DNA of 64,000 bases from contig CBDDCK010000005.1 in NCBI GenBank assembly GCA_965225855.1, positions 864,001-928,000 on the forward strand, written 5' to 3'. This stretch comes from Spirochaetia bacterium. GTDB lineage: Bacteria > Spirochaetota > Spirochaetia > SP-2023. The notes below the pieces were generated by a model. That model was given only the letters and a program-made list of their open reading frames with translations. It did not search any database and was not told the DNA's origin. Both the position numbers and the translations under genes were made by a program. Of this stretch, positions 1 to 64,000 are shown piece after piece; position 1 is the first letter of the stretch; each line of letters starts with the position of its first letter.

Positions 1-2
1 TT

Positions 3-389
3 CAAAAAGAGGATTCTAATAACGATTTTTGCTTAAATCCCGGGGATTTATTTCAAATGCGTAAAATTGCTGCTAAAATTCATTTAGGAGAATCTCTTGT
101 ACGCTATATTGTAAACATTGTCAATGCCACGCGTGAAACACACAGCCGTCTTGAATTTAGCCGATACCTTGATTTGGGGGCCTCGCCGCGTGCAAGTTTG
201 GCTTTGTGTCGTTACGCAGCCTTAAATGCACTATTTTCTGGGAGAGACTATGTATTACCTAACGATATTAAAATTATTTGTCCTGCTGTATTGCGCCACC
301 GCTTATTGCTTTCTTATGAAGCAGAAGCAGCCAACCAAAGTGCTGATAACGTGATCGAAAAAATTTTACAAACTGTTTCTGTACCATAA
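3..389 (+). CDS. moxR: MoxR family AAA+ ATPase, C-terminal part (5'-truncated by the window edge)
   Basis: GASPRASLAL...GRDYVLPNDIK...VLRHRL lid motif; frame open from position 3; precedes DUF58/bat genes. Confidence 0.9.
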   Translation, partial: QKEDSNNDFCLNPGDLFQMRKIAAKIHLGESLVRYIVNIVNATRETHSRLEFSRYLDLGASPRASLALCRYAALNALFSGRDYVLPNDIKIICPAVLRHRLLLSYEAEAANQSADNVIEKILQTVSVP

Positions 390-401
390 AATAAAATTTT
401 A

Positions 402-1334
402 TTGTCTATGTTGGAAACAAACGATATTCATCAATATATCCAAAACTTAAACCTTACGGTGAGCCGCCTCGTGGAAGAGCTGTTTGCTGGCAACTATCGC
501 GCAATATTTAAAGGTTTTGGCTTAGAATTTGCCGAAATTCGTGAATACATGGATGGCGATGATATGCGCATGATCGACTGGAATGTTTTTGCCCGTACTG
601 GACAATTGCATTCTAAGACCTTTCAAGAAGAGCGCGAATTGACGATGATGATTATTGCCGACTGTTCGGCTTCGATGTTGGAAGCCAATATGGAACATCA
701 TAAATTTGACTTGCAATTATTTTTGTTTGCGCTGTTTGCTGCTGCTGCGGCGATGCATAATGACCGAGTTGGCAGCATTTTTTACCATCAAGATGTAGCG
801 AATTTTTTCCCATCGCGCAAAGGCTGTAAATATGTGATGCAGCAGCTCACCAGTTTGACGACCCAATTGGGGCATGCACACAAGAATCGTGGCAGCAACT
901 TGGGTTTGGCTTTGAGTCTTGCAGCCCAGAAAATGCATAAACGCGGTATTTGCATTATTTTTTCTGATTTTTTGAGCCAAGGTTACGAAAAAGAATTGGC
1001 CATTCTCTCTCATCGCCATGATGTGATTGCCATTCGTTTGAGTACAGAATACCACAATCGCTTCCCCTCTGTTGGTTTGGTGCGTTTAAGTGATTATGAA
1101 TCGCAGGAAAATCGTTTTTTCTGGGGTCATTCATCGCAGTTGAAGCACCGTTATAAAGACTATTGGCAACGCCAAGAAGAGCAATGGCGCAAGATTTGCC
1201 ACCGCTATGGGGTCGATCATTACAGTATCCAAACTAACGAAAATATCATACAAAAAATTTACGAATATCTATGGATGCGCCGCAAAGTAACTCACAAACA
1301 CACCTACATACGGCCCGATATAGAGTTGGGCTAA
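402..1334 (+). CDS. DUF58 domain protein (MoxR partner)
   Basis: G-x-EFAEIREY-GDD-R-IDWNV-AR motif, DCSASM, IFSDF. Confidence 0.9.
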   Translation: MSMLETNDIHQYIQNLNLTVSRLVEELFAGNYRAIFKGFGLEFAEIREYMDGDDMRMIDWNVFARTGQLHSKTFQEERELTMMIIADCSASMLEANMEHHKFDLQLFLFALFAAAAAMHNDRVGSIFYHQDVANFFPSRKGCKYVMQQLTSLTTQLGHAHKNRGSNLGLALSLAAQKMHKRGICIIFSDFLSQGYEKELAILSHRHDVIAIRLSTEYHNRFPSVGLVRLSDYESQENRFFWGHSSQLKHRYKDYWQRQEEQWRKICHRYGVDHYSIQTNENIIQKIYEYLWMRRKVTHKHTYIRPDIELG

Positions 1335-1336
1335 AC

Positions 1337-2296
1337 GTGCTGCCTCGGTTTATTTGTTGGGCTTGGTTGGTATTGTGGTTTGGCCTATGTCCTATGGCTA
1401 TAATAGCTTATCAACTAAAGTCCCAAAAATTCACACCAGAAAAATATTATATTGGCCAGCGGGTTCGCACTACACTGGAAATAGAATTTTCACCCGATAT
1501 GGCACAATTATTGGATAGCCAGGCAGACGATGATGATACCGAATATAAGCTTCCCAATAGCTTAAATTACCGTATTTACCAAGCGAATATTTTGCCTACA
1601 AATCAACCAAATACGTATACGATTGAACTTGATTATGCTGTATTTACCACAGAACTCAATCAATTAGAACCTTTTAAAGTACAATCAATTACGATTGATG
1701 TCTTGACGATTCCGCGCGCGCTATCGAGTTTGGCCCATGACAATACAGAAGAACAACTCCCTCCATTGGAATCTATCCCGTTTTCGCTACCTTGGGTAGA
1801 TTTGAGTATTGCTGTGTTAATACAAGTAATCGTTTTACTGCCTATTTTGATTTTTCAAAGCTCGCGCCGACTGCGCAAATGTTTACAAACAATGTGCCAA
1901 AATTTCCAGCAAAAAAAGCCTTACCGTCAATTTCTGCGCCAACTCCAAATTTTGCAGCAAAATGAAAATCTCAATGCTCAAGAATATTACCGTATTCTAA
2001 GTTCGCAAGTGCGCCATTATTTAAGTCAGCGTACGCCATATCCTTGTTCTGCCTACACAACACAAGAGCTGGCTCAACTTAATGTAGTGCCTCGGCTACA
2101 ACCGCAAGAGCTATGGCAACAAGTCTTGGCCTTATTGCAAGTCGGTGATGATTTGCGTTTTCGTGCTGTGCCCCAGATGGTGGCAGAGAACATAGATAAC
2201 CGTCAAAAGCGCAAGGAAGTAAGCACCATTTTACATTTTGCCAAACTGGTTGAAAAGCAATTTCGGCAGCAAGAACAGGAGCGGCGCCGTGCTTAA
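1337..2296 (+). CDS. Membrane protein of the bat operon (signal peptide plus one TM helix)
   Basis: Lies between DUF58 and batA; C-terminal 'R-YL...TT-EL' motif; GTG at 1337 chosen as start to avoid overlap. Confidence 0.65.
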   Translation: MLPRFICWAWLVLWFGLCPMAIIAYQLKSQKFTPEKYYIGQRVRTTLEIEFSPDMAQLLDSQADDDDTEYKLPNSLNYRIYQANILPTNQPNTYTIELDYAVFTTELNQLEPFKVQSITIDVLTIPRALSSLAHDNTEEQLPPLESIPFSLPWVDLSIAVLIQVIVLLPILIFQSSRRLRKCLQTMCQNFQQKKPYRQFLRQLQILQQNENLNAQEYYRILSSQVRHYLSQRTPYPCSAYTTQELAQLNVVPRLQPQELWQQVLALLQVGDDLRFRAVPQMVAENIDNRQKRKEVSTILHFAKLVEKQFRQQEQERRRA

Positions 2297-3293
2297 TTTT
2301 GCAGAACCTGCATGGTTACTGCTATTGTTGCCAGTACCCGCCAGCCTATTTTTTTACTTTGCAACCTTACGCAACAAAGGGGGGATGCCGTTTTCCTACC
2401 GAATTTGGGGAGCTTGGGGCTTTTATCCTCGCCAGTCGTTTGTGGCTTTGCTGATTTTTAATAGTCGCTGCGGCTATATTTTGAGCTTCGTATTATTGGT
2501 AATAGCACTCTCACGCCCCAGTATTTCTTATCAGGAAAATATTTATATCAATACGGGTGCTGCGTTGTTGTTTTTGCTAGACCTTTCCCCTAGTATGGCC
2601 TCTGTTGATATTCCGCCTTATACTCGGGTAGAACGTGCAAAATATGCTGTGCGTGATTTTATTGCCAATCGGGTCAATGATAATATTGGCTTTGTCGGCT
2701 TTGGTAGTGAAGCTGCGCTGTTGTGGCCCACTTCACTCAATTATAAAGGTGCAATCCGCCGTCTCGAAGATATTGATGCGCTTAGTTTGGGTCAAGGGAC
2801 AGCAATTGGTTTGGGCTTGGCGGTGTCTGTTAGCCACTTGAGTAAGCTCCCCAACAAACATAAAATTTTGATCATGTTCACCGATGGCAGCAACAACACA
2901 GGCGAAATTTTGCCCGAAGGGGCTGCCGAAATTATACGCAATAAAGGGATTGAATTTTATATCATTGGCTTGGGGCAGATTGGCACCCGTTCGGCATTAA
3001 TTATAGACCCAGATACAGGGCAACAATTCCGCGGTAACCTAAGCGAAAGCTATAATCCAGAACGGCTACGCAAAATTGCAATGATTGCGGGTGGGACTTT
3101 TTATAACGGTATGAATAATAAAATTCTGCAACAAAATATGGCAGCGATCCATAAAGCAGAAGAAAATAAAAATAATATGGCTATTCGATTTAAACAGCAA
3201 AATTTAGAACAATATTTTATTACCGCAGCATTGCTACTACTTTTATTTGGTTTTACCATTCGCTGCATCATTTTGCAAGAACAACATATATGA
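2289..3293 (+). CDS. batA: vWA domain protein BatA
   Basis: N-terminal F-x-P-WLLLL; MIDAS DLSPSM; GTAIGLGLA; FTDGSNNTG. Confidence 0.85.
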   Translation: MLNFAEPAWLLLLLPVPASLFFYFATLRNKGGMPFSYRIWGAWGFYPRQSFVALLIFNSRCGYILSFVLLVIALSRPSISYQENIYINTGAALLFLLDLSPSMASVDIPPYTRVERAKYAVRDFIANRVNDNIGFVGFGSEAALLWPTSLNYKGAIRRLEDIDALSLGQGTAIGLGLAVSVSHLSKLPNKHKILIMFTDGSNNTGEILPEGAAEIIRNKGIEFYIIGLGQIGTRSALIIDPDTGQQFRGNLSESYNPERLRKIAMIAGGTFYNGMNNKILQQNMAAIHKAEENKNNMAIRFKQQNLEQYFITAALLLLLFGFTIRCIILQEQHI

Positions 3294-4450
3294 GCTTTTT
3301 ATATCCGAATTACTTATGGTATTGTTTATTCTTACTACCATACCTTATATTGTTGCCGCGCTATTATCGCAAACAATTGGAAGTTTTACAGTTATTTGGC
3401 CAACGCAACCTAAGTAGCAAAATGTATCAAATTTATCATCGTTATTTTTTTTTATTATCATTTTTTTTTGCTTTACTTATACTTTCTGTTATTTTAGCTT
3501 TGGCCAAACCATTATGGGGTTATAACAACCAAGTGGAACCCCAAGTAAAAAACTTACAAATTGTGTTTGTGTTGGATATTTCCCGTAGTATGCTGGCCCG
3601 TGATATTGTGCCTAGCCGCTTAAAACGCAGCGTAAAATTCCTTAGCGAATTATATGAGATATTTCAAAATGATGAGTTAGGGCTTGTGGTATTTAAGGGA
3701 CGACCCCAAATATTGGTACCACTATCGCACGATAAACTGGTGTTTCCCTCTCTTTTTCCTCAACTGGATAGCGATATTTTGCAAACGCCTGGTTCCAATG
3801 TTGCCAATGCTGTAGTAGAAGCGACTCGTTTATTTGATAACAAAAGTAATTCCAGCCAAATCATTATTTTACTTAGTGATGGTGAAGCTCTTAGTGGCGA
3901 ACTTAGCTATGCTTTAGAATGTCTTGACGAATGGAATGGAACTTTGATGAGTATTGGGGTCGGCACCAAAGAAGGTGCTGAATTATTTGATTTAGATGGC
4001 AACTTGATAACAAATTACTATGGTTTGCCCATACACAGTGAATTGCAAGATAAAATACTAAAAAATTTAAGTCGCCGTACTTTTGGGAAATACTACCATA
4101 TTCAAGAGCTTAGCTTGGCACAGAAATTACAAAATGAACTGGCACCACTTACCCGCGCAGACCATATTTTACAGTACAATTTGCGCGATCGTTACCAACT
4201 TTTTATCAGCTTGGCCTTGTTTTGTTTTTTAGCGATTGCCGTGTTAAAGCGTTTGGGCTTTACAGGCTTTTATCAATGTATGCAAGCACAAAGCCAAACT
4301 TTACAAGAACAGCAATCTTTAGAGAAACCTTTCAAGCAGCCTTTAGGGCAGTCCTCTTTGAGTCAATTTTCAGCTAGTCGTATACAGACCAACAGGCAAA
4401 CAAAAACTCAAACTCAAACTGCAAGAACTACTGCAAAAATCAACGGTTAA
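3290..4450 (+). CDS. batB: vWA domain protein BatB
   Basis: DISRSMLARDIVPSRL, LSDGE, GVGTKEG; ATGA overlap with batA. Confidence 0.85.
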   Translation: MSFLYPNYLWYCLFLLPYLILLPRYYRKQLEVLQLFGQRNLSSKMYQIYHRYFFLLSFFFALLILSVILALAKPLWGYNNQVEPQVKNLQIVFVLDISRSMLARDIVPSRLKRSVKFLSELYEIFQNDELGLVVFKGRPQILVPLSHDKLVFPSLFPQLDSDILQTPGSNVANAVVEATRLFDNKSNSSQIIILLSDGEALSGELSYALECLDEWNGTLMSIGVGTKEGAELFDLDGNLITNYYGLPIHSELQDKILKNLSRRTFGKYYHIQELSLAQKLQNELAPLTRADHILQYNLRDRYQLFISLALFCFLAIAVLKRLGFTGFYQCMQAQSQTLQEQQSLEKPFKQPLGQSSLSQFSASRIQTNRQTKTQTQTARTTAKING

Positions 4451-4454
4451 GCCC

Positions 4455-5114
4455 ATGTCTGCCTGTAATTTGCTCTATTGTATTTTCTTTTTATTCTTTA
4501 TGCTATTTTTTTCTTGCAATAGCTATCTGGCCGATGGCATGAGGGTGGCTTGGGGTAAACAGCTTTTCCAGCAAGGCAATTACCAAGAAGCATTGCTCTA
4601 TTTCCTCGATGCAGAACAAAATCGCTTGCGTAGCTTCCAATTACAGCCTGGTAATTCTGCAGAATTTTTGGCCTTGCGACGCATTCAATACAATGTTGGT
4701 TTGATTTACAGTGCCTTGGGCCAAAGCCTGCCAGCCATAAATTACTGGCAGGCAATTTTAGATAAAGGTGGCATCATTGATGATCAACCATTACAATTTG
4801 CGCTTCTCTATAATATTGGTCTGCTTTACAGCCAAACAAGCCAAAATGCCAAAGCAAGGCTCAACCTAGTTCAGGCCTTAACGCTTCAGCCCGACCACGA
4901 AGGGGCTCGAAAAGCTTTGGAGCTATGCCTCGAACAATTAAAACAAAGCCAACTGAGTGAAAAACTAGCAACAAAGGAAAATAAACTTCAAGAAGTTCTG
5001 CCATCTGAATCCAGTATTAGTGATGAACAAATTCTCAACTATATTTCGCGTCAAGCAAACTATCGCTTTAAGCGAGATACCAAAATACAACAAGCACTGC
5101 GTAATGATTGGTAA
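4455..5114 (+). CDS. TPR protein, BatC-like
   Basis: TPR helices (YNVG/YNIG...AL-L-P); C-terminal 'DW'; operon position. Confidence 0.7.
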   Translation: MSACNLLYCIFFLFFMLFFSCNSYLADGMRVAWGKQLFQQGNYQEALLYFLDAEQNRLRSFQLQPGNSAEFLALRRIQYNVGLIYSALGQSLPAINYWQAILDKGGIIDDQPLQFALLYNIGLLYSQTSQNAKARLNLVQALTLQPDHEGARKALELCLEQLKQSQLSEKLATKENKLQEVLPSESSISDEQILNYISRQANYRFKRDTKIQQALRNDW

Positions 5115-5120
5115 ATTTTA

Positions 5121-7454
5121 TTGGTTATGAAACTTTTTACATCGTTTATTGGGGTTACTATTTGGGCCTTTGCTATTGGCCTACCTTGGTTATTGATTGC
5201 CCAAGATAATCAAGATTCCCAAAATGACCCAAATGCCCAAGAAGTGCCAGAGCAAACAGAAATTGAAATACTCAGCGATAAAGTCTACCTCTACAGCCAT
5301 TTCAATGTGCTATTTAAAACGCCTTTTCGCCTGGAAGAAACAGTACGCATCAGCCCAATAGATGAAGAGCAAACTGCCGTACTACGCACAGAAAGGCTTG
5401 ATTATTCGCGCTATACCAATGAAAAAGGTCAAGAGCGAAGGGCTTTCATTTTAGGCTTTTATACGGTTCGGCCTGGCTTGCATCAATTGCCACGTTTGCG
5501 TTTCCAAAATCGGGGGAATCGCCAAAGTTGGAACAGCCCGAGTATAGCGTTTGCTAGTTTTCAAATAGATGAAGGCTTTTTACCACTACCCGTAAATGTC
5601 GAGTTGAATCAGTTGCCCAAAAAAGTTTACTTAGGGCAAAACATTGTTTTAAATATTTGGGCAAAGCAAGTAGATGCAATCGATCAAAATTTTCTGCTGC
5701 AAACACCCGAATTTAATAATTTTTTAGTGCAAAAAAGCCCCATAAAAGCCAATGTAAAGCGCAAAGAAATTTTAGGCCAAAACGTATACCAAGTGCCTTT
5801 GGGGACTTGGTTGCTAAACCCAATACAAGAAGGTCTGCTCAATATTCCAGCGATTCCAGCCAGTGTAATGGGCTTAAAACGAGAGACTTTGGCCCAGCAG
5901 CTGGAAGTTTTGCCTTTACCGCCAAACCCTTACCAAAATAATAGTGAGCTGGTAGAACAGTCTGCCATTGCGATTGGCCAGTTTCGCCTATCATCTCACC
6001 TTTATGCGCCTGAAACACAGCTAGAAAACCAAATAAGACAAAAAGACGCAAAATTCAAACAAGATGAGAGCAAGCAAAAATTGGCAGAAGTTGCTCCTGA
6101 ATTTGCCAAAGATGAATTGATCCGCATTACTCTGCGCATTACCGGAAACGGGAATATCCATCTTTCTTCCTTTCCCGCAGTAAGAAGCCCCAGCAATTTA
6201 ATATTATTGCAAAGTAGTGAAACCGAGCAGCTAGAGTTAAATTTTTCCAAAGCAGAACTTTCGGGTTGGCGCGAACAAGAATTATCTTACAAAGCAAAAA
6301 ATTCGGGAAAATATAATATCAGCGTTGACGATTTTTATTTTTTTGATCCTGAACTAGGCAACTGGCAACGCATAAAAACAGAGAAATTAAGTTTGCAAGT
6401 AGTGAATCTGGCCACCCAATCTTATTATACCAATCTTGAAGACCTAAACTTTCCAGATACAACGGTATTTTTTTTCAATCTAATGTTTTGGATACAAAAA
6501 TATGCATTTTATATTTGCTTGTTTATCTTTTTCTTAATCAATATTTATTTTTTGTTATATTTCTCTCGTCAATTTGCCAATACTTCTTCTGCAAAAAATT
6601 ATCATATTCATTCTTCGCCAGCACCCAAAAAACAAGAGCCAAAGCACAAACTACCTATTTATATCTCATTTGTTATTTTGCTTACCGTCTTCGTATCTTT
6701 GTTACATTATATTTCTGTAAACCAAAAACGCTCTATTCAAGAAGAAACAAAACAATACTATCTTAAATTATTGCAAAAAAATATAATCGTTTCAAAAAAT
6801 GTTCATTTTCCTAAATTAACACAACAGTTGCAAAAATTATGGGATATGCCAGGAAATTTGCCAAACATTTCTTTATTTTTCTACCAAAATGGCATGCGAT
6901 TGCAGGCATTGGAAGTAGCCTATTTAAGTTATTTCCTGTTACCGTTGCACCCATTATCACGCCGCTTAGTCTCATCACTGCGCATCGAGCAAGGGTTAAG
7001 CCCCAATTTACCTGATTTTTTTGTTTGGCCTCTGCAGCTCAATCATATTTGGAAAATTTTGGTTATTAGCTTATTTCTCATAATTTTCATTGGTTATCGC
7101 AAAAAGCAAAAAAATTTTGAATATCAAAATAACGAATTTGCACAAGATAAATTATTGCATCGTCATCGCAATTATTCTACCATTTTGCTGCTATTGTTAT
7201 TGAGCCTTATTATCCCTTGGCGTTTTTCGCTGGCAGTCAATACCCGTGAAGATTTAGAATTGGCTACTATTCCCACAGGTAATAATACTGAAACAGCAGA
7301 TAAGCGCGATAGTTGGAATAACCGCTTAAATACAGGAGAGTTGATAAAAATTAAAGGGCGTGCGAATGATTCATCTTATATTCTGGTACTCAGTGAAAAA
7401 CAAGACCAAGGCTGGATTGATGAAAGGAGATTGTTTTTATTACCAAAATATTAA
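5121..7454 (+). CDS. BatD-like protein, probably fused to a BatE-like TM/SH3 region
   Basis: AIGQF...ITGNGNI BatD motif; TM segments; C-terminal GE-I-I...QGWI SH3-like motif. Confidence 0.7.
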   Translation: MVMKLFTSFIGVTIWAFAIGLPWLLIAQDNQDSQNDPNAQEVPEQTEIEILSDKVYLYSHFNVLFKTPFRLEETVRISPIDEEQTAVLRTERLDYSRYTNEKGQERRAFILGFYTVRPGLHQLPRLRFQNRGNRQSWNSPSIAFASFQIDEGFLPLPVNVELNQLPKKVYLGQNIVLNIWAKQVDAIDQNFLLQTPEFNNFLVQKSPIKANVKRKEILGQNVYQVPLGTWLLNPIQEGLLNIPAIPASVMGLKRETLAQQLEVLPLPPNPYQNNSELVEQSAIAIGQFRLSSHLYAPETQLENQIRQKDAKFKQDESKQKLAEVAPEFAKDELIRITLRITGNGNIHLSSFPAVRSPSNLILLQSSETEQLELNFSKAELSGWREQELSYKAKNSGKYNISVDDFYFFDPELGNWQRIKTEKLSLQVVNLATQSYYTNLEDLNFPDTTVFFFNLMFWIQKYAFYICLFIFFLINIYFLLYFSRQFANTSSAKNYHIHSSPAPKKQEPKHKLPIYISFVILLTVFVSLLHYISVNQKRSIQEETKQYYLKLLQKNIIVSKNVHFPKLTQQLQKLWDMPGNLPNISLFFYQNGMRLQALEVAYLSYFLLPLHPLSRRLVSSLRIEQGLSPNLPDFFVWPLQLNHIWKILVISLFLIIFIGYRKKQKNFEYQNNEFAQDKLLHRHRNYSTILLLLLLSLIIPWRFSLAVNTREDLELATIPTGNNTETADKRDSWNNRLNTGELIKIKGRANDSSYILVLSEKQDQGWIDERRLFLLPKY

Positions 7455-7590
7455 AGTGATCAAACAATATTACAGGGCCCAATATTAATTACGAGGCCCA
7501 TGCCCATATTTACGCATCTTGTTTATGTATCTTGACTACCAATGTGAAAATATTTATATTTGGCATAGTAAAAAAACTTAAGGAGGATTA

Positions 7591-8289
7591 ATGAATAATT
7601 CATTTACCCAGCCATTGAGCCAAGATAAGGCAAAAACACAAGAACAAAATTTCTTGCGCAATGTCTATACTTGGATGTGTATGGCTCTAATTATTACCGG
7701 GCTAACGGCATACCTTACGGCCAATTCTGCATTGTACTACTACTTACAAGGTGGTAGCTACATTGCGATTGCTATTGGGGTTTTAGCTCTTACCTGGTTT
7801 TTACCCAATATGGTAATGAAGCTTAGTACCAATACGGCAACGTTACTGTATGCTCTATATGCTGTCTTGCAAGGTATATTGCTTGCCTGGATTTTCAAAG
7901 CATTTACTCAATCAACGGTCTATAGTGCATTTTTTATTGCAGCTGGTACTTTTGCTACCATGGCTTTTTATGGCACAACGACCAAAAAAGATTTGAGTAG
8001 TATGGGTTCTTATTTATTGATGGGTTTGATTGGTATTGTGATAGCTTCACTGGTCAACATGTTTTTGCGCTCTAGTGGCATGGCAATGCTGATCAATTAT
8101 GCAGCTGTTTTGGTTTATACATTGCTAGCTGCGTTTGAGACCCAGCAGCTTAAACAAATGGCTCGCGAGATGAACAATGCAGATAGTGTGAGCTTTCTGC
8201 GCGTGAGCATTGTTGCAGCGTTATCGCTCTATATTACATTTATTGGTTTATTTTTGCGCATCTTGCTAATCTTGGGCCGCCGAGACTAA
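7591..8289 (+). CDS. Bax inhibitor-1/YccA family membrane protein
   Basis: FL-NVY-WM, YGTTTKKDLSSMG, ALSLY motifs; AGGAGG RBS. Confidence 0.9.
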   Translation: MNNSFTQPLSQDKAKTQEQNFLRNVYTWMCMALIITGLTAYLTANSALYYYLQGGSYIAIAIGVLALTWFLPNMVMKLSTNTATLLYALYAVLQGILLAWIFKAFTQSTVYSAFFIAAGTFATMAFYGTTTKKDLSSMGSYLLMGLIGIVIASLVNMFLRSSGMAMLINYAAVLVYTLLAAFETQQLKQMAREMNNADSVSFLRVSIVAALSLYITFIGLFLRILLILGRRD

Positions 8290-8315
8290 ATTCTTAAAGA
8301 TTCAAAAAACTTTCC

Positions 8316-8364
8316 AATAAAGAGCCAGGAAGCACGGAAAATTCCAGTTTTCTGGCTCTTTATT
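8316..8364. terminator. Long hairpin after the YccA-family gene (terminator or RNA-stabilising element)
   Basis: AATAAAGAGCCAG ... CTGGCTCTTTATT, 13-bp perfect arms. Confidence 0.5.
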
Positions 8365-8391
8365 AGGCTATGCCGAACTTAGGAGGACTAT

Positions 8392-9669
8392 ATGGACTGG
8401 AAATTTGCAGCTTCTTTAAGCGATTTTTTGTTTGCCAACCCAACCCCGTTTCATGCTGTAGAGCAATTACAAGCAACTCTATTAAAATCAGGTTTTTGTC
8501 CATTAGACGAGCGGGATTCTTGGGCCGAATTGCACGCTGCCAAGCCCGGTCAAGGTTTCTTTTGCCTGCGTGGTGGCAGCTTATTAGCTTGGATTCGCGG
8601 TTCAAAAATGCCGTGGGAAAGTGGCTTGCGTTTGGCAGGCACCCATACCGACAGTCCGTGTTTAAAACTAAAATTAGAAAGTGCCCATTTTGATCAAGGG
8701 GTTTTAGTTTGCCATGTTTCTGTGTATGGCAGCCCGATATTTTCTACCTATATTGACCGTAGTCTTTCTGTTGCCGGTATTACTGTTAGCTCACAGGGGG
8801 TTCTGTGTTATATCCACAGTGATAAACCCGTAGCCTTGTTGCCCAATCTTGCCATTCACTTGAACAGGGAGGCCAATACCAAACTTAGTTATAATCCTCA
8901 AACTCAACTCAAAGCGATATTCGGCCGGCAAACAGAACCCAATTGTAGTGCCGTTTCATTGCTGCGCCAGAAATTAGGTCTGGGAGACGATGAAATTTGT
9001 GAACTACAGCTGTGTAGTAGCCAAAAACCGCAATTGCTTGGGTTTGATAGCGAACTGCTAAACGGCGCACGACTTGATAATTTGTCCATGGTTTACTTAC
9101 TGCTGTGTGAATTAGAACAATCTGTTATTGGTTCTAAATGGCCGGTAGCAATTTTTTGCAATGGCGAAGAAGTGGGCAGCCGAACCTACGAAGGTGCTGA
9201 TTCTAATTTTGTCTCCAGTGTATTGCAGCGTATAGTAAACAATACCGCCAGCAGCGCAAATAGTGAACTGCAAGCTCGTACCATGGCCCGTTCATTTTTC
9301 TTGTCTTTAGATGGGGCGCATGCTAGCCATCCTAGCTATCCAGAAGCTTTGGATTTTAATTACAGTGTAAAAATGGGCGGCGGGCCGGCTTTAAAATTGC
9401 CAAACGGCGCCAGCTATAGTAGCGAGCCTTTTAGTATTGCTGAAATTCAATCTATTGCGAAACGGGCTGGTTGCTATTTACAAAATGCAGTACCGCGTTC
9501 GGACAAACCAACGGGGAGTACCATAGGCCCAATTTTATCCAGCCAGTTAGGTGTTCGTGGGGTTGACATCGGCCTACCCATGTATGCTATGCACAGTATT
9601 CAAGAAACTATTTCGCTACATGATTATTTTGCTCTGCAAAAATTGATGCATGAATATTATTACGCATAG
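8392..9669 (+). CDS. M18 family aminopeptidase
   Basis: PTPFHAV, HTDSP, RLDNL, EEVGS, D-AHA-HP-Y, GSTIGP, AMHS. Confidence 0.92.
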   Translation: MDWKFAASLSDFLFANPTPFHAVEQLQATLLKSGFCPLDERDSWAELHAAKPGQGFFCLRGGSLLAWIRGSKMPWESGLRLAGTHTDSPCLKLKLESAHFDQGVLVCHVSVYGSPIFSTYIDRSLSVAGITVSSQGVLCYIHSDKPVALLPNLAIHLNREANTKLSYNPQTQLKAIFGRQTEPNCSAVSLLRQKLGLGDDEICELQLCSSQKPQLLGFDSELLNGARLDNLSMVYLLLCELEQSVIGSKWPVAIFCNGEEVGSRTYEGADSNFVSSVLQRIVNNTASSANSELQARTMARSFFLSLDGAHASHPSYPEALDFNYSVKMGGGPALKLPNGASYSSEPFSIAEIQSIAKRAGCYLQNAVPRSDKPTGSTIGPILSSQLGVRGVDIGLPMYAMHSIQETISLHDYFALQKLMHEYYYA

Positions 9670-9680
9670 TTTTTGGTTGT

Positions 9681-10502
9681 ATGTTTTTGCCCGAGTGTTA
9701 TGAACAACTGATGATGGAAGTTAATTCTATTGCAGAAGAACAAGTACCTATGCGCCCTCAATTGCAAAGCCCAGAAATTCGCATTTTATTAGTGAGTAAA
9801 TACCAGAGCCGTGCAGCAATTTACAGTGCTCTAGATTATTTTGTGCAGCAGCTTAACAAGGAACCCCAAAAAAATTTGGCAAACTTTTTACCGAATTTGG
9901 GCGAAAACTATGTACAAAATGCCCAGCAGCGTGCAGCTCAATTAAAACAATATTATCCGACCCAATATGATAAGAGCCCATTCCAGCTAAAGTTTTGCCC
10001 AAAATTGGAAATGATTGGCCCACTGCAAACGAATAAAGCTGCCAAAGCGCTCAGGCTATTTTCGGTTTTGCATAGTATCTCCAGCATAAAGCAATTGCAA
10101 TCGCTAGCAAAAGCTTGGAAGAATAGAGAAACAGAAAATTCAAATTCACATTTGGATATTTTCTTTCAATACAATGCCAGTGGCGAACCCCAAAAAAATG
10201 GTTGCCACAATTACGATGAATTGAGAATTTTGGCTGATAAGCTCTTAGGACAAAACAAGCTCCGTTTACGTGGTTTGATGTGCATGGGATATGCAGACAC
10301 AGCTGCAAGCAATAACCGTAAAGTTTTTGCAGTTTGCCGCAGACTGGCAGAGCAACTTTGGTCTGACTACCCTGCGCACCAGACGGGTGGCAAATTGATT
10401 CCCAATTTTGAATTATCGATGGGTATGAGCCGAGATTACCGTGAAGCTTTACAAGAAGGGGCGAATATCTTGCGTATTGGTTCCCTACTATTTTCCGATT
10501 GA
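9681..10502 (+). CDS. yggS: PLP homeostasis protein, YggS family
   Basis: VSK, GENYVQ, IGPLQTNK, GLMCM, LSMGMS-DY, RIGS. Confidence 0.9.
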   Translation: MFLPECYEQLMMEVNSIAEEQVPMRPQLQSPEIRILLVSKYQSRAAIYSALDYFVQQLNKEPQKNLANFLPNLGENYVQNAQQRAAQLKQYYPTQYDKSPFQLKFCPKLEMIGPLQTNKAAKALRLFSVLHSISSIKQLQSLAKAWKNRETENSNSHLDIFFQYNASGEPQKNGCHNYDELRILADKLLGQNKLRLRGLMCMGYADTAASNNRKVFAVCRRLAEQLWSDYPAHQTGGKLIPNFELSMGMSRDYREALQEGANILRIGSLLFSD

Positions 10503-10505
10503 TTT

Positions 10506-11153
10506 ATGATATTGTCTGCTATGCTTTTCATGCCATTATCCAGAAAGCTTGTGCGCCTATCATCTTGGTCAGCATCTTGGTTGTTATGCCTGTGCTTGGT
10601 AGGGGTTGCAAATTTTGGCGATTTGCTAATTGCAGGATTACAAACACGGAGACCAGATTGGGCTAAAATTTGGTTTTTTAGCCCAACACAGCTTGCAGCA
10701 CAAAACCAAAATGTCAAGCCTGTGCCCTATGAAGACGATGAATTTCCGTTGTTTCTCCAAAATGTCCGCCGTTTTGAAGTGATCTTGATCGGCTCTATTC
10801 CCCTAACCATATTATTTGCTTCATTAGCCTATGACATTGTCTATAGCATTAGCAATCCGGATATTCACGAACTGACAACCCCAAGTGAAAACGAACATTT
10901 ATTTGGAAAAATTGGGATTAGCATTAGTATTAGTGGTTTACTGGCTGTGTTGGATATGGCGATACATTTGAGTCACCGCAATAAAGCGAGGAGAGAACGT
11001 GAGAGAGTATTGCGTAACAGTGAATTTATCAAAAAAACAGATTATCCAGAGCAAAGAACAAGCTTTGAAACAAACTCTGGCAAAACAAAGGCAGAAAGTC
11101 CCGGAGGGTCTAAGCAGTCCAAGCCAAGCTCGCCGGCCATTACCAAACCATAA
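10506..11153 (+). CDS. Conserved spirochete-type membrane protein
   Basis: PVPY--DEFP-FL--VRRFE-I-IGSIP motif, two TM helices, directly upstream of rluD (family recalled, not searched). Confidence 0.6.
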   Translation: MILSAMLFMPLSRKLVRLSSWSASWLLCLCLVGVANFGDLLIAGLQTRRPDWAKIWFFSPTQLAAQNQNVKPVPYEDDEFPLFLQNVRRFEVILIGSIPLTILFASLAYDIVYSISNPDIHELTTPSENEHLFGKIGISISISGLLAVLDMAIHLSHRNKARRERERVLRNSEFIKKTDYPEQRTSFETNSGKTKAESPGGSKQSKPSSPAITKP

Positions 11154-12312
11154 AGCAACCAAACACATCAAAATTTTAGAACAACGTCTAGACCAAACAA
11201 TAATGCTCCTTGAATCTGCGCCACATGTGCGATTAGATCAGTATATTTGTAGCCTAGCTTTGGAAGGCTTAGAAAGCCGCAGCCAACTCAAACGGCTCAA
11301 AGTGCAAGTATTCAAAGATGAAAAACCGTTAAAACTCTCCCATTTGGTAGAAGATGGCGAACAACTACAAATCCGATGGCAGGAAAAACAAGGTTTTGAT
11401 GCAAACATTGCCGTTCCGATGGATTTAAAGATTCTGTATGAAGACGAAGATATTGTATTGTTGGATAAGCCTCAGGGGCTGGCTGTTCACGGGGCTGCTA
11501 GTTTACACGAACCTAATTTAGTACAGGGACTATGCGCCCGTTACCAAAATTTTACACAGTGCTTTGAAAACTTTGAAGAACCCAATCCAAATCAATTAGG
11601 CCATGAATTCCTGCGCCCTGGGATTGTCCACCGGCTGGATAAAGATACTTCTGGGGTGTTGGTCGTTGCGCGCCATACGGCTAGTTTGCGTTGTTTAAGT
11701 GAGCAATTTGCGGCGCGCCAAGTAAAAAAAACATACTATGCCATTACACACGGCCGCCCATCGCAAATGGCGGGGCGTATTGAGCTGCCACTAATGCGTT
11801 CGCCCAAAACGCCCCAGCACTATACCACTTATGAGCCTAGCCGTTTGATTGGACTGTATAGTCAAAGTACTGCCAATCAAGGCAAGGTTGCTACTGGTAA
11901 AGTTCGTGAGGCGCTTACAGAATATGAGGTTGTGCACAGTTGGCAAGTTCGCCGTGTATTACCGGGTAAAAAAAATCAGCAGATTTTTGAACAACAGCAA
12001 TTTAGCCTATTACGGTTACAACCTAAAACTGGACGGACACATCAAATTCGGGTACACCTCAAACATTTAGGCTGCCCAATTGTGGGAGACCCAATTTATG
12101 GCAAGGTACAGCTTGATAGTGAGTTAGCAAACGCCCTACCCAATTTGGGCTTAATGTTACATGCATTCCGTTTGGAGTTTTGCCACCCAAATACATTCCA
12201 CCATAAAGATGGGCAAACAAATAGTGCCCAACATACCCAAAGGGCCCAAGCACCAACACCAGCACATTTTCGCAAGCTACTCCACTATTTGGCGCAAGTA
12301 CAACAAAGGTAG
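10999..12312 (+). CDS. rluD: RluA/RluD family pseudouridine synthase
   Basis: S4-like RLDQY, RPGIVHRLDKDTSG, TGRTHQIRVH, GDPIYG; true start may lie downstream. Confidence 0.85.
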   Translation: MREYCVTVNLSKKQIIQSKEQALKQTLAKQRQKVPEGLSSPSQARRPLPNHKATKHIKILEQRLDQTIMLLESAPHVRLDQYICSLALEGLESRSQLKRLKVQVFKDEKPLKLSHLVEDGEQLQIRWQEKQGFDANIAVPMDLKILYEDEDIVLLDKPQGLAVHGAASLHEPNLVQGLCARYQNFTQCFENFEEPNPNQLGHEFLRPGIVHRLDKDTSGVLVVARHTASLRCLSEQFAARQVKKTYYAITHGRPSQMAGRIELPLMRSPKTPQHYTTYEPSRLIGLYSQSTANQGKVATGKVREALTEYEVVHSWQVRRVLPGKKNQQIFEQQQFSLLRLQPKTGRTHQIRVHLKHLGCPIVGDPIYGKVQLDSELANALPNLGLMLHAFRLEFCHPNTFHHKDGQTNSAQHTQRAQAPTPAHFRKLLHYLAQVQQR

Positions 12313-12576
12313 CACAAAACATAAATTGCTCCAACCTTTAAGCCGATTGATTGTAAAAGGCTAGCTAAACCAACGGCTCACTGCTAAAATCTTTTGCTAG
12401 TACTACAACCCCAAAGGCCACACGCAAAAAACATAATAGGTAATTCCATAGTTATAGATTGTACAAGTCGATAACTATGAACTAGGTCGGCCCATAGTTA
12501 TCGACTAGGTTGTTTCTCAATATTCAATACAGGGCAACCCAGTAATTAGCCAATCGTTAGTAAACTAATAGTTACC

Positions 12577-14958
12577 TTATAACACTACACTAATACTAGT
12601 TGTTGGGTCTTCTGGACTACCAGTTACAAATCCTGCTGCTGCTTCCAGGTTGTATGCACCATTATTATCACTACCACCTTTCTTAAACAGTATCTTATCG
12701 ACTTCCGCTTTTACACTACCGCTTAAAATCATCCTTAAGCCTCCTATACCTGCTGCAGTACCTGTGGCTGTGTCTTCACCTGCGGTTGCGTGCTGGGGTA
12801 ATGTGTATTTCTTACTACCATCACCGGATACAAACGTCAATTTGCTAAAGTCCCACTCTGCAATTGTTGTCGGTAAATCAGTACCAGAAAGCCATAACTC
12901 GCCTTTATCAGCATAGTATGATGCGTTGATGATGCTGGCTGTATACCCACTAACGGTAATAGGGTTATTGCTTGTGTCTGCTGCCCTACCACCTGCAAAT
13001 CCTGCTGCTGCTTCCAGGTTGTATTCACTACCAGTATTTCCTGTAAGACCATTCCTAGACAATATATTCTCGGCTTGCGCTTTTACTCTACCGCTTAAAG
13101 TAATCGTTAAGCTTGTTGCACTTGCTGCAGAACCTGTGGCTATGTCTGCACCTGTGGTTGAGTGCTGGGGTAATGTGTAGCTGCGTGAAATATTATTTAT
13201 TCCAAACCTCAATTTTCTAAAGTCCCAGCTATTCACTGTTGACGGTAAATTAGTACCTGTAATCACTAACACGCCTGTAATAGCATTGTAGGTTGCACTG
13301 GTAATTGCGGGTGGTGGGTTTCCACTAACGGCTAAGGCTTTGGCTGTATTTAAACCCGCCCAAGCACCAGTGCCAACGCTAAGCAACCTATCTTTTCTAC
13401 CATTGCTATCCATACCGGTCTTGCCATTCAGAGTAGCTTTATGTTGATCGGTAAGGTAAAGCCAAAGCGCTGTGCCAGCGCTATGCAGGCGGTACTTACC
13501 TTTTGTAAGACCGCGACTATCTGGACCATTGGCATCCTCATCTGCAATATAGGAACTTAAGGCTAAGCCAGCTACCGTGATAGTTTGGATTTGGGCTTGT
13601 TGCGCACTACCTAAGTGATTACCTTGTATGGTTAGCAGCGCCGTGCCAACATGGTAGGTTGCACTGGTAATTGCGGGTGGGTTTCCACTAACGGCCAAGG
13701 CTTTGGCTGTATCTAAACCCGCCCAAGTACCAGTGCTAGTAAGCAACCCATCTTTTAGACCATTGCTATCCATACCGGGCTTGCCATTCAGAGTAGTTTT
13801 ATGTCGATCGGTAAGGTAAAGCCAAAGCGCTGTGCCATCGCTTTTCATACGGTACTTACCTTTTGCAAGACCGCGACTATCTGGCCCAGTGGCTGTGGCA
13901 GTATAGGAATCTAAAGCTACCCCATCTACCGTGATGGTTTGGATTTGGGCTTGGGTAGCACTAGCTAAGAGAGTACCTTGCAAGGTTAACAGCGCCGTGC
14001 CAACATGGTAGCTTGCACCGGTAATTGCGGGGTTTCCACTAACGGTTAAGGCTTTGGCTGTATCTAAACCCGCCCAACTACCAGTGCTAGTAAGCAACCC
14101 ATCTTTTAGACCATTGCTATCCATACCGTCCTTGCCATTCAGAGTAGTTTTATGTTGATCGGTAAGGTAAAGCCAAAGCGCTGTGCCATCGCTTTTAATA
14201 CGGTACTTACCTTTTGCAAGACTGCTACTATCTGCCCCAGTGGCTGTGCCATCTGCAGTATAAGAATTTAAGACTAGGTCATATACTTTGATGGTTTGGA
14301 TTTGGGCTTGGGTCGCAGTTGTAGGACTTAAGTTAGAACCTTGTACAGTTAGCAGCGCCGTGCCAACATGGTAGCTTGCACGGGTAATTGCAGCTTCAGG
14401 CGACTGCTCTTCAGCTTGTTCGACTTGTTCAGCTTGTTCGTCTTCAGTTTGCTTAGATGGCTGATTGTCATCGGATACTTTAGACTGCTTATCGGGTACA
14501 TTCCTAACGGTTAAGTCTTTGGCTGTATTTAAACCCGCCCAAGCACCAGAGCTAGTAAGCAACCCTTTTTTTAGACCATTGGTATTCATACCCACCTTGG
14601 TCTGAAGAGCAGCTTTATGTGGATCGGTAAGTCTAAGCCAAATCGCTGTGCCATCGCTTTTCATACGGTACTTACCTTTTGCCAGATTGCTATTATCTGG
14701 CCCAGTGGGTTTGGCATCTGCAGTATAGGAACTTAAGGCTACGCCATCTACTACGATGGTTTGGATTTGGGCTTCTGTAGGACTTAAGTCAGTACCTTGT
14801 ACGGTTAACAGCGCCGTAGCAAAGTCGTAGATGGCGTTATTGATAGTCGGCTTAGACGGCCCAGAAGATCGATCATCGTCATCGGGTGGGGCGCAGGCCA
14901 AGGCCATAAAGGCCAGTAGCCAGGCTACTGGCAATAAAAGTAGTTTGAGCTTATACAT
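12577..14958 (-). CDS. Surface lipoprotein with six ~120-aa beta-rich repeat domains (4 type A, 2 type B); adhesin-like
   Basis: Signal MYKLKLLLL...ALAC; GGAGG RBS; repeated 'AITxAxY...TALLTxQG' and 'ITSATYNAxTGVLVITG' units. Confidence 0.8.
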   Translation of the reverse strand: MYKLKLLLLPVAWLLAFMALACAPPDDDDRSSGPSKPTINNAIYDFATALLTVQGTDLSPTEAQIQTIVVDGVALSSYTADAKPTGPDNSNLAKGKYRMKSDGTAIWLRLTDPHKAALQTKVGMNTNGLKKGLLTSSGAWAGLNTAKDLTVRNVPDKQSKVSDDNQPSKQTEDEQAEQVEQAEEQSPEAAITRASYHVGTALLTVQGSNLSPTTATQAQIQTIKVYDLVLNSYTADGTATGADSSSLAKGKYRIKSDGTALWLYLTDQHKTTLNGKDGMDSNGLKDGLLTSTGSWAGLDTAKALTVSGNPAITGASYHVGTALLTLQGTLLASATQAQIQTITVDGVALDSYTATATGPDSRGLAKGKYRMKSDGTALWLYLTDRHKTTLNGKPGMDSNGLKDGLLTSTGTWAGLDTAKALAVSGNPPAITSATYHVGTALLTIQGNHLGSAQQAQIQTITVAGLALSSYIADEDANGPDSRGLTKGKYRLHSAGTALWLYLTDQHKATLNGKTGMDSNGRKDRLLSVGTGAWAGLNTAKALAVSGNPPPAITSATYNAITGVLVITGTNLPSTVNSWDFRKLRFGINNISRSYTLPQHSTTGADIATGSAASATSLTITLSGRVKAQAENILSRNGLTGNTGSEYNLEAAAGFAGGRAADTSNNPITVSGYTASIINASYYADKGELWLSGTDLPTTIAEWDFSKLTFVSGDGSKKYTLPQHATAGEDTATGTAAGIGGLRMILSGSVKAEVDKILFKKGGSDNNGAYNLEAAAGFVTGSPEDPTTSISVVL

Positions 14959-15722
14959 AAGCAATACCTCCAACAATGGATAAAGATTAACCAACCCATA
15001 CGGGCTAGTCTGTAAATCCCCATTTTGCTAGGGGGGGTGTTGCGTCAAGGCCTATACAAGCTTTTTGTAAGTTTTTTTATGTTTGGGCACTTTTTTTGTG
15101 TGTTAGTGTTGTAAGGTGGTTCAAAATCCATGCCAATCAAAAGGCTTAAGGCTATGCGATAGCAAGCACAACGCCAACCATGCCAACCGTGCCAACCCAA
15201 CCATGCCAACCATTGGGCGGTATCAATATATCGCAGTTGGGGTCATCGGCCCGCAATATATAGCCAGATATTGTGCAAGTCGTCTAAAATGCCAGCATTG
15301 ACGCTGTGGGCTAAGGTCAAAGCATCGGCATACTGGCCCTATTTGAGGTCGTCCCAGTTTTGGCTTTCTACGATGTTGTTGGGTTTTAGCAAGTCTATGG
15401 CCTGCTTATTTTTATGGTTTTTAGTGCCTTGCTATGATACATCTCTCCGCCTTCGATCAATACCTTACTCCAATGCGGATCAAGGCCTTGATCGAAGTGG
15501 GAAAGTTATATTGCACCAATGCGGAGTAAGGCATTACTCCAATGCGGAACAATACTTTATACCAATGTGGAAAGCTATATTGTAGCAAGACAGGCGATGA
15601 CTTGTAGATTGGCATCGGCAAACCAATTGCCCAATTGCGTTTGTATGTGCGTTTGTATGGCTATTTCGGCTTGTTGGGCTAGTGTCGGCTTAGTGTGGGC
15701 CGTTCAGCAAGATAACAAGCTT

Positions 15723-16607
15723 TTAAAGAAAATCCAAACCAATATCCAAAATGGCAGCAGAGTGCGTTAGGGCTCCTACAGAAATAAAATCAACCCCTGT
15801 TTGTGCTATCTGGGCCACTTGCTCTAAACGGATACCGCCCGAAGCTTCAACCTGCGCGCGCTTAGCAATGTATTGAACGGCTGCTCTCATATCAAGCAAG
15901 CTCATATTATCTAATAGAATACAATCGGGGCTTGAATCTCTGTGGGCAAAATCAATTTGGTAAAGCTGCTCTAAAGAGTCTAGCTCTAGCTCTACAGCAA
16001 GCATATGACTTGCGTTTTTGCGAGCTGCCTGCAACGCTGGTACAATACCACCGGCTGCAGCAATATGGTTATCCTTAATCATAATCGCATCAAACAAACC
16101 AAAGCGGTGATTGCAACCACCCCCACAGCGTACGGCAAACTTTTCCAACGCTCTTAACCCTGGATTGGTCTTGCGCGTATCGGTAATCAAAGTTTGATTA
16201 TGGGCCACCGCTTGAACATACTCTTGCGTCATACTGGCAATACCGCTTAGATGGCAAAGATAATTTAGTGCCACGCGCTCGCGACTTAGCAATGGCAAAG
16301 CAAGCCCCGAAATTTTCGCTAATACGGTATTAGCCGGTACCACAGCCCCATCTTGCTGGTATAGCTCTACCTGTAGAGAGGAGTTATCATATAAAAATGC
16401 GGCCTTTGCCAGCTCTAAACCAGAGACAACATAATGTTTATTTAGCTGGCCACGCAAGCGCAATTGGGCAACCGCTTGGGTATTGGGCGCAATACAAGCT
16501 TGGCTAGTAACATCACCAGCAAGGCCCCAGTCTTCGGCAAAAGCCGTGCCTAATGCTTGCTGAATAATATGGTTTGCTGGTTGCAAGATTGTTCTCATCG
16601 TTATCAC
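15723..16607 (-). CDS. nadC: Nicotinate-nucleotide diphosphorylase (carboxylating)
   Basis: ERVALN, DTRKTNPGLR, NHRFGL-D-IMIKDNH, LLDNM, EASGG. Confidence 0.95.
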   Translation of the reverse strand: MITMRTILQPANHIIQQALGTAFAEDWGLAGDVTSQACIAPNTQAVAQLRLRGQLNKHYVVSGLELAKAAFLYDNSSLQVELYQQDGAVVPANTVLAKISGLALPLLSRERVALNYLCHLSGIASMTQEYVQAVAHNQTLITDTRKTNPGLRALEKFAVRCGGGCNHRFGLFDAIMIKDNHIAAAGGIVPALQAARKNASHMLAVELELDSLEQLYQIDFAHRDSSPDCILLDNMSLLDMRAAVQYIAKRAQVEASGGIRLEQVAQIAQTGVDFISVGALTHSAAILDIGLDFL

Positions 16608-16645
16608 TTTATTATCTACAAAATTTTATTGGGTAGATATATCCA

Positions 16646-18304
16646 TTACGGGCCGGTTTCTTGCAATATTTGGCTGATAATTTGCCAAGTTAAAAAACTA
16701 CGCCTGCCCTTACAATGATATTGGCCCAACAAGTTATGTAACTTATTTGGCAATACGGGATTGGTTTCTAAATAATAGTGGCTGCCCAGTGATTCTCTGC
16801 GCAATAGAGCCGCGCAAGTAATACTGATAGCCGCAACTAATGAATTATTTTTAGGCTGTGTTGCCAACTGCCGTAGAGCATATAGCAACCCCTCTGTGCT
16901 CCGCTCAACGCCAACGTATGCAGACATCAATGTTTGCGATAAAAATGGCGGTGTTGCTTGGCAAGCATCTGCAATTTTCGTCCCTATAAAATGAGAATCT
17001 GTGTTGGCCCCAATTGTTCCAATCGAAGTATTAGAACAAGGTCGAAAATTAGCAGAAATATCCAGTGCAGCCCAATTGGCCATTACCACAGCTTCGAGCA
17101 AAGAATTTGAGGCTAAACGGTTAGCTCCATGAAAACCGGTGCAAGCCAGCTCACCAATAGCCCATAGCCCGGTCACCGAACTACGGCCTCGCAAATCGGT
17201 AGCAATGCCCCCCATATGGTAGTGGACTGCGGGAATGATTGGCAACAAATCTTCCTTAGGGTTGAGTTTGTGAAATTTAGTAATTTGCCATAATGTGGGG
17301 AAACGCTTGGAAAATTCAGCACTGCTATCGCACAGATGTCGGCAATCGAGAAATGCTGCGCCCGTATCGCGGCGGGCACGAAACACAGCATAGGCGACAA
17401 CATTGCGTGGGGCCAATTCTGCGTTGCCATTGGCCGCACTGTCTTTTAGCAAGAACCGTTGGCCGTTGGCATCGAGCAGAGTCGCACCTTCTCCGCGCAG
17501 TGTTTCACTAATTAAAGGTTGGGGGGACTGGGCGCTCTTGATACTATGGGGCAAATCTAAAGCGGTGGGGTGAAACTGAATAAATTCATTATCGGCCAAT
17601 ACAGCACCAGCTAGGGCTGCCATTCCCAAACCTTGTCCCAAAGCACTGGGCGGATTGGTGGTTGCTTGAAACAATGCCCCAATGCCACCACAAGCCAAAA
17701 TTACTGCCCCCGCTGGCAATTGATAAAACTGCGATTGTTCGAGATTTTGGTAGATAATACCACAAACTCGGTTGTTATTTTGGATGAGCGTATGAGCTTC
17801 CACCCCTTCAAGCAAAGTAATTTGGGGTTGCTTTTTAACAGCAGCCATAAGGCTTTTCATAATCATGCGGCCCGAACTATCGCCAGTGCAGCGCACCACC
17901 CGTTTACTACTGTGCGCCGCTTCATGAGACAAAGCAAAACCCAAATCACTGCGGTCAAATGGCACGCCATAGGCTTCCAATTCGGCAATATGCGAAACAG
18001 CCGATTGGCATATTGCTTGGACAACTTGAGAGTCATTTAACTCGGCACCCGAACTGATGGTGTCAGCAATATGGGCCTCAATCGAATCGTTAGGGTCTAC
18101 TGCTGCAGCAATACCACCTTGGGCCCAAGAACTGGCGTTTTTCTGCCCTAGCCTAGCTGGCGAAAGCAGTGATATCGGCCAAGAACAGCGTTCGCTAAGC
18201 TTTAGAGCCGCAAACAATCCAGCCAAACCCGCACCGACAATGACAATGCATTCGGATTCAGCCGAAGTAGAATAAAAAGGTTGAAATTGGCACATCACAA
18301 CCAA
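16646..18304 (-). CDS. nadB: L-aspartate oxidase
   Basis: GAGLAGL, WAQGGIAA, QFHPT, SE-LRGEGA, HYHMGG, GANRLASNSLLE. Confidence 0.95.
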   Translation of the reverse strand: MVVMCQFQPFYSTSAESECIVIVGAGLAGLFAALKLSERCSWPISLLSPARLGQKNASSWAQGGIAAAVDPNDSIEAHIADTISSGAELNDSQVVQAICQSAVSHIAELEAYGVPFDRSDLGFALSHEAAHSSKRVVRCTGDSSGRMIMKSLMAAVKKQPQITLLEGVEAHTLIQNNNRVCGIIYQNLEQSQFYQLPAGAVILACGGIGALFQATTNPPSALGQGLGMAALAGAVLADNEFIQFHPTALDLPHSIKSAQSPQPLISETLRGEGATLLDANGQRFLLKDSAANGNAELAPRNVVAYAVFRARRDTGAAFLDCRHLCDSSAEFSKRFPTLWQITKFHKLNPKEDLLPIIPAVHYHMGGIATDLRGRSSVTGLWAIGELACTGFHGANRLASNSLLEAVVMANWAALDISANFRPCSNTSIGTIGANTDSHFIGTKIADACQATPPFLSQTLMSAYVGVERSTEGLLYALRQLATQPKNNSLVAAISITCAALLRRESLGSHYYLETNPVLPNKLHNLLGQYHCKGRRSFLTWQIISQILQETGP

Positions 18305-18329
18305 AAAAATTAAGAAAATTTAAGATAGC

Positions 18330-19370
18330 TCAAGAAAGTGCAACCATGAGCTCTACAGCAGCACGGGCTTTTTGGGCGATATTGCCATCCACTTCTACCG
18401 GATTTTTTAAATAGAGCAGACTATCTAAAATATTTTGCAAAGTAATTCGCTTCATATGCGGGCAAAGATTGCAAGGGCGGATAAAACGCACATTGGGGGC
18501 CGTGGCCGCTATATTGGCACTCATGGAACACTCTGTAACTAACATCACTTTGGAAGGTTGCTTTTTTTCTATCCAACCGATCATCGCCGCTGTAGAACCG
18601 GCAAAGTCTGCTTCAGAAATAACATCGGGCGGGCATTCAGGGTGAGCAATAATTTTCAAACCAGGATTATCACTGCGCATGGTTCTCAATTCTTCTGGAC
18701 GGAAACGCTCATGAACTTCGCAATGGCCTTGCCAAGTGATCAAATCAATATCGGGCTGGACTTCTGCTGCAATATTTTGGGCTAAATATTCATCAGGTAA
18801 CATAATTACTTGGCAAGTACCAAATTCTGCTGCGATGCGCCGTACAATATTGGCAGCATTGGCTGAAGTACAAGTTACATCGCATTCGGCTTTAATGGCT
18901 GCACTAGTATTGATATATGTTACCACAGGAAGGCCGGGCCATTGCTGGCGCAGTTGTTTTACATCGGCAACCGTAATAGATTCGGCCAGCGAACAGCCAG
19001 CTTCCATATCGGGTATGAGTACTAATTTGTCGGGGTTCATCAATTTAGAAGTTTCTGCCATAAAGTGAACACCCGCTTGGATAATAATGTCAGCTTCAGT
19101 GCGGCTCGCTTCAATGGCCAATTGTAGACTATCCCCCCGAACATCACCAACACCGTGGAAAATTTCTGCACCCATGTAGTTGTGGGCCAATATAACCGCA
19201 TTGCGTTGTTTTTTTAATTCATTGATGGCCTTTATATAAGGCGCATGAAAAGCCCACTCCATTGGAGGAATTACATTTTTTACTGTTTTATACAGAGGGG
19301 CTAGCTCTTCAGCCAGCAGCTCATCATATTCAAGCTGGGGGCGTTTGATAATCTGCTGAATTTCAGTCAT
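18330..19370 (-). CDS. nadA: Quinolinate synthase
   Basis: ILAHNY, GDSL, GVHFMAET, GCSLA, C-VH, AHPEC, CPHMK. Confidence 0.95.
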   Translation of the reverse strand: MTEIQQIIKRPQLEYDELLAEELAPLYKTVKNVIPPMEWAFHAPYIKAINELKKQRNAVILAHNYMGAEIFHGVGDVRGDSLQLAIEASRTEADIIIQAGVHFMAETSKLMNPDKLVLIPDMEAGCSLAESITVADVKQLRQQWPGLPVVTYINTSAAIKAECDVTCTSANAANIVRRIAAEFGTCQVIMLPDEYLAQNIAAEVQPDIDLITWQGHCEVHERFRPEELRTMRSDNPGLKIIAHPECPPDVISEADFAGSTAAMIGWIEKKQPSKVMLVTECSMSANIAATAPNVRFIRPCNLCPHMKRITLQNILDSLLYLKNPVEVDGNIAQKARAAVELMVALS

Positions 19371-19589
19371 TGGAAAATTTCCTCCTTCTGTGTATATTTA
19401 CCGGAAGATTTTTAATTATAGGAAATAATACCTTCAATAATCTTTTACTAAAGAGATTATAAAAGTTGCGTACAGTCAGGCCAAGTAAAATCCATAACTA
19501 TTTTGTAAACTATATCTATTGCGTCAATAGTCAAAATAGCAATTGTGAAGCAAACGATAACAATCAAATGATAAAAGTAGGATGATTAC

Positions 19590-21368
19590 CTAGCTTTCCG
19601 TTTTTATATGAGAATATTTTTCTAAATACTCGGCGACCAATGCATTAAACTGCTGGCCTCGGTCAAACTCATTTTGAAACATTTCAAATGAAGCATAACC
19701 TGGAGAAAATAGTAAATATTGTTGGCTATAGCTTTGTTTTATAGCTGTTTGGAATGCTGCTTCAAATGCTAAGCGCAATGAAGCAAAACCGAGGTCACCA
19801 TCAGATGCACAACCAAAATAAGGCAAGTTAGCGTTTTGCAAATATTGTATTAAAGTTTGGCTGCCACTGCCTTGAAGCAAAAATAGCGTGTAGTGTCCTC
19901 GATAAATACATAAAGCATTCAGCAGTTTGCTAGGGTCTAAATCTTTGTCTGTACCTCCTGCAACTAATAGGCAGTGCTTAGATTGGCTTACTTGCCTCAA
20001 GTTATGCAAAAATGTTTCTTCCAATATTCTAAAGTTTTTTTCCAAAGTAGGGTTTTGCAAGCAAGCTTCCAAGCCGGATACAGTTGCATCGGGCATGGTT
20101 GCCGTTGTGTCATTGATAAAATATAAAGTTCTATTATTACCAAACTGCATTTTTCCGCGTTGCTCCATGCGAAATGGCACACCAGAAAATTTGCGGCTCA
20201 GTTGGCCATTATCTTGCTCTTGGCAAAACGAGGTCAAGTCAATATTTTGTTTTTGCAAAAAACGATAGGCCATATAAGAGGCAATGCTGTAGTTTTGGAA
20301 ACTATATTGCCCCAATATGGTAAAGTTATCTTTTTTTAGAAATAATTGTTCTTGGGCCCTATTGGCTTGGCTTTCACGAATATAGGCATTGCCGTTTGGA
20401 AGCCAGTATAGTCCCTGCATTCCTTTAGGTAAAACATTATTTAAACAGAAATAATGCAAATGATGCTGGCAAAAATGCTTAAAATCTTTATGGAGGCGAT
20501 GATGGTTTGCATAAAATGCCCGTGTGGCAAAATCCCCCCAAAACTGAGGCCCCAAATACATGGTATCTGTAGGTGTTCCTAACAGTAGTTCGCCTGTTTC
20601 CAGCCGTGCCATATTTTCAAAAATATAAAATTTGTCCATCACATAATGATAAAAACTTGTATAACAATTTTGGTGATCATTTAGAATGTTGCTTAGACAG
20701 GCTTGCCTCGGCCGAAAAAATATTTGCCCGCGGTTTTGTTCTACAGTGCGCAGATCAGCCAGTTGCCAAGATGATAGCTCTAATATCAATGGGCTGCTAT
20801 CGAATTCTGGAATTTTTGCTTGATTTTGCTTGCAGGGCAAAGCAGCCGATAATGCGTAAGAGAGTGGAGAGCAGCCAATATTGCCAGCCAACATGGCTTT
20901 GGGCAGGTATTTTTGTAGAATATAATGTAAGGCATACGAAATGCTGGATTTGCCTTTGGTTCCTGTTATGGCTAGCACTGGAAACTGCGGGTAGAGTTCA
21001 AGAAACAGTGCTAAATCGGTTGTCCAGCTTTGGGCAGCTTGTAAATATGGCGAATGGCTTGAAACACCGGGATTTTTGATCACTAAATCAGCTTGCTGAA
21101 AATCTTTTAACTCGTGAGAGCCCAAGCAGTATGAAAGGCGTTTCTGTGCGTGTTTGTCGTTGAAAGCGTTAGCTAAAGTTATTTGGGCAAAATCGCGCAA
21201 GGCTTTTAAACTACTTGCCAATTTTTCTTCAGAGTTGAGGTCTGTTACCAAGACTTCAGCCCCACAGGCTAGGGCGAATTTTGCACTACTCAAGCCCCCA
21301 CCATTCAGCCCTAGCCCCATAATTACCACGCGTTGATTGAGCAATAATTGGCGAAATGATTGTTCCAT
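19590..21368 (-). CDS. murD: UDP-N-acetylmuramoyl-L-alanine--D-glutamate ligase
   Basis: MGLGLNGGG, ITGTKGKSS, ELSSWQL, NDT-AT, FSPG-ASF-MF-NEFDRG. Confidence 0.92.
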   Translation of the reverse strand: MEQSFRQLLLNQRVVIMGLGLNGGGLSSAKFALACGAEVLVTDLNSEEKLASSLKALRDFAQITLANAFNDKHAQKRLSYCLGSHELKDFQQADLVIKNPGVSSHSPYLQAAQSWTTDLALFLELYPQFPVLAITGTKGKSSISYALHYILQKYLPKAMLAGNIGCSPLSYALSAALPCKQNQAKIPEFDSSPLILELSSWQLADLRTVEQNRGQIFFRPRQACLSNILNDHQNCYTSFYHYVMDKFYIFENMARLETGELLLGTPTDTMYLGPQFWGDFATRAFYANHHRLHKDFKHFCQHHLHYFCLNNVLPKGMQGLYWLPNGNAYIRESQANRAQEQLFLKKDNFTILGQYSFQNYSIASYMAYRFLQKQNIDLTSFCQEQDNGQLSRKFSGVPFRMEQRGKMQFGNNRTLYFINDTTATMPDATVSGLEACLQNPTLEKNFRILEETFLHNLRQVSQSKHCLLVAGGTDKDLDPSKLLNALCIYRGHYTLFLLQGSGSQTLIQYLQNANLPYFGCASDGDLGFASLRLAFEAAFQTAIKQSYSQQYLLFSPGYASFEMFQNEFDRGQQFNALVAEYLEKYSHIKTES

Positions 21369-21498
21369 TCTTTCTGTGATTGGTCTATTCTATTTTCTAA
21401 TAATTCGTTGCACTGGTCTTTTATATTTCTTATACATTTTAAGCTTTATTTTTGCAATGAAAATTTTTGTCAAAAAAATTGCAAAATTATGATTTTTC

Positions 21499-21714
21499 TT
21501 ACAGAACGAAAATATTTTGATCTAAGCTATGCTCAATTTTTGCGAGGGCTTTCAGTGCACCCTCATCGACAGATTCTAAGTGGCGATATGCTTCTATATC
21601 TAGCTCGTACTGCTTGGCCATTTGTTCTTGGCTAAACTGGCGGTCTTCCCGCCAAAACAACAATTCGTCTTTTCCTCCGGGCCCGCCAAAGTCGCTAATT
21701 TTTACTAATCCCAT
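21499..21714 (-). CDS. Small protein, possibly XRE-like helix-turn-helix
   Basis: GGAGG RBS; 'WRE-RQFSQEQMA...Y-HLE' resembles an XRE HTH. Confidence 0.45.
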   Translation of the reverse strand: MGLVKISDFGGPGGKDELLFWREDRQFSQEQMAKQYELDIEAYRHLESVDEGALKALAKIEHSLDQNIFVL

Positions 21715-21989
21715 GATAGTGCGCCTCCGGTTCTATTGCTATCTCCACCGGTTCTATTGCTTTAGCTACTTTGGCTAGCTCTGCTTCGCTTGGTCATTTT
21801 TCTGCAGGACAAATGTAACAGGGTGAAAAGAATAAAACTCAAAAAAAGTGATTCTTTACTAATACTACTAAACTTTTCGGGGGGTTTAGCCAATAATATA
21901 AGTACAAAAAGTAAAACAGCGAAAACAAAGGCGGTAGGCCAACCTTAAAGGGCCAATCACTATAATTGCCAAACCTATACGAGGAGCCT

Positions 21990-22535
21990 ATGGCTGATCA
22001 TAATGAAACGACCTTTGCGGAAATCAGAGCGATTCTAAAGCAAAACGCCATTGCCCAAGCCAAGACCTATGAGCAGCTGGCTGAATTAACTAAAGGGCTC
22101 AATGATTTGAAAGAGCTGTTTGGTAATACCCAGCACAACCAAGGGCAAATCAATGAAGAATTTATATGCAATAGTATAGCAACCAACGGCAAGGTGCTCT
22201 GGAGTGTTTGTTACGACTATGTAGAGCGCAATGTCAAAAGCCGTTTTGGCCAGACTTAAGGCGAGTACGACTGCGTTGCCTACAATAGTAATAGCATTGC
22301 GATTGTCGAAGTCAAGAGCAAGGCCCATATCAAAGATATAGCCAAATTCCCCATGATGATAAGGACTTTCCGCATTTTATACCCGATGTACAAAGATTTT
22401 AAGATTTACATAGGCATTGCCTCTTTGCATATCAATAATGATGTAGTACAGGAATGCCAAGACAATGGCTATGGTATTTTGCGGTTGTCGGGCAACACAC
22501 TGGAAGAACTGGATAGCAAGCTTATCGCTCAATAA
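21990..22535 (+). pseudogene. Coiled-coil plus PD-(D/E)XK nuclease-fold protein (DUF3782-like) with an internal stop
   Basis: GAGGAG RBS; in-frame TAA at 22257-22259, then GEYDCVA...IVEVKSK continuing in frame into ORF 22353-22535. Confidence 0.75.
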
Positions 22536-22609
22536 GACCCCACTAGCCGATAAGAGGATAATTAAAAATCAAAATTATTTGCGCAGTTTATGAAATCAAG
22601 TTATCATAG

Positions 22610-22813
22610 TTGAGAATTTGTCAACAAATGGTTGCTGATATAGGCAAAGCTAGAAGGTTCGCTAATAACGAATTTGTAGCAGAACTATTAGCGCCTATTC
22701 ATGAAGTACAAATAGAATTTGAGAAAAACAATAAAAGTGTTTATCGTATTTCCAAACATTTTGGAGTTTCGCAAAGACTCATTCATACACAAATTAGATC
22801 GATTACTTGGTAA
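22610..22813 (+). pseudogene. C-terminal remnant of an ImmA/IrrE-like metallopeptidase
   Basis: 'AN-EFVAELLAP...IS-HFGVS' resembles the family C-terminus; no HEXXH region present. Confidence 0.45.
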
Positions 22814-23271
22814 TTCTGATTACGATAAAGAACTAGAACCGAAAAAATATGATTTTAATGTAACCAATATTTACCTCTATCTAATAAAAGCAGCGTTTCA
22901 AAACGCTAAAAAAGAAGGCTGAGCCCCGTGGAGCCGATACCCGCAAGCCAAAGCCCGATCTCGATACTCGTTTATCCCAACCTTCAAGTAAACCATATCA
23001 TGATAATAGCGACAAGTCAATAAAAAAATCCCTAAATAAAAACCCGCTACCGGACTTAACGACTATAACCAACTTACCAGACCTAACCCGACTGCCAAAC
23101 AATTAAATATAATCTGCAGCCAATACTCCGTTAGTATCACTACCATAAATATACCTTTTTAGTAAAAGCTTTAATAAGTTACTAAAATTAGCTAAAGCAT
23201 AACGATGTGGAATATTATAAAGATCAACATAAGGCTTTAAAACTTCCCATAATTTTCTCCTTATTTGATTG

Positions 23272-24483
23272 TTAATCCCACTTTAAAGCCCCGCCTGTTT
23301 GGTAGTCGGTAACTCGGGTCTCAAAGAAATTCTTTTCTTTTTTAATATGAATAATCTCATTTAGCCAAGAGAACGGGTCAGACACTAGAAACTCTGGCTC
23401 TAGGTTTAATTCCCTTAGCCTTTCGTCTGCTAAGCACTGTAAATAAGCAAACATAGTTTGTTTATTGAGTCCTAGGATTCCGTCTTGTACTGTTTCCGCA
23501 GCAAAGGCCATTTCTACATACAGCCCTTCCAGTATCATAGTTTTGACTTGCTTTTTAAATTCATAGCTCCAAACCTCTGGAAACTGTTTGATTATATCGT
23601 GAATAATCTTGACACCGACTCGTATATGCATAATTTCATCTCGCATAATATACTGTACTTGCTCGGCAAATTGGGTCATCTTGCCAATACGGGCCAAGGC
23701 CAACACTTGCACAAAGCTGCAATAGAAAAATAAACCCTCAATTACACTGGCAAACGCTATATAATTGATTAGAAACTTTTGGATACCCTGTAAGTAAGAT
23801 ATTCTACTAGGATAATCGGACTCTACTAGCGAAAAGTCGGGGTCTTCAATTACCCGCAGTTTGTTGCTAGCCCATGCCATTTTTAAAGCTACACTGGGCA
23901 GCTCGTGGTACATATTGAATATTTCTTTTTCAGTATAGCCCAATAGCTCGCCATAAGACTGGATTATGTAGATGTAAGAATGGCTGTGCAGCACTTCCTC
24001 AAAGCCTTGTTTGATTAGATAAAAACGGGCTTCGGGCAAAGTGATATGCTTAGCCAAGTTTATCATTACATTGTTGGCTACAATCGAGTCGGCAGGGGCA
24101 AAGAATCCCAATGTTAGTGCTATTATCCGCATTTCTGCGGGTCTTAAAGTTTTCTCTTTCAATAGTGCAATATCGGCTTGCATCGGTATCTCTTCCGGCA
24201 CCCAATGATTGCGCAAGGCATCTCTATACAGCTCAAAATAACTTGGGTCTTTAAAAGGCAATAATTGGTTGACATCGCAAGTGTCGCCAATAATCTTTTT
24301 CTTACTGGGCTCTACCCTTTGAATTGTTTTTGAACCCTCTTCAATAAGATTCTGGCCACTAAGCTTTTGGCCTAGATTGTTAGCTATCTTAGCAAACTTC
24401 TCTAACCCGCTACCCTGCAAATGGGGTAAAATATCGAGTGCTTGGCAGTAATCTTCTAGCTGTTGGTTATTCAGTGTGTTCAT
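23272..24483 (-). CDS. nrdB: Ribonucleotide reductase class I beta subunit
   Basis: VNQLLPFK, HWVPEEIPM, FFAPADS, EEVLHSHSY, EGLFFY, RDEIMH, EKNFFETRVTDYQ. Confidence 0.93.
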   Translation of the reverse strand: MNTLNNQQLEDYCQALDILPHLQGSGLEKFAKIANNLGQKLSGQNLIEEGSKTIQRVEPSKKKIIGDTCDVNQLLPFKDPSYFELYRDALRNHWVPEEIPMQADIALLKEKTLRPAEMRIIALTLGFFAPADSIVANNVMINLAKHITLPEARFYLIKQGFEEVLHSHSYIYIIQSYGELLGYTEKEIFNMYHELPSVALKMAWASNKLRVIEDPDFSLVESDYPSRISYLQGIQKFLINYIAFASVIEGLFFYCSFVQVLALARIGKMTQFAEQVQYIMRDEIMHIRVGVKIIHDIIKQFPEVWSYEFKKQVKTMILEGLYVEMAFAAETVQDGILGLNKQTMFAYLQCLADERLRELNLEPEFLVSDPFSWLNEIIHIKKEKNFFETRVTDYQTGGALKWD

Positions 24484-24894
24484 TTTACCTCTGTTTATGT
24501 AGATGTTTATTTTACTGGTAAATCCGCAAATAATCAATATACATTTGCTAATGAATGAGGCTGGCCAATTTGGGAGCTATTTTTTGACTATCTGGGCAAA
24601 TTAAGAGACTTTACTTAGCCGTTTCATTTGGGTCTGATTTTAAATTTTTACAGGCATAAACAGATAGTAAAAACAATACAATCAAGCTATATGGTTTCAT
24701 GAATACTTTTTAAAGATTTTTGTAATTTAAAATTTCCAAAAAATAGGCTACTGACGGCCAAAAAGCAAAGGTAAGAACAGCCCCTAATTTTTGACCTAAA
24801 GTTATCGCCAACCTTGAAAAATTTTCTAAGCCGAAAAATAAAGATGAGTATTATAGCGCAAGTCGAACAATTCGGCCTAGTTTAGCTTGAAAAT

Positions 24895-26250
24895 TTATAA
24901 TACTCGGATATGAAAGGCAAAATCAATTTTTTGGAATTGCTCGTGGAAAATTATACCAAAATCAAACTGGCCACGCACATTGACGGGCATACCAAAATAG
25001 AGTTCTGGTCCAGTAAAAAGGCTCATTTCTAAATCTCTTCCTAAGTCTATATCATGAAAGTTTACCGTGGTATTGGCAAAACCAACGATAGAACCGATGT
25101 TCCAACCCATATCTATACGGATAGGGTCTTTTATAAATATAGGGGTGAATAACAAGCGAAATTCTGCTGCACTGCGAATATAACCTTCATAGCGGCTGGA
25201 AAATACTTGTGATTTCATTGGCAACATTCCTTTACTCCGCCAATCGCCGTATAAACTTAGTGATGGGCGCAACCATTTGACTGGTTCTGTTACTAGGCCT
25301 AAGGCTAGGTGCACAAAATGATTTTCAGCAAATAAACCCACTAGTTCATGCTGGCTTTGAAATTTTACGTGATAGCCCAAGCCTTTGTTCGCTAGATAAT
25401 TTTGATCAAAACTTAGGTTTGTAAAAATTGCCAAGCGACCTTGTAGCTGCCCCGATAAATTTTTGTTATTCAATTCAGGGCCTAAGCCCAAACGCTTACC
25501 CATGTGGCTAGCGATTTTTAAATTGTTTATTTTTTGACCTTTAAAGAAATATAGCAGTCCTGCATCAAGCCCTAAACCTAATTGTAACCAACTTAATGGT
25601 TGTATATACAATTCAGGCCGCAAAAAAATATTGCTGCGAATGCGCGAATTTTCGTGGAAATCCCATTGGTCTTGTATTTGGTGGCCGGCTTGTATGGTAA
25701 AACCAAATATGGAATAAGCCAAATAAGGTAAGTCTAAAATTATATCTTGGCGGTTGTAGCCCATAGCCAACCAAACTAGCGATGGCAGGCCTTTGCGCGC
25801 TATGCGGTTGGCCCAACCAAATTTAGCGTAGGCGTTGCCACCGCCCGGTATAAAGCTAATCGACATTTCGGAAACCAAAACTTCGACATAGACTTCATGT
25901 TCTTTTTCATTCTCAAAATAGTCGTAAATTAATTCTAGACTGAGTAAGGTGGGCTCAGAATCGGCGAAATTGAATAGTATTCGGGCGGCTTTTTCCAATT
26001 GTTTTTTTGTACGTAAAGCATTTAAGCGGATGCCATTTTCTTGTAAATAGCGATGGATATGTTTTTCACTCAGCTTATCTATACCGGTGATATAAATATC
26101 TGTGATTTTGTAATTTATTTGCTCTGCTTTCCATTGAGCAGGCCATTGAGCAGACAGTGGCCATTGGTAAAATACAAAAAACATTACTTGGAGAAATATT
26201 GGCAATGTTGATGATACATTCGCCAAATTCCACCGATGGGAAATTTTCAT
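24895..26250 (-). CDS. Putative outer-membrane protein with an N-terminal POTRA-like domain and beta-barrel
   Basis: Signal peptide; 'ITDIYITG--KLSE--I' POTRA-like start; alternating aromatic/hydrophobic strands. Confidence 0.55.
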   Translation of the reverse strand: MKISHRWNLANVSSTLPIFLQVMFFVFYQWPLSAQWPAQWKAEQINYKITDIYITGIDKLSEKHIHRYLQENGIRLNALRTKKQLEKAARILFNFADSEPTLLSLELIYDYFENEKEHEVYVEVLVSEMSISFIPGGGNAYAKFGWANRIARKGLPSLVWLAMGYNRQDIILDLPYLAYSIFGFTIQAGHQIQDQWDFHENSRIRSNIFLRPELYIQPLSWLQLGLGLDAGLLYFFKGQKINNLKIASHMGKRLGLGPELNNKNLSGQLQGRLAIFTNLSFDQNYLANKGLGYHVKFQSQHELVGLFAENHFVHLALGLVTEPVKWLRPSLSLYGDWRSKGMLPMKSQVFSSRYEGYIRSAAEFRLLFTPIFIKDPIRIDMGWNIGSIVGFANTTVNFHDIDLGRDLEMSLFTGPELYFGMPVNVRGQFDFGIIFHEQFQKIDFAFHIRVL

Positions 26251-26446
26251 GAAGCTTCACTATTTTTTGAGGCAATACACCATTGTACCATTTTAGCCGC
26301 TGTAAAACCACTAGCCTTTAGTATGAATTAAAGCAACATATTCGGTGCTGGTCTCTGGAGTCTAAAGCCTGTAATTCGGCTTCCAAACTTTTTGTTCTTT
26401 TTTAGCTTGGTTGTACCAGCCTTTGGCTATATTGGCTTCCCGTATT

Positions 26447-26595
26447 TACCAAGGCTATAATTGACAAAAGCAACCTTGATAAAAAATTTTACCAAGGCTA
26501 TAATTGGCAAAAGCAACCTTGGTATTTTCTCCATACCAAGGCTGTAATTGGGAAAAGCAGCCTTGATAAAAAACTTACCAAGGCTGCAATTGGCC
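26447..26595. repeat. Four tandem ~43-bp imperfect palindromic units (last one partial)
   Basis: TACCAAGGCT(A/G)(T/C)AATTG...AAAAGCA(A/G)CCTTG(A/G)TA starting at 26447, 26490, 26534 and 26576. Confidence 0.8.
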
Positions 26596-26625
26596 AATGC
26601 AAGCGTTGCAACAACCAAACTCTAC

Positions 26626-28770
26626 TTACCGAATTATAACTTGAATACTAGTGGTTGGGTCTTCTGGACTACCAGGTACAAATTCTGCTTTTGCTTCCAG
26701 GTTGTATTCACCATTATTATCACTACTACCAGCCTTAACCAGTATAGCATTGGCTTTGGCTTTTACATTACCGCTTAAAGTAATCTTTAAGAATGTTGCA
26801 TCTGCTTCAGAACCTGTGGCTCTGTTTGCACCTAAAGTTGAGTGCCGGGGTAATGTGAATCTCTTACTACCATCACCGGATACAAGCGTCAATTTGCTAA
26901 AGTCCCATTCTGCAACTGTTTCCGGTAACCTGCTACCACTAATATATAACACACCTGTACGAGTTATATATGATACGTTGTTGATCTGGCTTACGTAGCC
27001 ACTAACGGTAATAGGATTAGTTGTGTCTGCTGCGCTACTACCAATTACAAATCCTGCTGCTGCTTCAAGGTTGTATGCACCAGCATCATCACTTTTACCA
27101 CCCTTAACCAGTATCTTATTGACTTCCGCTTTTACATTACCGCTTAAAGTAATCCTTAAGCCTGTTGCACTTACAAAAGAACCTGTGGCTGTGTTTTCAC
27201 CTGCAGTTGCGTGCCGGGGTAATGGGTATCTCTTTCTACCATCACCGGATACAAGCGTCAATTTGCTAAAGTCCCATCCTGCAATTGATGTCGGTAACTT
27301 GCTACCAATAATATATAACTCGCCTGTATTAACATCGTAGGTTGCTTTGTCGATTCTGACTACATACCCACTAACGGTAATAGGGTTATTGCTTGTGTCT
27401 GCTGCGCTACTACCAATTACAAATCCTGCTGCTGCTTCAAGGTTGTATGCACCAGTATCATCACTATCACCATTCTTAACCAGTATAGCCTCGGCTTTCC
27501 TTTGTTCACTACCCCCTAAAGTAATCGTTAAGCTGGTTGTACTTGCTGCAGAACCTGTGGCAAAGTTTATAGTTGCATATCGGTAGTGTGCTCTTAATGT
27601 GTCACTCTTACGACCATTACCTGCGACAAACCTCAATTTCCTAAAGTCCCAGCCTGTAACTGTTTTCGGTAAATTGATACCTGTAATCACTAACACGCCT
27701 GTACCAGCATTGTAGGTTGCACGGGTAATTGCAGCTTCAGGCGACTGCTGATCTTCAGTTTCGGTCTTAGACTGCTGATCTTCGACTTCTTCGGTTTGTT
27801 CGGCTTCGGGTAGTTCAGGCGACTGCTGATCTTCAGTTTCGGTCTTAGACTGCTGATCTTCGACTTCTTCGGTTTGTTCGGCTTCGGGTAGTTCAGGCGA
27901 CTGCTGATCTTCAGTTTCGGTCTTAGACTGCTGATCTTCGACTTCTTCGGCTTGTTCGTCTTTAGGTTGCTTAGGCGACTGCTGATCTTCAGTTTCGGTC
28001 TTAGACTGCTGATCTTCGACTTCTTCGGCTTGTTCGTCTTTAGGTTGCTTAGGCGACTGCTGATCTTCAGTTTCGGTCTTAGACTGCTGATCTTCGACTT
28101 CTTCGGCTTGTTCGTCTTTAGGTTGCTTAGGCGACTGCTGATCTTCAGTTTCGGTCTTAGACTGCTGATCTTCGACTTCTTCGGCTTGTTCGTCTTTAGG
28201 TTGCTTAGGCGACTGCTCTTCGGCTTGTTCAGCTTCTTCAGTTTGCTTAGATGGCTGATTGTCATCGGATACTTTAGACTGCTTATTTTCGGGTACATTA
28301 CTAACGTCCAAGTCTTTAGGTGTATTTAAACCCGCCCAAGCACCAGAGCCAACGCTAAGCAACCCTTTTTTTAGACCATCCTTATTCATACCGGGCTTGG
28401 CCTCAAGAGTAGCTTTATGTTGATCGGTAAGTTTCAGCCAAATCGCTGTGCCATCGTTTGCAATACGGTACTTACCTTGTTCAAGACCGTTACTATCTGG
28501 CCCAGTGGCTGGGTCATCTGCAGTATAGGAATTTAAGACTACGCCATATACTTTGATGGTTTGGATTTGCGCTTGGGTCGCAGTTGTAGGACTTAAGTGA
28601 GTACCTTGTACGGTTAACAGCGCCGTGCCAACATCGTAGCTTGCACTGGTGATTGCAGGCCCAGAAGACGGCCCAGAAGATCGATCATCGTCATCGGGTG
28701 GGGCGCAGGCAAAGGCCATAAAGACCAGTAGCCGGGCTAATGGCAATAAAAATAGTTTGAGCTTATACAT
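26626..28770 (-). CDS. Paralogous surface lipoprotein (1 type A domain, acidic tandem-repeat stalk, 3 type B domains)
   Basis: Near-identical signal/CAPPDDDD start and C-terminus to 12577-14958. Confidence 0.8.
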   Translation of the reverse strand: MYKLKLFLLPLARLLVFMAFACAPPDDDDRSSGPSSGPAITSASYDVGTALLTVQGTHLSPTTATQAQIQTIKVYGVVLNSYTADDPATGPDSNGLEQGKYRIANDGTAIWLKLTDQHKATLEAKPGMNKDGLKKGLLSVGSGAWAGLNTPKDLDVSNVPENKQSKVSDDNQPSKQTEEAEQAEEQSPKQPKDEQAEEVEDQQSKTETEDQQSPKQPKDEQAEEVEDQQSKTETEDQQSPKQPKDEQAEEVEDQQSKTETEDQQSPKQPKDEQAEEVEDQQSKTETEDQQSPELPEAEQTEEVEDQQSKTETEDQQSPELPEAEQTEEVEDQQSKTETEDQQSPEAAITRATYNAGTGVLVITGINLPKTVTGWDFRKLRFVAGNGRKSDTLRAHYRYATINFATGSAASTTSLTITLGGSEQRKAEAILVKNGDSDDTGAYNLEAAAGFVIGSSAADTSNNPITVSGYVVRIDKATYDVNTGELYIIGSKLPTSIAGWDFSKLTLVSGDGRKRYPLPRHATAGENTATGSFVSATGLRITLSGNVKAEVNKILVKGGKSDDAGAYNLEAAAGFVIGSSAADTTNPITVSGYVSQINNVSYITRTGVLYISGSRLPETVAEWDFSKLTLVSGDGSKRFTLPRHSTLGANRATGSEADATFLKITLSGNVKAKANAILVKAGSSDNNGEYNLEAKAEFVPGSPEDPTTSIQVIIR
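27739..28216 (-). repeat. 78-bp (26-aa) intragenic tandem repeat, six copies
   Basis: QQSPKQPKDEQAEEVEDQQSKTETED x4 and QQSPELPEAEQTEEVEDQQSKTETED x2. Confidence 0.92.
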
Positions 28771-29021
28771 AAGCAATACCTCCAAAAATGGCTTGAGATT
28801 GACAAAACCCATACGGGCTATTGTATAGTGCCCTATTTTGTGAGGGGGGGTGTTGCGTCAAGGCCCATACAAGCTTTTTGTAAGCTTTTTACAAGTTTTT
28901 TTGTGCTTTTTTTATGTTTTAGTGTTGTTTGGGTACTTTAGCTTGGGCTATATGGGCTTCTGGGTATTTAGCTGGGGCTCTTCAAGCAAACAACTTTGGC
29001 TATACAGTGTTGATCGGGTTT

Positions 29022-29257
29022 GTTGGAAAATCCCTAGGTTGCCAATCAAAAAAGCTAGTAAGGTTTTCAGTCAAAACCTTACTAGCTTTTTCAGAAACCT
29101 TATTAGCTTTTTGAGACCGTGGCCCGTTACCATGATATTTTGATACTTGATGCGATATTGTTGCCCAATTACTGCCGACAACCCATATGCCGAAAAACAA
29201 AAATTTTTTACCTTTTTATTTTGGAAAGTAAGCCAATTTGTACCTTCCATTTGTCCC
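29022..29257. repeat. Dispersed repeat, copy 1 (direct repeat of 43348-43556), containing a 19-bp palindrome
   Basis: GTTGGAAAATCCC...GGCCCGTTACCATGATATTTTGATACTTGATGC...CCGAAAAACAAAAATTTTTTAC shared with the second copy. Confidence 0.88.
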
Positions 29258-29523
29258 AAAAAAATCCCGAGTTATCGCGTCTTATCCCGTAAGTTATCAT
29301 GTCCTCTTTCAATTCTCTGAGGGCTGGAAAAAAACCGTCATTCTGGAAATTAAAAAATTGTAGTTGTCTCTATTCTGCAAAACTATCATTTCGTAGCAAG
29401 TTTACCTTTGCTGTGCTTTTATCCATTTTCAGAAATATTTTTTCAAAAGGAGTTGGAATATTTTTATCAAAGGATTATAATAAGTTCAGTCAGATGCCAA
29501 AGTTATTTGGTAGGAGATAAAAT

Positions 29524-30498
29524 ATGAGAATACTTATCACTGGTGCAAATGGATTTCTCGGAACCAGATTAGCTCAGAAACTTATCAGTCAAGGTCAAAT
29601 ATCTCTTGATGGTTCAATGCACGATATTCAAGAGCTCATACTTGTAGACAAGAATCCATTTACTGCCTTCTATGGGGCATATAAAAATGTTGTTACACTT
29701 TGCTACAATTTCTGTGATCCTGCCGCGTTAGATATAATTTTTGCTAAGGCTTATGATGTGGTATTCCATCTTGCTGCAATTGTTAGTGGGCAAGCCGAAA
29801 GAAATCTTCAGCTAGGCTATACAGTAAATGTCCAAGCTACTTGGGAAATACTAAACAGAATTGCTGAACATAAATATACACGTTTTTTTATGACAAGCTC
29901 TATAGCAGTATTTGGAGCACCTATTCCACAGCTTGTGCCCGATCTATTTCCTTGTTTACCGGCTTCAAGTTATGGCGCACAAAAAGCTATTAGTGAACTT
30001 TATGTTCTCGACTACAGTCGTAGAAAATTATGTGATGGTCGTATGCTACGATTGCCCACTATTGTAGTGCGTTCAGATACCCCCAATGCGGCAACCTCTA
30101 GTTTTGTAAGCTCCATTATCAGAGAACCTCTAAATCAAAGACACGCTTCTTGTCCAGTCCCTAAGGATTCAAAACTTTGGATATTATCTCCTGATGATGC
30201 CATAAAATCCATCTTGTATGCGACCGATTTAGAAGAATGCAAGATTTCTAATACGCGTATCATCAATCCTATTGGCCTTAGCGTTAGTGTGCAACAAATA
30301 TTAGATGTTCTTATTCAAATAAAAGGAAAAGAAATACTCCATTATATTCAATTTACACAAGATTCATTTATAGAAAGTATAGTTCTCTCATGGCCATCAC
30401 AATTTGAGTCAAAGACAGCAAGGGAACTGGGCTTCCCACCCATTAAAAATATTGAAGCCTTGATTAAAGAATATAAAGAATATAATGATAGTTTGTAA
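29524..30498 (+). CDS. denD: D-erythronate dehydrogenase-like NAD-dependent epimerase/dehydratase family protein
   Basis: TGANGFLG, HLAAIVSGQAE, SYGAQK, LRLPTIVVR, PNAATSSF-SSIIREPL. Confidence 0.8.
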   Translation: MRILITGANGFLGTRLAQKLISQGQISLDGSMHDIQELILVDKNPFTAFYGAYKNVVTLCYNFCDPAALDIIFAKAYDVVFHLAAIVSGQAERNLQLGYTVNVQATWEILNRIAEHKYTRFFMTSSIAVFGAPIPQLVPDLFPCLPASSYGAQKAISELYVLDYSRRKLCDGRMLRLPTIVVRSDTPNAATSSFVSSIIREPLNQRHASCPVPKDSKLWILSPDDAIKSILYATDLEECKISNTRIINPIGLSVSVQQILDVLIQIKGKEILHYIQFTQDSFIESIVLSWPSQFESKTARELGFPPIKNIEALIKEYKEYNDSL

Positions 30499-30560
30499 GT
30501 TAATCATTATTAAAGGAGCTATATTATTATAGTCTAAATAAATCCGTATAGGAGGCGCGT

Positions 30561-31949
30561 ATGGACGCAAATTTATTTCAAATTATTTTAGGCTTAGCTG
30601 TAGAGATTATTGCTTTAGTGCTGTTTGTTGTTTTTTCACGGGTACATGCTTTTCCTGCTTTAATTATTGCCGCCATCATAGCAGGTACTATAGGAGGTTA
30701 TGGCTTCCTTCCCACATTAGATGCCATAAAGAAAGGATTTGGAGGCACATTAGGAAGCATAGGAATTATTATTGGGTTTGGTGTAATAATGGGAACATTA
30801 TTTGAAATCTCGGGCGCAGCAAAGAGAATGGCAATGTTTTTTCTTAAAATTTTTGGTAAAGGAAGAGAGGAATACGCATTAGCCGTGACGGGCTTTGTCG
30901 TTTCTATTCCTATTTTTTGTGATTCTGCTTTCATTATTTTGTCATCCTTGGCAAAAGCTATTGCGCGCAACACAGGAAAAAGCCTGACTACCCTAGGCGT
31001 TGCCCTGGCTGCAGGATTAGTGGTTACCCATACTATTGTGCCACCAACACCAGGACCGTTATTAGTGTTATCTAATTTTGATATTGAAATTGGAACATTC
31101 TTAATTTGGTCATTATTATTTTCTATTCCCATTGTGCTTGTATCTGTATTGTATTCTCAGTATATCGGGAAAAAGGTATTTCGTCTTCCAGCACTGCAAG
31201 GAGATGGTTTTATCGATGCTCGTTACTCTGAAGATGTTCAGAAGAAAGCATTCATTACTGATACAGAAAAACTTCCTTCTACTTTTATGTCCTTTCTGCC
31301 TATAATGCTTCCATTGTTTCTTATTTTTTTAAGCACACTTTTTAATGCACTTGGCTTAAAGGCAAACTCAGAAGCGCCTTTATACCAGTTTATACACAGC
31401 CTTGGAAACCCCATTGTAGCAGTAGGTTTGGGGCTTCTGGTTGGCCTTTTTACACTTACAAGAGGTATAGAAAAGCGCAAAGTGTTACATGCATCTGATG
31501 AAGCAATAAAACAAGCAGGTATTATAGTGTTTGTAACAGGAGGAGGAGGTGCTCTTGGTCAGGTGCTTCGAGATAGCGGTGCAGGTCAAATAATTGCTGA
31601 GGCGCTGGTAAATACCAATATTCCTATCGTTCTGCTGCCTATCATTATTGCCTCTTTAGTACGATTTCTACAAGGTTCGGGCACCGTATCGCTTATTACT
31701 TCTTCGTCTATTGTAGCTCCGATAATATTAAGCGGAGATATTCCTATCTCACCTGTTATTGCAGCCCTTGGGTGCTGTGTAGGTGGCCTCTTTTTTGCGT
31801 ATTTTAATGATAGTTATTTTTGGGTAGTAACTCGCAGCATAGGCATTAAGGAAACAAAAGATCAAATGCGTGTTTGGACCAGTACTACAATGGTAGCTTG
31901 GGCTGTGGGCGTGCTAATATTACTTCCACTCAGTCTTTTTGTAAGATAG
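30561..31949 (+). CDS. GntP family sugar-acid permease
   Basis: GFGGTLG-IG, SIPIFCDS, VPPTPGP, QGSGTV, NDSYFWVV. Confidence 0.9.
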   Translation: MDANLFQIILGLAVEIIALVLFVVFSRVHAFPALIIAAIIAGTIGGYGFLPTLDAIKKGFGGTLGSIGIIIGFGVIMGTLFEISGAAKRMAMFFLKIFGKGREEYALAVTGFVVSIPIFCDSAFIILSSLAKAIARNTGKSLTTLGVALAAGLVVTHTIVPPTPGPLLVLSNFDIEIGTFLIWSLLFSIPIVLVSVLYSQYIGKKVFRLPALQGDGFIDARYSEDVQKKAFITDTEKLPSTFMSFLPIMLPLFLIFLSTLFNALGLKANSEAPLYQFIHSLGNPIVAVGLGLLVGLFTLTRGIEKRKVLHASDEAIKQAGIIVFVTGGGGALGQVLRDSGAGQIIAEALVNTNIPIVLLPIIIASLVRFLQGSGTVSLITSSSIVAPIILSGDIPISPVIAALGCCVGGLFFAYFNDSYFWVVTRSIGIKETKDQMRVWTSTTMVAWAVGVLILLPLSLFVR

Positions 31950-32202
31950 TACGGAGCTGCGCAGATACCCTGAAGGCGCACGGTAAAAAAATACGCCAAT
32001 CATCGCGACCACAGCCCCATTTTTATGCTAAGTGCTTCGCTCCAAAATGCTAACAAAAAGCTTGCCATTAGTTATACTTGATCGTCCAACAAAACTATAG
32101 TATAATTATCGAAAAATCTTAGTGATTCTTCATCGGTTATACTTGATCGTCCAACAAAACGGGAATTATGTATAAAAGGGTACTAAAATAAATTGTGAAA
32201 AA

Positions 32203-33141
32203 ATGACAATAGTAGTTGACAATAAATATACAAAAATGTACTCTATAAATATGGAAAATTCAATAATAGATTTATTAGATACATTCAAAGATGACAAAGC
32301 ATGTGAGCAGTATTTTCTTGAAAAGAGGTTTGCCAATGGTGTATGTTGCTTATATTGTAAACATGATAAAGTATATAAAATACAAGGCGTCAATAAATGC
32401 CAGAGATATAAATGCGCCAGATGCAAGAAACGATTTAGTGCGCTTACAGGTACTATTTTTGAGAGCACCAAGTTAGGATTGCGAAAGTGGTTTTTAGCAT
32501 TTCATTTAATACAAAATTCAAGTAAAGGAATTAGCAGCATACAATTATCAAAACACCTAAAAATAACCCAACGTACAGCGTGGTTTATTTTACACAGATT
32601 TAGAGAAGTGGCAGAAGATAAGTTTCAGATGGTTAGTGGAAGTGTAGAAATCGATGAAACATTTATAGGCGGAAAAGAAGGCAATAAGCATGCAAGTAAA
32701 AAGCTTGGGTATCATGGAACAGAAGGTAAAACTGCAGTTATGGGCGCAATATCACGGCAAGACAAGCAAGTAGTAGCGTCTCCTGTAAAAGAAGTATCGT
32801 ATAGCTCTGTAGAAATATTTAGGAAGCATAATATAGCAAAAGGAAGTATAATCTACTCTGATCAATGCAAAGCCTATCGTGGGCAGTCTGATTTTAAAGT
32901 CCATCATAGTCTGAAAGAATTTGTTAGGGATGGCCATATTCATACCAACTGTATCGAGAGCTTTTGGGCGATACTAAAAAGAGGGTATATCGGTATCTAT
33001 CACTGGTGGAGTGTTAAGCACTTACACAGATATATCAATGAATTTACTTTTAGATTTAATCATAAACAAATATCTTTAGCAACACTGCTGGAATATACCG
33101 TCAATAAAAGACTGAAATATAGAGAGCTTACTGATGGCTAA
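32203..33141 (+). CDS. IS1595-family (ISXO2-like) DDE transposase
   Basis: Zn ribbon CLYC...CARC, GISSIQL HTH, VEIDETFIGGK, YSD, HTNCIESFW, HLHRYINEFTFRFN; start may be 32251. Confidence 0.93.
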   Translation: MTIVVDNKYTKMYSINMENSIIDLLDTFKDDKACEQYFLEKRFANGVCCLYCKHDKVYKIQGVNKCQRYKCARCKKRFSALTGTIFESTKLGLRKWFLAFHLIQNSSKGISSIQLSKHLKITQRTAWFILHRFREVAEDKFQMVSGSVEIDETFIGGKEGNKHASKKLGYHGTEGKTAVMGAISRQDKQVVASPVKEVSYSSVEIFRKHNIAKGSIIYSDQCKAYRGQSDFKVHHSLKEFVRDGHIHTNCIESFWAILKRGYIGIYHWWSVKHLHRYINEFTFRFNHKQISLATLLEYTVNKRLKYRELTDG

Positions 33142-33292
33142 AAAACAACAAAGATTCAAAATAAACATGTCTTTCAATGATTTCTTGAATCAAGTTATCG
33201 ATAAGGCCGATATACAATCAGGCAAAGACAAAGAAGTTATTACGACCAAAGATAATAGCAAAATTACTTTACACAAAAGCTTGCCAAAATGA
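33134..33292 (+). CDS. 52-aa IS passenger protein (below the ORF-track cutoff)
   Basis: MAKKQQRFKINMSFNDFLNQVIDKADIQ...LPK; overlaps the transposase stop, and its TGA overlaps the MTase ATG (ATGA). Confidence 0.6.
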   Translation: MAKKQQRFKINMSFNDFLNQVIDKADIQSGKDKEVITTKDNSKITLHKSLPK

Positions 33293-34804
33293 GAATCAAT
33301 CATCCAATAAACCCTCATAATTGGCGGAATCTATTGTATAGAGCCGATTGTAAGTATGCTCTACAACATTTAATCAGCAATCAAGTAACAGTAGACTTAA
33401 TTTATTTAGACCCACCGTTTAACTCAAACAGAGTCTATAATATGCTCTATTCACAAAATAAAAACAATCACGGCGCAAGCCAAAAAGCTTTCCACGATAT
33501 GTGGACAATTACCAGCCAAACACGTGAAGTTTGTTTAGCTTTTCAAGATAGAATGAAAAGTGAACAAGAAATATCACCTATTGTCAAATCTTTGTTGGAA
33601 ACTTGGACTAATTCTTTGATAAACGGGGGGAAGAAGTAATCAGATGATAGTATATCTGATTTATATGGTTGAAAGACTGATATTAATGAGAAAAGTGCTA
33701 AAGGACACAGGAAGCATCTATCTACATTGCGACCCTACAGCCAGCCACTACCTTAAAATAATTATGGACGGGATATTTGGCCATGATAATTTTGTAAATG
33801 AAATTATTTGGAGTTATAAAAGTGGTGGGGCATCTAAAAAAAGATGGGCAAAGAAACATGATGTAATTTTAATGTATTCTAAAACAAAAGATAACTTTGT
33901 ATTTTGTACACAATACTATAAAAGGTACTTATTAAGAGATGAACAGACAGGCAAAGAACTTGGCAAAGACCCTAGAGAGCATGTTAAATATTATAAAGAC
34001 GGGATAGGAACTTATCGAATAAACATTGAAAGAGATATTTGGGAAATTCCTATTATTAGTCCTAATAGCAAAACTGAAAGAATGGGCTACCCCACACAGA
34101 AACCGCTAGCATTATTAGATAAAATTATCAAAGCTTCATGTCCCGAAGACGGCACTGTATTAGACCCATTTTGTGGTTGTGGCACGACTTTAGAGAGTGC
34201 TATTATCAATAGAAAAAATTGGATAGGTGTGGATATAAGCAATAATGCTGTAGAAGTAATGCAAAATAGAATAGCCAATACCCATACAGGAGCAAAATAT
34301 GATTTAATACACGGAAACCCTGAAAACTTAATGGATTATCAAAAACTCAATGCCTATGACAAACAAGAGTGGTTAATCAATACTATTGGTGGCTTCCCCA
34401 ACCCTAAAAAGTCTGGCGATAGCGGAGTCGATGGTGATCTTACCGTACATGGCGGTTTTGATAAAACTGGTAGAGATATATGGCATAAGGTGATTTTTAG
34501 TGTAAAAACTGGCAATCAATGTGAGCCTAAATTTTTGAGAGAACTTATAGGAACAATGAAAATACATAATGCTACTTATGGGGGTTTGATACTGGATAAA
34601 GACCCAAGCGAAGCAATGCTTAAGACGATATATAACAGCAAAAAAATTACCTACCAATATGCCAAAGAATTGCCACCACAATATTTTGATACCTTACAGA
34701 TATTGACAAGCCAACAAATAATAGATGGTGCTAAATTTGACTTACCCCCTACCATAAATAAAATTAAAAAATATCGGCAAGTCCCTACACTAGATTTTGG
34801 TTAG
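33289..34804 (+). pseudogene. Beta-class N4/N6 DNA methyltransferase with a C-terminal Mrr-like/PD-(D/E)XK domain, frameshifted at a G6 tract
   Basis: DPPF in 33289-33639; GSIYLHCD, YPTQKP, DPFCGCGT and D-GVDG...SVK in 33644-34804; removing one G at 33625-33630 fuses them (INGGRSNQMIVYL), giving about 504 aa. Confidence 0.85.
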
Positions 34805-37800
34805 TCCGCTTTTATACATAATTACCCAGCAAAACTATAGTATAATAAAATATATTTTATGATTGGGTTCGCAACGGTTATACTTGATCGTCCAACAAAA
34901 CTATAGTATAATGGTAATGGTATCATCTAGTCTTATTGTCATGTTATACTTGATCGTCCAACAAAACTATAGTATAATTAACACAAGCGTTTAGAACAAT
35001 GACAACCGGTTATACTTGATCGTCCAACAAAACTATAGTATAATTAATCTTACAAGTGGCTTATCTGTAAGTAAGTTATACTTGATCGTCCAACAAAACT
35101 ATAGTATAATGCTAATTCGCAAGGGCAAAGTGGCATGACTGTTATACTTGATCGTCCAACAAAACTATAGTATAATTTAGACTGTATAGAGCAATATACG
35201 CAAGAGGTTATACTTGATCGTCCAACAAAACTATAGTATAATGCCCTTGCGTGTGGCCTTGGTGCGTAAGATGTTATACTTGATCGTCCAACAAAACTAT
35301 AGTATAATACAAAACAACGGAAGCCCTCGGCTTATTTGGTTATACTTGATCGTCCAACAAAACTATAGTATAATGCATTGGCTGCCCCAGCATTAGCAGC
35401 CAATGTTATACTTGATCGTCCAACAAAACTATAGTATAATATGTCTTGCCAAGCCCTTGCTGACGAAATAGTTATACTTGATCGTCCAACAAAACTATAG
35501 TATAATACAAAACAACGGAAGCCCTCGGCTTATTTGGTTATACTTGATCGTCCAACAAAACTATAGTATAATGCATTGGCTGCCCCAGCATTAGCAGCCA
35601 ATGTTATACTTGATCGTCCAACAAAACTATAGTATAATTCTAATATCTGCGGTATTAGGAATATTCCAGTTATACTTGATCGTCCAACAAAACTATAGTA
35701 TAATAACTGTAATTGCTTAGAAGTGAGGATATTTGTTATACTTGATCGTCCAACAAAACTATAGTATAATTAAACAAGTCAAAAAAATCCCCCCTTACTA
35801 GTTATACTTGATCGTCCAACAAAACTATAGTATAATAAAATATCGATATGATTATCGAAATGCTTAGTTATACTTGATCGTCCAACAAAACTATAGTATA
35901 ATTTTATGCAAGGACGAGCAAGGCTTGCTTATGTTATACTTGATCGTCCAACAAAACTATAGTATAATCATAGTCATCTTGGGGAGCCGTAACTTGAAGT
36001 TATACTTGATCGTCCAACAAAACTATAGTATAATCATTATGACGAGGTAATGTTGTGAAATTAAGTTATACTTGATCGTCCAACAAAACTATAGTATAAT
36101 TACTTTCATTTTTGATACTCCTAAAAAAAAGTTATACTTGATCGTCCAACAAAACTATAGTATAATTTAGCCCCCGATTCCAAGAGCAGCTTAACCGTTA
36201 TACTTGATCGTCCAACAAAACTATAGTATAATCAAACAGCAACCGTTGACAAAAGATCATTTGTTATACTTGATCGTCCAACAAAACTATAGTATAATAA
36301 TTGGGAAAAAATCTTATTCGAATATATAGTTATACTTGATCGTCCAACAAAACTATAGTATAATACCCATGTCACCCGTGAGTAATACAGAGTGGTTATA
36401 CTTGATCGTCCAACAAAACTATAGTATAATCAATAAATTCAGGTCGTTGCAAACGAGCATGTTATACTTGATCGTCCAACAAAACTATAGTATAATGACA
36501 GCTTGCTAAACGCACAAATTGCTCTTGTTATACTTGATCGTCCAACAAAACTATAGTATAATAGCCCAATAATGATAGAAAATCATTCTTCCGTTATACT
36601 TGATCGTCCAACAAAACTATAGTATAATTACCAGAAGTTTGAAGAACTTCCGAAATAAGTTATACTTGATCGTCCAACAAAACTATAGTATAATAGCAAC
36701 AGTCGCACCAACTTGAGCGGTAGAGTTATACTTGATCGTCCAACAAAACTATAGTATAATAAAAACTTAAAAAGAAGATAGGAGAAAAAAGTTATACTTG
36801 ATCGTCCAACAAAACTATAGTATAATGAGTCGAACCTTGGCAAAATTAACAAAAAAGTTATACTTGATCGTCCAACAAAACTATAGTATAATAAAACTTA
36901 AAAAGAAGATAGGAGGAAGAAAGTTATACTTGATCGTCCAACAAAACTATAGTATAATATCAAATGTAATATATCATCTCGCAAACTTGTTATACTTGAT
37001 CGTCCAACAAAACTATAGTATAATATCCCCTCAGAAAAATTCTGGGAATTATGGGTTATACTTGATCGTCCAACAAAACTATAGTATAATATCTTGCCTG
37101 AAACTAAAGAAGCCATGCAAGTTATACTTGATCGTCCAACAAAACTATAGTATAATTATTTTCAGTGGTTACCGTGTAACCATAAGGTTATACTTGATCG
37201 TCCAACAAAACTATAGTATAATAATAGCCAAATTCTGAACCTTCTATTTCTTGTTATACTTGATCGTCCAACAAAACTATAGTATAATTAAAGCTTAGTA
37301 AGCTTATCTAATCTATTAGTTATACTTGATCGTCCAACAAAACTATAGTATAATTCTTCCCAGCTTTACTGCCAAGGGTATTTTGTTATACTTGATCGTC
37401 CAACAAAACTATAGTATAATAAGCAGCCGATAATATACAGTAGAAGATTAGTTATACTTGATCGTCCAACAAAACTATAGTATAATCAAAAAACTTAAAA
37501 AGAAGATAGGAAAAAAGTTATACTTGATCGTCCAACAAAACTATAGTATAATGATTGGTAAATTTTTCCATCCATCAGGAGCGTTATACTTGATCGTCCA
37601 ACAAAACTATAGTATAATAGTCCTCATTATGACTAGTCTGATGAGTAGGTTATACTTGATCGTCCAACAAAACTATAGTATAATAAAATATCGTGCAAAC
37701 TACATACACGGTAAGTTATACTTGATCGTCCAACAAAACTATAGTATAATTTTTTTCTTTAGCACTTCTATCTATGTTTGTTATACTTGATCGTCCAACA

Positions 37801-38553
37801 AAACTATAGTATAATAACGCTCACCAAGACCATTGGAACAAGAAGGTTATACTTGATCGTCCAACAAAACTATAGTATAATATATAAAATCTGCTGAAAA
37901 CACTCAAATCCGTTATACTTGATCGTCCAACAAAACTATAGTATAATAAATGGAAAACAAAGGTGCTTACTTTTCCAGTTATACTTGATCGTCCAACAAA
38001 ACTATAGTATAATAAATTCAGTTGATCATCACTTAGCTCTGCCGTTATACTTGATCGTCCAACAAAACTATAGTATAATCAATTGGATAACCACAGATGA
38101 AGGAAGAAAGTTATACTTGATCGTCCAACAAAACTATAGTATAATTACGCAACTTATGGCCATTATATTGAAATTGTTATACTTGATCGTCCAACAAAAC
38201 TATAGTATAATAGTTGGCCAGCCAAAGCTTTGCGTGGTTTTGTTATACTTGATCGTCCAACAAAACTATAGTATAATAATACTCGTTGTAGATAAAATTA
38301 TACGCTTGTTATACTTGATCGTCCAACAAAACTATAGTATAATTCACCAACATTAGCACCAGTATAACCACTAGTTATACTTGATCGTCCAACAAAACTA
38401 TAGTATAATAAATAATGCACATATGCAAATATATCATGTGTTATACTTGATCGTCCAACAAAACTATAGTATAATACGACCTAGCAGGTCAAGACATAGC
38501 AACATGTTATACTTGATCGTCCAACAAAACTATAGTATAATTGTGTCTGGCTT

Positions 38554-38590
38554 AAATAGTGGCAAAGTAAGTCTTTGCCACTATTTTTTT
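38554..38590 (+). terminator. Intrinsic terminator after the last CRISPR repeat
   Basis: AAATAGTGGCAAAG-TAAGT-CTTTGCCACTATTT followed by a T run. Confidence 0.8.
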
Positions 38591-38616
38591 CGTCCAAAAA
38601 GCAGATTATCAGGCGC

Positions 38617-38985
38617 TTAAAATAATAAATAACAGCCATTTTTTTCTAAATCTTGTTGTTCATTTCCAACTAAATTCGGGCCGATAAAGTTTTCGGCCAT
38701 CGTGTACTGCCTATCGGTAATGTAAAATATGCTAATTTGCCCTTCGGGGGGAATGCCGTATTTTATCCTCTGGGCTACGATCTTCGCTGCGGCCAAATTG
38801 CGGCACGGCTTAATGTAGACGGAAAATTGCTTCATGCAAAAACCGTTGTCCAGCAAATGGTTGCGGAACTGGGTGGCCAAGCGCATTTGTCTCTTAGTCT
38901 GTACGGGCAGGTCAAACATGCAGAGCAACCACATCATGGTCCAGCCCGTGGGCCGCCTATACTTGCTCTTTTTTTGTGTCAGCAT
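38617..38985 (-). CDS. cas2: CRISPR-associated endonuclease Cas2 (type II)
   Basis: MW--CMFDLPV-TK...FRNHLLDNGF-MKQFSVY...ITDRQY. Confidence 0.95.
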   Translation of the reverse strand: MLTQKKSKYRRPTGWTMMWLLCMFDLPVQTKRQMRLATQFRNHLLDNGFCMKQFSVYIKPCRNLAAAKIVAQRIKYGIPPEGQISIFYITDRQYTMAENFIGPNLVGNEQQDLEKNGCYLLF

Positions 38986-41900
38986 GGCAAAAGACCTTGT
39001 GCTTGCGCTTCATTTTGCCAAACGGGCTTAGCTCGACCTTGCGGGCTCCGTGCTCGCGGAAAAAGCTTCCCCCCTTTACTAACAAAGCTGGGGCCAAGTA
39101 CTTTTGTTTCTTAGCCAGCACACTGTTGCGCCCATCGTGGGCCAGGCAAAAGCCGATTGCATTATCTTTAACTGTCAACTTGCATACCACCACTAAGCAA
39201 CGTTCTGCGCTGACCAAACTTCGATATTCTTCGGGCGTATTCAATTCCAGCAAGTCCCCTTGGTGTAGGGAATACTGCAACTGTAGGCCTTTTTGCCGCC
39301 ACTGCGTCACAAAATTTTTGTCGTTGGCGTCAAAGCGGCGAATCACTTCGATAATGCTATCGCCCTTTATATCCAAGACGATATCCGCGCGGTGGTTATT
39401 GCCGCTTTGATAATATAGCCCGTGCTTGGGCACGGTTATTAGAGATTTGTTACACTCAAAGTAATCTATCTTATGTGCGATCGGCTTTGCGCCGTCTGCC
39501 CTGTTGTGTTGGGCCAGCGCGATGGCTTTAGCCATAATGTGATTTTCGCCAATCTCTTTAACTTTTTTGCCCTCGGCCTTTTGCTCTTCCCGCTCTTGCT
39601 CTAATTGCTCCCGGGCCCTATCCCAGTTGGCCGCGATGCCTTGCTGGGCATCGGCCAAGTCTTGCCGCGCTTTGGCGATGCGCTCGTGCCACTCTGGGGG
39701 AAATTTACAAAACTGGCCGACATCTTTGCGCAAATCGGCTTGCGTTTTGATCAGCTCTTCTACCTTGCGCTTATAGACCGTCAAGGGGTCGCCCGCCGCA
39801 GGTTCTTCTTCTTTCTTTTGGAAAAACTGGCCGTATTGCTTCTCTTGAGCCTTGGTTTGGGCAATATAGCCCAGCACTATGCGCCCCGTCTCTTTGTGCA
39901 ATTGGCCCTGGGGGCTGTGCTCGGCCTTGTGAGAAACTTTTACTTCATCGAGTACGGCAACAACTTGCTCGACAAAATCTGCGCCGCTTGCGTAGCAGGA
40001 GGTAAGGGGGCACAGCTCTCTCTTCGGCAGCTTTCTGCCAATTTTGTCTGCCCGCGTAATCTTCTGTATTAAGCTGCGGGTAGACAGCGCGACAACGATG
40101 GCATCTAGCGCGTGGTGGCGATGGTCCATGCGCGGCTTGTCCAGCCATTCGGGGTTGCACACTAAATCTTTTTTATACCAACCCTTCTCGTCTACTGGAT
40201 GATAACTAACTTCTTCGGTATCCCTCTTTATCCAATGCACCTCGTTTACGGTGTTTTCGGGCAACTTCTGGCGTATTTTCTCGTCGGTAACGGGCAATTT
40301 TAGGTATCTGGGTATGTGAAACCCCATCAATTGATACTCTAGGCCTAGCAAATTCCATATGCGGCGCAGCTTGGCTGTACACTGGCCGCGTATGGGCACA
40401 ATGCGCACCGAATGGTCCCCACTTTTACTTGCGTCCGCAGGGGAAGTCGCCCTCCCTAGCTCTTGGGCCGCAATCCTTTGTGGGGCCAAGATCGCTCGCA
40501 AATAGCGCAGGGCCAGCTTGGCCATATAGCGAGTGTCCGTCAAATAGCGGCTCGTGCCATCCATATCCCCGTCACTTTCAAAAATTTCTTGGGCATCTGC
40601 TTCAAAGCGCCAAGCCTTATTTTCAGGCAAGCTTTCGGCCGCCTCTAAAATGGCTTTCAGCTTTTCGGGGCTGCGGCTCTTCTGCAAATACGGATACGGA
40701 TAGCTATCGCCCTTGTCTCGGTTGTCGTTGCGGCTGATCAAACATAGGTTTGCCGGCGTATCGCTGCCGCCCCTGGCTTGCGGTATCAAATGCTCTATTT
40801 CAAAGCCCTCAAAGCTTTGCGGTATATTTTTGGTGCTATCAAAGGCGTCCTTCCACTTCTGTTCCTTGGCCAATTTGTACTTTAAGATATTTGTCCCATT
40901 TACTACCATATTGCGCTCGACTAAGTATTTGCGGGCCTCATCGTTGATTTCTCGGTTTTTCTTTTGCTGCTTTTCTATCTCCTTCCTCTTATTTTTTGAA
41001 CGGCCCACATCGCGGCCAACTTCCACGTGAATGGCCTGCGGCCGGCCGTAAATGCGCACAATATCGTTTACCACTAGGCGCAACTGATTGAGCATCATGT
41101 GCACCGCCGGGTTGGCCAATTTGCCATACTTTTGCTCTTCGGGGTTTAGGCTCGAATTGCGCTCAGCACTCCACTGGGCTACCGGTTGGGTATCTCTGGT
41201 CAAGATTTGCCCATAGTAAGGCAAGGCTTCCCATTGGGCCTGCTGGTCACGTGCAGCCAGGTCGGCAGCGCGATAGCGCGGGTCTTCCTTGGCCAATTGG
41301 TCGGTAATTGCGCGCTGTGTCGTGGCCTGCTCGGCGCACGCAAAACCTTTGAGCACGGCCTTTGTGGCCGTCTTGCCTAAATTGCCGCGACCCTTGGGAA
41401 ACAAATGGAGCACTTCTGCGGCCTCCTCTGTGTTTTCTAGGCACAGCCGCCGCTTTAAATTTTGCAAGAGCTGCTCTTCGGTATACAAACGCCTCTGAAC
41501 ATCTTCGGGGTTTACTGGGTTGGCAATAAAGTCTACCAGTTCTTCCAAATCCCCTTCACAGAGCTTCATACCCTGAAACTTTTCGTTCGCATACAGATAG
41601 GGCTCAATGCCTTTCTTATCGGCTAGCACAATCTTGCTACTCTTGTCCAAGCCCAAGGCTTCTTGAATTTTCGTTGGCGTTGCCTTTTGGCCCTTCATTA
41701 GCAAAGTTTCGATGACGATATTTATTTGTTTTATCTCTAACAATGACTTTTCTAACGATGACTTTTTTGTCTCAAAAGTTAGGGCTGGCTCATCCCATAA
41801 CTCTAACGATGACTTTTTTGTCCCCCAGCGGCGGATGCGAATATTGTGCGCCGCTTCGCAAATGCGGTGCCTTTCGGCTAGCGGGTGGGCCTTGGGCAGG

Positions 41901-42667
41901 CGCTCTTCTTCGGAGATAAAGATGCAATTGCCCGTGGCATAGGGCATGGGCGGGTGCTCAAAAAATAGTATATCATAAATTTTTTGCCTTAAAGACTCGT
42001 CTTGCAAGGGGGCAAAGTGCGGCGCTTGGCAAGCCCAAATCTGGCGAAATTCCTCTCGTACCAAATAGCGGGGAATCGCATAGTCCACCTCTTGGGCCTG
42101 CTTGCGCTGGCGCACTATCTTTTTATTTTTCAGGCGTTCAAAGAAATATTGGCCAAGCGTCTGTAGGCCCTTCTCTTTTAGCCGTTGTGGCAGAACTTTA
42201 TAGGGGTTATCGGGGTTATCACGCACTTCTTTGCCCTCTTTTTGGCTCTTTTCTTTCAGCTCTTGTTCAGCGGAAATAAAATCTGCGCCGCGGTGTTTGG
42301 CCAAATGCATCAAAATGCGCCCCAATTGATGGCTACTCTCTAGCTTTTTTCGCACGGCCGCGTCTCGCAAATAATACACACATTGCTTGCGCAATTGCTT
42401 AGTGCCTGCTGCAATTTTACCTTGAGGGCAGCAATTCCACAGGCCCGCCTCGTACAAGGCCCTACCCAGGAGTTCTAAGCGCTTTTTCGTGCGCACAGTA
42501 TTCGTGCGCGCAGTGCGCTGCAAACGCCTAGCCTCCGCCCCTTCACTAACCTCAAATATCCTAGCACCCGCATCGCAAATCTTCACGGCCTTATTGCACT
42601 CATCTAATTCCACGACTGCCGAGCCGATCGAAGAGACACCTAAATCTAAACCCAAGCGATAACGCAT
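38957..42667 (-). CDS. cas9: Type II-C-like Cas9 (~1236 aa)
   Basis: RuvC-I LGLDLGVSSIG; HLAKHRG; NPAVH; RuvC-II IHVEVGRD; HNH EHLIP...N...N-DKG; DTRY; RuvC-III HRHHALDAIVVA; alternative starts at 42679/42685. Confidence 0.96.
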   Translation of the reverse strand: MRYRLGLDLGVSSIGSAVVELDECNKAVKICDAGARIFEVSEGAEARRLQRTARTNTVRTKKRLELLGRALYEAGLWNCCPQGKIAAGTKQLRKQCVYYLRDAAVRKKLESSHQLGRILMHLAKHRGADFISAEQELKEKSQKEGKEVRDNPDNPYKVLPQRLKEKGLQTLGQYFFERLKNKKIVRQRKQAQEVDYAIPRYLVREEFRQIWACQAPHFAPLQDESLRQKIYDILFFEHPPMPYATGNCIFISEEERLPKAHPLAERHRICEAAHNIRIRRWGTKKSSLELWDEPALTFETKKSSLEKSLLEIKQINIVIETLLMKGQKATPTKIQEALGLDKSSKIVLADKKGIEPYLYANEKFQGMKLCEGDLEELVDFIANPVNPEDVQRRLYTEEQLLQNLKRRLCLENTEEAAEVLHLFPKGRGNLGKTATKAVLKGFACAEQATTQRAITDQLAKEDPRYRAADLAARDQQAQWEALPYYGQILTRDTQPVAQWSAERNSSLNPEEQKYGKLANPAVHMMLNQLRLVVNDIVRIYGRPQAIHVEVGRDVGRSKNKRKEIEKQQKKNREINDEARKYLVERNMVVNGTNILKYKLAKEQKWKDAFDSTKNIPQSFEGFEIEHLIPQARGGSDTPANLCLISRNDNRDKGDSYPYPYLQKSRSPEKLKAILEAAESLPENKAWRFEADAQEIFESDGDMDGTSRYLTDTRYMAKLALRYLRAILAPQRIAAQELGRATSPADASKSGDHSVRIVPIRGQCTAKLRRIWNLLGLEYQLMGFHIPRYLKLPVTDEKIRQKLPENTVNEVHWIKRDTEEVSYHPVDEKGWYKKDLVCNPEWLDKPRMDHRHHALDAIVVALSTRSLIQKITRADKIGRKLPKRELCPLTSCYASGADFVEQVVAVLDEVKVSHKAEHSPQGQLHKETGRIVLGYIAQTKAQEKQYGQFFQKKEEEPAAGDPLTVYKRKVEELIKTQADLRKDVGQFCKFPPEWHERIAKARQDLADAQQGIAANWDRAREQLEQEREEQKAEGKKVKEIGENHIMAKAIALAQHNRADGAKPIAHKIDYFECNKSLITVPKHGLYYQSGNNHRADIVLDIKGDSIIEVIRRFDANDKNFVTQWRQKGLQLQYSLHQGDLLELNTPEEYRSLVSAERCLVVVCKLTVKDNAIGFCLAHDGRNSVLAKKQKYLAPALLVKGGSFFREHGARKVELSPFGKMKRKHKVFCHADTKKEQV

Positions 42668-42742
42668 ATATCTCTCCATGCCCACATTTTCGCCCTTCCC
42701 CTCAATGCGGTAAAAAATAATAATTATTTTTCTATTTTACAC

Positions 42743-42771
42743 TTGACAGCAAAAAGTGCAAGTATTATAGT
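42743..42771 (+). promoter_or_regulatory. Sigma70-type promoter for the tracrRNA
   Basis: TTGACA (42743)-17 bp-TATAGT (42766). Confidence 0.75.
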
Positions 42772-42777
42772 GGCTTT

Positions 42778-42910
42778 TGTATTGGGCCGGGCACTCTCAT
42801 ACTATAGTTTTGTTGGACGATCAAGACTATTATAATAAAGGTCATTGCGATTATTTCGCTTTGTGCCCAAAAATGCGGGCTCTGTTTTTGGAAACAGAGC
42901 CCTTTATCTT
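42778..42910 (+). ncRNA. tracrRNA (divergent from cas9)
   Basis: 27-nt perfect anti-repeat 42799-42825, 5-nt bulge, TATAAT lower stem 42831-42836; hairpin GCGA-TTATT-TCGC; terminator GGGCTCTGTTT/AAACAGAGCCC 42877-42902 plus Ts. Confidence 0.92.
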
Positions 42911-43061
42911 TGCCTAGGCTCTCCCCATCTTTTTCTATCCCACCCGTTGGCCCAGCTGTGGCTATCTTCCTAAGGAGCTGTGCGCATCCCTCTGCAATTT
43001 ATAAGTATCCTAAGTATCCCTTAAAGCTGTGCTGTCGCTGTGGCCAACGGTTAGGGCTATT

Positions 43062-43347
43062 TCAGCGGTGCTTTTGTCTTGGCGTGCTGTCTTGGCGTGC
43101 CAAGTTTTGAATTTGCGCAATTTCGTATGCGTCTAGCGGGCTGTGGCTTTTGCGGTAGCGTTCTTGTAAGGCTTGGCATTCTAGGCTGGCTTGGTGATAC
43201 CATTCATAAGCATTTAAGGCTTTGTCTTTGTATTCTGAAACTTCCCGCTCCAGCTTGTAAAAGCCCGGCTTGCCAATCGATGGCAAAACTTCGTGGGTTA
43301 CCCAGCGCTTAAAGCTTTGGCCTCTGGTTTGGTATTGCCACAGTCTC
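43062..43347 (-). pseudogene. BRO-N/antirepressor remnant fused to the dispersed repeat
   Basis: FKRWVTHEVLPSI-K-G-Y is the end motif of BRO-N; the upstream part of ORF 43062-43550 is translated repeat DNA. Confidence 0.7.
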
Positions 43348-43556
43348 GTTGGAAAATCCCCAGGTTGCAAATCAAAAAAGCTAGTAAGGTTTTGACTGAA
43401 AACCTTATTAGCTTTTTTTGGAAACCTTACTAGCTTTTTGAGACTACGGCCCGTTACCATGATATTTTGATACTTGATGCCATATTGTTGCCCAATTACT
43501 GCCGACAATGACCCATAGGCCGAAAAACAAAAATTTTTTACTTGTTCCATTTGTGG
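43348..43556. repeat. Dispersed repeat, copy 2 (direct repeat of 29022-29257)
   Basis: High identity to copy 1 with small indels and an inverted palindrome loop. Confidence 0.88.
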
Positions 43557-43774
43557 CCAATTTGATATTTACCCATTATTTTTAATGTTTAGATGTTTAG
43601 ATATTTAGCCCCCAATTAGGGCTTGTTCTGCAATATCAAAAGCAGCTTTGCGGGTTTGGGCCTCTTGGCAAGTTTTGGCAAAAATGTTGTTGCCCCGTAT
43701 GATAAGCTAATAAGCCAAGCGGTGCGGCAGCGTATCGCAACAGTTCTCAAGTAAAATTAAAGTGGGTTAGTTGG

Positions 43775-44239
43775 TTATTTAAGTATGATAGAATTAAGTT
43801 TTTGGACTAACAATTTTGGTTGCTCGTGAAAATCTTTGAATAATTTATTGACCACTTCTGCTAAACTGTAACTTAATCGAAAAGTCGTTCGTATCCCATT
43901 CATATTGAATTGATCGCCATACCCCCAATTTTCTTCAAGAGCCAAATAATAGTCTTTTAAAATTTCAGGATGTTTTTGTGTCCATTTATCTTTAATAAAT
44001 GATCTCATATCACTAATGCTAGCATCATAATCAGTACCCTTAATGCTTTCGAGCGTTAATTGAATCCCTTGAAGTATCAAAGTGTCCCCATAAGCATCAT
44101 TATTACTTTTTCTTTTTCCAAACACAAACGCTTGCTCATATCTTTCCTTTATCCAATCTAGTAAGCTGGTTTGTGCTTATAGATTAGTGCCTATAATGAT
44201 GTGAATAATCAATAATAGACTGAAGCATGTTTTTTGCAT
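43775..44239 (-). pseudogene. Secreted hypothetical protein with a nonsense codon after the signal peptide
   Basis: GAGGAG RBS; MQKTCFSLLLIIHIIIGTNL*AQTSLLDW... in frame with ORF 43775-44125. Confidence 0.65.
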
Positions 44240-44262
44240 AAAAATCTTTCTCCTCTGCACTT

Positions 44263-45036
44263 TTACTTTAGGATTTCAAAATTACAAACAATTTTATTAT
44301 TTTCACAAAAATATGTGGTTGTTAGATTACCGAATGGGGTTTTTGTACTATAACATACCCCTCTTGTTCCCAAGACCCTGATACTACCGATTTAGCTCTA
44401 TTGTAAAATGCATTTGGACGCACTAATACGGGATATGTGCTTACTATCTTTCCATTTTTTTCATTGAATTGAATTAGAGTATAGCTTTCAGTTTCTTCAC
44501 TAAAGAAATATCCCAGAATTTATTCATCAATGTAATCGTCATAATTTTCGGCTGGAACTTTTAATCTGATCTTAGTTTGTATAAGCCCGTCAATTCCGTG
44601 CCTCTCATAAAAGAATGTTTTATGTTCAGTTCTGTCGGCATTCCAAAAACCACTAGATATTTTCTTAGTATTTAGTTTGTCTATAAAGTATTTCTTAAAA
44701 GCAGCATTATATTTGTCTAATGCTTTTAAAGGTTCTTCTCTTCCTAAAGGTGTTACGTCTTCTAAATTTAGAAAAAAATTCTTTAAATGGGGATAACCAT
44801 TTAACTCAAAGTCTTTTAATAAATCTAAATGTTTTTTAAAGAGCACTTCACTCATATCTTTTAAAAGAGATTCAACGACTTTAATGTCAAAGTTTTTTAG
44901 GTAATCATAGTTCTGCGTTTTCTTTTTTTGTTTCTAAAGGTTTTTCTTGCGCTTGTAGCTCTTGAGTTGGTTGTTTATTTGCTTTACAAGCTATCACCAT
45001 AGCTATAGTTAGTGTTATTAGAGTTATTTTCTTCAT
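44263..45036 (-). pseudogene. Decayed lipoprotein, paralog of 45100-45746
   Basis: MKKITLITLTIAMVIAC signal; frameshift near the A7 tract (44923-44929); in-frame stop DE*ILGYF; later GSWEQE and YFC...C match the neighbour. Confidence 0.65.
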
Positions 45037-45099
45037 TGTATATCTCCTTGTTTTCTTCCTTTAGTAGTAAAATTAAAATGGGGTAGTAATTAAAAATCT

Positions 45100-45746
45100 T
45101 TAGTTAGACGGAAGGCTCTCTTCTGGTTTAGGGCTGTTACAACTAATATCTTTGGGTTTACAAAAATATCTAATATCTACATTGAATGAATCTTCATATG
45201 AACCTTTAACATGAAGGTTATAGCTCTTGTCCTCGTCCCAACTTCCCATCCGACTATCCCCGTCTTTATCTGTAAATAAAACCCATGGCGGTGATGATAC
45301 TGGTAGTAAATCTCTGCGGTCGCTTGATTTTTTAATAGGCCCAATTGCCTCACCAATTAGTATTAGTATATAGCCTTGCGATATTGGGTCCATAAAATAG
45401 CCCACAAGATAATCTGCAACAACTGATCCACTCTTATCTACATATTGCATTATTAGAATTCTTTTAGATTGATTTAATTGTATTTGTCAAGCTCTTCTCT
45501 TTCTGATAGTAGAGAAGATTTATAGTATTCAAGCCTTGCTTCTATATGTCTCATAGTTACATTTCTGGAAGAGTTAAGAACTTTAAAACCTTCTCTCTCA
45601 AAGTAATTAAGGGCTTCCGTGAATTCTTTTTCTTGTTCAGGCGATAACGTTTCTTTAGCTTGTAAGTTTGAGCTAATAAAAACGCTAGTATTATAAGATA
45701 AAAATATAGCAATAGATATTACTATCAATAGTTTGGTTGTTTTCAT
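45100..45746 (-). pseudogene. Secreted hypothetical protein split by a 1-nt frameshift
   Basis: ORFs 45474-45746 (signal peptide) and 45100-45450 join if one A is added near 45485. Confidence 0.6.
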
Positions 45747-45944
45747 CGTATATTCCCTATGATGCTAATAAAAATAATTCGCTTATCAAAGCGTATTTGT
45801 AATTTATAACTACATAATATTTATCTTTGGCCAAGTGAAAATAAATAAAATACTAAAAATCGGCTTTATTTGTAAAAATAATTTACAAATAAACATTTAA
45901 GCGTTTTCTTTTCAAGCTAATGAATTTCTATATTATTATAAAAT

Positions 45945-46175
45945 ATGCTAGAGCAACAAATACAAGAATTATTACAACAAGGGAAAACCCAACGACAAAT
46001 TGCAGTCGAGCTGGGCACGAATGTATCTAAGATAAATCGGATTATTAAACGCTTGAAACAAGATGAAACAAAACCTAAAAAATTGAAACAAAATGAAACA
46101 CGCAATAACAAAAGTAAGGCTACAGTAAGCCAATGGCTCACTTACAAAAAAATTTTGCTAGGGTGTGTTTTTTGA
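45945..46175 (+). CDS. Small helix-turn-helix protein
   Basis: LLQQGKTQRQIAVELGTNVSKINRII. Confidence 0.7.
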   Translation: MLEQQIQELLQQGKTQRQIAVELGTNVSKINRIIKRLKQDETKPKKLKQNETRNNKSKATVSQWLTYKKILLGCVF

Positions 46176-46299
46176 AATAAAAAATTTATGGCATTAAAAA
46201 GTGTTGTTTGCATAGTTGGTTTTAGAGAAATGCTCGAATTGGTCAATAATATAAGGTAATGCTAGGCATTCACAAAAAAGTTGGCTACAATGTGAGGCC

Positions 46300-47079
46300 A
46301 TGGCTAAGACTTATGTTATCGCAAACCAAAAAGGTGGTGTTGGTAAAACAACAACAACTGCAAATCTTGCTGCATACCTTGCGCTAGAAGGTTGCCGTGT
46401 ATTGATGGTCGACTTTGACCCCCAGGGGAATTTGTCTAGCCATTTTGGTCATCACAATATTGAAAATACAAGCATGTATGAAGTATTGCTGGGCGAATGC
46501 AGTATTCAAGAAATTATTGTTACTTTAGAAGAGAGCGGAATGCAAGGGCTTTCTTTAGCTCCAGCGAATTTGCATCTTTCTGGTGCTACGGTTGAGCTAG
46601 CCAAGGCTGATAGACGCAACCATTATTTGAAGGCAGCTCTGGAACCTGTTGTTGATTTATATGACTATATTCTGATAGACTGTCCACCATCTTTGGGTGT
46701 ATTGACACTCAATGGCTTTGCGGCTGCCCAGCGGGTTCTCATACCATTGCAATGTGAGTTTTTGGCTTTAGAAGGCTTACTGGGTATGATTTTTAATACA
46801 ATCCACAAGGTGCAACAGGGCGTGAATCCGGCCTTAGAAATTGGTGGAATTATTTTTACCATGTATGATGGCCGTACCAAATTTGCCAACGATGTCATCA
46901 ATTCTGTGCGAAATACTTTTGCCGATTATCCTGACTATATTTTTAATACGATTGTCCCCCGCAATATACGGCTTTCAGAAGCACCATCTCATGCTTTGCC
47001 TATATCTTTGTATTCTCCAGATTGTGTGGGAGCCAAAAGCTATAAGGCTTTGGCAAAAGAGGTAATTGCTCGTGGCTAA
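46300..47079 (+). CDS. parA: ParA/Soj family ATPase
   Basis: ANQKGGVGKTTT, DFDPQGN, IDCPPSLG, LSEAPSH. Confidence 0.95.
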   Translation: MAKTYVIANQKGGVGKTTTTANLAAYLALEGCRVLMVDFDPQGNLSSHFGHHNIENTSMYEVLLGECSIQEIIVTLEESGMQGLSLAPANLHLSGATVELAKADRRNHYLKAALEPVVDLYDYILIDCPPSLGVLTLNGFAAAQRVLIPLQCEFLALEGLLGMIFNTIHKVQQGVNPALEIGGIIFTMYDGRTKFANDVINSVRNTFADYPDYIFNTIVPRNIRLSEAPSHALPISLYSPDCVGAKSYKALAKEVIARG

Positions 47080-48433
47080 GCGGGTAGCAGGTTTAGGCCG
47101 AGGCCTGGAGGCATTGCTTCCTTCTGCCGATATAAATAGTCAGTTACAGAAAATCAAAAAAGCCAATACGGTCGGCAGTACAAATACATCGGAACTGGAA
47201 GCAGAGCAGATTGGCACCCATATTCAAGAATTGCCATTGAGTGCGATACGGCCGGCTAGTGAGCAGCCGCGCAAGCACTTTGATGAATTGACCATTCGTG
47301 AGCTCGCCCAGTCTATTTTTGAACATGGTTTGTTGCAGCCTATTTTAGTGATGCCGCTAGCTGCTAGTGAGTTTTCAGATGATGGTGCCAAATATCGGGT
47401 GCTCGCTGGCGAACGGCGATTTCGCGCTTGCCAAATTCTCCAGTGGCCAAAACTTCCGGCGATTGTCAAAACAGTTTCCGAGGTTGAGCGCTTTGAATTG
47501 GCGTTGGTGGAAAATATTCAGCGGGAAGACTTAACCCCTATTGATGAAGCCCTGGCTTATGAGTATTTGCTGCGCATTTCGGGCTTATCGCAAAATGAAA
47601 TGGCTAAACGCTTGGGGAAAGAGCGTTCTTCATTGGCCAATAGTCTGCGTTTATTGCAATTGCCCCCTAAAGTGCAAGAGGGGTTATCTCAAGGTATCAT
47701 TCGTTCTGGCCATGCCAAAGCTTTGCTGATGCTCAAAGAATGGTCTGAAAGTCTCTTAGATGCATATGCATTGTGTGTCGGTGAAGCATGGACTGTACGA
47801 GCGGTGGAACGGCATTGCCAACAGGTGTTGAGCCAGTTATCTAATGCTGCCAATGTGGAAACAGCCAGCAAAAGTTTGCCCAAAGAAACAAGGGAAACAA
47901 GGGAAACAATTGTTGTTGAGACTTTAGAAGACCCTCACAAGCAGCTCCAGCATATTGAGCCAAAAAGTTTAGAGTTCAAAAAAGAACAATCCCAACCGCA
48001 ATTTGAGGAAGAGGGTGAATTGGTCAAAGATGGTGGGCCGAGTGTTTCGCAATTGCCCAGACAAAATCGAGCAGAAATAAATCACATTGAGATAAATGAA
48101 GCTGGAATAATAGAGCCAAAACAATCGCAAGCAATAATACCAATACAAGAGAAAGAGTCAAAATATTGGGGGGCTGGTGGCATGTTGTTTAAAGAAGAAC
48201 AGTTAGAAAGCCATTTGGCTAAAGTGATGAGTTTGTCTTTGCCATTGCGCTTGCAATTGCGCTTGGAAGTAGATTCGGAAGTAAATTCGCAAACAAACAA
48301 TACAGTCCAAGATGGCCGTATTGTGGTGCACAGGCCCCGCAAAGCCTTGTTACAAGTGGAATTTGAAAATGAAGAACAGTGGGAACTTTGGCTAAACCAG
48401 TTAGGCCTTAATCAAGTTTTGGACAGTACTTAG
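47072..48433 (+). CDS. parB: ParB/Spo0J partition protein with a long acidic C-terminal insertion
   Basis: GLGRGLEALL, QPRKHF, GLLQPI, AGERRFRA, ENIQREDL, N-LRLL-LP, GHAKALL. Confidence 0.92.
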   Translation: MAKRVAGLGRGLEALLPSADINSQLQKIKKANTVGSTNTSELEAEQIGTHIQELPLSAIRPASEQPRKHFDELTIRELAQSIFEHGLLQPILVMPLAASEFSDDGAKYRVLAGERRFRACQILQWPKLPAIVKTVSEVERFELALVENIQREDLTPIDEALAYEYLLRISGLSQNEMAKRLGKERSSLANSLRLLQLPPKVQEGLSQGIIRSGHAKALLMLKEWSESLLDAYALCVGEAWTVRAVERHCQQVLSQLSNAANVETASKSLPKETRETRETIVVETLEDPHKQLQHIEPKSLEFKKEQSQPQFEEEGELVKDGGPSVSQLPRQNRAEINHIEINEAGIIEPKQSQAIIPIQEKESKYWGAGGMLFKEEQLESHLAKVMSLSLPLRLQLRLEVDSEVNSQTNNTVQDGRIVVHRPRKALLQVEFENEEQWELWLNQLGLNQVLDST

Positions 48434-48521
48434 TATAAAAACGAATATTTTTTATAGAATGAAATGATATATATTTTGTGTGTTTTTGATGAAGTATTAA
48501 AATAATTAAGGGGCTGATAAA

Positions 48522-49430
48522 ATGGGGATATTAAATAAGCGTTCTTGGCAGCAGCGTTTGCGGGAACTTTTTCAAAAACTGCGTTTTTCAGAGGAAAGCC
48601 TAGACTATTTAGAGGATTTACTGCTGGAAGCAGATATAGCCCCCATTTTGGCAATAGATTTTAGTAAAGAGTTGCGCAACCAAGCTGTCAAACAAAAATT
48701 GCAAACAGAACAAGATTTGTTGGGACAGATGGCCCGCCAATTAGAAAGTCGTTTACTGGGAAATGATGGCAGTTTTGAGCAGCAATTGCGTTCTGACAAG
48801 TTGCAAGTCATTATGTTGCTGGGCGTAAATGGTGTTGGGAAAACGACAATTTTGGCCAAATTAATTCCTTACCTTTCTAAAAAATGCGATATACCTTTAA
48901 ATGAAATTACAATTGGAGCAGGTGATACGTTTCGTGCAGCAGCAATTGATCAATTAAAAATTCACGGAGAACGTTTGGGAGTCCGGGTTGTTGCTCAAGA
49001 ACATGGGCATGATAGTGCTGCAGTCATTTACGATGCGGTTTCAAGTGCATTGGCGCGCAAGCACAGGCTAGTAATGCTCGATACAGCGGGCAGAATGCAT
49101 ACCAAAAAATTATTGCTTGAAGAGTTGGCTAAAATTGGCCGAGTATTAGACCGCCTTATAGAAATAGAGCAACGTCATAATTTGATTGTGATTGATGCGA
49201 CTACGGGCAAAAATGCACTTTCTCAAGCAGAGACATTTTACGAAATGTTGCCTTTGCGGGGTTCTATTGTTACGAAGTTGGATTCAAAATGTGGTGGTGG
49301 CATTGTATTTTCTTTAAGTGATAAATTGAAACTACCGGTGCTATATGAAGGCCAGGGAGAAAAATATAACCAATTAGCTGCTTTTGAGCCAAGTATTTAT
49401 GTGCAAAATTTGTTGGGAATTTCCCATTGA
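48522..49430 (+). CDS. ftsY: Signal recognition particle receptor
   Basis: GVNGVGKTT, DTFRAAA, DTAGR, DATTG, TKLD. Confidence 0.93.
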   Translation: MGILNKRSWQQRLRELFQKLRFSEESLDYLEDLLLEADIAPILAIDFSKELRNQAVKQKLQTEQDLLGQMARQLESRLLGNDGSFEQQLRSDKLQVIMLLGVNGVGKTTILAKLIPYLSKKCDIPLNEITIGAGDTFRAAAIDQLKIHGERLGVRVVAQEHGHDSAAVIYDAVSSALARKHRLVMLDTAGRMHTKKLLLEELAKIGRVLDRLIEIEQRHNLIVIDATTGKNALSQAETFYEMLPLRGSIVTKLDSKCGGGIVFSLSDKLKLPVLYEGQGEKYNQLAAFEPSIYVQNLLGISH

Positions 49431-49451
49431 TCTTTTCAATAGATCTTCAAT

Positions 49452-50534
49452 TTAATATTGGCTGCGTCCCAAACGTATTTTGTAGCGCTGATATATACGG
49501 CGCAAAATTTCTTCACTAATGAGCCGGCTCCCTTCAAGAGTGAAATGAACTCCATCTTTGGTTCGCAGTGAATACAATTTGCCATCAATAACTTTGCTCT
49601 GTATGTAAGAGCCATCATCATTTGAAATGATGTTTACGGTTTCAATGATCTCATCAGCCATTTGGTGTGCTTGTAATCGTTGAGCAGTTCCAACAGTATT
49701 CATACATTCTTGATAATCTTGTTTGAGCATTGGGGGGTTCATTAGCCACCACACAGCAGCCCCTTGCTTTTTAATGATTGTGATAAATTCTTGAATTTTC
49801 ATACCGTAGGCCGCAGGCCAATTATCTGAACCGTAGCTGGTCACGCTGCCATCTTCATTGCGCACGGCTTGGCAACTATTGGCTCCAATAAAAACCAAAA
49901 CCAAATCGTAGTGCCTTTTGCTAAGTAGTTTGCGCAAAGTATTGGGCCAATCGACAAAATGTTTGTTGGTTAATGTTGATGATACGATTCCATTAGCAGT
50001 TAGGCTGACACTGGGGATATTGCTCAATAAAGGGTTTAAGCTTAACTCGATAGATTGTGCTAGGGAGTCTCCAACCAATAATACTTGTAATGGTTGCCTT
50101 TCAGAATAATAAAATAGCGACTGGGAGCCTTCTTTGTAGTGGCCTTTGATTGGATGTGGCTTTGCATTGTTATGGTATTTTTGCCAAAGCCATTGAGAAT
50201 TGCGGAAACGTTTTTGCCAACGCAACAAAGCCCCATCTAAACGTAAAGGTTGTAAAGTTTGCAATATTGCGATCATTTGGTCCTGCTGCTTGGTGCTCAA
50301 TTTACCATTGCGGTAGACCCAAGACTCTACCGATTGGTAGCTAAGTAGCAAGGCAACAATGATAAAAATAATTACACAAACACACAGCCAAACTGCACGA
50401 TAGCGCAGACCATAAACTGGCAAGATATCCAACCAGTGATTTTTCATTTGTGCCATATCAAATTTAATCAGACATTTTGGGAAATATAGAATAGACTTTT
50501 GAGTTGGTGACAGATTCAAAAACATTTTGAGCAT
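49452..50534 (-). CDS. SGNH/GDSL hydrolase-like (DUF459) membrane-anchored protein
   Basis: VGDS block I, FIGAN, DGVHFT. Confidence 0.8.
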   Translation of the reverse strand: MLKMFLNLSPTQKSILYFPKCLIKFDMAQMKNHWLDILPVYGLRYRAVWLCVCVIIFIIVALLLSYQSVESWVYRNGKLSTKQQDQMIAILQTLQPLRLDGALLRWQKRFRNSQWLWQKYHNNAKPHPIKGHYKEGSQSLFYYSERQPLQVLLVGDSLAQSIELSLNPLLSNIPSVSLTANGIVSSTLTNKHFVDWPNTLRKLLSKRHYDLVLVFIGANSCQAVRNEDGSVTSYGSDNWPAAYGMKIQEFITIIKKQGAAVWWLMNPPMLKQDYQECMNTVGTAQRLQAHQMADEIIETVNIISNDDGSYIQSKVIDGKLYSLRTKDGVHFTLEGSRLISEEILRRIYQRYKIRLGRSQY

Positions 50535-51264
50535 TTTGACTGGGCAAATTTTCTTTTATGCTTTTTAGACTACTGTTATAATCCATCATCTCTGCAGGTT
50601 TTAGAAGTACTGCTGATTGCGTGTAACTTATCCCTGGTACAGCAAGTGGCGGTTCTGAATCGACAAGATTAAAATATTGTTCCATTTTTCCATTCTCTTT
50701 GTTACTTATGAATAATAATTTTTCGGAGGTAGATAGGAATTCTTGAGGGAAGAGCGTTTGTTCATTGTACAATGCAGATTGAAAATTCGTTCTCTTTCGT
50801 TAGTATTACATCGCGAAAATCTGCACTGAGTAATGAAGCCTGTGTTAAATTAGCCTCACTAAGGTTTACTGTTTGAAAATTTGCCAATTGCCAAGTAGCT
50901 TCCTTTAAGTAAGCGCGTTGGAGCATAGCACCTAAATCGGCTAGAGCTAAGTTTGCACCCTTCAAATAAGCGTTATTGAGTTTGGCTCCCCGCAAATGAG
51001 CACCCTCCAAATTTCCAATAGTAATTTTAGCATGTCTATTGAGCCATAGCATGCAGCCAAATGCAAGGTCGTCCAACCTTGATCACCTCAGCTTTCATCG
51101 GTTATAGGGTATGGATATTAATAATATCATCTCCATTGAGGTATTCTCCAGCTATCTATATTTTGTTTTGGCTTACGGTTAAGAGAAATTTATCTTCATC
51201 TCTTAGAGCTACAAGATGCTGTAAAAAACAAAAAGTAATAATAGAATTGCAGCGAATTTTTCAC
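50464..51264 (-). pseudogene. Decayed lipoprotein with an ankyrin motif and pentapeptide repeats
   Basis: Signal-like ...FLFFTASC then stop; DQGWTTLHLAACYG at 51043-51084; A-x-L-x-x repeats at 50762-51076 in another frame. Confidence 0.55.
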
Positions 51265-51507
51265 AATGCCTTCTATATTTTATAAATCATTAGGATAAAA
51301 AATTTATGGGCGAGATTAGTAGGTAGATCTTTGTTGCAAAACAAGAATAAAAACAAATATAAAATAACGAAATAGGGTAAACCGATTCCAATTGGTGTTT
51401 TCTAAATTTTTCTAAATAAATTAGGTTAACCACTTGTATAGATTTTTGGTTTTTATATAATCCCCACCAAGTTTTTGCATCGCTTTGCTTGATGTGATAG
51501 TAAATAA

Positions 51508-51580
<73 letters not shown>

Positions 51581-51592
51581 CGATTTATAATA

Positions 51593-51627
51593 TAAAGCCT
51601 AGCTTATTGTGTATGCTAGGTTTTTTA
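51593..51627 (+). terminator. Intrinsic terminator after the tRNA
   Basis: CCTAGC...GCTAGG followed by a T run. Confidence 0.6.
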
Positions 51628-51689
51628 TTGTCTATTTTCCTTTTCCCTACTGATTCATATAACTTCATTTTTACAGGTCAATACACAGA

Positions 51690-52952
51690 ATGAATGATAA
51701 CGAGCCTAGCTGGGTTAAACAGTCTAATGGTATGATAAATTCTCCCCTAGGTTTTTGGGCTACGGGTCTTCATGCTGGTTTTCGGCGCAATTTCAGCCGT
51801 CTGGATTTAGGCTGTATCTATTCGGAATGGCCTGCTCAAGCTGCAGCGATGTTTACTCGCAATCAATTTTGCGGCTCCCATATTGCTATTACGCGCAAGG
51901 CTTTACAGCAGAGTGGTGGCATATTGCAAGGCTTAATTTGCAATAGTGGCCAAGCCAATACGGGTACAGGGAAACGTGGTATTGAGTTAGCCCAAGAAAC
52001 ACAGACTCTCTTTCAGCAAAAAATGGCTATTGCCAAGCCTGAATGGGTGGCCGTATTTTCTACAGGGGTAATTGGGATTCTTCCTGAAATTCGTTGTGTC
52101 CGCAATGGTATTGAACGATTGCAGCCTAGCCATAGCCCCAAAGCTGGTAGTGATTTCAGCCGTTCCATTTTGACAACCGATCAGGTTACGAAAACCAGTT
52201 GCTATACGATGGAAATTGATAGCCAGTTGATTACACTATCGGGTAATGCCAAAGGCTCTGGCATGATCCACCCCAATATGGCTACCATGCTTGCTTTCAT
52301 TACCACCGATGCTGCAGTAGCAGAAGGTGCACTCGTTCCTTTACTGCAGCAATGCGTCAATCGTAGTTTTCATCGTATTAGTGTCGATAACGAAACATCA
52401 ACTAATGATTCTGTAGTCATTTTGGCCAATGGTATGGCTAGAAATAAACCTTTACATCCAGAGCATTCTCGCTGGAAAACTTTTGCCAATGCTTTAGAGG
52501 CTTTATGCTTGGACTTAGCCTATGCGATTGTCCGCGATGCTGAAGGTGCCCACAAGTTTATTGAAGTGGAAATTTTGGGAGCGATTAGTGAAGAGCAAGC
52601 AGCTTATTGTGCCAGAGGTGTGATTTCTTCTAATCTATTTAAAGCAGCCATGTATGGCGAGGATATGAACTGGGGCCGTATCTGTAGTGCTCTTGGTACG
52701 GCTACGATTGAGTACAATTTGTCCATTGATTTTAGCCATATTGATTTGATAGCAGGCAAGGGCAAAGAAGCCATTTCTTTGGTGCGAAATGGTGAGTTAC
52801 AAAAATATTCAGAATACGATGCAGCCACATTACTTTCGCAGGCTAATATTTACTTTGCTATTGATCTGCATTTGGGCAGAGAAAGTGCCAAGGCCTGGGG
52901 CTGTGATTTGTCTTATGATTATATCCACATTAATGCAGCCAAACGAAGTTAG
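51690..52952 (+). CDS. argJ: Ornithine acetyltransferase / glutamate N-acetyltransferase
   Basis: NSGQANTGTG, STGVIG, AKGSGMIHPNMATML, STND, NWGRI, WGCDLSYDY. Confidence 0.95.
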   Translation: MNDNEPSWVKQSNGMINSPLGFWATGLHAGFRRNFSRLDLGCIYSEWPAQAAAMFTRNQFCGSHIAITRKALQQSGGILQGLICNSGQANTGTGKRGIELAQETQTLFQQKMAIAKPEWVAVFSTGVIGILPEIRCVRNGIERLQPSHSPKAGSDFSRSILTTDQVTKTSCYTMEIDSQLITLSGNAKGSGMIHPNMATMLAFITTDAAVAEGALVPLLQQCVNRSFHRISVDNETSTNDSVVILANGMARNKPLHPEHSRWKTFANALEALCLDLAYAIVRDAEGAHKFIEVEILGAISEEQAAYCARGVISSNLFKAAMYGEDMNWGRICSALGTATIEYNLSIDFSHIDLIAGKGKEAISLVRNGELQKYSEYDAATLLSQANIYFAIDLHLGRESAKAWGCDLSYDYIHINAAKRS

Positions 52953-53057
52953 TAGCACAGCAATTAAAATTTGTTAAGTTAATTTGCAATAATTAGATAG
53001 ACCATTTTCTTTAGCTCATCAGAACCGACTTGAAAGTCAATCCCTTGCATAATATCG

Positions 53058-53618
53058 CTATAGTAGGTAAAACAGATGCGAAAAAATGGCATAGGCTGCT
53101 AAGTCAACAGAATTTTCTGCCAAAGCAATTTGCTTATGTTTTATACCATAGTTGAGAATTACTTGGAGTAACAAAATATTTTGCTCTTTAAAAGCCTTAA
53201 CAATGGATTGTATCAATTTATGGAAAGAATTATATTCAAATAATAAAGCTTGATGCTTGCGCAAAAGTTGGTCTCCAATTTCGACAATGGTTTCTATATA
53301 ACTTTCCAAAGCTGCTAAACAGTGAAAATTTTCTAAATTCGTTTTCTCTAGCTCAGACAATTCCAAGCCGTTTAGAGTAGATGATTCTATTTTTTGATAT
53401 ACATTCAATACTTCCCAATCCATTACAGCAGTAAATATCGACTTTTTATTTTTAAAATAATAGTAGAGAGCTGTTTTACCTACTTTGCTGATTGAAGCAA
53501 TTGCATCTAATTTCGTATTTTTGAAACCATTCTGGCGAAATAATTGCGAAGCAAGCTGTATTAGTTCCTGCCGTTTGTGATCGCGCTGACTATCGTCTGT
53601 TTCCCATTCAATTTTCAT
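53058..53618 (-). CDS. TetR/AcrR family regulator
   Basis: LF-QNGF-NT-LD-IA...K-ALYYYFKNK. Confidence 0.88.
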   Translation of the reverse strand: MKIEWETDDSQRDHKRQELIQLASQLFRQNGFKNTKLDAIASISKVGKTALYYYFKNKKSIFTAVMDWEVLNVYQKIESSTLNGLELSELEKTNLENFHCLAALESYIETIVEIGDQLLRKHQALLFEYNSFHKLIQSIVKAFKEQNILLLQVILNYGIKHKQIALAENSVDLAAYAIFSHLFYLL

Positions 53619-53654
53619 TATTGTAGCGATGATATACTATTACTCTTATTTTTA

Positions 53655-53753
53655 TCAATTTCTATTTTGAATAAATTGATAAATATTCAAAATAGAAATT
53701 GACACTATTTTAAATAAATATTATTTTGAATAAATTGATAAATATTCAAAATA
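53655..53753. promoter_or_regulatory. Duplicated palindromic operator, probably bound by the TetR regulator
   Basis: TATTTTGAATA-AATTGATAAA-TATTCAAAATA exactly at 53663 and 53722; first copy extends to 19-bp arms; TTGACA at 53699. Confidence 0.75.
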
Positions 53754-53767
53754 AAGGAGTCTTAAAT

Positions 53768-54556
53768 ATGAAATATTTTACTATAATTATGGTGTTGAGT
53801 CTGATATTCTTAAAACCGCTATACTCACAAGAGGGTCAGAAGGTTGGGCTTAATGGGGCACAAATAGCACAAAAATCTTTTGCGATAGCAAAGCCGAATT
53901 CTTTGCGTATGAAGGTTTTGATACAGCTAATCAATCCAAAAAGCCGCAAAGCCAGAGTGCGCCATATTGAAGTTATACAAGAGGAAAGTGCAAAGTCTCG
54001 CAAATTTATTGAATTTATTAGCCCTCAAGATGTAGCTGGTACAAAATTCATCAGCTCTGAACGGGCGAATATTACAGAAACACGAATGTTTTCTCCCGGA
54101 GATGGAAAAATCCGTGTTATTACCAGCAGTTCCAAAAAGAATTCTTTTATGGGTACAGACCTTTCTTATTACGATTTGGAAAGCCATAATTATGAGGATT
54201 TCCATTACACATTGCAAAGCAGTGGGCAAAAGATTAAAGATAAATCTTTTGCGGGAATGTCTTTTTATGTTGTTGAGGCCATACCAAAAGATCGTGCTGC
54301 CCCCTATGATAAAATGCTTTACTGGATTGAAGATGACTACTTTCAAGCTCGGCGCATTGAAGCTTTTGTCAATAATATCAAAGTCAAGGATATTTATATG
54401 CTCAAAAATATAGAGGGCATTGGGTATATCATTCCTAAAGTTATTCTGGCAATCAATCATCAGAAAAATGGGCATCGCACTATTTGGGCTGTCCAAGAAC
54501 AGGAGCTCAACCCAAATATTGAAGAGCGTGTATTTTCACTACAAAATTTAAGGTAG
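53768..54556 (+). CDS. Outer-membrane lipoprotein-sorting (LolA-like) protein
   Basis: F-SP-DV-GT-F, SFMGTDLSY-DL, FSLQNL; AAGGAG RBS. Confidence 0.85.
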   Translation: MKYFTIIMVLSLIFLKPLYSQEGQKVGLNGAQIAQKSFAIAKPNSLRMKVLIQLINPKSRKARVRHIEVIQEESAKSRKFIEFISPQDVAGTKFISSERANITETRMFSPGDGKIRVITSSSKKNSFMGTDLSYYDLESHNYEDFHYTLQSSGQKIKDKSFAGMSFYVVEAIPKDRAAPYDKMLYWIEDDYFQARRIEAFVNNIKVKDIYMLKNIEGIGYIIPKVILAINHQKNGHRTIWAVQEQELNPNIEERVFSLQNLR

Positions 54557-54563
54557 TGATTTT

Positions 54564-56099
54564 ATGAACATATATCAAAATTTGCGATATGGCATAGTAT
54601 TTTGTATAGCTCTATTCATTATAGTACCCAGTGTATTTAGCCAAGATACAGCTCAAGATATGAATCAGGACTTTGAGCAAGATACAGATTTGTTAAGTGG
54701 CTTTGTGGCTCCAGAGCTTTTGCTTGAAAAACAGACTAGTTCAAAAGAATTGAAATCCAGCGTAAAACTTGAAGGTGAGCATATTTTATTGGGGGCTATA
54801 CCTACTGCCGAAGATTCTCTTGTTGGTGAAGTTGCCCCTGCGTTGGTAAACCAAGTTCAATTGAGTTTTGACCAAGGCCAAGGCCTAGCTCTAGTTGCAG
54901 GGTTGGACTTGCAAAGTCGTTTGGGACAAATAGGGCAAAGTAGCCAACTAAAACATCAGCTCCGTCCATTAGAAACATATGTTGGGCTTTATGACTTAAA
55001 TGGCATATGGAGCTTCTACCTTGGTTGGCAGAATTTTGGTTGGGGGGCTGCCGACAAAATAAGCCCTATTGATATTCTCAATTCGCGTGATTTGCAACCA
55101 AGTCCGAGGAGGCAAAAAAAGCTAGCAGTGTTGGCGGCCCAATTCCAATTGCAACCATTACCTTGGTTGGGTTTTGAGGCCGTCTATCTACCGTTTTATC
55201 AAGGCAATCAAATAGATATACTTTCTCAGCTAAATAAAGAATTGGCCTCTATGAAAGCTAAGGCTGTGTTGGATAAAACGGAATTAAACTTTGATGAACC
55301 AACCTTGGGTGGCCGTCTGCGTTTTTACTTGCCAAATTTTGATATAGGCCTTAGCTATTTATTTACTCCTGATGATAATTTAACAGCATCGGTCTCTAAC
55401 TTGAAATTCGATGGAGGTAAAGGCTATGTTAAAGAATTATTAGAATTATTGTTAAAGCGCAAGCAGCTTCATCATTGGGGCTTAGATTTGCGATTGGCTT
55501 TCCCAGAATGGAGCTTATGGTTGGATACAGCTTTTGCTCTGGATACCGAATGGGAGCTTGGTTCTTATACTGTGCGTTCGCCCAAACTCAGCAGTGTGCT
55601 TGGAGCTGATTTTAACTATGGCCCTGATAAAAAATTCTATACCAATTTCCAATATTCCTTGCGTTGGTTGCCAGATTATCAAGACAGTTATTCTGGGATT
55701 CCCAAAACAAAATGGGATTTTAAAAATCTGTATGCCTTACTACAATTTAACAATAAACTGGCTAACTACAATGAGGGGCTTTTACAACGCTTTATACTGC
55801 ATATGGCTTTCCCGTTTACCATAAATACAACAAATACAGAGAATAATTCAATATTGAATTTAATTTCTGTATTTAACTTGGCTTATGATATTCCCCTATT
55901 GTACAAAGGAGTAGGGGCACATCACATTTATATTAACCCCGAATTGGAAATGAGTTGGGATTGGCAAACCAGCATTACTCACAGCTTACAATTGGGTTTG
56001 GCAATAGGTTTCGAGTGGTTTGCCAAGCTCGAACAAGAAGCCGTTAACCGTGGTTATTATCAAGACCAAATATACCTTGAACTTCGTCTATTATGGTAG
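54564..56099 (+). CDS. Putative outer-membrane beta-barrel (DUF1302-like)
   Basis: Signal peptide; GWQ--GWGAAD--SPID-LN-RD; C-terminal D-IYLELR--W; operon context. Confidence 0.65.
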   Translation: MNIYQNLRYGIVFCIALFIIVPSVFSQDTAQDMNQDFEQDTDLLSGFVAPELLLEKQTSSKELKSSVKLEGEHILLGAIPTAEDSLVGEVAPALVNQVQLSFDQGQGLALVAGLDLQSRLGQIGQSSQLKHQLRPLETYVGLYDLNGIWSFYLGWQNFGWGAADKISPIDILNSRDLQPSPRRQKKLAVLAAQFQLQPLPWLGFEAVYLPFYQGNQIDILSQLNKELASMKAKAVLDKTELNFDEPTLGGRLRFYLPNFDIGLSYLFTPDDNLTASVSNLKFDGGKGYVKELLELLLKRKQLHHWGLDLRLAFPEWSLWLDTAFALDTEWELGSYTVRSPKLSSVLGADFNYGPDKKFYTNFQYSLRWLPDYQDSYSGIPKTKWDFKNLYALLQFNNKLANYNEGLLQRFILHMAFPFTINTTNTENNSILNLISVFNLAYDIPLLYKGVGAHHIYINPELEMSWDWQTSITHSLQLGLAIGFEWFAKLEQEAVNRGYYQDQIYLELRLLW

Positions 56100-58657
56100 A
56101 CTCGAACGAAAAGAACGAATTTAATAGAAGGGAAGCGAACATGGCAAGTACCGTAATAGAACCGCCGGACAACTGGGCCGGCCGAATACTGACCTTTTTA
56201 TATCACCGCAAGTGGCTAGGTATTATCCTGCTAGTAGGTATTATGCTGTTGTCTTTTTGGGGTATGCTGAGCCTTGTGGTAGAAGCCGATGCTACTAAAT
56301 TCCTACCTAAGAACACAGCAGAGCGCCTTGCCAGCCGAAAAATAAAAGAGCTGTATAGCATTGATACGGAAATGATTATTGGCTATGAAGCAACAGACAT
56401 TGCAGAACCTAAGATAATTAGTCTGATAACTGACTTGACTAATGCGTTGCAGAGCTTAGAAAAAGAAGTAGTAAAAGAGGTAGAACCTGCTACCACCGAT
56501 GCGAGCAAGCTTGGTGAGAGCAAAAATTTAATTAGTAGTGATTTGCTTGGTGAAAGCAATTTGGATAGTGATATTTTTGAGGATTCGGAGTTAAGCAATC
56601 TTGCTTTTAGCAATGACAATAACTTAACTTTACAAACATCGCTTATTCAAGATATTCAATCTTTTGACACCATTAGTATTATGCTTTCCGATGGCATTGG
56701 TGGTTTGGAAGACAAGGAAGTTACCTCTCTTCAAGGTGATGCTTTGAAACAAGAGCTTCGAGATTGGGGCCTATATGAAAAAATCCTCTATAATGATGAC
56801 TTTCGCTACGGTGCGATTATTATTCAGCCGGGAACGGAGCTAACTTCAGATCAATACCGCAGGCTCTACCAAGAAGTTGTGGTTACGCTAGAGTCCTTTA
56901 AAGGAAAAGGCTTAAATTTTTTCCTTGGAGGCGAAGCTGTGATACAAAGTGCCATGGGTGAATATATTTTAGCTGATTTAGTTTGGCTGATTCCGTTGTT
57001 GGCTTTGATTGTCTGTAGCATTTTGTACATTTATTTCCGCAGGTTTTCTGCTCTTATCATCATTCTTTTTCCTGTAGTCTTTGCGCTCTTAGCTACTATT
57101 GGGCTTATGGGCTGGCTGGGTGTTAAGTTTACTTTTATCCATGCCAGTATTCCTATTATTATCATTGCTTTAGGCAGTGCTGACTCAATTCATACTTTGG
57201 GGCATTTTGCCAAACAAGGTGGCGGTAATCTCTTATTACTACAGCGTATCAAAGCTACCCAACGGCAATTGCTCCAGCCTATCACCCTTACCAGTATCAC
57301 TACCAGTATTGGTTTCCTCTCTTTTGCTGGCAGTGTTATGTTACCTATCCGCAGCTTTGGTTTATTCAATGCGGCTGGTATTGGTTTTGCTTGGCTTTCC
57401 AGCCTTTTTATAGCCCCCTTGTTGCTACCTTTATATAAGCCTCCTTTACAGCAAAAGCCTAAGAATAACAACCAGCATAATGCTTTGAATGTAGCAGCAA
57501 TCGCTTGGAACTTCACTCGTTTGTTAGCAAGACACCCCTATATTACCCGCACGGTATTCCTCTGCAGTGCTGGCTTGCTGCTGCTGATACCGCAGGTACC
57601 GGTAAATAATGACACTATCAGTTACTTCCACCCCAACTCACGTGTGGTCAAAGATAGCTTGATTATCAATGATAAACTCAGTGGTATCTACACTATCCAT
57701 ATTAGTATGGAAGCTGTTCAAGCAAGTATATCTGATACTTCTCAAAGTTCAATCGAGCAGAAAGTACTAGAGCCAGAGATTCTACAATATATGGCCAACC
57801 TAGCTACTTACGTCAAAGAACAAAACCCAAGTCTAGTCAATAAAACCATTGGCTTGCAAGATTTTGTGTTGCAACTCAACGGTTTGCTAAACCCAGGTCG
57901 CAATAACCAAACGCCACAATCACTGCCAAACCGCCAAACTATCGTGCAATATCTCTCCTTGTATTCGGGAAACTTGGATAGTTTTGTTAGCCCAGACATT
58001 TACGAAGCCCAGAGTGCCAGAGTCTCCATTTACTTAAATGACGGTAGTAAAGACAGCACTCAAAAAGTGCTACGCGATATTGAAGTGTTCCAAGCTCAGC
58101 ACTTGCCAAAAGGTTATAAGCAAATAGAAAGCGGTGCTTCTTTAACGATAAACAACATGAATCAGTTAGTGGTCAAGGAACAAATACGCAGCATCATTTT
58201 GGCAATCACTGGTGTTTTCCTCATTGTTCTGTTTAGTTTCCGCTCGCTACGCTTGGGCTTGCTCGCTTGTTTGCCTTCAACTATCACCTTATTGCTTAAC
58301 CTTGTGCTCATGGCATTGCTGCAAATTGATTTGGACATCAGCACGGCATTGATCAATAGTCTGTTAATTGGCGTGGGGATTGACTACGGTATCCACTTAA
58401 TTAGTGCCTACCGCCAAGGCAAAATTCAGCACGATGGCCCTAGTGCCCTGCAGCAAGCCCTCAAACAAGTCAGCTCTAATATCCTGCTCAATGCAGTAGC
58501 TGTAGGCCTAGGCTATATGACATTAGTCTTTTCTCAATTCCGTAGTTTAGGCTACTTTGGTGGACTTTCGGCACTGGCCAATATGATAGCCGCTGCCTTA
58601 ACCCTGTTGATTCTACCTCTACTTCTATTAAACAAAAAACAAAGGTCTTCACTATGA
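56093..58657 (+). CDS. MMPL/RND-superfamily transporter
   Basis: Duplicated TM blocks, ALGSADSIH, TSITTSIGFLSF, IGVGIDYGIH. Confidence 0.9.
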   Translation: MVDSNEKNEFNRREANMASTVIEPPDNWAGRILTFLYHRKWLGIILLVGIMLLSFWGMLSLVVEADATKFLPKNTAERLASRKIKELYSIDTEMIIGYEATDIAEPKIISLITDLTNALQSLEKEVVKEVEPATTDASKLGESKNLISSDLLGESNLDSDIFEDSELSNLAFSNDNNLTLQTSLIQDIQSFDTISIMLSDGIGGLEDKEVTSLQGDALKQELRDWGLYEKILYNDDFRYGAIIIQPGTELTSDQYRRLYQEVVVTLESFKGKGLNFFLGGEAVIQSAMGEYILADLVWLIPLLALIVCSILYIYFRRFSALIIILFPVVFALLATIGLMGWLGVKFTFIHASIPIIIIALGSADSIHTLGHFAKQGGGNLLLLQRIKATQRQLLQPITLTSITTSIGFLSFAGSVMLPIRSFGLFNAAGIGFAWLSSLFIAPLLLPLYKPPLQQKPKNNNQHNALNVAAIAWNFTRLLARHPYITRTVFLCSAGLLLLIPQVPVNNDTISYFHPNSRVVKDSLIINDKLSGIYTIHISMEAVQASISDTSQSSIEQKVLEPEILQYMANLATYVKEQNPSLVNKTIGLQDFVLQLNGLLNPGRNNQTPQSLPNRQTIVQYLSLYSGNLDSFVSPDIYEAQSARVSIYLNDGSKDSTQKVLRDIEVFQAQHLPKGYKQIESGASLTINNMNQLVVKEQIRSIILAITGVFLIVLFSFRSLRLGLLACLPSTITLLLNLVLMALLQIDLDISTALINSLLIGVGIDYGIHLISAYRQGKIQHDGPSALQQALKQVSSNILLNAVAVGLGYMTLVFSQFRSLGYFGGLSALANMIAAALTLLILPLLLLNKKQRSSL

Positions 58658-59562
58658 ACACAATTAATAAGCGTATCAAACCCCTATTTTCTATGATAGC
58701 TTTGCTAGCATTCAGTGTTTTACCCGCCATGTCTTTACAAGCATTGCCCACAGATTTACTGGATACTTGGGTCTTACCTCAGCAATCACAATCTTGGTTC
58801 AACGGGCAATACCGTTATCGAGTGTTGGCTTTTTGGCAAAAAGGCCCAAGCATTGAATATTTAGAATTACGTATTTACCCCAGCGATGGCGTGCGCAGCG
58901 TCTTGATTACCGGCAAAGTTCGGGGGCAAGGGCAGGCTACTTTGGTATTGCAACAACAGCAAGAAATCCGCATTGTCAATGAAGGCAGAGGTTTCCCTAC
59001 ATATTTTAGCCACCATGTCAAACCGCTTGCAAGCCAAAAGGTGCACAAATATCGCCTAGAGAGTGGTAAAACTTTAGAGCTCAATGGCCAAGAAACCTTT
59101 AACCATTACGGCGCAAGTTGGGCCAAAGCTCGCCGAAATCATGATGCTTTTGCTGCGATGGACTTAACTGTAATCCATTTCTACCTAATACAATCTCAAG
59201 TACCCAACTTCGGTAGCATGAAGATGATGAAAAATTCTAATACTGAATATACAGGTTTACTCTCTGGACAAATGATCCTGGACTTTGAGGCCCGCGGCTT
59301 GTTAGGCTTTGGCAATTCTGGCCTATGGTTTCGATTGATAGACTTTCAACAATTGCCTCACACCCTGATAAACGGCAAATGTTTTGGTGGCTTTAAGTCT
59401 ATGGAAGGGTTTATGCAGTTTTTTGTCTATGGAGAACCCGTATTGAAAGTAGACTATAGTCAAGTAATTATGGCCAACGGCTATGCAGCTGATGGTTCCT
59501 TTCTGGTAAACTTTCCCGGCAAAAGTCAAGTTGCTATACCAGTCGGTCGCTACGGCCAATAA
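58654..59562 (+). CDS. Secreted hypothetical protein
   Basis: Signal peptide; ATGA overlap with the MMPL gene. Confidence 0.65.
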   Translation: MNTINKRIKPLFSMIALLAFSVLPAMSLQALPTDLLDTWVLPQQSQSWFNGQYRYRVLAFWQKGPSIEYLELRIYPSDGVRSVLITGKVRGQGQATLVLQQQQEIRIVNEGRGFPTYFSHHVKPLASQKVHKYRLESGKTLELNGQETFNHYGASWAKARRNHDAFAAMDLTVIHFYLIQSQVPNFGSMKMMKNSNTEYTGLLSGQMILDFEARGLLGFGNSGLWFRLIDFQQLPHTLINGKCFGGFKSMEGFMQFFVYGEPVLKVDYSQVIMANGYAADGSFLVNFPGKSQVAIPVGRYGQ

Positions 59563-59713
59563 GTCCAATATCATCGACTATCTAGTTAGCAAAAGTCGAT
59601 TCAGTTTTATCATATCAGTTCAGTAGCGTTGCAATTTCAGCAAGGCTACTTTATCATTCCAGCAAAACTAGATAGAAAACTTAGTGGTTCTGTTTGTCTA
59701 TTTCACCTAATCT

Positions 59714-59750
59714 GATGAGTGCCTTCCCCAAATAGGAAGGCACTCATCAA
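59714..59750. terminator. Hairpin between convergent genes
   Basis: TGATGAGTGCCTTCC-CCAAATA-GGAAGGCACTCATCA, 15-bp arms. Confidence 0.7.
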
Positions 59751-59828
59751 AAACTTGTAACTCCAGAAAAGCTGGCTGCCGTATGCCATTGCCTACGGCT
59801 TAACATAGCTAAATCACCGTGATAGCGA

Positions 59829-60527
59829 TTACTTGACGGTTAAGATGTTTGCCAAAATACCCGTGCGGATTTCATTGTTTTGGGTATATGCAGCCCGCAA
59901 CTCCAAATGGTAATTGCCTTTATTCAGCGTAGAAGGGATCAAAAAGTTCACTTTGCTATTGGTACTATCTAACACATCAATAACGCGGGTCTCGGTGTCA
60001 TCATTGGCTATGAAGAATATCCCTTCGCTACTCTCGTTGGCATCAAACTGTAGTCTCGTGCCAGTCAGCCGCGCCATATTTGCAGGAGTAATCGTCTTAT
60101 TAGTGGTGTTGCTCTTGCTATCAAACAATTCTATAGGCTGTGGTGCTACTAATTCGGCTGCAACCTTTTCGATCACAGCTTCTTGAATCGACATTTCTAA
60201 AGTCGAACTAGCACTAATGCTGACGTGTTTGCGGTGCTTTCCACTGGTGAAACTATCTGTAGGAGAACTAAACTTGCCCTTAATGCCGGGGCGATAGTTG
60301 CCGTGCCGCGTGTTGACATAACAGCCTTCTCGCAGGTATTGTTCCAAAGTCGTAATGTATAACTGCATGCAAGCCAGTATATCTCCTTTGGTTAAACTGG
60401 TGCCAGCTTGGGTCATACGTTCGTAAATATCGTCTTCCCCAATGTTTTGTACCGGGTGCACCATAGCCTTATAAACTTTACTCTTTGTTATTAAGTTGTT
60501 TTCAGACAAGCTGTATTTAATAGGCAT
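59829..60527 (-). CDS. HU-like DNA-binding plus DUF4469 domain protein
   Basis: Y-L-EN-L-T...G--VNT--G-Y--GIKG-F N-terminal domain; G-RL-FD...GIFF...F-IP--L--G-Y-LE Ig-like C-terminal domain. Confidence 0.75.
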   Translation of the reverse strand: MPIKYSLSENNLITKSKVYKAMVHPVQNIGEDDIYERMTQAGTSLTKGDILACMQLYITTLEQYLREGCYVNTRHGNYRPGIKGKFSSPTDSFTSGKHRKHVSISASSTLEMSIQEAVIEKVAAELVAPQPIELFDSKSNTTNKTITPANMARLTGTRLQFDANESSEGIFFIANDDTETRVIDVLDSTNSKVNFLIPSTLNKGNYHLELRAAYTQNNEIRTGILANILTVK

Positions 60528-60889
60528 TCAATCCTCCAAATATCGTATTGATTAGGCCATATCCAATATGGCTAATATGGGAATTACTATAATAGCAATT
60601 CATTATCTTGTCTAGTGGTTGGCATAATAGTTATGCTACAATTGAATATTTGACTATTGGCACTCTGATTGTCTAATTGTTTTGCGGCAATTGTCGTTGA
60701 TAGTTCCACCCACTACCTATGATATTGGGCGTATGAATAGGCAATTTTTCACTTATTTATCCATTGTATTGCATTGTCGATGCTGGGTTTGATGTTGTCA
60801 ATCATATGGCTTTTTGGCTATGATTGCTTACTATTCAGTATCGTTTTGCAAACTCAAGTTATGCCATAGCCTTGTTATAATGGTTGTTC

Positions 60890-62374
60890 CTATCTAAGGC
60901 TTTCGGTCAATATCTCGTTATCTGGCACACCTTCATCTAGGTTGTTTCTAACGCAACCACGCTTAGTTAGGGAAAAACAAAAGGCGCTTTGTTGCTGTTG
61001 TTTGCTGGCAATTGCCAATTCTTTTAGTACAAACTCACTTTGGCTAGCGATAAATATCTGCACGCCTTTTGCCGCTAGTGCGGCCAAGATCTGCACAAAC
61101 TGCTGCTGCAAAGCAGGGTCAATGTCGGCTTCTATTTCGTCTATCAGCAGCACACTATCGCGATTGATGATGTGGTTCTCTAGCAATAAGCGCAGCTGTT
61201 GCACTTTTTTGACCCCTGGGTCTCCCTGATCAAAAGGGATTGTTTCACCGCTAGCCAGTTGGTAGATAAATGCATCGTATGATTCAAGATTGGGGTTGCG
61301 CTTTATTGTTTGGCCACCACAGTAGTATTGTGTAAAGCATTCCAGCAAGCTTTCTTGCTGCTTGAATGCTGCTTGATCATAGGGACTGTAGATTAATTTC
61401 TGGCAGGTCGTACTATAAAAACGCGGATATTGTTGCCAATTTTCGATTACTTCGCTGTATAAGCTTAGCAATTCTGTTGGCGGCAGAAATACAGGATCAA
61501 AAAAGAATATACCTTTATGTGCCTTATCTGTAATGTTTTGCCATTGCCATTCTCGGTTATAACTTTGCAAATTAGCTTGGATATGGGCTTGCTCTATCTC
61601 CGATATTAGAAAGTATTGTTGTAAGTTTTGCTTAGGGTCTGTGCTGGTAATCGCATACAATAGCGTTAGCAAAGTGGTTTTGCCTGTGCAACTTTTACCC
61701 CAAAATACGTTGAGCCCGCCAAATTCCATCGTTAAGGCTGGCAGGGTCTGTAGGCGATTGAGCTCTAGCTTTTGTATTTTTATCGGCTGAAAGTCCTGCG
61801 GTTTTACCAGCTTGGCGTGGTATTCTCGCGTTTTATCATACATAGGGTGGTAATAAGGAGATAATGGTTGGATTTTGCGGTTATCGTCTAAAGCTTGTTC
61901 ATATTTACCTTGTTTGGCATAGCATTGACTGCGATAAAAATAGTTAATTTCATCGTTTGGGCTGTGCTCAATCAATTGGTTGTAGTCGGCTAGTGCCTTA
62001 TGCCATTGCCAGTCCCTTTCGTATAATAAGGCTCGATCGATGTAGACAAGCATATAGTTTGGCTGCAATTTAACCACTTGGTTATAATCGGCCACGGCTT
62101 TATTCCATTGTTGTTGCATTTCATATAATTTACCCCGTTGATGATAAGCAGGCACATAGCTTGGCTGTATCGCAAGGGTTTGGTTCAAGTCTCGTAAAGA
62201 TTGGTCTAGCTCTCCTAGTTCTTCATAGGCTATTGCTCTGTTGTAATAGTATTTGGCATTGTTTGGTTCTAGCTCTATAGACTTGGTATAGGCTGTTATA
62301 GCTGCCAAATAATTCCCTTTTCTTCGCTGCTTTTGCCCTCGATTGAAGGAATTTTTTGCTTCTTTATTCGTCAT
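60890..62374 (-). CDS. TPR-repeat protein fused to a degenerate ABC/AAA_21-type ATPase
   Basis: About five TPRs; LNVFWGKSCTGKTT Walker A; LLIDEIE Walker B; IASQS. Confidence 0.8.
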   Translation of the reverse strand: MTNKEAKNSFNRGQKQRRKGNYLAAITAYTKSIELEPNNAKYYYNRAIAYEELGELDQSLRDLNQTLAIQPSYVPAYHQRGKLYEMQQQWNKAVADYNQVVKLQPNYMLVYIDRALLYERDWQWHKALADYNQLIEHSPNDEINYFYRSQCYAKQGKYEQALDDNRKIQPLSPYYHPMYDKTREYHAKLVKPQDFQPIKIQKLELNRLQTLPALTMEFGGLNVFWGKSCTGKTTLLTLLYAITSTDPKQNLQQYFLISEIEQAHIQANLQSYNREWQWQNITDKAHKGIFFFDPVFLPPTELLSLYSEVIENWQQYPRFYSTTCQKLIYSPYDQAAFKQQESLLECFTQYYCGGQTIKRNPNLESYDAFIYQLASGETIPFDQGDPGVKKVQQLRLLLENHIINRDSVLLIDEIEADIDPALQQQFVQILAALAAKGVQIFIASQSEFVLKELAIASKQQQQSAFCFSLTKRGCVRNNLDEGVPDNEILTESLR

Positions 62375-62719
62375 TTTCTTGCTCCTGTTTCGCTGTACTG
62401 TGAATTTGGTTTTGCTAATTTACCAACCAAATCCCTGTGATTCTCTGTCTATATATCATGGATATTTGCATGATTTCGCAATTATAATCTATCGGTCCAC
62501 CTAATGTCAATAGAGCGACCATCATATATTTTTTATCCTAAAGAATCAAGGTAGCTTGTTCCATTGTATGATGATTGCCTTTGTCAATACTGGTTTACGA
62601 CTTCTATCAATGCCATTGAATCTTGATCGATAGTCGAAATATTTTTTATGAGTAGCTTACAATATTGGGCTATATCGTTGATCATTGGCTGAATTTTCAC
62701 TGGTAGATGCTTGGGCAGT

Positions 62720-63259
62720 CTATGGTTGTTGCTGGTTTTTTGTGCGGTCTAGCTCTATGCTTAGCTTGAGTTTTGCCTCGGCTAATTGTTGCTTTCCCAC
62801 TATGATTTGGAAGGGTAAGCCGGTTATCTTTTGGTAATTTGTTATAATTGTGCGTACATTTGTATACATTTCATCTATAGAGTTTCTGCTATCATCATCA
62901 AGAGTATCGTCTACGTAGTAAATGAAATACAAGTAGACTCGGTTTGGTTGGCTGTCAATAAAGTTGCTTTTAATATCAAATTTACATTGATAAGAAAACG
63001 CCAATAATAAAGTGTCCAAGGCTTTCTTGACGATTTCATGTTGTTGTTGCCGCCTATATTGCTTTATCTCTTTACGAGACTTTTGGGCAAACTCGCAGAC
63101 TTCCACAAAATAAAAGCACTGTTGTTTGCTATAGAAAAAGTCCATATCCTTTAAGGGCCAACTGCTTCCCAGCTGGTCTTTTACCTGAAAGCAAGTCTGT
63201 TCCCGTAATGCTTGGTCTTGAAACTGCACTATTAATCGGCCTTCGGTAAACTCAATCAT
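62720..63259 (-). CDS. Hypothetical protein coupled to the ATPase, possible PD-(D/E)XK fold
   Basis: Start overlaps the ATPase stop; 'KDMDFF...YFVEVC' and 'KKALDTLL'. Confidence 0.55.
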   Translation of the reverse strand: MIEFTEGRLIVQFQDQALREQTCFQVKDQLGSSWPLKDMDFFYSKQQCFYFVEVCEFAQKSRKEIKQYRRQQQHEIVKKALDTLLLAFSYQCKFDIKSNFIDSQPNRVYLYFIYYVDDTLDDDSRNSIDEMYTNVRTIITNYQKITGLPFQIIVGKQQLAEAKLKLSIELDRTKNQQQP

Positions 63260-64000
63260 GCCACATTACCTCGTCATAACAGTCGTTCATATCTAAAGAT
63301 TCACTTAGTATTTCGTTGGTTGGCACCCCGTCCTTTAGGTTGTTTCTAACGCAACCACGCTTAGTTAGGGAAAAACAAAAGGCGCTTTGCTGCTGTTGTT
63401 TGCTGGCAATTACCAGCTCTTTTAATACAAAGTAGCTGTGGCTAGCGATAAATATTTGCACGCCTTTCGCCGCTAGTGCGGCCAAGATGCGCACAAACTG
63501 GCGCACCAAAGCGGGGTGAAGGTGGGCTTCTACTTCGTCTATCAACAGCACACTATTGCGATTGATGCTGTGATTCTCTAGCAATAAGCGCAGCTGTTGT
63601 ACTTTTTTTATTCCTTGAGCTCCCTGTTTAAAAGGGATTGTCTCACCGCTAGCCAGTTGGTAGATAAATGCATTGTGTGATTCAAGATTGGGATCGGGCT
63701 TTACGGTTTCACCTTCCTGATAATATTGTTCAAAGCATTCCAGCAAGCTCTCTTGCTGATTCAGTTCTCGAAAACCTCTGTGATTATCAAGCAATTTCTG
63801 GCAGGTTGTACTGTAAAAACGAGGATATTCCTCCGAGTCTCCCAGTATTGCGCTGTACCAACTTAGCAATTCTGTTGGTGGCAAAAACACAGAATCAAAG
63901 AAGAATAGGCTGTTATGTGTTTCATCGCTCGTGCTTTGCCAGAGCCATTGTTCGCTATAGCTTTGCAAACTAGCTTGGATATTGGCTTGCTCTATCAGCG
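63252..64000 (-). CDS. ABC/AAA_21 (AbiEii-like) ATPase, 5'-truncated by the window edge
   Basis: GIKK signature-like motif, LLIDEVEAHLHP, QIFIASHSYF; frame open to the window end. Confidence 0.85.
   Translation of the reverse strand, partial: LIEQANIQASLQSYSEQWLWQSTSDETHNSLFFFDSVFLPPTELLSWYSAILGDSEEYPRFYSTTCQKLLDNHRGFRELNQQESLLECFEQYYQEGETVKPDPNLESHNAFIYQLASGETIPFKQGAQGIKKVQQLRLLLENHSINRNSVLLIDEVEAHLHPALVRQFVRILAALAAKGVQIFIASHSYFVLKELVIASKQQQQSAFCFSLTKRGCVRNNLKDGVPTNEILSESLDMNDCYDEVMWHD

What the first reader, a model, noticed from the sequence alone, without database searches (positions are those of the whole stretch)
32136..34846. Cargo-carrying IS1595 element inserted precisely inside a CRISPR repeat
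Seen: repeat 2 breaks after nt 25 (…CCAACAAAAC|GGGAATT…) and resumes 2.67 kb later (…TTACC|CAGCAAAACTATAGTATAAT). The insert has 26-bp TIRs and an 8-9-bp target duplication with one mismatch. It encodes a transposase, a 52-aa protein and an MTase-nuclease fusion whose stop lies inside the right TIR. Known: IS1595 members make ~8-bp duplications and can carry passenger genes. Inference: an R-M-like defence or epigenetic module has been delivered into a CRISPR array at its presumed oldest end, stranding one repeat-spacer unit. Intact repeat 1 has a promoter motif pointing into the transposase operon, so the array may drive IS and cargo expression.
Basis: partly seen in the sequence, partly recalled or inferred. 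Interest (0 to 1): 0.75.

Follow-up and report, generated by a model that had tools for sequence, protein, structure and literature searches.

The report
Jumping gene with slippage-switched DNA methylase
A small jumping gene sits inside a CRISPR repeat, likely by chance, and its DNA-methylase cargo gene is out of frame at a run of G's; related jumping genes often carry long, variable runs in the same kind of cargo, so these elements likely spread methylases with a random on/off switch.

Summary
The insertion is real: a 2,666-bp IS1595 element (32161-34826, ends 23/26 alike, duplication 8 of 9 bp) splits repeat 2 of a type II CRISPR array. A roughly 97% identical sibling in the read sets shows G13 (out of frame) and G14 (in frame). 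Among bounded relatives, G/C runs of 9 or more occur in 7 of 13 methyltransferase-carrying elements and 0 of 60 others; 13 copies in one genome differ only in the run (G9-G16). Repeat targeting is not supported: relatives insert at unrelated AT-rich 8-mers and 1 of 100 lies in an array. Spacer 1 keeps its promoter and 25 bp of tracrRNA pairing, so it is probably not stranded. An IS inside a type II-C array and IS1595 cargo carriers are published; a slippage-switched methylase as IS1595 cargo was not found in my paper searches, but this scan noted it twice before on other DNA. Switching, methylation and expression were not observed.

The parts
32071..32106 (+). CRISPR repeat 1 (intact, 36 nt), holds TTGATC-17-TATAAT promoter-like motif at 32078-32106
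32107..32135 (+). spacer 1 (29 nt)
32136..32160 (+). 5' part (nt 1-25) of interrupted repeat 2; includes left target copy CAACAAAAC at 32152-32160; still pairs with the tracrRNA over 25 bp in a duplex calculation
32161..34826 (+). IS1595-family element with cargo, 2,666 bp, single copy in this genome
32161..32186 (+). left terminal inverted repeat (26 nt)
32216..32244 (+). element's own promoter-like site (TTGACA-17-TACTCT), inferred; would start near the ATG at 32251
   Evidence: read; TTGAC in 44 of 66 bounded loci; weak -10, not listed
32203..33141 (+). IS1595 DDE transposase (312 aa from first ATG; real start may be 32251)
33134..33292 (+). 52-aa ORF overlapping transposase stop and methyltransferase start; no family
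33289..33639 (+). N-terminal piece (116 aa, DPPF catalytic motif) of the split beta-class amino-methyltransferase
33625..33630 (+). G6 run at the frameshift; G13 and G14 in contigs of runs X2 and X3
33644..34804 (+). C-terminal piece (386 aa): rest of N6/N4 methyltransferase plus Mrr-like PD-(D/E)xK-fold domain
34801..34826 (-). right terminal inverted repeat (23 of 26 nt match the left)
34827..34846 (+). right target copy CAGCAAAAC (34827-34835) and 3' part of repeat 2 (keeps -10, lost -35)
34847..38541 (+). rest of the array: spacers 2-57 and 56 exact repeats
38617..38985 (-). cas2
38957..42685 (-). cas9 (1,242 aa); no cas1 between it and cas2
42799..42836 (+). tracrRNA anti-repeat (27-nt exact match at 42799-42825 plus lower stem)

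Best explanation
A 2,666-bp IS1595-family element interrupts the second repeat of a type II CRISPR array, likely by landing in AT-rich neutral DNA rather than by seeking the repeat, and its methyltransferase-nuclease cargo gene is frameshifted at a G run that reads longer in sibling contigs, so the cargo is likely a slippage ON/OFF gene that is OFF in this copy. Shown: ends, duplication, split gene, frame arithmetic (G5, 8, 11, 14 give 504-507 aa; G6 and G13 stop at 116 and 121 aa), run-length alleles, and the enrichment of long G/C runs in methyltransferase-carrying relatives. Inferred: replication slippage flips the gene in copies with runs of 9 or more; ON cells methylate an unknown site (probably adenine) and may cut unmethylated or foreign DNA; the switch lets an incoming element arrive without cutting or re-methylating every new host and gives hosts a mixed population. 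In this copy the run is 6, below the published slippage threshold of 9, so it is probably near-locked OFF and the element is a quiet passenger. The array is probably little harmed: each repeat carries its own promoter motif, spacer 1 keeps promoter and tracrRNA handle, and only spacer 2 loses its -35 box.
For: Split gene, with most close homologues near 500 aa; the homologue spacing at the break equals three glycines, i.e. G8. G13 and G14 alleles in X2 and X3 contigs; an X4 contig from another study ends at 33629, inside the run. G/C runs of 9 or more in 7 of 13 distinct methyltransferase-carrying bounded IS1595 against 0 of 60 without (Fisher p 1e-6; 0.18 expected at the flank rate); 5 of 12 against 0 of 60 when related L034/L248 are merged and L213 is dropped (p 6e-5). 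The runs sit at different places (after the start codon, inside the methylase domain, between methylase and nuclease) and most shift the frame, which points to repeated origin. 13 copies of one IS1595 with a 36% identical cargo in G058 agree over 2,445 nt and differ only in the run, G9 to G16. Targets: 84 of 100 bounded loci have perfect 8-bp duplications, 83% AT, at best 6 of 8 like this target; 1 of 100 lies in an array; arrays are 1.4% of this genome and about 7% of its non-ORF DNA. The sibling's right flank is not a CRISPR repeat. Threshold of 9 from PMC5909438; poly-G switching of an R-M enzyme from PMC4889913 (passages).
Against: The run in this copy is only G6, and the genome has 295 G6/C6 runs, so alone it is unremarkable. 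That G13/G14 belong to the sibling and not to this locus is inferred from their dropping out at 93% likeness; the sibling is not assembled and its host is unknown. G13 versus G14, and G14 versus G16 at what looks like one G058 locus assembled twice (L179, L191), could be homopolymer read error. None of the 119 protein homologues shows a long glycine run at this position (at most three), and 0 of 80 metagenome loci and 0 of 7 phylum loci of this methylase have a run. 6 of 13 methylase-carrying elements have no run, and about nine further methylase-adjacent IS1595 loci that I could not bound (L012, L039, L042, L045, L192, L196, L199, L099, L100) have none at the gene and were not counted. 4 of 44 methylase genes without a detected IS1595 also have runs, so the trait is not exclusive. 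The G058 set was picked because its open frames varied, and there the run sits at the transposase-stop/methylase-start overlap, not inside the methylase. Elements are related, so the p values overstate. No switching, methylation or RNA data.
Confidence: 0.68

Rival explanations
1. The cargo here is simply a decaying pseudogene: a 2-nt loss in a short G run, and the long runs in relatives are neutral expansion in unselected cargo or long-read homopolymer error.
For: G6 is common in this genome; single copy, one mismatch in the duplication and three in the ends suggest age; most runs in relatives are out of frame; no switching seen.
Against: Neutral expansion or read error should also hit non-methylase cargo, yet 0 of 60 such elements (180 kb) have a run of 9 or more against 7 of 13 (45 kb); read error does not make G13 from G6 or a G9-G16 spread among copies otherwise identical over 2,445 nt; both pieces are otherwise intact with catalytic residues conserved.
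Confidence: 0.15
2. The gene works as two chains: the 116-aa piece and the separately started 386-aa piece assemble into an active enzyme, so G6 is not an OFF state.
For: The second ORF has its own ATG 5 nt after the first stop with a purine-rich stretch upstream; homologue P0002 (66%) starts at the same methionine and four others start within six residues; the break is in a loop between helices. Split methylases are known (recalled, e.g. M.AquI).
Against: Most homologues are single chains; the short homologues may be gene-calling after other breaks, their DNA could not be fetched; runs in relatives sit at places without a restart codon.
Confidence: 0.09
3. The element targets CRISPR repeats and uses repeat promoters to express an active restriction-modification module.
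For: A second, unrelated IS1595 with methylase cargo sits at a repeat end in another array (L027); repeat 1's promoter motif points into the element with no terminator between; an earlier scan note reports a third case (e1-5824076, unchecked).
Against: 99 of 100 bounded loci and all 13 G058 copies are outside arrays; duplications show no consensus; sibling flank is not a repeat; in L027 the repeat is of another type and the site differs; the cargo is out of frame here; the element has its own promoter-like site.
Confidence: 0.06
4. The right junction is a mis-join of the assembly, placing an element from elsewhere into the array.
For: No listed contig bridges the right junction; the only listed right-end contigs run into another flank; the duplication is imperfect.
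Against: Left junction bridged with no difference; the two junctions restore one exact repeat, which a mis-join would not; short contigs between repeats are missing all along the array.
Confidence: 0.02

Closest known systems
IS1595-family transporter IS with passenger genes (tISCpe8, MTnSag1; PMC5704250 passages; Siguier, Gagnevin and Chandler 2009 seen only as a reference entry)
   Same: IS1595 DDE transposase, about 25-bp inverted ends, short target duplication, cargo between the ends.
   Different: Cargo is a DNA methyltransferase-nuclease with a frameshifting G run, not a resistance gene; duplication here is 8 of 9 bp instead of a perfect 8.
IS256 inside the type II-C array of Flavobacterium psychrophilum CN46 (PMC10309648 passages)
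   Same: An IS splits a type II-C array whose repeats carry promoters; in that paper both parts were transcribed and interference worked.
   Different: Other IS family, no cargo described, cas1 present in that locus.
Cj0031, poly-G phase-variable Type IIG R-M enzyme of Campylobacter jejuni (PMC4889913 passages), and Type III mod phasevarions such as modH (PMC5909438 passages)
   Same: A G run in the reading frame of a methyltransferase or methylase-nuclease sets ON or OFF.
   Different: Here the gene is IS cargo, a beta-class methylase with a C-terminal Mrr-like domain; this copy's run (6) is below the 9-nt criterion; switching, methylation and regulon are untested.
R-M genes flanked by inverted repeats with 8-bp duplication (PMC2853133 passages)
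   Same: R-M genes moving as transposon-like units with 26-bp inverted ends and 8-bp duplication.
   Different: This unit has a full transposase ORF; the passages read do not describe slippage runs in such units.

Membership tests
IS1595 family (transporter IS) | IS1595 DDE transposase with N-terminal zinc ribbon | tested here: met
   PF12762 E 1e-34, PF12760 E 3e-7; NF033547 176 bits, cut-off 75
IS1595 family (transporter IS) | terminal inverted repeats of about 25 bp | tested here: met
   23 of 26 nt; GGGAATTAT-type ends shared with relatives; the subgroup label ISNwi1-like is recalled
IS1595 family (transporter IS) | 8-bp target duplication | tested here: inconclusive
   8 of 9 with symmetric ends, or 7 of 8 with one extra base at the right end; perfect 8 in 84 of 100 relatives
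IS1595 family (transporter IS) | passenger genes inside the ends | tested here: met
   52-aa ORF and split methylase-nuclease
IS1595 family (transporter IS) | transposition activity | not testable with these tools
   single copy here; a sibling at another flank suggests recent movement in the lineage
CRISPR-repeat-targeting mobile element | relatives insert preferentially in CRISPR repeats | tested here: not met
   1 of 100 bounded loci, 0 of 13 G058 copies; no target consensus
Phase-variable DNA methyltransferase (phasevarion) | mononucleotide run of 9 or more in the reading frame (criterion of PMC5909438) | tested here: not met
   this copy has G6; met by the G13/G14 alleles in read sets and by relatives
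Phase-variable DNA methyltransferase (phasevarion) | run length varies among near-identical copies and shifts the frame | tested here: met
   G6, G13, G14 for this cargo; G9-G16 in 13 otherwise identical G058 copies; part of the spread may be read error
Phase-variable DNA methyltransferase (phasevarion) | reversible switching, methylation change and altered gene expression | not testable with these tools
   no raw reads, methylome or RNA run
Type IIG restriction-modification enzyme | one chain with N-terminal nuclease and gamma-class methylase (definition recalled) | tested here: not met
   beta-class methylase first (M.BceJIV Z 20.3, rmsd 3.0, 186 aligned), Mrr-like domain last (AspBHI Z 8.9, rmsd 3.5, 117 aligned)
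Type IIG restriction-modification enzyme | DNA cleavage by the fused nuclease | not testable with these tools
   D259, D263, S286, K288 invariant in 73 of 73 and E300 in 71 of 73, but the usual acidic or Q position before K is S and Pfam's nearest label includes an 'inactive' family
Type II-C CRISPR-Cas locus | cas9, tracrRNA and repeat-borne promoter, no csn2 or cas4 in the operon | tested here: met
Type II-C CRISPR-Cas locus | cas1 in the operon | tested here: not met
   cas9 overlaps cas2 directly; the only cas1 found is in another locus 220 kb away

The most novel reading that the evidence does not exclude
IS1595 transporter elements are vehicles for mobile phasevarions: across several phyla their methyltransferase(-nuclease) cargo has repeatedly and independently gained hypermutable G/C runs that switch the whole enzyme, only its nuclease half, or its coupling and fusion to the transposase, so one transposition event hands a new host a random epigenetic or restriction switch; this locus is a copy whose run shrank and locked OFF after landing in a CRISPR repeat.
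Probability: 0.5. Interest if true: 0.7.

Novelty: new variant of a known kind. Interest (0 to 1): 0.5.

Why it matters
Phase-variable methyltransferases are studied as fixed chromosomal loci, mostly in pathogens, and the survey that found them in environmental bacteria asks why they are there (PMC5909438 passages). If IS1595 cargo routinely carries the switch, it gives a route by which such switches spread between unrelated species and a reason for them: an R-M-like gene on a promiscuous element benefits from arriving OFF. The multi-copy G058 element makes this directly testable. The CRISPR insertion itself is a known kind of accident with probably small effect.

Tried and rejected
Other copies in this genome: none; not found in 40 relatives by DNA. 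Same repeat in three same-genus genomes, to get an empty site: not found. Sibling's right flank in five genomes: not found. Methylase in five close genomes at E 1e-20: not found with this query. Viral contigs: no transposase relative. No RNA holder listed. No empty-site joint in the contigs laid; right junction and most spacers have no cover, which proves nothing. Rfam at gathering score: no match over 31900-43100. 52-aa ORF: no Pfam or NCBIfam family, no significant match among 1,553 small ORFs of bounded elements (best E 0.03). Foldseek listed only methylases at E under 0.001; the nuclease fold came from the wide search. A hybrid promoter at the left junction was considered and rejected by eye (-35 kept, no good -10). 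Small runs X4, X5 were laid and hold sibling pieces only; I draw no habitat claim from them. Paper searches for the combination IS1595 plus slippage-switched methylase: searches listed nothing that describes it by title or abstract start (PMC6211672 holds the words but I saw only its listing); closed-access papers and supplements were not seen and could hold it.
Full report
OBSERVATION. The array repeat is GTTATACTTGATCGTCCAACAAAACTATAGTATAAT. The window has 57 exact copies plus one interrupted copy and 57 spacers. Repeat 2 stops after nt 25 at 32160 and resumes after a 2,666-bp insert whose ends match at 23 of 26 nt; the flanks are CAACAAAAC and CAGCAAAAC. The insert encodes an IS1595 transposase, a 52-aa ORF of no known family, and methyltransferase sequence. 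It is single-copy in the 2.7-Mb genome and was not found in 40 relatives. Contigs of two runs of one sample bridge the left junction with no difference; none listed bridges the right.

The cargo is two ORFs, 116 aa with the DPPF motif and 386 aa with the SAM-binding motif and a C-terminal domain, separated at a G6 run (33625-33630). Most of the best 120 homologues are single chains near 500 aa. Read through with X at the break, the junction aligns with no long gap, and the homologue spacing equals three glycines, i.e. G8. Runs of 5, 8, 11 or 14 give 504-507 aa; 6 and 13 stop at 116 and 121 aa. Run X1 has a contig identical to the window across the run; X2 and X3 also have contigs with 7 and 8 extra G's. 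These drop out at 93% likeness, while pieces of a roughly 97% identical cargo with another right flank appear in X2, X3 and in X4 from another study, where one contig ends inside the run. I infer a sibling element with G13/G14; its host is unknown and its flank was not found in five genomes.

THE CARGO PROTEIN. The model of the 386-aa piece (mean pLDDT 88) matches beta-class N6-adenine methylases over residues 1-220 (M.BceJIV Z 20.3, rmsd 3.0, 186 aligned; CcrM Z 19.9) and Mrr-like nucleases over about 225-365 (AspBHI Z 8.9, rmsd 3.5, 117 aligned; MspJI 8.7; LlaBIII 8.6). The atlas gives Mrr_cat / NA-iREase1 clusters at 0.94. D259, D263, S286 and K288 are invariant in 73 sequences and E300 is kept in 71. 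A serine at the acidic position with a displaced glutamate is found in some active enzymes such as Cfr10I (recalled), but activity is untested.

TARGETING. The genome scan kept 80 of 125 loci with transposase relatives; 65 could be bounded. From 28 of these genomes I listed IS1595 (150 of 252 matches shown) and methylases (150 of 490 shown) and fetched 100 regions by hand: 40 by transposase, 40 by methylase, 7 by adjacency or contig end, and 13 G058 copies chosen because their open frames varied. Leaving the G058 set aside, 100 loci were bounded (at least one fetched twice): 84 have a perfect 8-bp duplication, 83% AT, with no consensus and at best 6 of 8 matches to this target. One, L027, lies inside a CRISPR array of another repeat type, at the AT-rich repeat end. 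None of the 13 G058 copies does. This genome's three arrays are 1.4% of its DNA and about 7% of DNA outside long ORFs, so chance landing is enough. [quoted passage not shown]

EFFECT ON THE ARRAY. The anti-repeat at 42799-42836 pairs with the 5' end of the repeat, fixing transcription on the + strand towards cas2. The broken repeat keeps 25 bp of that duplex (-33.4 against -43.9 kcal/mol). Every intact repeat holds TTGATC-17-TATAAT (19 promoter-like sites in the region against 14.5 expected, so the motif counts by its place, not by number). Spacer 1 thus keeps promoter and handle; spacer 2 loses its -35 box. Read-through into the element is possible but the element has its own TTGACA, shared by 44 of 66 bounded loci. 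No RNA data exist here.

THE FAMILY PATTERN. The 100 bounded loci fall into 73 distinct elements. G/C runs of 9 or more occur in 7 of 13 with a methylase and 0 of 60 without (p 1e-6; 0.18 expected from 3 runs in 735 kb of flank). Positions differ: after the start codon (L027, two genes, one in frame and one out), inside the methylase domain (L056, L077/L087), between methylase and HNH nuclease (L025, L034, L248), and just upstream of the ATG (L213). Merging the related L034 and L248 and dropping L213 leaves 5 of 12 (p 6e-5). In G058, 13 copies with a cargo 36% identical to this one agree over 2,445 nt and differ only in the run: G9, 10, 10, 11 (five), 12, 13, 13, 14, 16. There the run decides whether the transposase stops on the methylase start codon (11, 14), fuses to it (9, 12) or runs into the third frame. 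Two of the 13 share flanks and are probably one locus assembled twice, reading G14 and G16. Against: 6 of 13 have no run; about nine unbounded methylase-adjacent loci have none at the gene and were left out; 4 of 44 methylase genes without a detected IS1595 in the same genomes have runs (p 0.001 against 7 of 13, but those were picked by best score, which favours intact genes); 0 of 80 metagenome loci and 0 of 7 phylum loci have one; related elements make all p values too small.

MECHANISM. Shown: structure of the element, split gene, alleles, family enrichment. Inferred: slippage in runs of 9 or more (criterion and rates from PMC5909438, passages) flips the cargo as in Cj0031 (PMC4889913, passages); ON cells methylate and perhaps restrict; this copy, at G6, is probably near-locked OFF. 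I put this at 0.68, ordinary decay at 0.15, a working two-chain enzyme at 0.09, repeat targeting with an active module at 0.06 and mis-assembly at 0.02.

KNOWN AND NEW. IS1595 cargo carriers (PMC5704250, passages), R-M genes in transposon-like units (PMC2853133, passages), ISs in arrays and poly-G methylase switches are each published. Their combination as a recurrent trait of IS1595 cargo was not found in searches (listings only; closed papers and supplements unseen). This scan noted single cases on other DNA before (e1-2982624, e1-2860535), which I saw after forming my reading and did not check at their loci; they are not independent support. Verdict: new variant of a known kind, interest 0.5; the CRISPR location is the ordinary part, the switchable cargo is the part worth testing.

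Noticed in passing
window 38617-42685; genome C5:676925-677905: This cas9-cas2 locus has no cas1. The only cas1 found in the genome sits in a second cas9-cas1-cas2 locus, yet the genome holds three large arrays with different repeats (57, 202 and 323 exact copies). One Cas1 may serve all three, or two arrays no longer grow.
   Followed up: partly
genome C5:1152750-1152785: A lone exact copy of this array's repeat, followed by a near copy of the hairpin that follows the array's last repeat, about 250 kb from the array; looks like an off-site repeat-plus-leader.
   Followed up: partly
window spacers 46 and 50; genome C4:45188-45216 and C5:1987510-1987539: Two spacers match the host genome exactly (29 of 29 and 30 of 30), although Cas9 appears by eye to keep its catalytic motifs; PAM unknown. 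Spacers 40 and 55 resemble sequence inside the other two arrays.
   Followed up: partly
genome C5:1065998-1074272: Two long tandem ORFs (1,175 and 1,568 aa) that look Cas12a-like by their N-termini (recalled, not scanned) lie beside the 20-kb array, with no cas1.
   Followed up: no
L027:2563-7425: A second IS1595 inside a CRISPR array (perfect 8-bp duplication at the repeat's 3' end), carrying methylase genes with G11 and G10 runs right after the start codon.
   Followed up: yes
L179-L191 (G058): In these 13 copies the run length decides between transposase-methylase fusion, translational coupling and uncoupling; only 3 of 13 have matching 8-bp duplications and some appear to have swapped flanks, suggesting recombination between copies.
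   Followed up: partly
window 29040-29260 and 43330-43550: A similar segment of about 200 nt (same short ORF motif, both on the - strand) occurs twice, bracketing the epimerase, GntP permease, array and cas9; it might mark the edges of an island.
   Followed up: no
genome-wide: The 386-aa piece has 20 other tblastn hits in this 2.7-Mb genome, many partial; none has a G/C run of 7 or more nearby.
   Followed up: partly
window 35273-35602: Two adjacent spacers are repeated three units later (spacers 9-10 equal 12-13), a sign of recombination between repeats near the insertion end.
   Followed up: no
window 26626-28812: 728-aa protein with 78-bp tandem acidic repeats and repeated beta-rich units; related repeats recur elsewhere on C5.
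   Followed up: no
window 32216-32253: The element's promoter-like site would start transcription at or next to the ATG at 32251, suggesting a leaderless transposase message (read).
   Followed up: no

Follow-up and report, generated by a model that had tools for sequence, protein, structure and literature searches.

A cas1-less derivative of an unusual type II-C CRISPR clade in a Spirochaetia genome

The locus described here was compared with published type II-C systems. The canonical cas9-cas1-cas2 locus of Neisseria meningitidis has no csn2 or cas4, carries a tracrRNA and 36-nt repeats with internal promoters, and is transcribed towards a cas2-side leader (PMC12477760). New spacers enter Neisseria-type II-C arrays at the cas2-side end (PMC12477760, PMC12814883), with a lone repeat acquiring best and two arrays sharing acquisition evenly (PMC12477760). 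In a type II-A structure, Cas1 reads the first four base pairs of the leader (10.1101/2025.06.12.659244); the mechanism of II-C adaptation is called largely open in papers from 2025. Integrase-less relatives include a II-C locus without cas1 in Flavobacterium branchiophilum (PMC8092290) and, in Campylobacter, orphan cas9 loci and CampyICE1, for which use of a chromosomal Cas1 has been proposed and is unproven (PMC8743540). Acquisition in trans by II-C Cas1-Cas2 has been reported into the VI-B array of Flavobacterium columnare (PMC8092290) and into VI-A arrays (10.1101/2024.10.25.620265), and was inferred from type I into type III (PMC8482600). No case between two II-C systems was found among the titles and abstract openings searched.

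The window, that is, the whole 64,000-nt stretch analysed here, comes from genome G000 (94% complete, 5 contigs) and contains a locus in the order tracrRNA, cas9, cas2, leader and array, with cas9 and cas2 on the minus strand (Table 1). This order, proposed in the earlier note, was borne out by the ORFs, the protein families and an anti-repeat at 42799-42825, which is complementary to the repeat at 27/27 positions, together with the fold and cofold of the tracrRNA. No Rfam match was found for the predicted tracrRNA, which is supported by its sequence and fold. Cas9A scored 415 bits on TIGR01865, above the cut-off, while the Cas9d model remained below its own, and its best PDB matches were II-C Cas9s. 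The database call for this protein (P0001) has 1236 residues and starts six codons downstream of the ORF start. In that numbering, the RuvC residues D8, E549, H852 and D855 and the HNH residues H626, N640 and N649 are invariant in an alignment of 24 homologues, so that both motifs are indeed intact, as had been noted. Cas2A bears the long C-terminal tail of its clade, ending in LLF, and its gene shares 29 nt with the end of cas9, compared with an overlap of 23-26 nt in the five relatives examined, and lies 75 bp from the first repeat. Both distances agree with the initial description, as does the absence of cas1, csn2 and cas4 from the locus according to the ORF list and family scans; Cas1 is absent from the entire window, and genome-wide a single Pfam Cas1 exceeds the cut-off, at C5:677165-677884. 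The locus is an incomplete, II-C-derived one and no complete II-C member, with cas2 present and cas1 absent.

Table 1. Position of the CRISPR features, in window numbering unless genome and contig are given.
Feature	Position	Strand	Description
Gap between gntP-like permease gene and terminal repeat	31950..32070	.	121 bp; no cas1 remnant
Distal array piece	32071..32160	+	Perfect terminal repeat, 29-nt spacer, first part of split repeat
IS1595-family element	32161..34827	+	Inserted in a 58th repeat, splitting it
Main CRISPR array (array A)	34877..38541	+	56 identical repeats of 36 nt; 55 spacers, all 30 nt long except for one of 29 nt
Leader with terminator-like hairpin (38554-38586)	38542..38616	+	Hairpin at same position in relatives
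cas2	38617..38985	-	PF09827 and TIGR01573; intact ORF
cas9 (Cas9A), type II-C-like	38957..42685	-	ORF; TIGR01865; intact catalytic motifs
Predicted tracrRNA	42786..42910, ends approximate	+	Divergent from cas9; anti-repeat, two hairpins, terminator-like stem
Complete II-C locus B	G000:C5:662644-681457		Different repeat, 202 perfect 36-nt copies, 30-nt spacers
Type V-A locus	G000:C5:1065917-1094684		1568-aa Cas12a, tandem 1202-aa Cas12a3-like protein, cas4 stump
Lone perfect A repeat with variant A leader hairpin	G000:C5:1152750-1152830		No spacer

With the Neisseria system the locus shares a Cas9 with a Cas2, the lack of csn2 and cas4, the tracrRNA and the 36-nt repeats, here with putative internal promoters and predicted array transcription towards a cas2-side leader; it differs in that cas2 overlaps cas9 and cas1 is absent. 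As in the F. branchiophilum and Campylobacter loci, a II-C Cas9 and an array occur without an integrase. However, cas2 is also missing from the Campylobacter cases, and CampyICE1 arrays hold some three spacers on average, whereas cas2 and 57 spacers are present here. Beside the tracrRNA, a low-GC island (43062-46175) contains an antirepressor fragment, four small ORFs and a small HTH gene. The small ORFs (43775-45746) matched nothing in Pfam or PHROG over the cut-off, and an anti-CRISPR role considered for them is unsupported.

A long array with 57 identical intact repeats had been reported. The 57 exact copies stand, but the array is interrupted: 56 copies are contiguous, one lies at 32071, and between them the IS1595 element splits a further repeat, flanked by an 8-bp target duplication with one mismatch. 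The element encodes a transposase (32203-33141) and a passenger DNA methyltransferase in two ORFs (33289-33639 and 33644-34804), split near a G-run at ~33624; sequencing runs X1 and X2 also contain a variant in which the G-run is longer. Spacers s6 and s9 are identical, as are s7 and s10, and s28, s30 and s39 (36761-37516) are offset variants of one target. A promoter-like TTGATC-17-TATAAT site was present in 4/4 repeats scanned (a consensus match only), and a terminator-like hairpin follows the last repeat. By analogy with Neisseria, we infer that the leader marks the growth end of the array.

To place the locus among its relatives, 78 related loci were fetched, three of which had no cas2 in the fetched DNA, leaving 75 for assessment. 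In 73 of these, cas2 directly follows cas9; the remaining two are canonical and, at 26-28% identity, fall outside the clade. Nineteen of the 73 are uninformative because their sequence stops within 1 kb. Each of the 54 informative loci carries cas1 (TIGR03639 in the relatives), inverted beyond the array in 31, inverted after cas2 in 22 (among them L065, which really consists of a two-repeat array and then cas1) and upstream of cas9 in one; since many of the gut loci are almost the same, the 54 do not count as independent events. In the clade, cas1 is never found between cas9 and cas2, and in all 54 loci it lies within a few kb of them. This layout, with cas1 uncoupled from cas9-cas2, was not found in a literature search of mainly open-access papers. 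Cas9A and Cas2A group with this split-adaptation II-C clade (L026-L101; FastTree, SH-like support only), sharing with it the cas9-cas2 overlap, a GTTATA-type repeat and the leader hairpin beside cas2, at identities of 39-44% for Cas9 and 47-61% for Cas2. Unlike the clade, the window has no cas1, and its Cas9 forms a separate branch with the nearest homologue, P0002 (54%). Of note, two clade loci, L046 with a truncated cas2 and L081 with frameshifted cas9 and cas1, represent either decay or assembly errors.

These neighbourhoods bear on the stable cas9-cas2 architecture favoured earlier. The adjacency of the two genes is indeed a stable architecture in the clade, and cas1 accompanies every informative relative. 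The search for a deletion scar at the cas9/cas2 junction was likewise directed at the wrong place, since the cas1 of the clade is displaced and mostly inverted beyond the array. The seamless junction is the norm of the clade and therefore provides no argument for a cas1-free design, and deletion of cas1 from between cas9 and cas2 was ruled out for the same reason. Misassembly of the junction, put forward as a possible refutation, was ruled out too, and we regard its probability as negligible: the leader, cas2, cas9 and tracrRNA lie together on a 4865-nt contig from run X1 (which may be the source sample), a 151-nt contig (depth 3.2) from run X4, an independent study, spans the junction, and relatives show the same overlap.

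The best reading, to which we assign a probability of roughly 0.65, is that cas1 was recently lost and the array is frozen. The earlier alternatives were deletion of cas1 or provision of a Cas1 in trans; the evidence leans to loss, although a Cas1 that could act in trans does exist in the genome. Loss is favoured by the presence of cas1 in every informative clade locus and, as to its site, by the order cas2-leader-array, which is that of the group with cas1 beyond the array and points to the far array end. At this end the IS1595 element and gntP are now found; past the distal repeat, where that group has cas1, come 121 bp and the permease gene, and the gap is the position held by cas1 in gut-alphaproteobacterial relatives. 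In X1 and X2, which represent one sample, single contigs connect gntP directly with the repeat at 32071, and no clade-type cas1 remnant was found in the assembly by tblastn with 18 clade proteins, by nhmmer or by hmmsearch --max over every six-frame fragment of at least 20 aa, the only scoring sequence being Cas1B, the Cas1 of locus B; both observations argue for loss. The terminal repeat is perfect, versus worn beside cas1 in 6/7 relatives shown, which fits truncation, but array B, which has a cas1, likewise ends in a perfect distal repeat, which weakens this argument. Against simple loss, the loci obtained include no close relative that retains cas1 and shows a breakpoint; the branch of the window Cas9 and P0002 may represent a cas1-free subclade.

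A cognate cas1 that acts at a distance might instead have escaped the assembly, either within a genome stretch absent from the contigs or on an overlooked replicon. With 94% completeness in 5 contigs, and with three positions of cas1 within the clade, such a gene has some room, but we consider it improbable, as cas1 lies within a few kb of cas9/cas2 in all informative relatives and both locus flanks are contiguous in read-derived contigs.

Under the reading of recent loss, the locus would derive from a clade member with cas9 and cas2 together and cas1 apart, from whose far array end cas1 was likely lost during or after the horizontal arrival of the cassette, leaving 57 spacers as a likely frozen set predicted to be still usable by Cas9. 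The survival of cas2 would be due to its fusion to the cas9 stop and its distance from the deletion, and requires no function. If Neisseria-type II-C biology applies, the promoter of each repeat would give rise to + strand crRNA pairing with the tracrRNA, Cas9 would cleave targets, Microviridae among them, next to a PAM near N5G(R), and new spacers would formerly have entered at the cas2-side leader. The cassette probably arrived by horizontal transfer, given a GC content of 51% vs 40% in the genome, the antirepressor fragment next to the tracrRNA and the absence of this Cas9 from all 400 other genomes of the phylum searched (E<=1e-60); this absence also counts for recent loss. The Cas9s of congeners match Cas9A at 29-43% and over parts only. 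As to the insertion site, the related genomes G001-G003 show no conservation upstream of parA, and neither a close gntP orthologue nor an empty site was found in them. In one congener (L121; G002:C1:662000-681999), a lone 1192-aa cas9 was seen, and cas1, cas2 and an array were not seen in 20 kb.

The genome-wide search for Cas1 that had been proposed as a check returned one Cas1 over the cut-off, alongside two intact Cas2 and one Cas2 remnant. This Cas1B sits in locus B, a canonical cas9-cas1-cas2 locus of type II-C at a distance of ~225 kb. A duplicated remnant of repeat, leader and cas2 3' end separates cas2 of locus B from its array, which suggests array replacement. Six of its spacers are perfectly self-targeting, one of them matching a multi-copy chromosomal sequence (114 sites at <=3 mismatches), and spacers t65/t66 and t199 resemble V-A repeats, possibly having come from phage-borne repeats or mini-arrays. 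In the third locus, of type V-A, the 1202-aa protein matches PDB entries 9hlx/21we (E 1e-52); cas1, cas2, the leader and most of cas4 are lost, the cas4 stump of the genome being cut off at the V-A array and part of this locus, and 323/323 repeats are perfect. Perfect repeats were accordingly rejected as a sign of activity, and the persistence of this array without cas1, cas2 and leader also counts for array A being frozen.

Further evidence bears on the frozen state from both sides. The lone A repeat with leader at C5:1152750 is empty, which counts for freezing, a lone repeat being the best Neisseria substrate; the argument is weakened because its first 3 leader nt, which Cas1 reads, differ from those of the array A leader. 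The gene beside it is presumably a broken phage-type antitoxin. The third-newest A spacer overlaps the 88th-newest B spacer, which likewise supports freezing, although this is a single pair and, among four B-V pairs, one departs from the order. On the opposing side, strains X4 and X5 each carry one spacer absent from G000, which could reflect later acquisition, their contigs breaking at repeats and stopping short of the distal end; Cas2A is undecayed, with 0 differences over 349 nt vs X4. Separately, a spacer seen in X4 resembles the A repeat, possibly through origin from phage-borne repeats or mini-arrays, and an X4 contig at window 38506-38535 joins the first 30 nt of the A repeat to sequence upstream of recA (cf. 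G000:C4:76205), a junction that is ectopic or chimeric and absent from G000.

Spacer targets were used to approach the PAM. Of the 56 distinct A spacers, three had matches in 78 microvirus loci at <=6 mismatches, compared with 0/56 shuffled ones, and s26 matches the capsid gene of OM522998.1 at 30/30 positions. At homologous sites (85 loci, <=7 mismatches), position +6 is G in 18/19 for s23, 9/10 for s26 and 9/10 for s51, although the best match of s51 has T; the genomic frequency of G is 0.20. The perfect self-matches of s43 (C4:45188) and s47 (C5:1987510) both have G at +6. These flanks hint at a PAM near N5G(R) for Cas9A, an estimate resting on five spacers and site counts inflated by capsid conservation. 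No spacer targets were found in five related genomes, neither s51 nor the A repeat had an exact match in IMG/VR, and the spacer overlaps yielded no 3' flank for A spacers. Matches of array B spacers to phages were mostly due to chance. Phage-derived B flanks have mostly C or T at +6 (t6, t94, t101, t103, t109, t147), with the exceptions of t124 (A), t91 (variable) and t142 (G in 7/13 sites, C in the best match). Among the six self-targeting B spacers, four have G at +6, at ranks 76, 73, 55 and 40 from the leader, and the two oldest do not.

This distribution is pertinent to cross-talk between the two II-C systems, in which Cas1B would work with Cas9A and/or Cas2A; we regard this as possible yet distinctly less probable than recent loss. 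Its variants, in which array A still grows or prespacers selected by Cas9A are filed into array B, are similarly tentative. In its favour, the genome has one Cas1 and two intact Cas2, the A and B repeats are both 36 nt long with 30-nt spacers, their leader-side ends are identical at 6/7 positions, and II-C Cas1-Cas2 is known to fill a VI-B array (PMC8092290). All five A spacers with a flank, and the four self-targeting B spacers mentioned, all of these among the 76 newest, show +6 G, in an array whose phage-derived spacers mostly have a pyrimidine there. However, Cas1B is only ~30-35% identical to the clade Cas1, the far repeat ends of A and B match at 4/7 positions, their leader starts differ, the lone A repeat with its leader is empty, and the 60 leader-end V-A spacers measure 25-29 nt and thus lack the 30-nt II-C signature. 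The +6 G pattern is moreover post hoc and drawn from few spacers, t142 itself has G in 7/13 homologous sites, the best match of s51 has T, and self-targets are filtered by survival. A spacers keep +6 G down to rank 4, with the same caveat for s51, which fits acquisition by the own system and also Cas9A guiding Cas1B. As in the F. columnare VI-B and VI-A cases, an integrase-less array here accompanies a complete II-C locus, but those clients are Cas13 arrays with a shared PAM, whereas the putative client here is a second Cas9 with its own Cas2 and an apparently different PAM.

Lastly, the whole locus might be a dead or silenced relic, capable of neither acquisition nor interference, which we consider very improbable. 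The perfect self-matches of s43 and s47 with +6 G, the IS insertion and a near-neutral ratio of changes vs X4 (25 non-synonymous and 10 synonymous codon changes in Cas9A, representing 40 of 67 listed differences) are compatible with a relic, and because of the self-targets and this ratio the activity of Cas9 is only predicted. On the other hand, every ORF is intact, as are the catalytic residues, the pairing of the tracrRNA and the promoter-like sites of the repeats, and the flanks of s43 (G at +5) and s47 (T or C at +7) deviate from the phage flanks. The X4 differences also cluster in the PAM-interacting region (14/35 altered codons at aa >=1160), a pattern that diversification would produce; at window 39078-39185, at least 18 substitutions in 108 nt separate G000 from X4, which suggests a domain exchange.

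Cas9 loci commonly lose their adaptation genes, which makes recent cas1 loss with a frozen array a modest reading. The locus lacks cas1 and derives from an unusual II-C clade in which cas1 is uncoupled from cas9-cas2. It is possible, though not the likeliest reading, that one Cas1 serves two unrelated II-C systems here, Cas9A and its fused Cas2 plugging into Cas1B after cas1 loss. If so, N5G-flanked prespacers would enter array A, or be misfiled into array B as harmless, tolerated self-targeting spacers; this would be a natural case of II-C-to-II-C adaptation cross-talk and would give a reason for the clade to keep cas2 with cas9 and not with cas1. The genome represents a natural experiment, with three large arrays of 57, 202 and 323 perfect repeats, two Cas9, two intact Cas2 and one Cas1, and allows a direct test of which partners determine leader specificity and the choice of PAM in II-C adaptation.
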